Positions 1 through 64,000 of a stretch of 64,000 nucleotides of DNA are shown piece after piece. Position numbers and translations under genes: made by a program. Below the pieces are notes generated by a model. The model saw only the letters and a list, made by a program, of their open reading frames with translations, had not been told where the DNA came from and did no database searches. This DNA comes from Sminthopsis crassicaudata (Eukaryota), in assembly GCF_048593235.1 (NCBI RefSeq), contig NC_133619.1:639508558-639572557 (forward strand), in the 5' to 3' direction. How positions within the stretch are numbered: the first letter of the stretch is position 1; the number at the start of each line of letters is the position of its first letter.

Positions 1-11473: not shown

Positions 11474-11965
11474 CACAGAGACAGAGAAAAGGAGGGGGAG
11501 AGAAACAGACAGACAGAAGAGGGAGAAAGAGGGAGGGAGACAGAAAGAGAGAGACAGACACACACAGAGATAGCAAGAGAAAAGGACGGGGAGAGAGAAA
11601 CAGGGAAGGGAGAGGGAAAGAGAAAGAGGGAGGGAGAGTCAGAGACACACACATCCACAGAGGGAGACGGAGGGAGGGAGAGACAGAGACAAGAGAGAGA
11701 CAGAGACATACACAAAGAGACAGCAAGAGACAGGGAAGGGAGAGGGAAAGAGAAAAAAAGAGAGGGAGGGAGAGACAGAGACAGACACATATACAGAGAC
11801 AGAGAAAAGGAGGGGGGCAGAGAGAGACAAGAGAGGGAGAGACAGACAGACAGGAGAGGGAAAGAGAAAGAGGGAGAGAGAGACAGAAAGAGAGAGACAC
11901 ACATACACAGAGAGAGAGAGAAAAGGAGGGGGAGAGACAGAGGAAGGCAGGGAAAGAGAGAAGAG
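11473..11965. repeat. GA-rich homopurine low-complexity tract
   Basis: Nearly all A/G with occasional CA; it explains the spurious S/L/C-rich and R/E-rich ORFs here. Confidence 0.95.
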
Positions 11966-12459
11966 ATGAGATGAAAGATTGGGACAAACTTCCAACTTAC
12001 TTAGACACAGTGTTGGGGGCAATGAGAAGGGCCCAGTGATTCCAGGGGATAATGAGATTTAGCGTCGGAAGGCACCTCTGAGGCCGTCCTGTCCAACCTC
12101 CTCTTTTTTTCAGATGAGGAAACTGAGGCCCACGGCTGAGTCAACTCCCAAAGATTTATGTTCTCCCCCTCCAAAGAAGGAACTAATGCAGACTGAAGCA
12201 GCCTTTTTTCCTTCCTTTTTTCTTCTTGGCTTGTATTTTCTTTTGCAACATGACTGTTATGGAAATATTTTGCATCGACCGCACCTGGATAATCTAGCTC
12301 AAATTGCTTGCCTTCTCAAGGAGAGAAAGAGAATTTGGAAAATTTAAAAAAATGTTTAAACTTTTATATGTAATTGAGAAAATAACATAAAATTAAAATT
12401 ACATTTAAAAAAGAAAAGGAAATGAGTCCCAGCGAGGTTTCCTTAAGCAGGCATTCATC

Positions 12460-14620
12460 AGGTGCCGCGGTGGACTGTGCTTGTGCTTTACGAAGCACAT
12501 CGCGGGCCGTTCTCACGACCCTAGGGAAATGCCGTTGGGGAAACTGAGGCAAATCGCTCCCCAGTGCGCTCGGCTCCAGCTGCCCGGGAGCCGGAGACTT
12601 CCGCCTTCTTCCCCCGTCTGTTTTCTGCGCTGCCCGAGGCCTGGGGGCTCCGGGCTGGCACCGCGGGTCTGGATGCGCCCAGTTTCCCCCTCTCAGTTTC
12701 CTCGGCGCGGTGCCCGGCTCTGGGGCCTCACCAGTGCTTGCGGACTGGCTGCTCCGCCTCCCCGGCCTGGGGAGAAGAGGGCGGAGGGGGCGGGGGGGTC
12801 GCGCTCCCGGAGCCTTGGGGCTGCAGTGAAATGCGGCCTTTCTCGCCCCGGGCTTGTTTACTTTCCCATCTGGAAAGTGGGTGGAGAAGGAGCTCGGAGA
12901 AAAGAGCCGCCCTCCCCGGCCCGGTCACACCTGAGGATCTGGCCGAGGTTCTGACCATTATTTATTTAGGAGCCGGTGTTATGTGGCAGGGAGCTGCCCC
13001 GGCGGCCCCTCCCCCCTCGGGCCCGGCTCGGGTTCTGGGGCAGGGAGAGGCAGCTGCCCCCATCCCCGAGGGACCCCACTGGCGTCTGCTGCGTGGGACG
13101 AAGTCTCGTCTTCTCCCGACATGCACTTCGGCGTCACTTTCTCTTGGAAGTTTCTGTCCTACTTAAATGGAAAGCTGGATACTCGACGCCCCTAAAAGGG
13201 GGGAAGGGGGCCCCACCTCCACTCCGGGGGATGCCAGAGCAGAAGGGCCGAGTGGAACGGAAGCTCTTTGAGGGCAGGCCGGTTTCTTTTCTCCCCGATG
13301 TGCCTGGCACACAGTAGGCGCTCGATAAATGCTTGTGGAGTCGATTGCCCCGCGGCCGTGAGGGGGGGGCGCGCTCTGGGGTCGCTGCCCCCCCTCCCCC
13401 TCCGCCGGGCCAGGCGCGAGACTCGCACGATGGCAGCCTGGCAAGGGCGCAGCTGGGCCGCGGCCTCTTCCTCCCCGGCCGGCCCGGCCCGGCCTCCCCT
13501 TGGCAGCGCGCTGGGGCTTGGGAAAGCCCGAAGCTGTTTCCCTTAGAGATTAAGTGTAGCCGGGGAATTGGAGCCAAGGGGTGGGTCTGGGTCGGAGGGA
13601 GTGCAGCGGGAAGAAGGGGCGCTAGCACCCCGCGGGGCGGGGAGAAAGGGGGTGTGGCCGTCCTGGCCAATCCCCACCCGAGCACTCTTAACCCGACTTG
13701 TGCTGGACCCCCCCCTGCAGGAGCCAGCGCCTCGGACTGGAGAGACCCCGGGTTCTAGCGGGTTAAAATCGCCCCCAGAGGAGGGGGCTCAGAGCCCCTC
13801 AGTCCCACTCCTTGAGTTACGCGGGTGAAGGAGGAAGGCCGAGGGGGAGAGGCCCTCCCTCCCCGTGTCCCACAGCGAGTCCAGAATTCCGACCGTGGCT
13901 CTAGAACCCGGCTCAGGACTTCTCCGACCGCTGCATCCTTCGAGGCCTGGAGAAGGGGCGAGTCCTTGCGGTTCTGGAGTGGGGGCCCATTCCAGGGCAG
14001 GGGAGCCTGTGGCCCCAGGAGGAAGGCCCTGGAGGAGAGCCACGCTCAGACACTTCCCTTTCCCGGGCGCTCCCCCTCCAGCCCCAGTCCCCCCTTTGTC
14101 TCCCTACATCCTCTGCGCCTTCCTCTGAGGCCTCGGCTGGCCTCTCCTCCCCGCCCCCCGTCTGGCATCCGGTTCCCTCCGGGCCTCGGGGTGCGGTCCT
14201 CAGCATAGAGCCGGCTCAGTCCTCCCTTCTCCCCTTCCTGCAGCAGGCGCAGCGAGTTCCTTTGGGCGCCTCTCGGGGAGACCCTGCGCCCAGCGCCAGG
14301 GTGAGCCCCGGGCGCCCGCCGGCTCTGGGTCCGCCCTTCCTTCTCCCCTCCGTGAGCCTCTTGTCCCCGGATTTTCAGGGTGCATCCCCCTCCTCGTGCC
14401 CCTCTGATGGCTCCTCCCCGCCCCCTTGCTGGGCTGAATCCTGCTCTCTGACCCTAAATGTCTCCCAGGGCCTATCCCGGGACCTCTTCTCTCCTGCTGC
14501 TTTGTGGTGAAGCTTCCAGGGATGTAATCACCGTCTCTATGCGGATGATTCTCAAATCCCGCTGCTCTGCTCAGGTCCAGTCCCGCATCTCCCACTAACT
14601 CCCCGACAACAAACGAGAAA
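12460..14620. promoter_or_regulatory. Intergenic (orphan) CpG island, candidate enhancer or lncRNA promoter
   Basis: About 2 kb of high GC and high CpG inside otherwise CpG-poor repeat DNA; no recognisable protein homology in its ORFs; C/EBP palindrome TTGCGCAA at 14750-14757 on its edge. Confidence 0.65.
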
Positions 14621-14971
14621 AACACGTTAAAAAGCCTGCTTTGAATCGCCGTCAGACCCCATCGTTCCTCCTCTGCAAGTGGAAGCATTTTTCATCAGAG
14701 GCCCCAGAATCCTCTTGTGCTTCTGAGAAAAGTCAGGGACCATCGACCTTTGCGCAATATTATGTGCGATGCTGTCCTGCTCCTGCCACTTCATGGAGAC
14801 TCCCCTGCTCATCTCTTCCTACAACAGTGCTCCATGACAATCATGTACCGTGCTCAGTCCTTCCTCAGTCCCCGGGCTTCCCTTCAATTTCCTATTCTTT
14901 GCCGCCACAAAAAAAGAGCGACTATAAATATCTTTGTACTTCCAGGCCTTCTCCCTTTTCCTTTGATCTCT

Positions 14972-15089
14972 CTCTTTTTTCTTTCCCTGAGGCTGGGATT
15001 AAGTGACTTGCCCAGGGTCACACAGCTAGGAAATGTTAAGTGTCTGAGGCCAGATTTGAACTCGGGTCCTCCTGAATTCAGGGCTGGTG
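14972..15089 (-). mobile_element. WSINE1-like marsupial SINE, 5'-truncated, 13-bp TSD
   Basis: TSD tcctttgatctct at 14959-14971 and 15090-15102; body matches the full copy at 19953-20102. Confidence 0.85.
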
Positions 15090-15348
15090 TCCTTTGATCT
15101 CTTGAGGTCTGGAACTATCCATAAAATTATTAGTTCAAAAAGTACGCCCAGCTTTATAACCCTTGGGGCACAGTTCCAGATTGCTCTTCAGAATGGCTGG
15201 ATCAGTTCACAACTCCACCAACAGTCCTCAGAGTTCTGATTTTCCCACCTTCCCTCCAACATTTGTCATTTTCTTTTTCTGTCATGAGTCAACCTGGTAG
15301 GGATGAGGTGGTACCGTGGAATTGTCTTAATTTTTCATTTCTCTAAGG

Positions 15349-15533
15349 CAGTGCTCCTCAGACTTTAAAAATAGGGGGCCAGTTCACTGTCCCTCAGACT
15401 GTGGGAGGCCGGACTATAGTAAAAACAAAAGCTCCCACTCTGTCTCCTCCCCTCAGCCCATTTGCCATAACCCGGCGGGCCAAAAACGTCCTCAGACGCA
15501 TCTAGCCCTCGGGGAGTAGTTTGAGAACCCCTG
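15349..15533. mobile_element. hAT-superfamily MITE (OC1-like), copy 2, with 8-bp TSD
   Basis: TIRs cagtgctcctcagact...agtttgagaacccctg; TSD ctctaagg (15341-15348) and ctctaaag (15534-15541); homologous to 6280-6449. Confidence 0.85.
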
Positions 15534-15589
15534 CTCTAAAGTGATTTAGAGCATGATTTCTTCTTCTGAAGTTCTCTGTTCATACCCTC

Positions 15590-15950
15590 TGACCACTTAT
15601 CAATTGGGGAATGACTTGTATTCTTACAAACTGGAATTAGTTTTCCATATATTTGAGAAATGAGACCTTTGTCAGAGAAACTTGCTGTAAAATCTTCCCC
15701 CTCCCAGTTTTCTGCTGCCCTCTAATCTTGGAGGCTTTGGTTTTCTTTGGGTAAACCCTTTTTAATTTGGTGTAATTGAAATTACCCCTTTTATATCCCA
15801 TAATACTTTCCATCTTTGGTAATATTTTTTCCTTATCTGTAGATCTGACATCCCTCAATTGTCTTAAGCCATTATCCTTTATGTGTAAATCCTGTACTCA
15901 TTTTGCCCTTATCTCAGATGTTGGTCTATGTCTAGTTTCTGCTAACCTGC
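15590..15950 (-). mobile_element. L1 ORF2 fragment
   Basis: ORF 15637-15858 (FNYTKLKRVYPKKTKASKIRGQQKTGRGKIL...) resembles the L1 ORF2 segment WDYIKLKSFCT...RQPTEWEKIF. Confidence 0.7.
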
Positions 15951-15974
15951 TTTCCAGTTCTCCTCAACCTAGAA

Positions 15975-16085
15975 TGAGGAAGACCTGAGTTCAAATGTGG
16001 CCTCAGGCACTTAATAATTACTAGTTGTGTGAACTTGGGCAGTCACTTAACCCCAGTTTCCTTGGGGAAAAAAAAAAAAACAACC
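15975..16085 (+). mobile_element. 5'-truncated marsupial SINE (WSINE1/MAR1-like) with A-tail
   Basis: gacctgagttcaaatgtggcctcaggcacttaa...gtcacttaaccccagtttcct followed by poly-A. Confidence 0.7.
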
Positions 16086-16369
16086 CAAAATAACAACAAA
16101 AAACAGTTGTCCTAGCACTTTTTGCCAAAAAGCAATTTTTTGTCCCCAAAGCTTGGGTCTTAGGTTTATCAAACATTACACAACTGACTACTGTATATTG
16201 AGTTCCTAATCTATTCCACTGATCTACCTAAAAAAGATACTGGAGGGGAAAATTAGGTAATCTAAACCTCCATCAGTTTGTTTGATGGCTATCACTTTAT
16301 AATTCATCCCCAATCCCTTTTCATTCCTGGGACTTTGCTCCTTTTATGTGGTTTGTTCATCTTTCTTAA

Positions 16370-16500
16370 TGTCTTCCTCATTAAATTGTTAAGATCCTTA
16401 AAGGCAGGGGTTGACTTTTGCCTCTTTTTGTATCCCTCGGGGGTTTAGCACTACGCCTGGCAAACAATAGTAGCCTAATAAATACTTACTGACTGATTGG
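16370..16500 (+). mobile_element. L2 LINE 3' end fragment
   Basis: taagatccttaaaggcagggg...tgtatccc...ttagcac..gcctggca...aataaatacttactgactga is the typical L2 tail. Confidence 0.6.
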
Positions 16501-18264
16501 AGTTGTAATTCCTCACTTACTGTGGCTCTCTGGACCTGAGCACCACCTTTGTTTTTTGTCCTAGAGACCGAGTGAGAGTCCTTGTTGGAGGAAAGGTGTG
16601 ATTTGAGAAGGGATTAAAAATGTCCTTAGGTATTCTCTTTATGACTTTGACTCCCTTTAGTTTTTTGAATGATAAAATCAGATCTAAACAGGACAGGACT
16701 TTAGAGATGGCCTAAGAGTAACAGTAACTGTTAAGAGTACCTCTTAATAGATAAAGAGAGGGTCAGGAACCTGGCTGAGGCCTGAAAGCTAGAAGACCTC
16801 ATCCTGTATCTGAAGCTCACTTATTATCTTTATTTTTTCAATTTAGATTTTATTTTTTTTGAAAATGTTCAATAGCATTTTGTTTTCCAAATACATGTAA
16901 GAGTGCTGGACCTAGAGACTTGGGTTCAAATTCTGACTCAGGGCAATTCAGTTGTCTGAAGTAGCCTAAGGAAATTATGGCACTCCTTTGGTAGACAGTC
17001 CAGTGTCAGAATCTATAAACTTCTGGGAATTTCAGGGTTCCAGCAAGCAGCCTTCTTACCATCACCTCCCAACCAAGTAGCACTACCTGCTTGTAGGTAA
17101 ATCCAAGGATCCCTTGTTGTTGTATTCTTTTCTCCAATCCACCAACCTGTCTACCATCCAAATACACCCCCCCAACCATCATTCAGGAAAGCAGCTTTTT
17201 GGGGATCTGTCTACAACCTTCCCACAAGCTTCCTGAAGCAGCCAAAGCTCCTAAAGACCCAGGAAAGAAAGTTCTTGACACCAAATGTAGTTTTATCCAT
17301 GGAAATGACATTCAAGAAGAGTCCTTGTTTTATGTGACCTTTCCAGCTACCTTGCTGCTGTAATCTCATGTTGTGAGAACTGGGGCTGTGTGGCTTTTCC
17401 ATTAGTGTTTGCACATAGTAGGCACTTCATAAATGCTTTTTCATTCCTTAATTAGAGATTTCATGGACTCTTCATTGGATCTATGAACTTTATTGTATAG
17501 ATGGGAAAACCAAAACTGACACACATGATAATTTGGTTCCAAAATCATGATTTCCCAGTCAGAAATGGAGTCCTTCAGGTTCTGGGGTTCTGAGAACAGA
17601 GAGCTAGAGAATGTTGGAGGGAGATTGGGGCGGCCATGGGTGGTCTCCTGAGAGGAGGAGTCCCGGGGGTGGGTGGGGAGGTGCTGGAGGGAACACAGAG
17701 GGAAGGGTGCTGGAAGCTGTGCAGCCTCGTTAGGCTAGAGCTATTCTAAGAATCTTGGCCCGATTTCAGTTGCTTTCCGGTTAAGACCAGATATTGCCAG
17801 GTGACTTGAGTCCATCCAAGGGGATTTGTCTTGGATCCCCTCCAGCCAGAGTCACTGGCCACTGTCGCCATTTAAGATTATGTAATTTCAAGAGTGCTCA
17901 TTTGCTCCAACCCTCCCCCGGGTTCCCATTTTACTGAAGAGGAAACTAAGAGCAGCCCATAGTCCACAGGGCGGCCAAACTGGTACGGCTAATGGCCACC
18001 TAACTTTGTGGCTTCCTCCTCTGCCGCTGGGGCCTCCTTGGTGTCCCTGTTGTTTGAGGATTAAGTACAAACACCTCAGTTTCCTCTCCAGAACATCTGC
18101 TGGAATCTCAGGCTCTGGAAACCATTCCCCCTCAAAGCTTCCAAAGCCCTGGACATCTCCCATTGGCCTCACCCATGCAGACTCTCCTTCCGTTAGCTGG
18201 TTCCTCCCAGAGGCCCATTTTAAGGAAGAGGTCTAAGTCTTCATCTCTCTCTAGGCTGCTTACC

Positions 18265-18810
18265 AGACTCTCCCCACCATGAACCCAAGCTGGGTACCTT
18301 TGTCTCTTCCTTCCTCCACTCCAGTTTTTAGCTTTGATAGATCATCTTCTCCTTTAGAACAAAAGTCCCTTGAGGGCAGGAAATGCCTTTCCCGCCTTAT
18401 ATTTAGTATTCCAATCAGTGCTTCCTTCTTCAGGATGCTTTTCAATCTCTTCCCACCATGATCCCAAGCTGGGTAGCTTTCTTCATTTCTTTCTCCTTTC
18501 CATTTTTTACCTTTGATATATTGTCCTCCTCCTTTAGAATAGAAGTTCCTTGAAAGCAGGAACTGCCTTTCCCCCCTTATATTTAGTATCCCAATCAGTG
18601 TCTTAGCACCTGGTGCTTTCTTTGCCAGGACACTCTCCAGTCTCTTCCCACCATGACCCCAAAGCTGGGTACCTTCATCTCTTCCTTCCTCTACTCCACT
18701 TTTTACCTTTGATATATTGTCCTCCTCCTTTAGAAGTTCCTTGAGTGCAGGAACTACCTTTTCTTTCTTATATTTAGTATCCCAATCCATATCTTAGCAT
18801 CTGGTGGCTG
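18265..18810. repeat. Three tandem copies (about 180-195 bp) of an L2-tail-containing unit
   Basis: caccatga.ccca.gctggg recurs at 18275, 18454 and 18649; each unit contains ccttga..gcagga..tgccttt..ttatatttagtat. Confidence 0.8.
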
Positions 18811-19129
18811 CACAAAGTAGTCAACTGTCTGGAGTGTAAAGTCCTTCACAATTGACTGCCTTCCCTTCCTGAGGTTATGTTCCTGAACCCAAGTTCAGGG
18901 TTTTATCTGCAGCTAAATTTGCCTGATTATTTTACTATATTGCCTTTCTATTTCCTGCTTCGGCATGGGCTATTCCTCATGCCTCAATAGTCTCCGTAGT
19001 CACTTTTACCTCTTAAAAGAGAAAGAGAAGGTCAGGATCCTGGCTGAGGTCTGAAAGCTAGAAGACCTCATCCTGTATCTGAAGTTTACGTACTATCTTT
19101 ATTTTTCAACTTAGATTTCATTTTATTTG

Positions 19130-19856
19130 AAAACGTTCAATAGTATTTTATTTCCCAAATACATGTAAAGATAATTTTCAACATTTGTTTTTGTAAGACT
19201 TTGTGAGCCAAGTTTTTCTCTCTCCCTTCCTTCCCTCCTCCTTCCCCAAAACAATAAATAATCTGATATGGGTTAAATACATATAATCTTTTAAAATATG
19301 CTTCCATATTTGTCATTGTTGCGCAAGAAAAAGCAGATCAAAAGAGAAAAAACTATGAAAAAGAAAAAAAAAAAAAACAAAGAAAAAAGGGAAAAAGCCT
19401 CTGCTTTGATTCCATATTCAGTCTCCATAGTTTTCTCTCCGGGTGCAGATGGCTCTCTCCATCACAAGTCTATTGGAAGTGCCTTGTATCACCTCATTGT
19501 TGAAGAGAGCCACGTCCACCAGAATGGATCATCGTATAATCCTGCTGTTGCCATGTATAATGATCTCCTGATTTTAGTCATTTCACTCAGCATCAGTTCA
19601 TGTAAGTTTCTCCAGGCCTCTCTGAAATTATCCTGCTGGTCATTTCTTACAGAACAATAATATTCCATAACATTCATATACCACAATTTACCCAGACATT
19701 CTCCAATTGATGGACATCCACCCAGTTTCCAGTTTCTGGCCACTACACAGAGGGCTGCCACAAACATTTTTGCACATGTGGGTCCCTTTCCCTCCTTTAT
19801 GATCTCTTTGGGATACAGGCCCAGTAAAAACACTACTGGACCAAAGGGGATGCACA
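19130..19856 (-). mobile_element. L1 3' end (ORF2 C-terminus plus 3'UTR)
   Basis: ORF 19489-19857 IPFGPVVFLLGLYPKE...MFVAALCVVARNWKLGGCPSIGECLGKLWYMNVMEYY...ELMLSE matches the L1 ORF2 C-terminal domain. Confidence 0.9.
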
Positions 19857-19952
19857 CACAACCTGACAGCCGTTGGGAACTTCATTTGTATTTTGTCCTG
19901 TGATCTCTGGACATCAGCCTCCCTGCTATTCCTCTGTCAGGACATTCTCACT

Positions 19953-20102
19953 TTTTTTTTTTTTTTCCCCCTGAGGCTGGGGTTAAGTGACTTGCCCAGG
20001 GGCACACAACTAGGAAGTGTTAAGTGTCTGAGACCAAATTTGAACTCGGGTCCTCCTGAATTCAAGGCTGGTGCTCTATCCACTGTGCCACCTAGCTGCC
20101 CC
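19953..20102 (-). mobile_element. Full-length WSINE1-like SINE with perfect 15-bp TSD
   Basis: Minus strand begins GGGGCAGCTAGGTGGCACAGTGGATAGAGCACCAGCC and ends in poly-A; TSD caggacattctcact at 19938-19952 and 20103-20117. Confidence 0.92.
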
Positions 20103-21477
20103 CAGGACATTCTCACTCTTAACTCCAAGCATCTGCAAGATGGTCTCCATACCTGGACCATGTTTTTTGTTTTTTGTTTTTTTTCCTTTATCTCTGCCTC
20201 CTGTCCTTCCTTTAACTAACTAACCATCCTACTTTCTACAAGGCAATTTCCTTTTAGTTTCTTTCCCATTTAGGCTGTATCTATGTTATCTGCACAGAAT
20301 GGCTGTCTCCTGTTACAATGTGAAATTTCTTTTTACTTTCTTTGTATCCCCAGCATTTAACACAAAGTAGGCCCTTAATAAATGCCGGTTGACGGCCTAT
20401 GAGACCCAGCAGAGGCTCCTCTGGATTGCATAGTGTCTCTGAGACTTCCTGCCTTAAATCTTTGTCTTGTGACTAGAATCCAAGTGTCATAATGTACCTC
20501 ACCCCCAATTAAATCTCTAACATCTGTCATGTTCTGGACAAAGCTACAATCTGGGGGGAGGGAGAGGAGCTGTGTGGGACCTTAGAGAGCTTATCTTCCC
20601 AGAGAAGGAACAGTTTTTGAAGATGCTTTGTCTGCCCCTCACTACACAGAACAACCAGAGAACTGGGCTCAATTGCAGATAATGTGGAATAATCATCTAC
20701 AGCAGCTTCCTGTTACCCCTTATGAGTATGGAAGCTCAGCCTTGACCTCAGGGAGCTCCTGGTCGGAGGCCAGAGACTGAGGCTTTGTGCTGAAGGATTC
20801 CTAGCCTTGGGAATGGAGGGAACAAGCCCCAGTCCTCTGTCAGTTAACAAACTGCTTAATCACCTGCTATGTTCCGGCAATGTCCTAAGCACAAGGACAG
20901 CAGTGAATGGCTCCCTCCCTTCAAAGAGTTTGCGATCTAAGGCTGGGATGATCTATAAACACAGTCGGGGTCCCAGAGAACAGAGGAAATCAATCATCAT
21001 TTCACTGGGGATCAGGAAATGTAGAAGCTGGTGCTTGAACTGAGACTGAAGTAATCATGAATTCTGGGAAATGGAAGTGATGGGAAGTCCCCCAAAGTCC
21101 CCAAAGGGGACTGCTGGAGCAAATGCTTAGAGATTGCACATGGAGTGCGCGGGCTGCCCGCTGGACTTGAGAACTTGGAATCCGGTGTCTTTTTAAGAGG
21201 TTGGATGACCATTAACTAATATGGAAATATGTTTTCCATGATTGAACATGTGTAACCTATATCAGGGAAAGAGGCGGGGAAGACGAGAATTTAAAACTCA
21301 AGACTTGTAAAAAATTTAAAGTTTAAAACGTTAAAATTGTTTTTATATCTGGCTGAGGAAAATGTTATTCAAAGGAAAAAAGAGTCGAAGTGACTCATCA
21401 GAGGAGACTGATTTGAGTCCAAGAAGAGAGAGAGGGAGGGAAGGGGGGAGGCAACAAGCATTGAAATATTAAGCTCC

Positions 21478-22200
21478 TCAATTTGGAACTATGCCCAAAG
21501 GGCTCTAAAATTGTACATACCCTCTGACCCAGCAGTGTCTCTACTTGATCTGTATCCCAAAGAGATCAAAAAAAGGGGAAAGAACCCTCCTGCGCAAAAG
21601 TGTTTTTGTAGTGACAAGGAACCTGAAATTGAGTAGATGCCCATCAGTTGGGAAATGGCTGAATGACTTATGGGATATGAATATAATGGAATATTATTCT
21701 TCTATGAAAAATGACCAGCAGGCTGACTTCAGAAAAGCCTGGAAAGATTGACAGGAACTGATGCTGAGTGAAGTGAGTAGAAACAAGAGAACATTGTACA
21801 CTGCAACAAGATGATATTTTGGTCAACTGCAATGTACTGGCTCTTTTCAACAATGAGGTGATTCAGGCTAATTGCAGGAGACTTGTGATGGAGAGAGCCA
21901 TCTGCATCCAGAGAGAGGACTGTGGGAACTGAATATGGATCTCAACATTGTATTTTCTCCTTTTTTGGTTATTTTTTTTTCCTCATTTTTTCCTTTTGAT
22001 CTGATTTTTCTTGTGTGGCACGAGCAATGTGGAAATATGTCTAGGATTACAAGTGTTTAACTTATATTGAATTACTTGCTGTCTAGATGGAGCTGGGGGG
22101 AGAAGGGAGGGGAAAAATTTGGAACAGAAGATTTTGCAAGGGAGAATGTTGAAAATGATCTTTTCATGCATATTGAAAAATAAAACGCTATCATAAAACA
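21478..22200 (+). mobile_element. L1 3' end (ORF2 C-terminus plus 3'UTR), frameshifted
   Basis: tttggaactatgcccaaaggg...ctgacccagcagtgtctctact...gatgcccatcagttgggaaatggctga...gatgctgagtgaagtgag; same family as the 19.1-19.9 kb copy. Confidence 0.85.
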
Positions 22201-22989
22201 TTAAGCTCTTAGCATGTGGCAGACAACATGGAGACTACAGATACGTAAAAAGAAAGACAAGAGACTTTATGTTCTAAAGGTGGGAGACAAACCAGAAAAG
22301 CCAGATGGAAAGATGAGGGGCATAGTGGAGAGAGATCCCCAGATCCAGGTAAACAGGTACTTAACCTTCTCTCCAGGGCAAAGAATGTACACTAGACACA
22401 CCTTTAAGCTTACCTGATTTATTAAAACTTTTTTTAAGGCTAGAAATCAGTGGAACAATCAATCAATCAAGTCCAGTGAGTAAAGAGTTGAGTGCAGTGA
22501 TGAAGTCAGATACCTTCTGGGAGAGGGTGGGGAAGACTTTAGCAGGTGCTTTAGAACAGAGACAAACTTGGAGTATTTTTATGTCCTGCACATCTGCAGA
22601 TTCCTATCATCCCTGGGTCTGTGGGATGTCCACTCCTGCTCAGGTCCTTTCTGAGATGGCTGTCAGGCGGCTCCCAGGCTTAGAAATTCACCTAGAATGC
22701 ATACCCATGGGAGTTTGAGGATTGTAAACACTTAGAAAGCACTGTCTGTATCTTACTTCTCTTCTTTCTCCTTTTTTTCCTTTTTTTTTCCTTTTTTTTT
22801 TCCTTTTGATCTCCTAGGATCCCCAGTTGCTAATCCCTCCCCCTTCCAGATTGCTTTCCATTTTCTTTGTGTCTTATATAAACCCAGTTATTTACAAGTT
22901 GACTGCCCTTTTGAATGTGAGTCCTCAATTTAATTAAGTCATACCATTAAAAAAATGGAAGAGAAGAAACAATTACAGGCTGAAGTATT

Positions 22990-24330
22990 TTTTTTCAAAA
23001 AGGCAATCAGGGTTAAATGATTTGCTCAGGGTCACAAAGCCAGTAATTGTCAAATATCTAAACCTGGACTTTAACTCAGATTCTCCTGATTACGGGGCAC
23101 ATGCTCTATTCATTGTGCCAGGTAGTGATGATAAATAAAAATGTTTATCATATTTCTCAGATAATTCAATATCCTTTTAAAAAATAGCTTTTTATTTTCA
23201 AAATACATGCAAATAGTTTTCAACATTCACCCTTGCAAAACCTTGTGTTCCAAATTGTTCTCCCTTCCTCCCCAGCCTCTAGACAGCAAGCAATTGAGTA
23301 TGTTAAACATGTCCAATTCTTCTATACATATTTCCACATTTATTATGCTGCACAAGAAAAATCATCCAATATCCAAGAGGCACAGCTAACAGAAGACCAA
23401 AATATGAGCAAAATCCATTCTTCAATAAATAAGTGGTGAAAAAAAACAAGGACAAATGGTTCTTAGAACTGTGAAATGTTTGCCACCATATAAAAGAATG
23501 TCCCAAATCACTAACAAGAGTGCAATGGTGAATGTTGAAGACTATGTGTTTTGAAAATATAAGCTTTATATATAAAAAAGACACACTAATGCATTGTTGG
23601 TGGAGCTATGGTTGCTTTTCAACAGCGAGGTGATTCAGTCCAGTTCCAGTGGTCTTATGATGGAAAGAGCCCCAGAGAGACTATGGGGACTGGGTGTGGA
23701 TCATAACATGCCTTTTCACTTTTGTTGTTTGCTTGCACTTTTTCTTTCTCATTTTCCCCTTTTTCATCTGATTTTTTTTTGTGTGTGGCATGATAATTGT
23801 GGAAATATGTATAGAAGAATTACACGTTTAACATATATTGGATTGCTTGCCTTGTAGGAGAGAGAAGGGACAGAGAAAAAAATTTGTAACACAGGGTTTC
23901 ACAAGGGTGAATGTTGAAGACTATTCATGTGTTTTGAAAATAAAAAACTTTATTAAAAAAAAAAAGACAGGCATACTAATACATTGTTAGTGGAGCTGTG
24001 GTCACCAGTCTTAACCATTTTGGAAAGCATTTTCCATTTAGGGAATTTCAAAGTCCAAACCCTTTGACTCAGATGTTCCACTGTTTAGATATATATCCTA
24101 AGGGTAATTGATGAAAAGAACGTCCCCACAATACACTAAAATATTTATAGCAGCACTTTTGGTGAGGGCAAAGAATTGGAAACAAAGTTATTCCCCGTGG
24201 ATTAGGAAATGGCTGAACAAATTGTGGTCCACTTTTATAATGTTAAGTTGTGAAACAAGAACTAAAAAAATACACTGAATATTATTATGCAAAGACAAAT
24301 GAAATAAGCAAGTGGAGGTGCCACAAAACA
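22990..24330. mobile_element. Nested cluster: older SINE (-, about 22990-23125), L1 3' end (-, about 23140-23360), L1 3'UTR (+, about 23615-23965) and older L1 ORF2 pieces
   Basis: Recurrent L1 3'UTR motifs (ttcaacagcgaggtgattcag, gataattgtggaaatatgtatagaag) and a SINE motif. Confidence 0.65.
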
Positions 24331-24700
24331 AGAGCAAATCCCAAACCAGCATGGCCTCAGACAGGAGATGCAGACACCTCCCAGCGTTCCTTGCCGGGAG
24401 GGAGTAGGGGTGTGTCCACTGGTGTGTAATGACATGTTTTCATATTTACAAGTTTTCTGGTATTCCTGTTTTGGGGAGATTTTTCTCTCTCTTTAAAAAA
24501 ACTCCTTGTTATTTGGCTCTCTTGAAGAGGGGGAGCAAGATGGTTATGGGAGGAAGTAAAGTGACTTTGAAAGTAAAAAAAAAATCAAATTCATTTTAAA
24601 AAGAAAAAATAAAAAGAGTATGAGCTCTTTGAGGGCAGGACCTGCTTTTGCCTTTATTTCCTTCTCCTGTTGGGACCAGAAACCCCGAAGGTCTCTTCCC

Positions 24701-24703
<3 letters not shown>

Positions 24704-24761
<58 letters not shown>
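24704..24761. repeat. (TA)n microsatellite, about 29 units
   Basis: Pure TA run followed by poly-T. Confidence 0.97.
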
Positions 24762-24770
<9 letters not shown>

Positions 24771-25279
24771 TTTTAATTGGTGAAAGAGGCCATTTTCTGC
24801 CTCATTTCTTATCTGTCTCGATCCCTGAAGGGGCAGTGACTTCATGCAGAGTGAGACTTGTCAAAGTCCCGAGTTCTAAAAGACCAAGGTCTTCCAACAC
24901 AGCGGCGGCCATCTCCGGGCGTCCAGACCCGTGTCTGGCCACTGGACCCGGCTGATTCTGGAGGGACAAGCGAGGCAGGTGACTGCACCTCGCTAAAGCC
25001 AATTCACTTGCAGCTCTGTACCCCCTCCCGCTCTCAAGGTCGCCTTCTAGAAGGGAGGAAAAACAATCTCCAGGACTCCACACGGAGTCTGACTCGCAGG
25101 ACGTGCTTAATGAACGCTTGCTGATTGACGGAGGTTCCGAAAGGTTCCGAAAAGTTAGCAGCTGCCTAAAGCCATAGGCGTTTGGAGACGGGAACCCGGA
25201 TCGTCTCACCTCCGGAGCCAGCCTTCTCCTCGCTCTGCAGGGGAAGGGACCACTCTGGTTACACCCTAGAAACTTCAAG

Positions 25280-26010
25280 AGTCTCCCTCTCCCCAGCATC
25301 CCTCATAATTCCCCAATGTCTCTTTCCGCAGCTTTCCCCCGTAGCTTCCCAGGCTCCCTCTGGCTCTCTCAGGTCCCTCTCCCCAGCCTCCCCTGAGGCT
25401 TCCTAATGTTCCCTGTCCCCAACATCTCTCATAGTTCCCCAATGTCCCTCTCCCCAGCATCCCCCGAGGCATCTCAATGTTCCCTGTCCCCAATATCTCT
25501 CGTAGCTCTCCAAGGTCCTTCTCCTCCTCATCCTCCGAGGCTTCCTAATGCTCCCCCTCCTCATCTCTCATAGCTCCCCAGCATCTTTCCTAACTCCCCA
25601 AGGTCCCTCTCCCCAGCATCCCACGAGGCTTCCTAATGTTCCCTGTCCCCAACATCTCTCGTAGCTCCCCAAGGTCCCTCTCCCCAGCATCCCACGAGGC
25701 TTCCTAATGTTCCCTGTCCCCAACATCTCTCGTAGCTCCCCAAGGTCCCTCTCCCCAGCATCCCCTGAGGCTTCCTAATGCTTCCCATCTCTCATAGCTC
25801 CCCAAGGTCCCTCTCCCCAGCATCCCCCGAGGCATCCTAATGGTCCCTGTCCCCAACATCTCTCGTAGCTCCCCAAGGTCCCTCTCCCCAGCATCCCCCG
25901 GAGGCATCCTAATGGTCCCTGTCCCCAACATCTCTCGTAGCTCCCCAAGGTCCTTCTCCTCACCATCCTCCGAGGCTTCCTAATGCTCCCTCTCCCCGTA
26001 CCCCTCTAGG
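25280..26010. repeat. C-rich minisatellite with a 71-bp dimeric unit immediately upstream of the SLC1A5 promoter
   Basis: aaggtccc recurs at 25600, 25671 and 25742 (period 71); the unit is two related halves of about 35 bp. Confidence 0.9.
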
Positions 26011-26029
26011 CCCCTCCCCCAGCGTTGTT

Positions 26030-27760
26030 GGTTCCACGTGTGCAGTCCGGGAGGATCCTGGGGCTGCGGAACCGTTGGGGGCCGTTGTGGACCGGTTGGT
26101 GCTTCTGGCGGGAAAACCTCTGGCTCTCGCCTTCCACCTCCTCGGCCGAGCCCCCCACAAGTCCCGCCCCGCGCATTGTTTTCCTCTCCCCCGCCCCCCA
26201 GCCCGGGAGTCGAGACTGGGCCCGGAAAAGGGGGGGAGGGCGCGGAGCGCTCCTCGGCCAATCAGCGCCCCGGGGGCCCCGCCCCCGTGAGTGTGGGCGG
26301 GCCGGACTGGGGGCGGTCTCGGAGCCCGGGCTTAATCCCCGGGTTTCCTCGGTCCTGGCTCACTGGCTCTCGGAACGCCGGCTGTCGCGTCCCCTGCCCG
26401 ACGGGCGCCGCCTCCGCGCCGCAGCCGGCCAGCTGTGCGCTCCCGCGGACCCACGGGCCGGCCGGCCAGGAGCCCAGGCTCTCCCCGGGACCCCGCTGAC
26501 CGCAGGACTCGGAGGTCCCCGGCGCTGGGCTAGCGGGGCCGGGCGGTGGTCCCGGGAGCCCGGGCTTTGGTCTCCCTGCCCTCCCGGAGGCGGGAGGCTC
26601 GGAGCCCGGAGAAGAAGCAGCTCGCCTCCCCCAGGCGGTGGAGACCTGAGCCGGGCGTCCGGGGACCTCGAGGGAGCCGGCTCTCGGACCTCACGGAGCC
26701 CTCCGCGGCGCCCGGCCCCCGGCCCCGAGGACCCCAGGGGGCGGAGATGGTGGCCGAGAAGCTCCCCGGCAGCCCCAAGCGGGGCGCGGCCAACGGCGCG
26801 GGCCCCCCCAGCGCCGAGCCCTCGGGCTGCGGCGGGGGGCTGCGGGCGCCGCGGGTGCGCTCGTGCCTGCGCGCCAACCTGCTGGTGCTGCTGACCTTGG
26901 CCGGAGTGGCGGCCGGCGCGGCCGTGGGCTTGGCCGTGGCGCGCTGGGGGCCGCGCCTGAACCCCGCGCAGCTGGTGGCCTTCTCGTTCCCCGGCGAGCT
27001 CCTGTTGCGCCTGCTGCGCCTCATCATCCTGCCGCTCGTGGTGTGCAGCCTGGTGGGCGGCGCCGCCAGCCTGGACCCGGCCTCGCTCGGCCGCATGGGC
27101 GGCTGGGCGCTGCTCTTCTTCCTGCTCACCACGCTGCTGGCCTCGGCCCTGGGCGTCGGACTGGCCTTCGCCCTGAGCCCCGGAGTGGGCACGCAGGCCG
27201 GGGGGGCGCTGGGCGCGCAGCTGCCCCCCACCAAGGAGGTGCTCGACTCCTTCCTGGACCTCTTCAGGTAAGCGTCCGCCGCGGGCTCCGCGTGGGGCGG
27301 CTCTCTGCCACGTGGGGCCCGGATGTGGGCTCCCCCGCCATCTGTCCACTGGGTGAGCCGGCCGCCGCCCCGCCCCCGCCGGGGCTCCGCCGGGAGAACG
27401 TGGCTGAGCCCGGGAGTCTGGCCCAGGGAAGCGAGCGCAAGTTCGCCCTCTCCCGGCCCCTGGAGCCCCCTCCCCGCCGTCAGCGAGGGATGGACCGACC
27501 GGACAGGGCTCGCCCGGCGCCGTCCCTACCCCCCCTCCCCCCCGTTTGCCGGCCCAAGCCGGGATGCGCTTTGTGCTTTGCTCCTCCTGGGGGCGGGGGC
27601 GGGCCGGGCCCTTTCCAATGCTTCCCACCTGGCGGGGCGACTTTGGGGGGGGCGGAGGCTTTTCCCTCCAACCGCTTCCGTGGGGGTCAGCGCCCCTGAC
27701 TGGCCCGGGGAGCCGCCCGCCTGACCTTTTCCCCCGGCTCCAGCTGGAAGCCAAGCCCAG
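26030..27760 (+). promoter_or_regulatory. SLC1A5 promoter CpG island: E-boxes (26035-26040, 27309-27314), CCAAT (26258-26262), GC boxes
   Basis: Motifs read directly; the island spans exon 1. SLC1A5 is an established MYC target. Confidence 0.7.
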
Positions 27761-30700
27761 TCCTGGGGTTGGAGCAGGCACTTGGGTCCAGATCCCCCCC
27801 CCCCCCCCCCCCTCCGCCGATGATTCAGTATTTCTGTTTAGGGAAATGGAATGTTGGCTAGGAAAGAGCTGCCTTCTGGAGCCATTCGCTTAAGCTCTCT
27901 GAGCCTCCTCTCTGCCCGGGGAGGGAAGCTGAGGCCGGCCGGCGCTGGCGGCCCGAGGGCTCGGGGTAAAGGAGACAGTCTGGGGCGCACTTGGCATCCG
28001 GCCGCTCAGACCTCTCCTTCCTCTGCTCTGGAACTGGGGGCGGCTCGGCCTTCTGGGGCTCTGTTTACTCTGCCCAGTGGGCGCCCCAGGGCCCGGCCCA
28101 CAAGCAGGCGGCCCCAGATAACCCGGAGCGCCTGCGGTCTAATGATAAAGGGGGCAGGAGGGAGCTCAGGTAGAGGCACATCCGCCGCCCGGCCAGGGGC
28201 TGCTCATGCTCCCCCTCCCAGCACCCCCGACCCTGCCACAGGCCCCGGCGCCTTTTCTCCCCGGGGCTTAGAGAGCGTGGGGCTGCCTCCAGGGCGCGTA
28301 CCCTCCCCCACCGTGCACATTCTCACACACTCAGTCTTTTCATCTGTTCTNNNNNNNNNNNNNNNNNNNNNNNNNNNNNNNNNNNNNNNNNNNNNNNNNN
28401 NNNNNNNNNNNNNNNNNNNNNNNNNNNNNNNNNNNNNNNNNNNNNNNNNNNNNNNNNNNNNNNNNNNNNNNNNNNNNNNNNNNNNNNNNNNNNNNNNNNN
28501 NNNNNNNNNNNNNNNNNNNNNNNNNNNNNNNNNNNNNNNNNNNNNNNNNNNNNNNNNNNNNNNNNNNNNNNNNNNNNNNNNNNNNNNNNNNNNNNNNNNN
28601 NNNNNNNNNNNNNNNNNNNNNNNNNNNNNNNNNNNNNNNNNNNNNNNNNNNNNNNNNNNNNNNNNNNNNNNNNNNNNNNNNNNNNNNNNNNNNNNNNNNN
28701 NNNGAAGCTCTTTCCCTGACACATATCGGGGCCATCCCAGGAACAAAGCTCCCTGTGCAGTGTCTCCTGGGCAGCCATCTGTCCTGGGACAGGTGCTGGA
28801 GGGAGAGGAGGGTGACCTGCAGGGTGAGAGGGTGCTCGGCTCCCCTCCCCCACCCGTGGCTGGCCCAGCCATCTGTCTCGGAGGTGTCAGAGGGGCGCTT
28901 TTTCCCCTCCCATGCTCAGCCGTCTCGAGTTACGGAAACAAGTCTGTACAAAAGGCGCGTGTTCTTATACAGATGCACGCAGGTTTCCTGCTCACATGTG
29001 TGCATGTCTCCTGGAGGAAGGGTGGCTTGAGCCTCCGACCCACGAAAAGGGGATCTGCAGATTCCACTCTCGGTTCCCAGGGCGGGGGCCGCCCGCAGCC
29101 AAAGGGGGTTCAGGGGGTTCTTGGCGCTTCCTGCCAGCTTGCAGCTAATCAGACGCTTGCAGGAGAGGGGAGGGAGTGGTAGAGGGCACCAGGGAGCCGC
29201 GGGGGCTGCCCCAATCTAGGCCCTGTAGTCCAGAGCGGTTCCGGGCCCAGGAGGCCTCCTGTTTTTGTCAGCCTGCTACTTCCCTTTCCCCTTCTCTGTC
29301 ACTAACCCCAAGTTTCTCACACTTGGTCACCACGATCTCCCCCGCTCTGTGGGGTGGTGCTGGGGGGAGGGGCATGCGGGGAGGCCGCCCCCAGCCTGTC
29401 TCAGGAACACCTCCCCTCCCCTTAAACCCACAGCGCTGGGCCTGGTGTCCCCGGCTCTCTCCCCTCTCCCCACCTTTACCCCCTTTCCCCGGGCCTGGCT
29501 CCAGCATGGGACTGGACAGGGGCTGCCTTTTGTTTTGCTCCGCCCCCCCCCCTGCCCCATGGTGAAGATGCTCCTCACGGGCCTCCCCGGCCAGAGGGGA
29601 CAGCCTGATCCCAGCCTTCCTCTCGCCCTTCTTCCGCTGGGGTGACAGGGCCAACAGCCCCCCGAGAATGGGATGGGGGCCAGCGGGTGACTGGGCTGCG
29701 CGGGGAGTTCTCCTTTTGATTCCTCCGTACTCAACCATGTCTTTTTTTATAGGAATATCTTTCCAGATAACCTTGTGTCAGCTGCCTTCCGCTCCGTAAG
29801 TCTCAAGGGTCAAGGGAACGGGAGGGCGGGAGGGCGAAGAGTGGGCTCAGCAAATAACCTCCTGTTCTCCCCAATTCCTTTCTCCCCAGTATTCCACCGA
29901 GTACAAGCTGTATGAGACCAACATGACCATGACCACGATAAAGGTAAGGGGGGTGCTGGGATCTCCCCTCTTCTCCCCTCTCTCCTTCTGGGTCTCCTCA
30001 CTTTTTCTCCTTCCTCTCCCTTCTCTCCTTCTTTCCCTCCCTCTTCTTCCCTTCTCTCCTTCTTTCCCTCCCTCTTTCTTCTTCCCTTCTCTCCTTCTTT
30101 CCCTCCCTCTTTCTTCTTCCCTTCTCTCCTTCTTTCCCTCCCTCTTCTTCCCTTCTCTCCTTCTTTCCCTCCCTCTTCTTCCCTTCTCTCCTTCTTTCCC
30201 TCCCTCTTTCTCCTTCCCCCTCTCCTTTCTCCTATTTCCCTCTCTCCCTTTTTTTCTCCTTCCTCTCTTCATTTCCTCCCTTTCCCTTCTTCCCCTCTTC
30301 TTTTCTCTTTTCTTCCCTTTCCCCCTTCATCCTCTTTCTCTTCCCCTTCCCCTCTCCTTTCTCTTCTTTCTGTGACTTTTCTCTCCCTTTTTTCTCCTTC
30401 CCCTCTCTCTCCTTTCTCTCCTTCCTTTTTGTCTGCCTTTATCCCCTTTCCTTTTTCCTCCCCCCTTTTTTCTCTCCCCTCCTCCCCCACCGTCCTTTCC
30501 TTCTTCCCTCTTTCCCTCTTTTCTTCTCCCCCAAGCTCATCAATTGACTTTCCAGTGCTTTTCACTTTCTTGTTCAGTCGGCCTTGGACTGGGCTTCCCA
30601 GTGACTGTAAGGAAATCAGAGCAAAGCAAGTGGTGGGAGGAGGGTTTTTTGGAGGGGAGTTAGTGGAAACGAAGCGTGCCAGTTCTTGTCAAGTTGGGAA

Positions 30701-32920
30701 AGGCCGAGTGGTACTGGGGGGTCTGGATCCCACAGGCAGTGAGAAGACCCCTGGAATTCTGCCTTTCCTGAGATGAGCTGTCCCGTCCAGTCCACGTGGG
30801 CAGGCCCTGTGCATCTTCTCTTTCTGTCCTCCTTGGACCCAAGCTCGCGCCTGGCTCTGATGTGACTGAGGCTCGGCCTTTCCACCCACTGCTCCTCTCT
30901 ACAACCTTTCACCTTGGCTCCTCTCCCATGGTGCCTTTCTCTTCGTGGCCTGGGGCCTGGGGACTCCGAGGCGTTTGGGGGATGGCCGTGTCCAGCCCCA
31001 GCCCTGCTTATTTTGTGCACTCTGGAGGCGGCTCACCCCCATGGTGACAGTCCAGTTGCTCTTCCTTCTATTGAACCAGTTATAATTTCACCGGTCCTTC
31101 GCAACGCGACTAGAAGGTCACCTCCCCCAAGGAGGCTTTTTCGATTTTTTTCCTCCCTCACAGAGTCACCTTGTGGCGCACTCGTTCCAGGACCTCTCCC
31201 CGGGACGCCTTCTGTATGCAGCAGGTGCTTACTAATGGTACAACATACCTTTGTTTTGTCTCGATTTTCCCCGCCCCAGATCCCTGTTGGCAAGGAAGTG
31301 GAAGGGATGAACATTCTGGGACTGGTGGTGTTCGCCATGGTGCTTGGGGTTGCCCTCCGGAAGATGGGCGCAGAAGGGGAGCTGCTCATCCGCTTTTTCA
31401 ACTCCTTCAACGAGGCCACGATGATAATGGTGTCCTGGATCATGTGGTAGGCCTGTGGGGAGCGGGGCCTCCTGGAGGCGGGGGTCTGGCTCCCGGGGCG
31501 GGGGTGGAGAGGCTGAGGGGTGGGCCCTCACGGGGGAGGGGCCGCTTCTCGCTGCCCGCAGGTACGCCCCCGTGGGCATCATGTTCCTGATTGCGGGCAA
31601 GATCGTGGAGATGGAGGACGTGGGCCAGCTCTTTGCCAACCTGGGCAAGTACGTGGGCTGCTGCATCCTGGGGCACATCATCCACGGGCTGCTCGTGCTG
31701 CCCCTCATCTACTTCGTCATCACTCGCAAGAACCCTTACCGCTTCCTGTGGGGGATTGTGCCGGCCCTGGCCACCGCCTTCGGGACCTCCTCCAGGTAGG
31801 AAGCGGGGCCGTTTTCCTGTGCCTTCTGACAAAGGGCTCCGAGAGCCCCTGGGCTGCCAAGTGCAGCCGCTCCCGGGCGCTCCGGAACCCGAACCTCCCA
31901 CCCGAAGGCCGCATCTTCCGAGCCCCAGTGGCCTGCTGGCGAAAAGCCAAGAGGCCCGACTCGGCCGCCTGCCTTCTAGTGCGTCGGTCCGAGGCCCCGC
32001 GGGTCTTCTGAACTGGGGGTGGGGAGGCGGGCGGCCGGGGCAGAATCGGACCGGGCCGGACCGCCGGGACCCACTCCGGTACCCGTGCTTGTCTCCAGCT
32101 CGGCCACGCTCCCGCTGATGATGGAGTGTGTGGAGGAGAGAAACGGGGTCTCCAAACACATCAGCCGCTTCATCCTGCCCATCGGGGCCACGGTCAACAT
32201 GGACGGCGCCGCCCTCTTCCAGTGTGTGGCCGCCGTCTTCATTGCCCAGATGAACAACGTGCCCCTCAAGTTCATCCAAGTCCTCACCATCCTGTGAGCG
32301 GGGAGATCGGGGACTGGGGGCACGGGGCCTGAGGATGGGGGGGGGTGGAGCAGACGGGATGTGAGGGCGGGAGCCGGGGGAGGGGGGCTCATCTGGGGGT
32401 GGGGGCAGGGACCCGGCCGTGACTGGGGCTGACCCTTGAACCCTTCCCTGGGGCAGCATCACGGCCACTGCGTCCAGCGTGGGGGCGGCTGGCATCCCAG
32501 CAGGGGGCGTGCTGACCCTGGCTATCATCCTGGAGGCCATCAGTCTGCCCACCAAAGACATCTCCTTAATCCTGGCCGTGGACTGGCTGGTGTGAGTATG
32601 CCGTGGGTGGGGGTGGGAGTGGGGGAGGGGGTCGGGCGGCCTCCCGCGGGCGCTCACGCCTCCTCCTCTGGCCCCCCAGGGACCGCTTCTGCACCATCAT
32701 CAACGTGGAAGGGGACGCCTTTGGGGCCGGCCTGCTGCAGTGCTACGTGGACCACGACGGGGCGGGCCCGGGCGGGCCGGAGCCCGAGCTGGCCGAGGTC
32801 AAAGACGTGGCCGCCGTGGTGGTGCTGCCCCCCGAGGCCGACCCCCTCATTCTGAGGAAAGTGCAGTTTGGCGGCCCCGCGGGGGACACGGGCGCCTGTG
32901 AGAAGGAGTCGGTCATGTAG
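26747..32920 (+). CDS. SLC1A5: Neutral amino acid transporter B(0)/ASCT2, 529 aa. Exons: 26747-27267, 29753-29795, 29890-29943, 31280-31446, 31562-31795, 32099-32293, 32457-32591, 32680-32920
   Basis: Spliced frame is open (1590 nt). Motifs [60 protein letters not shown] and C-terminal KESVM; exon structure matches SLC1A5; synteny with FKRP and AP2S1. Confidence 0.97.
28351..28703. other. Assembly gap (353 N) in SLC1A5 intron 1
   Basis: Run of n. Confidence 1.
29960..30530. repeat. CT-rich polypyrimidine low-complexity tract in SLC1A5 intron 3
   Basis: Almost only C/T with recurring ttctctccttctttccctccctc units. Confidence 0.95.
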
Positions 32921-33125
32921 GCCCGGGGCCAGCTCCCGAGGGCTCGCGGACATCCTTTGTGGACGGCCGGGCCCTCCCTTTCTGGCCGCTGCGGGGGCTC
33001 TCCCTCCCTAGTGTTCTGGGCGAGGGGACGGCCCTGGGGCCCTGACCACCAGGTCCGGACACGGCTGGACTGAGCGGGAACACTCTGGCTGCCTTTGAGC
33101 TGCCCGGGGACCCCAGATGGACACT

Positions 33126-33144
33126 CGGCGCCCCCTGCTGACCG
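33126..33144 (-). promoter_or_regulatory. CTCF motif in the SLC1A5 3'UTR
   Basis: Minus strand CGGTCAGCAGGGGGCGCCG versus consensus TGGCCACCAGGGGGCGCTA. Confidence 0.55.
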
Positions 33145-33288
33145 GTCTGGTGTCTCCTCCCACCTCCCCGTGCCCGGGACAGCCAGGGCCCGAGCGACAG
33201 CGCCATCAGAGAGCGGGGGAGGGGAGCAGACTGGCGGGCCTCCTCCCTGGCGTTGGGCCCAGCGGCTGGGGAGGGGCGGGTCTGAGGC

Positions 33289-33294
33289 AATAAA
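33289..33294 (+). terminator. SLC1A5 polyadenylation signal
   Basis: AATAAA about 370 nt after the stop, followed by GT-rich sequence. Confidence 0.8.
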
Positions 33295-33471
33295 TGTGTG
33301 TCTAACCGTCCTCTGGCTCCTGTGCTATGTGGGGGACCTGTCGGGACGGAGCCCACTGGGCCTGGGGAGCTGAAGACCAAGGACTGAGGCGCAGGCGGAG
33401 CCCCTGCCCCCCCAGCCCGGGGGTCCCTCTTTCTCCCCAGGCCCCCTCCAGCAGCCCCAGGAGTTGGGGGA

Positions 33472-33487
33472 CAGCGCCCCCTGGTGG
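33472..33487 (-). promoter_or_regulatory. Consensus CTCF motif between the SLC1A5 and FKRP polyA sites
   Basis: Minus strand CCACCAGGGGGCGCTG equals the core consensus. Confidence 0.75.
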
Positions 33488-33549
33488 TGGAAGGGATCCG
33501 AACCACACACACACACACAGTCTGGGCCAGCCCGGTAGCAGGGGGGTCT

Positions 33550-33555
33550 TTTATT
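33550..33555 (-). terminator. FKRP polyadenylation signal
   Basis: TTTATT on plus (AATAAA on minus) about 135 nt after the FKRP stop; (TG)n downstream element on minus at about 33503-33519. Confidence 0.65.
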
Positions 33556-33690
33556 GCTTCCCTTGCCCTGTCTCCCTCCCCGCGACCCCCCCCCATTCCT
33601 GGACGGCCTCCATCCTCTCCATGCACGACTGAGACTCGGTCTCTTCCGCTGCTCCGGGCGAGCCCCCCGAGGGCCGGCCGCTGGCGCCCC

Positions 33691-35187
33691 TCAGCCGCTG
33701 CCCGCCAGGCTCTTGAGGGCGGGGTTGGGGTATTCCGGGTTCTCGATGGCGCCGGGCCCGAACTTGAGCTCCAGGAAGCGGCGGTAGTTGTTGGGGGCCT
33801 GGGCCAAGAAGCCGGCGAACTGCAGGGGCACCAGCGGGTGCAGGAAGTGCTCGGGGAACTCCACGTCCTGCCGGTGGTCGAGCCACGTGTCCTTGGTCAT
33901 GACGCCGTTGCGGGGGTAGAAGGGCCACAGGTCCACGTGCAGGTGGTTGGTCTCGCTGTACTGGACCCGGAAGAAGTCCCCCTCCACGGCCTTCTCCCAC
34001 ACGAAGCCCCGCTCGTCCACCACCGAGCCGGCCTCGGCCCCCCGCAGCTGCTCGCAGTTGGCCACGTCCTCCAGGTAGATGCCCAGGTCCACGTCGTAGT
34101 CCCAGGGGATGATGTCGCCGTGGCGCACGGCGCCCAGCAGGCTGCCCCCCTCCAGCCAGTAGCGCACGCGGGCGGCCTCCAGGACGCCCACCACGTGGCG
34201 CGCGGTCTCGCGGAGGGCCTGCAGGCAGCAGGGCGGCGTCCAGCGGCCCTCGTAGAGGTAGGAGGGGGTGTCGCCCACCACCGTGTCGAAGCACCGGGTC
34301 GTCTCCTTGCCGCAGCCGAACCACTCCTGCCGGCCGCCCTCCCAGCTCACCAGCCGCATGTCCAGCGTCCGCAGCAGCGCCTCCCGCCGGGCGCGCCCCT
34401 CCTTCTCGGCCTTCCAGCGGGCGTGGGCCGTGGCCAGGGGGGGCTGCCGGGCGGGGGCGAAGGGCAGGTCCAGGAGGCGCACCGACCACCCGCGGACCGA
34501 GGTCTGCAGGAAGAGGCCGGTGCTCATGGGCCGGGCCAGGGGGGCCGAGAGGTTGAAGAGGTCGCGGGTGCGGACCACCACCACCACCTCCCCGTCCAGC
34601 GCGTCGCAGAAGGGCGGGTCCGGGGCCGGTCCGTAGCTGGCCGTCCACTCGCGCACGTTCACCTCCAGCGCCAGGCAGTGGGGAGGGTTCGCGGTGGCCA
34701 CGGGGGCGGCCACCAGGCGGGCGTGGGTGTTCCTCAGCTCCTCCGCCATGCGCTGGAGCTGCCCGGGGGTCTCCGCTCGTGTGCCATCGGGTACCAGGGC
34801 CACGAACTCCGTGTCCACGTACGTCTCGGGCTGCGAGGCGGCCGCCGGCCGATCCAGGGAGGGCCGGAGCAGGGCCAGCCGCACGTTGGGGACGGCCGGC
34901 AGGGCCAGGGGCGGGTAGGGGAGCGTGTCGGCCGCCACCACGATGGGCTGGCTGGGGTCCAGGTGCAGGAAGGAGGCCACCACCTCGGGCACCGCGTTGT
35001 CGAAGGCTTCGAACTCTCGGATGAGGACGGTGACCCGGGGGTCGGGGGCCGAGTGGGCGAGGCGGGGGGGCCGGACCGCCCGCCCCCCCCGCCGACGCTG
35101 CTGCTGCAGCCGGGACACGTAGAAGAAGACGAGGAGGTTGAGGACGATGGCGGCCGCCAGCGCGACCTGGCACCGGGTGAGACGCAT
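33691..35187 (-). CDS. FKRP: Fukutin-related protein (ribitol-5-phosphate transferase), 498 aa, single coding exon
   Basis: [26 protein letters not shown]-terminal TM, zinc-finger cysteines (WFGC..TRCF..PPCC), LicD/NTase motif [25 protein letters not shown]-terminus [13 protein letters not shown]; splice acceptor after a polypyrimidine tract at 35230-35229. Confidence 0.98.
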
Positions 35188-36757
35188 CTGGCTTTCGAAA
35201 GTGGGGCTAGCCCTGGGATCCTGGCAGCCTGGGGGAGTTGGAGGGGGGAAAGGCGGGGAGACGGTGAGGCCGGGCTCACCCCCCAAACTCCCCTTCCTCC
35301 CCTCCCTCCAACACGTCCCCTCCAGCAGCCCACCCTGACTGACTCCCTAAGGAGAGCAGGGTTCGGAGCTCTTTTACCAAGGAAACTGAGGCGTGAGAGG
35401 GCCATTAGCTCGTGGCTCTCCCAGCAGCCAAGCCCTAGCTCAGCGCCGCATCTGGTCCTGCGGGGGGGGGGGGGGGTCCCTGTTCCAATTTACGCCCCTC
35501 GTAAACAGCTCGCCAATCCTGGCCCAGCCGCGGTGTCCCGGAGCACAGGGCCCCGCCTTCCCGGGGGTCTGCTGCGGGTCTCCCACGTGCCAGGACTTCA
35601 TGCTCCTCCCCAGGACTGAATTCTGCTCCTTTCTTCTGTCCCTCTCCAGAGCCCCAGCCCCCCTCAGGGAAGCCAGCCTCTCCACTCTCCCTGGGAGGAT
35701 GACTCAGTGCCCAGCCCTAAGCCCCGGGGCAGGGACCAGAGAATGGAGGCTGAGTTCTGGAAGAGGCCGGCAAGCCTGTTTCCACCCAGGGCCGCTGAAG
35801 GGAAGCGGCCTCATTCCGAAGCCCCCCAGAGGCCCCAGTGGCTGCTCCATTCCTCTTCTACACGGGGTCTGGACCCAGGTGGGCAGGTGCTCCTGGAGGA
35901 GGGGCAGGCGTTCCCGGAGGAGGGGCTGGCTCACTGTCGGCAGCCTGGGCTCCCTGCGCCTTCTCCCCAGCCGTGCCCAGACTGGTCCCAGCAGCCTCAG
36001 CCAGCCCAAGGAAGCTTCCTCGTCTCTGCCCTCAGCCCCGAAAACCAGCTTCCTTCCCAGGCCTCTCCTACGGAGCCCGGCTGGTCCCAGGACACGAGTA
36101 TTTAAAGGCCTCGAGCCAGGGGGCAAGCTCACTGACTGTGGAGGCTCCCTGCTACCCCACAGGCTAACCCCGCCAACTCCTGGGGCTCTGAGCCCCTACA
36201 GAGAGCATCTGGGGATCACTGAGTCCTATTATTTTACTGATAGGGAGACTGAGGCATAGAAGGGAAGGGTTCTGGGTAAGTTGCCCGAACAGTGGGAACA
36301 GCCTCCCCTCTGTGAACTCATCACCAAGGAGTGCCCCCCGGGAGCGAGACCCTGGGCTGGGGCAGGGGAGGCGGAATGGGGGGCAGGGAGAAGGGTCTGG
36401 CCCAGTGCCAGGCCTCTCTGGAAGGTCAGTCTAGGAGGGAGACGAGACAGACACAGACAACTACCGTACCAGTGGACTGCTGGATCGAGCGGGGACGTTA
36501 GACGTCATCTCCAAGGCCCTGGTGGCAATCCTAGCTCTGACCCTGACTTCCCGCGTGCCCTTAGGGAAAGTCCCTTCCTCTCTCTGGGCCTCAGTTTCCC
36601 CGTCTGTAAAAGGGATGTTCTGGTTCTTTGAAGGTCTAGGATGCTGAGAAATGAGGGTGGGCATCGTGGTAAAGGGAGAGTGGCCTCCCCCAGACCCGCT
36701 CCAGCCCAGTCTCTATCCTAGTCCAGCAGGCCCGAGATTGGGGGCCCCAGAGCTTAC

Positions 36758-36880
36758 CTTTTTAGGACAGAGGAGTATAGAAATCCCCAAGGCTGACTGC
36801 TTTTCCTTCTGAAGAGTTAGGAAGGGAAAAAACCTGAGTTAGATGCGATTTGGGGACCCCGCTCTCAGGTCTCCTATCCC
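36758..36880 (-). other. FKRP: Candidate internal non-coding FKRP exon
   Basis: Strong donor AAG|GTAAGC on minus (GT at 36757-36756); caaatcgcatctaactc resembles the human FKRP 5'UTR as I recall it; acceptor not defined. Confidence 0.3.
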
Positions 36881-36988
36881 CTCAGGTGTACCCCAGTGAG
36901 CCGCCCCCCTTGAAAGGGACAGGGCTGATTTTCTGCCTGGCGCAGCTGACGGGGGAAGGGAACGACTTGGCCTCTCCTTAAAGGGGGA

Positions 36989-37831
36989 GTAACCACTGGT
37001 AACTTCCCTTCCCCCTTTGGCATCAGTCTAGAATTAGGAAAGGGGTAAGTGGAAAAGAGGGAGTAACCCATAGCAAACTGCCTCTCCCTCCCAACCCTGA
37101 GTGGGTCTGGACACCTTAAGAGAGACTGAGAAGAGCCTGTTACCACAGCAACCATCCTTCCTCATCAGGACCCCTTCCCAATCCTCGCCCCAGCTTGTTA
37201 CCCATTATAGTGGGGGGGGGTTATGGCAATCACCCTTTCTTTCTTTGGGCATTAGCTCACTGGGGTCTAGGTGTGGTACTGGGCCTGGATACCATAGCAA
37301 CCAACAGAGGTAGGGATGGACTCAGCAGATATCTGGGAAGGGGCAAGATTAAGGGGACCATGGTAACAGCTCTATAGTGGTTCCCATGGCAACTGGCCTA
37401 GGAGAATGGGGGTAGGGCCACTGATCCTGGCCCAGGGTATCCTCAAGTTCTGGGGGAGAGGAGAGAATAAGGTAAGGGTTTGAAATCATGGCAAACAAGC
37501 AGGTTGGGGGGGGGGAGATTGGCTGGGGGTTGGAGAAGAGCCTCCCTGAGGCCGGCAGGATTGCTATGGCAACCCATGGGGGGGGGAGGGATCCAGGATT
37601 GGCAATTTGTAGTACCCAGGGTGGGCAGGATAGAGGGGTAGTGTGAAGGGTCATAGTTGCTATGGCAACCGCGGGGGATCCAAGAGACAGCGTGCAGACT
37701 GGTTCCCTGTTTCTATAGCAACCATTTAAGGATGGAGAGAAAGAGCTCTAAGGAGGGGCTGGAACGGGAGGGGGCCAAGGAGAGGTGGGCTGGATTCGAG
37801 ATTGGGAAGGCCTCTCGGTTGCTAAAGTAAC
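36989..37831. promoter_or_regulatory. Homotypic cluster of about 10 RFX X-box-like motifs
   Basis: GTTGCTATGGCAAC (37656), GTTCCCATGGCAAC (37380), GTTTCTATAGCAAC (37709), ATTGCTATGGCAAC (37560), GATACCATAGCAAC (37288), GTTACCACAGCAAC (37139), GTTGCTAAAGTAAC (37818) and others. Confidence 0.75.
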
Positions 37832-38186
37832 CGGGGCGAGGGGCGGAGCCGGGAGGATAGACCGGCTGGGATGCCGGGTAGGAGGCTGAGGGGAGGGGTG
37901 TCAAAGGGCTAGGACCAAGGGCAGCCCTCCCGGCGCGCGGCCGCCGCCCTGCGCGCCTCCCTCGGGGGCTGAAAGCGCGCGTGCGCGGGCTGGCGCGCGG
38001 AGGTAGGGCGCGAGGCTCCTCCCCCCTCCCTCATCCCCGCGGGCTCGAGCGCGCGTGCGCGCGTGCAACCGCCGTCCGCGAGGGAGGCGCGCGGGGCAGG
38101 AGGCGGCCCGCGAGGGCGCGCGCGCGCTCCAGCCGCCGGCCTCCATGATGGAGGAGCGAGCGGCCCCCGCCGCCGCCGCCGCCGCA

Positions 38187-38218
<32 letters not shown>

Positions 38219-39250
38219 GACCGCCCCCGCCTGCCGCCCGCCGGCCCCCAGCCCCGCCAAGGGCGGCGGGGGCGGCGGGGGCGGGGCCGGCGGGGGGAGC
38301 CCCGGGGCGGGCCCCGAGCCGCTGAGCCTGCCCGGCATCCTGCACTTCATCCAGCACGAGTGGGCGCGCTTCGAGGCGGAGAAGGCGCGCTGGGAGGCCG
38401 AGCGGGCCGAGCTGCAGGTGAGCCGCCCCCGGCCCGGGCCGCCGCCGCCCCCGCCCCCGCCCCCCCGGCCCAGGGCCCGCCCCCGCCCGGCCCGCCCCCC
38501 GCCGTTGCCCGAGCCCCGGGCCCCTCACCCGCCGCCGCTGCCGCCGCCGCCGCCGCCATCTTGGAGAGCAATGGCCGCCACCCCCCCTCCCCGCGGGAGG
38601 GAGCGGAGTGGGGAGGGGAGGGGGAGCGGGGAGCGACCCCCCCACGGCCGGGCTCGAGCTCCTGCGGGAGAGGGGGGAGCGGGGAGCGCCCCCCAGGTCC
38701 GGCCTCGAACTCCTGCGGAGGAGGAGAAGGCTGGACCGCGGAAAGTGCCCCCACCACTCACCGTGGGAGGGGGAATGACCCTCTAAGCCCCGGGGAAGGA
38801 GACGCGGAGACCCCCACCCCAGCTCTCCCCCACCCTCTGTCCTTCCTAACGCGAATCACCGGGTGAGAAGTGAGACTGGGGGGCCGGCGCCCCCCACAAT
38901 GGGGAATGCGGGGACCGGGGAACTCCCCCCTCCCGCGTTCGGGGCCTGTTGGAATGGAGGAGGGGAAAGGGAAGGAGTGGGTAGGGGGGGGGCCCTTGCC
39001 CCCACCGCCGGAGCTTTCGGGCCTTGGGGAAGAAGTGGGAGAAGTAGCTCTGCACCGGGATTTGCTTGCAGGTGGGCGTGAAGGCGGCGTCCCGCCTCCG
39101 GAAGTGCCCGGCGCCCCTTTACCCGAGGCTGCTTTCGGGGGGGAGCCCCAATGTGCTGCTTCCTGCTGAGAGGGGGAGGGGTCCCAGCCGGGCCGGGACC
39201 CTGAGCGTCCCAGCAGTGACAGGAGCAAGGCCCGGGGGGCGGGGCTCCTG
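37830..39250. promoter_or_regulatory. Shared STRN4/FKRP CpG-island promoter (NRF1-like, YY1 and ETS motifs)
   Basis: GCGCGTGCGC repeats near 37976 and 38050; YY1 GCCGCCATCTTG at about 38551-38563; CCGGAAGTG at 39098-39106. Confidence 0.75.
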
Positions 39251-42200
39251 CAGCAGCGTATTCTTGTGGCTTCCATTCTAGTTTTCTCCATACCCCTAAA
39301 GATAGATTCTCCCTCCCTCCTCCCAGGCAGCAAACACGCCTGTAAATGCAAGCAGGGACCGGCCTTGAAAACATTGCTGGATTTGTCACCTTGGGCAGGA
39401 AAATCTGACTCTAAAAAGGGATAATGGGGAGGAAGAAAAAGGAAGCAGGTGAAAGCTGGGCCTGCTTCTCCCGAGGCTCCTCCCCAGGCTCCTCCCCAGG
39501 CCAGGGAGCACTTTGTTGTCAGAGACCTCCCGGGCGGGCGGTGGACTCGGGGCCCTCTGCCGGACCGCCCGGACCCTCCCTTTGGGCCTGCAATGGCTCG
39601 TCTTTATCTGAGGGGCCGGGGACACTCCCCGGGCCCTTCTCTCCTGGCCTTTGTGAAGTGCTTTATGTACCACCCGCCCAGGGGCCTCCGACTCCCGGCT
39701 TTTCCCGGGCCGGCTCCCAGGGATTGAGTCCGCTTTCCAGGAGGGCTGCAGAGGAGAGGAGAAGGCTGCTGGGAGCCGGCCTCCGGGAGCCCTGCGAGGC
39801 GTGACAAGGGTGCGGGCTGTTGTCCGAGGCCAGCCTCAGGGTCTCAGACCAGATGGGTGGGCAGCGTGGGCCACAGCATGGGCGTCCTGAAGACGGGGAC
39901 TGTTCTGGCATCATGAGGGGACTCGGGGACATATTCGGATCTCCCATGTAGCTTTGTGATCAGGAGCATTCACCTGATGGGTGAATCTCCTACTAAGTGA
40001 GGATCTTAAGACATTAAACACCTACTGTGTGCTAGAGATCCAAAGGGGAAAAAGTAAAAGTCCCTCCCTCCGAGGAGACAGCAGCCTGTCAGCGTCCCTG
40101 AGGCACGGTGCAGCGTTTTTGGAAGAGCCTTCCATGCATTTGGGAGGAAAAGTAGTTCTGAGAGCAGGAGGCAGAAGGCCGACCCTGGCGGTCGCTCCCT
40201 TCCAGGGGGCGGAGGTGGGGTGACCGTTAGGGCTCCCTTCACCCAGGAGAGGGAGCCTGGCTTAGTCACCAGCCAGCTGGTGTCTCTCAGACAGGAAGGA
40301 GAGAGAGGAACAGCAGGAAGGGAAGTGGGAGACGGTTCTCAGCTCTGACTGGGTGGGTGGGAGTCTGGGAACCTGGGACCCTGCAAAGAGAGGGGGTGAA
40401 TGTGGGGGGATGTATGTGTGTGCCCATGGGCAGTGTGAGTGTGCCCAGCCCTGGGCAGGGACTGGCATCCCCCTCACCTCCCCTTCCCGCTGGGGGCCTC
40501 CTCACCCCCTTGGTTGACAGAATCGAGGGTGATTTCAGGAAGTTGGGGTTCGGGGGAAAGTGTGATCCTCAAGGTGGGAGGGAAGAGGAAGAGGAGGCCT
40601 TAGTGAGAGCTCTTTGGGCCCTGTAGCTTTTTCTGGTGATTTATTGCCCCCCCCCGGCCCTGCCCTTCTGTCCGGTGCTGGGTGAGTGGGCAGGACTAGA
40701 CCTCGAGGAGGGGGCTGCTCCACGCCGAGCCCTTACAAGAGGTTTCAGAGAGACCCTGGGCCCACGGCTCTGGTTCTACAAGCGGGAAGGCAGGAAGCTC
40801 CTGGGAGGGCAAGTGCAGGGCCCGCTTTCAGCAGGTGTGGATGCGGAGTTTGGGCTGGGAAGCAGAAGGGTCGGTGTGTGGGCAGGCCAGAAGCCTTCCA
40901 GCTGGAGTTGCAGAGAGGGGGACTGAGTAAAAGCGTCATTTGGCGACTTGAGTGGGGATGTGGATGTAGGGTAAGGATGCTGGGGAGGGAAAGCGCCCTA
41001 GTCCGGGGCTGGACCCCTCCTAACCGGGGTGGACAGCATGGTGGAGGGCAGATGCTGGGGGAGCCTCCTCCCAAAGCAAGGGGTCACAGAGTCTTAATCT
41101 TGGACCTGGAAGGGCCTCCCAGAGTGTCTTGTCTCTTAAAGCGCCTCTCCCCTGGCCTCCCCTCGAGCCTCTTGGTTGGGGGCGTCCTGTAAAGCGGGCC
41201 CCAGGTGAGGCTCGGCTCGGCGTTACCCAGCAGCCCTTCGGCTTGTGGGGGGTTGCTGTGGTCATCCAGAGAGCCTGGGCCAGGCCTAGGAGGAGCTGGT
41301 GGTAACAAGGACCTCCGGGCAGGCGGCTCAGCCGGGGAATAGCGAGCCGGGCTCTTCTCGGCAGCAGTTCTCTGCTAAAGGCTTCCAGAGAGCGGGCACT
41401 CCCTCCTTCCTCCTCCTCCGGCCATGCAGGCCATAGCGATTTAGAGGCTCTGTGCCTTACGTTGCTTTGACCCCGGAAGTGTCGCGTTGGGAAGGGTTTC
41501 TCCTGCCCCTGACTTCTCTTTGTTTCCTCCTCTCAGGCCCAGGTGGCTTTTCTCCAAGGGGAGAGAAAGGGACAGGAGAACCTTAAGACAGACCTGGTTC
41601 GGCGGATCAAAATGCTAGAGTTTGCACTGAAGCAGGAACGGTGGGTGAGCTTCCCCTCCCCCTGCCCACATACCCCGGCTCTCCTTGGCAGAATCGGAGC
41701 CAGAAGGAGTGCGGGGGCCCCTGGCTCCGCCGACGGGCTGGCCCAGGACTGTGACGGGGCTGCGTGGGGAGAGCGGTTCTGCCGGCTGGCAGCGTGGAGG
41801 CCCTGTCTGGACTGCACAGCCTGGCCACGTTAGTGCCACGCCAAAGCCGTGGCCGAGGGCACGAGAAGTCCCTGCTTCCAGAGGGCTTTTGTCCTCTGCT
41901 TGGGGAGCCTGGATATATAACCAGCTAGAGGGCTAGAAAACCATGGGGAAATCCAGGAACGAGAAGTGGCCTGGATACACAAGCACTGAGAGCCTCGTCT
42001 AAAGCTGCAGTGGCTTCTGCTCCGACCTCTTTGTTTTCTGGGGCCACAGAGGCTAGCTGCTTGCCCAGGGTGGGGCAGGGCAGGGGTCCTAGCTGCCAAT
42101 TGTGCCCCTGCTGCAGGCCGGCCTTCTCCCGGGTGGTGAGGAGGGATCACTGTACGGTGCTTGGCTTTGGAATGGTGGCTTTCTGGAGCTTTCCGTGCCA

Positions 42201-45200
42201 GCATTAGCCTCTTCACAGTGGGAGCCCAGCTCCCGGGAGGGGGAGCCTGTTATTTCCCAAGGTGTCCCCTTGGGTGCCACTGGTTGTCAGGAAGATTTTC
42301 TTCATATTGATCCGAAGCCAGCCTCTCCGAGGCGCCCGGGCTCCTCGCTCTGCCCTTGGGGCATGAAGTCTGGCCCTGGCAGCGGTGCCCGCGGCCCTCT
42401 GAAGCCCGCTGTCTTCCAGGCCCCACTGCCCCCGCCCTCACATTTCTGAAGGGCTGTCAGCATCCCTCCTCCCCCCACTCTTGGGGGGACATCCAGGAGG
42501 CTGCAGTTTTGGGGACGGAGAGTTGTGGCTCACCCTGGGGCGGGAGCTGGGGGCCCTTAAGGGCTTATTTTACAGATGAGGAAACTGAGGCTCCTCTCTG
42601 CCCAGGTGGCTAGGCAGCCCTGCTTCCTCAGGAGCTGCCCCTAGAGCTTCCCCTAACCCAAGCCCCTGCCCCATCACAAAGTCTCCCTGGGAGGACTTGG
42701 AGGTGGTTCTGGGCGCCTTTACCTCCTTGAGCAGTCAGTCTGGAGACGTCCAGGAAAGGTAGCACCAAGGCAGTGACGAATAGTGAAATGAGAGGGAGGC
42801 CCTGAAATTCCCCTGGCAACCCAGACCGCCACCCTCCTTTTCCTTTGGGGGAAGGCTAAGGACTTGTCCAAGGTCACCAGACTCTAAGTTCAGGGCCTCG
42901 AATGCCCAGCCTGCCTTCCTAGAGGCCCTCCCAGCTTTTGAGTTTGAATTAATTGAGCAGTTCCAAAATTCTTTGGGGTCAGGACCCCCTTACACTCTAG
43001 TGCCCTCCCTTCGGAGCTTTGGCGTACTCGTCTGTTTAGAAATGAAAGTGCATTGGCTCACTGAAGCTGGCCTCCCTGACAGCCTCCTTTCTTCTAGAGC
43101 CAAGTATCACAAACTGAAGTTTGGGACGGAATCAAACCAAGGGGAGAAGAAGTCGGAGGTGCTGGAGCAAGGTGTGTGTGGAGCGGACTCCTGGAAGCAG
43201 GGACCAGCCTTCTTAGGGAGGCAGATTGGCGGGGCCGGGGCTCCTTCCCAAGCCCCTGGGTGGGTGGGGGCCTTGTGGGGGGGGGGTGGCCGCTGTCCTG
43301 AGCCCCTCTCTCTCTGCTCAGTTCCCAATGGGCCTGTGGAGTCAGTCTCCTTGGAGAGCAGCCAGCTGGTGTGGAAGGAAGGCCGGCAGCTGCTCCGACA
43401 GTGAGTGTCTAGAGGGTGCAGGGCGGCCCAAAAGGCCTCTGAAGGCTGCAGGGGTGAGCTTCTGAAAGAGCTGGGGAGGTCCTGGGTGAGGAGCCTTTCC
43501 CAGCTCCCATCCTCCCTGCGGCTGAGCCTCTTCCGAGAGCCTCGTAGCTCCCGCTTTGATCCTCCCTCCCTGGGCTGAGGGAGGGGGAGCAGCGAGAAGA
43601 GGGAAGAACTTTCCTGGGAGGTGCCCCCCTTGTCTGAGAGGAGGCCCCTGCCTTCTCCTCGTTGGCTTTGCCTCAGGTCTGGAGCTTCTGAGCCCTTTAG
43701 AGGTTTCCCCCCAGACCACCTTCCTTCCTCCTTCCTCAAAGGTACTTGGAGGAGGTGGGCTACACAGACACCATCTTGGATATGCGTTCGAAGCGCGTGC
43801 GCTCACTGCTGGGCCGCTCCGTGGAGCTGAACGGGGCAGCCGAGCCTGGTGATAGCAGCCCTGGAGGGCTTCCCACAGGGGAGTCGGTGCTGGCCAAGCA
43901 GATCGAGGAGCAGATCAAGAGGTGAGGGCTCTGCCTTGCGTCCCGATTCTGCCTGGGTCTGCCCTTCGCTTCCCTTTCCTTCCCCAAAGCTGATTGCTGG
44001 CCGCATCAAGCTTCGGGGGACGTTCGTTTAGTGCCTACTATGTGCCAGGCATTGTGGTGCATCTGATCTCCGGCAGGCGGGTTTGGGTGTTTCCATAGTC
44101 ATGGCTCAGTCTCTGGATTTACCAAACATTATGTGTGGGGAGTGGGCTCTTGCAGAGAGTGTCCCCCGCCCACAGCAGCAGCCAAGTCAGGAGGGGGCCT
44201 AGGACCAAAGAGCCCAGCCAGGGCAAACTTCGTTCTGCTGGGGATTTAGGCCACGTCTTCCCCAGGCTCCCCCCGGGTTTCAGCAGTCTGGCTTGGGAGG
44301 GGGTGGGTGGGCTCGGGGTACGGGATGAGCTCTGGCTACATCCCCTCACTTGTGTCTTGGGCAGGAATGCTGCAGGCAAGGAAGGTGCAGAGCGGCTGGG
44401 AAGCTCCGTGCTGGAGAAGATCCCATTCCTGCAGAATTGTGAGGAAGAGGACAGCGACGAGGAGGAGGAGCTGGAGAGCATGCAGCCCAAGAAGCAACGG
44501 GTCAAGGTGTGCCGACCTGGCAGCCTGGGGCAGCCTCTGGCCTAGCCGCAGGAGGGCGGGAGTGAGGGAGGCCAACCTTGGGCCCAGCCCGCCTTGGGCT
44601 CACTTCAGGCCCGGCCCGCTTTGGGCCCAGGACAGGCTCAGGCCTGGTCTCAGCCTGCCTTGGCCTCAGGCCCAAGTCTGCCAGTCTCGGGCCTAGCCCA
44701 CCTTGGGCTCATCTCAGGACCAGCTTCAGGCTCAGGCTCAGGACAGTCTCAGGCCTGGTCCCTGCCCATCTGGGGCTCTGGCCTGGCCTGTCTCGGCCTT
44801 AGGCCTGGCTTGCTTTAGGCTTAGGACAGGCTTAGGACAGTCTCAGGCCTGGATCCGGCCCACTTTGGCCTCAGGCCCGGCCCACTTTGGGCTTCTTTTA
44901 GGTAGGCCCTAACTCAGTCCTCGGAGTATTAAGGTCCAGCAAGGTACAGAAGACACAGCAAGGAGGGGAGGTCTGAGATGGGAGGGAAGTGGCAGGTGGT
45001 GTTGGTTTCTCTGAACTGGGACCCTGGGTTCGAGTTTTAGTTGGAGGCCCATCAGGTCGGTTTCCTGATTGTTGGTTTGTTTCTTTGAGTGATGCAGGGG
45101 GTCACTTAAGCTGGCTGAGGGGCCTGTTCATTCTGGTCTTCAGGCATTCTGTGGTTGATGCCTTTGAGGGGGAGTGGGTTACACGAGCCAGGTCTCATGT

Positions 45201-48200
45201 GGTTTTAGAGGGAAGGGCCTTGAATGTCGGGTTTAGGGTTAGCCCTGACTGTGCACATGGTGGGGAGACCACCATAAGGGAGGCACGATTGTTGGCAAGT
45301 GGACTGGAGCCCCTTGTCCAAGACCCGCTGGGTCTGCCCCCAGGTGTCCTCCTGCAGCTCCAGCCCTCAACCCCTGGTTTCCTGTTCTCTCAGTTATCGT
45401 CTAAGCCCCTGGTCCCAGAAATGGATGAGGAAGATGACGACGAAGACTCTGAGGATGCCATCAATGAATTTGACTTTCTGGGCTCTGGGGAAGATGGGGA
45501 AGGGTCTGCTGAGGCGCGCCGCTCCGGAGACGGCACTGAGCTGGGTAAGAAAAGGGGGTCATGGAGGGCCGGCCTTTCCTGGCCCAGCCCGCAGCTGCTT
45601 CCTGCCCCAGTGCGTGGCTTCCTCTGACGGGCAGGCTTCCTGAAGTCTCCTCTGGAGGCCTAGAGGAAGCCTGCAGGCTTGACCTCTGCCCTTGGCGGGG
45701 GGCCTGGGGGAGAGGGAGAGGGCTGCAGGCCAGACTTCCCAAGGACCCCGAGCAGCACAGGCCGGAAGAAGAGGGAGGTTGGCCTGAGGCAGGGGGGGGG
45801 GGAGGGAGAAGCCTCTTCTCCCTGCTCTTTGGCTTGGTGATCCTCCTGCCCCCAGCTCTGCTTCCCCGGGCATGGGGATGGACTTCCAGTCCCTGCCCCA
45901 CCCAGACATCTTATGCTTCTTGGGGGGCGGGGCCGGGGGAAGGTGGGTTCAGGCTGCTCTCGCCTTCCTGGAATGGGGCAGAGAGAGGGAGTGGGGAGCC
46001 CCGAGGGGCCCGGCAGCTCAGCCCCTCTGGCTTTCCTTTCCCACCCCGGGCAGAGAGTCGGCGGGTGAAACTGCAGGGCATGCTGGCTGATCTTCGGGAT
46101 GTTGATGGGCTGCCCCCAAAAGGCACCGGTCCGCCCCCTGGCACGCCACAGCCCCGGCCCCATGACGGTGAGGGTGCTGGGGCTCTGGTGCTCTCCCTCC
46201 TGCCTTTGGGGAATGGGGACCAAGCCTCTGGGAGGGACTTGCAGGGGCCAGGTAGGAGGAGGATTTGGACTGATAGGAGCCTTCTGGTCAACACGCTTTG
46301 GCGGGGATGGTGGGGAGCTCCCCGGAGGTTGTGGGAGGTCCCCTAGGCGGGGCAGGTGGGTCAGTGGTCAGAGAGGTCCCAGCAGCAGCAGCAGAGAGAG
46401 TTATAGTCCTGACTCCAGGCCCAGGCCTTGTCCGGACTCTCCAATGAGCTGGCTTGTCTCTGCAGGTTCCCTTGGCTTTTCCTCCGACGTCTTTATCATG
46501 GACACTATTGGGGGTGGAGAGGTGAGCCTGGGGGACTTGGCCGATCTCACCGTCAGCAACGACAACGACCTCAGCTGTGACGTGAGTGTGGGGACCTCCC
46601 AAAGGTTATTAACAGGGCAGCCTGAGTCAGAGCCTGGGACCCGACCCTGGACCCCGGAGGCCCCCTCCTGATTCTAAAACAGTCTCCTGGGCTGCCGCCT
46701 AGAGGGGGGCCTGACCGGTCAGCATCCCCATGACTCCAGGAAGTCATATCTCCAAGGCCTCTGTTTTGTCATCCATAAGAGGAGGGGCTTTAAGGAGGTG
46801 GCCCTGAGATTGCTTTTGGCCCTGGGACTAGTGAGGAGAGGAGCCTGGGAAGGGCTGCACGGGAGGGACATGGTGCTGACCCTCCACTGGAGGCAGGAGC
46901 CAAGGCTGGGGTCCCTCTGGCCACCAAGACAGGAGGACAGCCCGTGGGCAGAAGCCATTGTCCCTGGGTGGGGTAGGGTGAGCTCCCAGGGCAGGGGGGG
47001 GCGGTTCTCACCCTCAGGTCTGTGAACTAGATTTGGAGAGGGCACGGTGACCCCAGCTAGTAATCTAGTGGTTGGGGGAGCCAAGGCTGCTGGGGGTATC
47101 TGGCCCCAAGTGAGCAGAGCAGCTGGGACAAGTGTCTGTCTCTCCCCCCTTCCCGCCTCCTGCAACTGGGGGCGGCTACTGCCCCCTCCCTCAACATCTG
47201 CATGTCTGGGAGTACCGCTTCCTTTGTGGCCCGCTTTTCTAAAACCTGAGGAAGGGCCCGTGGGGTCCATGCCACAGAAATAGTGCAGGGGCAGAGATTG
47301 GAGGATGGATGGCTCCAAGGTTCCTGGGGCATCCCTGGAGGGTGGAGGGTTAACGCAGAGATTCCCTATCTTTCCTTCCCCCAGCTTTCTGACAGCAAAG
47401 ATGCCTTCAAGAAGACTTGGAACCCCAAATTCACCCTCCGCTCCCACTATGACGGCATCCGCTCGCTGGCCTTCCACCACAGCGAGTCAGCTTTGCTCAC
47501 GGCCTCGGAGGACGGCACCCTGAAGCTTTGGAACCTACAGAAGACTGTGACGGCCAAGAAGTGAGTGGGGACCTGGGGAAGGGGCGGCGGGGGCCCGCGG
47601 CCTGCCCACTAACCCCGTGTCCTCTCCCGTGCAGGAATGCTGCTCTGGATGTGGAGCCGATCCACGCTTTCCGGGCCCACAGGTGGGTAACGGGCAGCCT
47701 GTCCTTTGGCATACTTGCTGGGAAGCCGCTGGGGGGTGCCACTGTGCCCATAGATGTGGCTTCCAACCCGGCCTGCGACCCTTATCGAGCGCTTGGGGCC
47801 CTACTGCCTGCTTGTACTTCCCAGCACTTCCTTCCTGAGCTCGAGGGAGAGTGTGTAAAGTGCCTAGCCTGGTGCCTGGCACACAGTGGGCACCTGGACA
47901 GGGGTCCTATGTTTTCGTGATTATGCCCTGAGAAGGGGCAAGCGGGGGCACCTGCCTGTGGTCCCTGATGCTCTGGGGAGGAGAGCTGTGATGAGGGCAG
48001 CCCCATCACCCACCGTCCCTCCTGCCGTCCTGCTCACCTGCCATTCCTCCCCTCTCTAGGGGCCCCGTGTTGGCGGTGGCCATGGGCAGTCACAGCGAGC
48101 ATTGCTACAGTGGTGGCGCGGATGCCCGCATCCATTGCTGGAGGATCCCAGACCTCAATATGGACCCTTATGATGGCTATGGTGAGGGCTCCTCCCTCTG

Positions 48201-50155
48201 GATAGAGCGCCCCTGCCCCCCAGCCCCTTCCCAGAGACCCAGGAGGCTGTGGATTGTGGCGGCCACGCCTCTTGTGTTCCCTTCAGAGACCAAAGCCTGT
48301 CTTGGAAGGCAGAGGGGCACTGACGTGCCCCGGCAGCAAGCCCAGGATGTGCTAGCACCCCTCCCCATTTCACCCAGGGCCCTCCACCACCAATCGGGAG
48401 GATGGGGGTGGGGGGAAGAGTCTAGCCGACCCTGACGCTGACCCCTTCTTGCGGCTTGGGCCTAGACCCCAGTGTGCTGAGCAGCGTCCTGGAGGGCCAC
48501 GGGGACGCCGTGTGGGGCCTCGCCTTCAGCCCCGTCTCACACCGCCTGGCCTCCTGTTCTGCGGATGGCACCATTCGCATCTGGGACCCTAGTGGCCACA
48601 GCCCCACCTGCCTGTGCACTTTCCACACGGCTGGCGGTGAGTGGGGGGAGGGAGAGCCCCCATCCTCCAGGGGCACAGAACCTGGTGGGAAGGATGGGGT
48701 GGGGGTGGGAGGAGGCATGGCCAGCTCCCCCTCTCTCACTCCGGACAGAGCATGGCATCCCCACTTCCGTGGCCTTCACCAGCACAGAGCCGGCCCAGGC
48801 CGTCGCTTCCTTCCGCTCAGGTGACACGGTCCTCTACAACCTGGAGACTGGCAGTGCCCTTCTCACTCTGGAGTCCCGAGGGAGCAGTGGTGAGTGGGGG
48901 CGGGGCTTGGCGGGGCCCTCGCCCTGAGCAAACTCCCCGTGGTGCGACCTGTTACTCAGGCCTATTTTCCCCCTGGGGGGAAGGTCATGTTCTCCCTGTG
49001 AGTCAGAAAGGGAAACTGAGGCGGGCACGACAGTGCCCCCCGGAGGCCTCAAGGAAGGGTCTGGAGCAGATTCTGGCCCCATTGGTTACACTGTGGCCCC
49101 AGGCTTAGTACAGTCAGCAAAGCTATCCTTGCTCTGCTTGAGAGATCACTGGATGGCCCCCAGAATGGGCAAGTCGGCAGCTAAAAACTTCCTTAGAAGC
49201 TATCCAAACCTCCCATTTTACAGATTAGGGAAAACCGAGGCCCAGTGCTAGGAGGTGACCCAATGTGGCCATGGGTGAGCACGACTTTATCTCCAGTCCT
49301 GTGCTTTCTTGTCTTTCACTCACTCTGCTCCTTTCAGGGCCCACCCAGATCAACCAGGTGGTGAGCCACCCCAACCAGCCCCTTACCATTACTGCCCACG
49401 ATGACAGAGGCATCCGATTTCTGGACAATCGGACAGGTAGGAGCGGGTGGCCTGCATCCCCCCCCCCCCCTTCCCGGCATGCGCTGAGGTAGGTGTGCAC
49501 ACAGGGGCACACCCACACTTGTACCTGCTCTCTTACTTGGACAGGTAAATCTGTGCACTCCATGGTCGCTCACCTTGATGCGGTGACCTGCTTGGCTGTG
49601 GACCCGAATGGAGTCTTCTTGATGTCCGGAAGTAAGTTCTTCTGGGAGCGGGCGAAGCGGCCCAGCCAGGAAAGGGGGAATAGAGTAGAACAGTGTGTGG
49701 GGTGAGGCATTCGGCAAAGAAGGGCCAGAAGGGTTTGGACTAGGGCAGTGAGGGAAGGCCCTGAGCACAGTTTGAGGAAAGAAGCTGGAATTGGGCCCGG
49801 GGATGGTCAGGAGGGGGGATGTCAGCAAGGGAACAGCTGTGGGGACTGGATGGCAGGGAGGGGAGGGGGCGTGCCTTGCTCTCGTCCCAGCTCTGCACAT
49901 GGTTGGGGAGAGGGTCAGCCTGGGGGCTTGAGGGGCCGGAGCAGGGGGATGGCTGGACTCTGGTCACGGGCTCCTTTCCCCCAAGGCCATGACTGCTCCC
50001 TCCGCCTCTGGAGCCTGGACAATAAGACCTGCGTGCAAGAGATCACAGCACACCGCAAGAAGCACGAGGAAGCCATTCATGCCGTGGCCTGCCATCCCAG
50101 CAAGGCGCTCATTGCCAGCGCCGGGGCCGATGCCCTGGCCAAGGTGTTTGTATGA
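38145..50155 (+). CDS. STRN4: Striatin-4 (zinedin), 748 aa. Exons: 38145-38417, 41537-41640, 43098-43171, 43322-43400, 43742-43921, 44365-44506, 45394-45544, 46054-46167, 46466-46581, 47385-47560, 47635-47682, 48060-48181, 48466-48636, 48749-48889, 49338-49436, 49545-49631, 49986-50155
   Basis: Spliced frame is open (2247 nt). Caveolin-binding/coiled-coil SLPGILHFIQHEWARFE...AQVAFLQGERKGQENLKTDLVRRIKMLE, WD40 repeats, C-terminus ASAGADALAKVFV; all introns GT-AG. Confidence 0.97.
38529..38572 (-). other. FKRP: FKRP first (leader) exon nested in STRN4 intron 1
   Basis: Minus strand ATTGCTCTCCAAGATGGCGGCG...GCAGCGGCGG|GTGAGG; matches the start of human FKRP mRNA as recalled; canonical donor. 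Confidence 0.7.
44560..44910. repeat. Degenerate short-unit GC-rich repeat in STRN4 intron 6
   Basis: Recurrent ctcaggcc, ttgggc and aggacag units. Confidence 0.65.
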
Positions 50156-50229
50156 CGCCCCGTCCCGTGCCCCGCCACCTCCCCCTTCTTCCCCGAGGAA
50201 GGGTGGGGCGGGGCAGGTGGCCCCCCAAG

Positions 50230-50432
50230 GTGAGTCGGCCGGGCGCCCTATGTGTGACACCGTGTCCTGCCTCGCTGGGCTGCTGGTCCCTGCTGGGAGT
50301 GGGGTTTGGGGGGAAGTGGCGGCTTCATCTTGCTTTGGTTCTAATGTTGCGTCCCCTGGCTGAGGGGGACAGGAGGGGGTTCTCATTGAGTGGGGTTAGG
50401 TCTCTGTCCACCACGTCTCCCCTGTTTTCCAG
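50230..50432 (+). other. STRN4: Predicted intron in the STRN4 3'UTR
   Basis: AAG|GTGAGT donor at 50230; polypyrimidine tract and CAG acceptor at 50431-50432. Confidence 0.7.
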
Positions 50433-51340
50433 CCGGTGACTTTCTGCACTCCACGTCTGGAATGGGGGAGCAAGAAGCCTCCGCTCCGAGCCTCATGGTG
50501 CTAGCAGCCTGTGGGGCTGGCCCTCTCCTCGGTCACCTTCCCCATTTCTACTGGGGTTGAGGAGGGGAGCCGTTCTCTCCAGCCAGAAGGGGCCTGATGC
50601 TTCCCCGCCCCTTCGGAACTGGCTCCTTTTCTCCCCTCTCCTCCCCACTGGGGCCCGGACTCAAGAGTCCAGAGCTTTCCATTGGTCTTTGAGCCACAGT
50701 AATAGGGCTGGGTGGAGGGGGGGGGAGCCTTCATGCTGAAAAGTGCAGACCCTCCCTCTGCCTGGCCGGCCCCTCTTCTAGGGCAGCAGAGATGCACCAC
50801 CTGGGAGGACCTTTCTACCCACATCCTCCCGAGGAAGGAAAGGTTGGGGGGACCAAGATGGCGTCCCCGGATGGCCACAGCGGTCCCCCTCTCAGACTTT
50901 TAGAAACACACCCGTACTGCAGACACTAGCCCCTCCCCCAAACCAGAAGCATCGACTGCCTGGGGGGGACACCTCCTGCCATCCCAGCACCCCTCTGGGG
51001 CCAGGGGCCCACAAGGGACGTGAGGGGCGCCTCATTGACTTGAGGGAGCAACGTGGAATCCTTTCTTTCCCCCTCTAACCCCTTTTTCACACTGTATATT
51101 CTGTATAAATCAATACAATTTTAAATGGAAGCCCAGCTCTCCCCTCCCCCAGCCTTCCCAGAGCCCTTCCCTTGGTTGTTATCACTGTGTGATAGTCTCT
51201 GTCCGTCTGTCCCCCTGTCCCCCCCCTCAGGGTTCCCAAGCTTTTCTTTGTATATTTATTTCACTCCTGATTTCAGCTCTTTCCCCATCCTCGCCCGGCC
51301 TCCTTCCTGCCTCCCCCCATTGTATGTGAAGACCTGCCTC

Positions 51341-51346
51341 AATAAA
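51341..51346 (+). terminator. STRN4 polyadenylation signal
   Basis: AATAAA at the end of a 3'UTR-like region containing TGTAT motifs. Confidence 0.75.
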
Positions 51347-53235
51347 ACCTTTGGAATAAGACCTGGGTGTCGGGAGAACTGTTGGGCTCTGGATCCAGGG
51401 CCTGGGACTTGAGGGGGAGGGGACCCCTGTGAGGGACAAAGCCGGCTTGCTCTTCAGTGAGAAGGGGGGAGTTTGCAACTTGGGGGAGGGTGGGGTGGGA
51501 GGAAGTGAAGCCCAGGAACCGTATCTCCCCTGGCTGCCCAAGGCCCCCTGGGACAGAGACGGTGACGGTGTCAGAGCGCACAGCAGCCCAGCCACTGTTT
51601 CTCTGCCGAAAGTCGGGGAGCAGTCGCTTCTCATTAGCTGGCTCACACAGCCTGTGCTCCAAGGCCCAGAGGCCCTCCCCTCTTCTGGCCCGGGGCAGCT
51701 CCCACCAGGGGGGGGGGGACCCACAGGGATCTCAGGTACCATCTGGTCCCTCCTGGTGCAGATAAACAGATTGGGCTGGGAGTGGTCCAGAACTGGCCCC
51801 TCCCCCCCCAGCCTGACTCCAGGAGCTCACCGAGGTGGGGCTTGGAGGCCCCCCTCCCCCCCACGTGCTGGCCAGGGTTTCAGGCTGAAGCCTTAGACTT
51901 CCTTCCCCGGGGCCGGCCCGGATGTGGCATAAACAGCCACTACCTCCAGAACCGAGGAGTGCCCCTCCCCCAGCACCCCTCTTCGCACTTTCTCTGCCCC
52001 CCACAGCGGGGCCTCGAGGCTGGCTTAGGACGGACTTTCTTGTGTGAAATGAAGGAGCGGCCACTAGAAGCCCCCGGAAGGGGGGCAGTTGGAGGAGGGG
52101 GCTCGGGGCCTGCGGAGGGGTCCCCAGCCTCGGAGGAAGAAAGGCCGCTTCCGGGGGGCAGGGGAAAAGAGGGGGACACGGGAGCTTTCTCCGTGACGAA
52201 AGGCTTTCCGTCTCCAAAGTCCTCCGCTGCTGCCTGAAGTCGGGCGCTCCACCGGCGGGGGGCAGTCATCCAGGCCGCCTCCCGCTCTGCCCCCAAATCC
52301 CGCCCCCTGCCGAGCCCCTCCTCCCCGAGCTCCTCCAGCCTCCCACCGCTCCCTTCCAAGTTAAGCCGGGGGATCTCGGGGCTCAGGACTACGGCCCTGG
52401 AGGCCCCCACTCTCCCACCCCTGCGGGGGGGGAGGTGCCCGATTAGAGCCGCACGGCTTCCTTCCCACCACCGGGGCAGCCTCCTCCGGGGCGTCCTGGG
52501 CTCTGAAGCCCGGGCAGAGGGGTCTACGCTGGGCGGGCCGGGGCCCCACGCGTGTGGGCTCCCGCCGCGCTGGGGAAAGTTTGTTTCCGGGACCTCGGCG
52601 GGGCGTGGTCAGGATGTGGGGGAGGAGTCGCCCTGGGGCCCCCAGCCTCACTCTCCGGACCCGGGGAGACAACCGCCCGGGCCCTCGCAGGCCGGTCCGC
52701 TCCTGGAGAACCAGCCGGGGCTTTGGGGGCAGCGGGGTCCCCGGACCCCTAAGCGGGACCTTGGGTCCTGCCCCCCCCAGCACGCTGACGTCACCCCAGG
52801 CCACGCTGATTGGCTGCTCTTGCCGTCGGTCAGGACACTTCCTCCTGGGCCGCCGCCGCCGCCGCCGCCGCCGCCGAGTTACAAAGTTCTGAGTGCGGGG
52901 GGCGGGGGCGGGAAAGGAGTCCGACGACCCCCGCCCGCCCTCCCGCCGCCACCGCGACCCCGGCCCGCCGAACCCGAGCCCACCCGGTAACCCCCGCTTC
53001 CCCCAAACTTCCCCAGGGCCCCCCGAGTCCGCTCCGCTGCGCCCGCGTGGGGGCCCGCGGGGGTGTTCGGACCTTTCCGACTTGGGGCTCCCTTCCCGTG
53101 CCCCATCCCTCGTCTTCCGAGCCGGCTGAGCCCCCCAGGCGCGGAGACTCCTGCTCGGGGCTGCACCTCCCTGCCCCCGACCCACGCGACCCCTCCCCAG
53201 ATCGCAAGTGGATGTGGGCGTGAGGCGGCCCCCCA

Positions 53236-63679
<10,444 letters not shown>

Positions 63680-64000
63680 GTGACAGCCTGGGGCCCCGGG
63701 CTCCCTGCCCGTCCCCCCCATCCTTCCCTTCTCCATTCTTAATTCTGTCCCCCTCCCCTCTCCATCCTATTTTCTACTCCCAATTGTCCCCCTCCTCTCT
63801 CTGTCCTAGCCCCCCAGTCTATAATCCTCCTCTCCTATTCCCCTCCCTCCTAAGTTTTTCCCCCCTCCTCTCTCCATCCTTTGTCCCTCACCCCTTAATC
63901 CGTCCCCTCTCCTCTCCATTCCTTCTCCCCTAGGCCAGGGTGATGGGATGAGGAAGGAGGGGCCAGGGGACTGACTGGAGGAGAGGCGGGCTCTCTTCCC

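Follow-up and report, generated by a model that had tools for sequence, protein, structure and literature searches.

The interval between the head-to-head FKRP and STRN4 genes of Sminthopsis crassicaudata, a dasyurid marsupial, contains, within about 850 bp, ten clear copies of a palindrome resembling the X-box of RFX transcription factors, which raises the question of whether these copies form a genuine regulatory cluster, how long such a cluster has been kept, and which of the two flanking genes it could serve. The stretch of DNA that we analyzed, hereinafter the window, is 64 kb long (64,000 nucleotides) and comprises the coding exon of FKRP on the minus strand and the first exon of STRN4 on the plus strand, with STRN4 exon 2 at about 41.5 kb. 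Pfam gave no match for the two long GC-rich open reading frames in the window, and the FKRP reading frame was located by motif search; its product shares 99% identity with FKRP of Antechinus flavipes and about 80% with eutherian FKRPs, which marks the DNA as dasyurid and not placental, and the homologues that it matched carry the Pfam domains FKRP_N and LicD. STRN4 exon 1 is homologous to that of the hamster, the camel, and the platypus. The array occupies part of the 2.9-kb interval from the FKRP start codon to the STRN4 start codon and is composed of 10 clear X-boxes and 2 decayed or weak ones (37197 and 37482), 12 in total, with the end of the most proximal one lying 314 bp upstream of the STRN4 ATG. 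All ten strings quoted in the initial annotation of this DNA were found, letter for letter, at the positions of X-boxes 1 to 10 given here:

33691 to 35187, minus strand: FKRP coding exon, 498 amino acids plus stop (translation).
36758 to 36799, minus strand: homologue of the second opossum FKRP alternative 5' exon (EKQSALGI...PKK; tblastn, 65% identity over 20 amino acids).
36989 to 37003, plus strand: X-box 1, GTAACCACTGGTAAC, 3-nt spacer variant (exact match; 0 mismatches to GTNRCCNNNRGYAAC).
37063 to 37077, plus strand: X-box 2, GTAACCCATAGCAAA, 3-nt spacer variant, degraded in this species (pattern search).
37139 to 37152, plus strand: X-box 3, GTTACCACAGCAAC (0 mismatches to the IUPAC pattern; 16.3 bits).
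37197 to 37210, plus strand: weak X-box-like element, GTTACCCATTATAG (RGYAAC half-site).
37203 to 37235, minus strand: predicted homologue of the opossum FKRP alternative 5' exon (MILPPPPTHK), placed by the tblastn match of the peptide at the corresponding G-run of Dromiciops.
37288 to 37301, plus strand: X-box 4, GATACCATAGCAAC (14.7 bits; IUPAC pattern match).
37354 to 37367, plus strand: X-box 5, GGGACCATGGTAAC (11.2 bits here; 15.1 bits in Dromiciops).
37380 to 37393, plus strand: X-box 6, GTTCCCATGGCAAC (17.7 bits).
37482 to 37495, plus strand: decayed X-box, GAAATCATGGCAAA (7.6 bits here).
37560 to 37573, plus strand: X-box 7, ATTGCTATGGCAAC (16.0 bits; conserved in 4/4 marsupials).
37656 to 37669, plus strand: X-box 8, GTTGCTATGGCAAC, the top-scoring site in the window (19.5 bits; 0 mismatches on the minus strand).
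37709 to 37722, plus strand: X-box 9, GTTTCTATAGCAAC (15.7 bits; conserved in 4/4 marsupials).
37818 to 37831, plus strand: X-box 10, proximal, GTTGCTAAAGTAAC (16.1 bits; conserved in 4/4 marsupials).
37832 to 38144, plus strand: STRN4 CpG-island promoter and 5' leader (rise in CpG observed/expected; GC-box-like and GCGCGTGCGC-like elements).
38145 to 38417, plus strand: coding part of STRN4 exon 1 (MMEER...FIQHEW...AERAELQ), followed by a GTGAGC donor (translation).

The DNA of the array is CpG poor, with an observed/expected ratio of 0 to 0.08 across 37000 to 37600, and the array stops where the STRN4 CpG island starts (about 37800), beyond which the ratio is 0.9 to 1.15. The promoter and leader at 37832 to 38144 are the most conserved block among the marsupials examined, with a pairwise divergence of 0.086. 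A few ATTGG (CCAAT) elements are interspersed among the X-boxes.

The window was scanned with a palindromic X-box matrix, an approximation that we built from the consensus and not a JASPAR or otherwise curated matrix. In 64 kb, seven sites reached 14 bits or more, all seven at 37139 to 37831, and 5000 dinucleotide-preserving shuffles of the region gave, with this same matrix, a mean of 0.003 such sites and a maximum of 1. The best-scoring sites outside the array reached 13.5 bits (7110) and 13.4 bits (490), the former being the one comparable full site (7110 to 7123) that had been noticed elsewhere in the initial annotation. Any other 860-bp stretch of the window holds at most 1 site when the scan is extended to those of at least 12 bits. 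Furthermore, a third of the plus-strand RGYAAC half-sites (11 of 33) fall within 36988 to 37831, that is, within 1.3% of the window, and an IUPAC search allowing up to one mismatch placed 7 of its 10 loci inside the array. With respect to the pattern GTNRCC(N0-3)RGYAAC, eight sites fit a 2-nt spacer with 0 to 2 mismatches and two fit a 3-nt spacer; the strong RGYAAC half-site lies on the STRN4-sense strand in 11 of the 12 sites. Several sites within about 1 kb, in excess of a composition-matched background, are what defines a homotypic cluster, and the feature is confirmed as a real homotypic RFX X-box cluster directly upstream of STRN4 exon 1, dense as it had been proposed to be.

Regarding the identity of the motif, a count matrix compiled from 55 sites of 7 species reads GTTRCYATRGYAAC(C), with counts of G49 T53 T47 R51 C54 Y55 A48 T48 R55 G51 Y52 A54 A55 C51 and then C in 37/55. 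The agreement of this matrix with the X-box is mostly circular, because the choice of the sites depended on our own matrix. Two features escape the circularity, namely the central AT, which was weakly weighted, and the 3' flanking C, which was absent from the scoring matrix, and both of them agree with the published RFX motifs. Judged by their sequence, the sites of the array are canonical RFX1-3 dimer X-boxes, as the initial annotation had it.

In order to place the array in a wider context, the FKRP loci of Antechinus, koala, Dromiciops, a Pipistrellus bat, Chinese hamster, dromedary, and platypus were compared by means of the same matrix. The sites found are as follows, with distances counted from the FIQHEW codon of STRN4 unless otherwise indicated:

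Sminthopsis (window): 10 clear and 2 decayed sites, -1357 to -528.
Antechinus: 10 sites, about -530 to -1600 (range of the three marsupial loci together).
Koala: 12 sites, about -530 to -1600 (range of the three marsupial loci together).
Dromiciops: 11 sites, about -530 to -1600 (range of the three marsupial loci together).
Pipistrellus bat: 8 sites, -557 to -1188.
Chinese hamster: 6 sites, about 3.3 to 3.8 kb upstream.
Dromedary: 6 sites, about 400 bp from exon 1, within an inverted block.
Platypus: one strong proximal site (-502) and one distal site (-2212).

A cluster is present at the same position in three further marsupials and three eutherians, that is, in seven therians including the window, and the most proximal X-box is similarly placed relative to the FIQHEW codon in the window (-528), the bat (-557), and the platypus (-502). 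Across the seven species, the density is 10 to 12.6 sites/kb inside the arrays versus 0.022/kb outside of them (4 sites in 184 kb). The sites of the hamster are orthologous to those of the dromedary, and an element of about 600 bp aligns across all three eutherians. As in the window, the array of the bat ends at a jump of the CpG observed/expected ratio, from about 0.1 to about 1. In the platypus, MIR-like SINE copies fill stretches between the two sites.

Two of these assemblies deserve a comment. In the Chinese hamster, a TG/CG-rich simple repeat of about 2.5 kb is found between the array and exon 1, and no X-box occurs in the 500 bp upstream of exon 1; a CpG-island-like block beside the hamster array, considered as a second promoter, turned out to be the expansion of this TG/CG-rich simple repeat. 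The camel assembly contains, beside gaps, an inverted block in which the array and STRN4 exon 1 occur a second time, and the second copy of the array is an assembly artifact, because it differs from the first by indels only; the extra camel X-boxes at reverse-complement coordinates 20308 to 20863 were discarded as belonging to this inverted duplicate. Apart from it, there is no second copy of the array in the 64 kb or in the 184 kb of the related loci.

Among the marsupials, the single sites have had different fates. The orthologue of X-box 1 is present in Antechinus, koala, and Dromiciops, and X-box 2 corresponds in the same three species to GTAACCATAGCAAC, with a score of 16.9 bits. X-box 3 is identical in koala and Dromiciops and differs at base 1 in Antechinus, and three of the four marsupials retain the GTTACC of the element at 37197, the exception being Antechinus with GTTATC. 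X-box 4 is conserved in koala, degraded in Dromiciops, and lost in Antechinus via a 27-bp deletion; X-box 8 is deleted in koala, which at the position of X-box 6 features the perfect palindrome GTTGCCATGGCAAC. The orthologue of the decayed site at 37482 is strong elsewhere, scoring 20.3 bits in koala, where it is perfect, and 17.3 bits in Dromiciops. Moreover, the dasyurids have lost one site, in the interval from 37709 to 37818, that koala and Dromiciops keep. Sites have been gained and lost by small indels, and the total has remained steady at 10 to 12.

In the four-marsupial alignment, the pairwise divergence is 0.108 in the motif columns versus 0.191 in the spacers (circular-shift P = 0.006), and 81% of the motif columns are invariant versus 67% of those of the spacers. 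A comparison free from ascertainment bias, with the columns set on the window and the divergence taken between koala and Dromiciops, gave 0.086 for the motifs versus 0.154 for the spacers (Fisher P = 0.043), the within-marsupial constraint being of modest significance, with conserved blocks in the spacers too. Between marsupials and eutherians the spacers are unalignable, and blastn links the X-boxes only, in a many-to-many fashion; a one-to-one orthology of sites is not demonstrable from such motif-only matches. The proximal spacings are about 100, 53, and 109 bp in the dasyurids and 111 to 121, 52 to 54, and 102 to 108 bp in the eutherians, a likeness that is probably coincidental; the dasyurid spacing looks derived, because at that place koala and Dromiciops have one more site in common.

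Marsupials and eutherians separated roughly 160 My ago. The cluster, its density, and its position have persisted since that split while the DNA between the sites was replaced, and matching confined to the motifs across therians is what selection on the number of sites, with turnover of the individual ones, would produce. The cluster appears to be under selection, and the pattern fits stabilizing selection on a homotypic cluster.

On the strength of the motifs, their enrichment, their conservation, and the constraint on them, we consider it likely that the array is an ancient homotypic cluster of X-boxes that acts as a multivalent RFX platform adjoining the divergent STRN4/FKRP CpG-island promoter and is kept by selection on site number, and that RFX factors would bind it in this species as well. 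The mechanism that seems most likely is that RFX dimers would land on the array as on a multivalent platform and occupy it to a high degree; the motif is common to RFX1, RFX2, and RFX3, and RFX7 may bind too. With many sites whose affinity is moderate to high, occupancy would stay robust despite the gain or loss of individual ones, and jointly the sites would set, or buffer, the transcriptional output of the divergent STRN4/FKRP promoter region. RFX binding in Sminthopsis, the sign and size of its effect on transcription, the responding gene, and the tissues concerned are what we infer.

With regard to published occupancy, mouse Strn4 is an RFX2 ChIP-seq promoter target in P21 germ cells (Kistler et al. 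2015, PMC4498915, Table S1), a target being defined in that study by a ChIP-seq peak from -500 to +50 of the start site (977 genes). In the same table, Strn4 stands without a differential-expression entry for the Rfx2-/- testis at either P21 or P30 and with a "no" for both SysCilia and CilDB high stringency, and Fkrp does not appear. The fall in expression upon RFX loss that dependence implies is not seen for Strn4 in the published Rfx2-/- testis data, to which the comparison was confined, and the gene is no member of the ciliome by this table. The initial annotation had named orthologous binding and knockout data as checks, and had inferred that STRN4 (or FKRP) is under ciliary or germline control: Strn4 is in the mouse RFX2 target list, but it is unaltered by the knockout and is off both cilia lists, and the proposed control has gained no backing so far. 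From PMC4498915 there is support, in a eutherian, for RFX occupancy near Strn4 but not for RFX2 dependence of the gene, and the unchanged expression could reflect redundancy with RFX1/3 or binding without effect. The mouse RFX2 peak may correspond to the orthologous array. In the hamster, taken as a proxy for the mouse, the array is set 2.5 kb of repeat away from exon 1, and the 500 bp upstream of exon 1 have no X-box, which weakens the equation of peak and array.

Neither STRN4 nor FKRP is listed in the searchable supplements of a human in silico RFX target study and of an Rfx6 beta-cell study. No description of the array was found in the searchable literature (queries on STRN4/FKRP with RFX and on homotypic, multiple, or tandem X-boxes), and the suggestion that it had not been described before holds within these bounds. 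One paper with many co-mentions proved to deal only with two GWAS loci, one at RFX7 and the other, separate from it, at STRN4.

In the usual discussion, RFX factors act via a single promoter X-box or a pair of them at genes for cilia, spermiogenesis, and MHC, and the promoters of ciliary and spermiogenic RFX targets typically carry these one or two boxes near the start site. Homotypic clusters of transcription factor sites are a known concept in vertebrate promoters and enhancers. The array of our study resembles such clusters in having many copies of one motif in less than 1 kb, far above chance, with turnover of the sites and persistence of the cluster; different from them, its density of about 10 to 12 sites/kb and its persistence since the marsupial-eutherian split are unusual, and no RFX homotypic cluster of comparable size is described in the searchable literature. 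In the MHC class II S-X-X2-Y module, the RFX5 complex acts together with NF-Y. The array likewise has RFX-type X elements near a promoter, with a few CCAAT elements, but its sites are full palindromic dimer X-boxes, without the ordered S-X-X2-Y arrangement. The DAF-19 system belongs to a nematode and has few X-boxes per gene. As a possible parallel, Chu et al. 2012 (PMC3245922) propose for C. elegans DAF-19 targets that expression is tuned by the presence of more than one X-box in a target. The canonical RFX X-box promoters, such as Dync2li1 and the RFX2 targets of PMC4498915, share with the array the same 14-bp inverted repeat GTTRCYATRGYAAC in a promoter-proximal position, and Strn4 is in the same list; different from them, the array has 10 to 12 sites over about 850 bp and ends 314 bp upstream of the ATG, and Strn4 is neither RFX2 dependent in the testis nor a cilia-list gene. 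In kind, the array belongs with the homotypic clusters of binding sites at promoters of RFX targets, and it is unusual in its site number and age.

It is a clean natural example of selection on site number rather than on individual sites, and a compact, easily deletable element for probing multivalent RFX binding, which could show which RFX paralogues act redundantly at non-ciliary targets. Its location between two genes of medical relevance, FKRP, a dystroglycanopathy gene, and STRN4, which encodes a STRIPAK scaffold, raises the question of whether non-coding variants in the array could affect the dosage of FKRP or STRN4.

The platform could, alternatively, serve mainly FKRP, its X-boxes flanking or lying in a minus-strand leader exon, either as an alternative FKRP promoter or as intragenic RFX sites proximal to the start site, a reading that we regard as possible, though on the doubtful side. 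The NCBI opossum FKRP isoforms X2 and X3 have an alternative N terminus, MILPPPPTHK(Q)EKQSALGICIHHSPKK, and the opossum gene range begins about 895 bp from the start of the STRN4 CDS, which puts the X2/X3 start codon in array territory. In the window the peptide maps to the G-run at about 37203 to 37235, inside the array, where the ATG has been lost and the element would be a non-coding leader; next to it, the GGTAAC at 37197 on the minus strand is a putative donor of the leader exon and the reverse complement of the weak X-box. The homologue of the second alternative exon, at 36758 to 36799, is separated from the distal end of the array by about 190 bp, is also found in Antechinus, koala, and Dromiciops, and features, as read from the sequence, a polypyrimidine/AG acceptor and an AAG-GTAAGC donor, with the junction between AAG and GTAAGC. 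The assignment of the array to FKRP intron 1 in the initial annotation stands insofar as the array has the FKRP coding exon on one side and STRN4 exon 1 on the other, but one leader exon of the opossum model maps inside it. Furthermore, small RNA runs from several independent studies each contained about 17 to 18% of the sampled words of 36950 to 37850, a share that suggests, being compatible with it, an exon-sized transcribed piece. These elements make FKRP a serious candidate target of the array. Against FKRP as the main one, the mouse RFX2 target table lists Strn4 but not Fkrp, and the start codon of the leader exon is not conserved in the window. Service to FKRP is compatible with the multivalent platform proposed above, given that one divergent promoter region can serve both genes.

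It seems unlikely that the array drives an upstream STRN4 start site in testis or ciliated cells and includes STRN4 in an RFX2/3 ciliogenic or spermiogenic program. In favor of this are the RFX2 occupancy of the Strn4 promoter in mouse germ cells (PMC4498915), the strand preference of the strong half-site, and the coverage of part of the array by some RNA; against it, loss of Rfx2 leaves Strn4 unchanged in the testis, neither cilia list includes the gene, and an FKRP leader exon explains the RNA signal at least as well.

Quite unlikely, in our estimate, is an architectural role, with the array as a boundary between the CpG island and its methylated flank, a looping hub of RFX dimers, or a sink for RFX, the output of which would not be the expression of the neighboring genes as such. 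In its favor are the number of sites, far above the usual one or two X-boxes at RFX target promoters, the end of the array exactly at the CpG observed/expected jump (about 0.1 to about 1) in both the window and the bat, and the unchanged Strn4 in the Rfx2 knockout. A bolder version, which we hold to be just as improbable, would make the array a therian-wide RFX "super-site" predating the marsupial-eutherian split, the selected function of which would be multivalency itself, as a hub, a CpG-island boundary, or a buffer of RFX dosage, rather than the ordinary activation of one neighbor.

As to the origin of the array, TRF with a minimum score of 30 detected no tandem repeat in the array when run on 36500 to 38200, and a repeat-grouping search united only the motif and a few flanking bases. 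The centers of the sites are 26 to 109 bp apart and, by inspection, without obvious helical phasing, and local alignments of the 45-nt flanks of all site pairs gave mean scores of 13.2 and 12.6 versus 13.4 for control DNA. The TRF result, the irregular spacing, and the control-like flanks rule out a tandem repeat or minisatellite, and the spacers are, as the initial annotation had judged, unrelated to one another. Rfam, with E values up to 1, indicated no structured RNA in the array. That the array is a functionless relic, a decayed minisatellite or an ancient transposon fragment with a chance X-box-like palindrome, is extremely improbable and strongly disfavored: some units do share extra similarity, but the TRF and flank results speak against it, the motif columns change about half as fast as the spacers, and neutral DNA would not hold 6 to 12 near-perfect 14-bp palindromes at one orthologous position while the spacers diverge past alignment. 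Local duplication probably helped to build the array, which is not a repeat now, because two pairs of units share short stretches of additional similarity: the two distal units, 74 bp apart, have 35 nt in common at 71% identity, and the units at 37560 and 37656 have about 21 nt in common plus a GGGGGATCCA block. The TRF hits in the 36500 to 38200 region are two short GC-rich simple repeats, of period 8 and period 3, located in the promoter and exon 1 of STRN4.

Within the window, the homotypic cluster of RFX X-boxes lying between the FKRP and STRN4 coding starts (36989-37831) is accompanied by the following features:

490-503: isolated X-box-like site ATCACCATGGTAAC, 13.4 bits
7110-7123: isolated X-box-like site GTTTCTATGGAAAC, 13.5 bits
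28351-28703: run of 353 N
35225-35327, minus strand: predicted hairpin with a purine arm and a pyrimidine arm, FKRP intron
36555-36617: MIR-like SINE core fragment; the platypus locus holds many matching copies
36758-36799 and about 37203-37235, minus strand: predicted counterparts of two opossum FKRP upstream exons
38163-38200: (GCC)n repeat near the STRN4 N terminus

When the whole window was scanned with an approximate palindromic X-box matrix, built from the consensus, the two isolated sites were the only ones outside the array to score above 12 bits.

In the Chinese hamster locus, a TG/CG-rich simple repeat of about 2.5 kb (GTGTGTGCTCTGTGCGCG..., reverse complement, about 15430 to 17946) separates the array from Strn4 exon 1. 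This repeat appears to have arisen by expansion of the GCGCGTGCGC-type promoter motif, which is present in the window at 38049-38066. In the dromedary locus (GCA_000803125.3), a segment inverted in orientation relative to FKRP and adjoined by two N gaps (reverse complement, 18229 to 21476) contains STRN4 exon 1 along with a second array copy; this copy differs from the first only by 14 indels, with no mismatches. This inverted segment is most likely an assembly artifact.

In the opossum gene models P0133 and P0128, the two upstream exons are spliced into the FKRP coding exon, and the peptide that they encode replaces the signal-anchor N terminus. Since the ATG of the first of these exons is lost in the window, the predicted counterparts here would constitute a noncoding leader. 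The hairpin in the FKRP intron is predicted to be very stable (-65 kcal/mol; z = -3.55), and its end coincides with the acceptor of the coding exon, with the FKRP ATG located about 40 nt downstream. Many miRNA families were matched by the hairpin on both strands, all of them below threshold, with every score far under the gathering score.

As for STRN4, the (GCC)n repeat codes for a stretch of about 19 alanines, or 23 when one Pro and one Thr interruption are counted.
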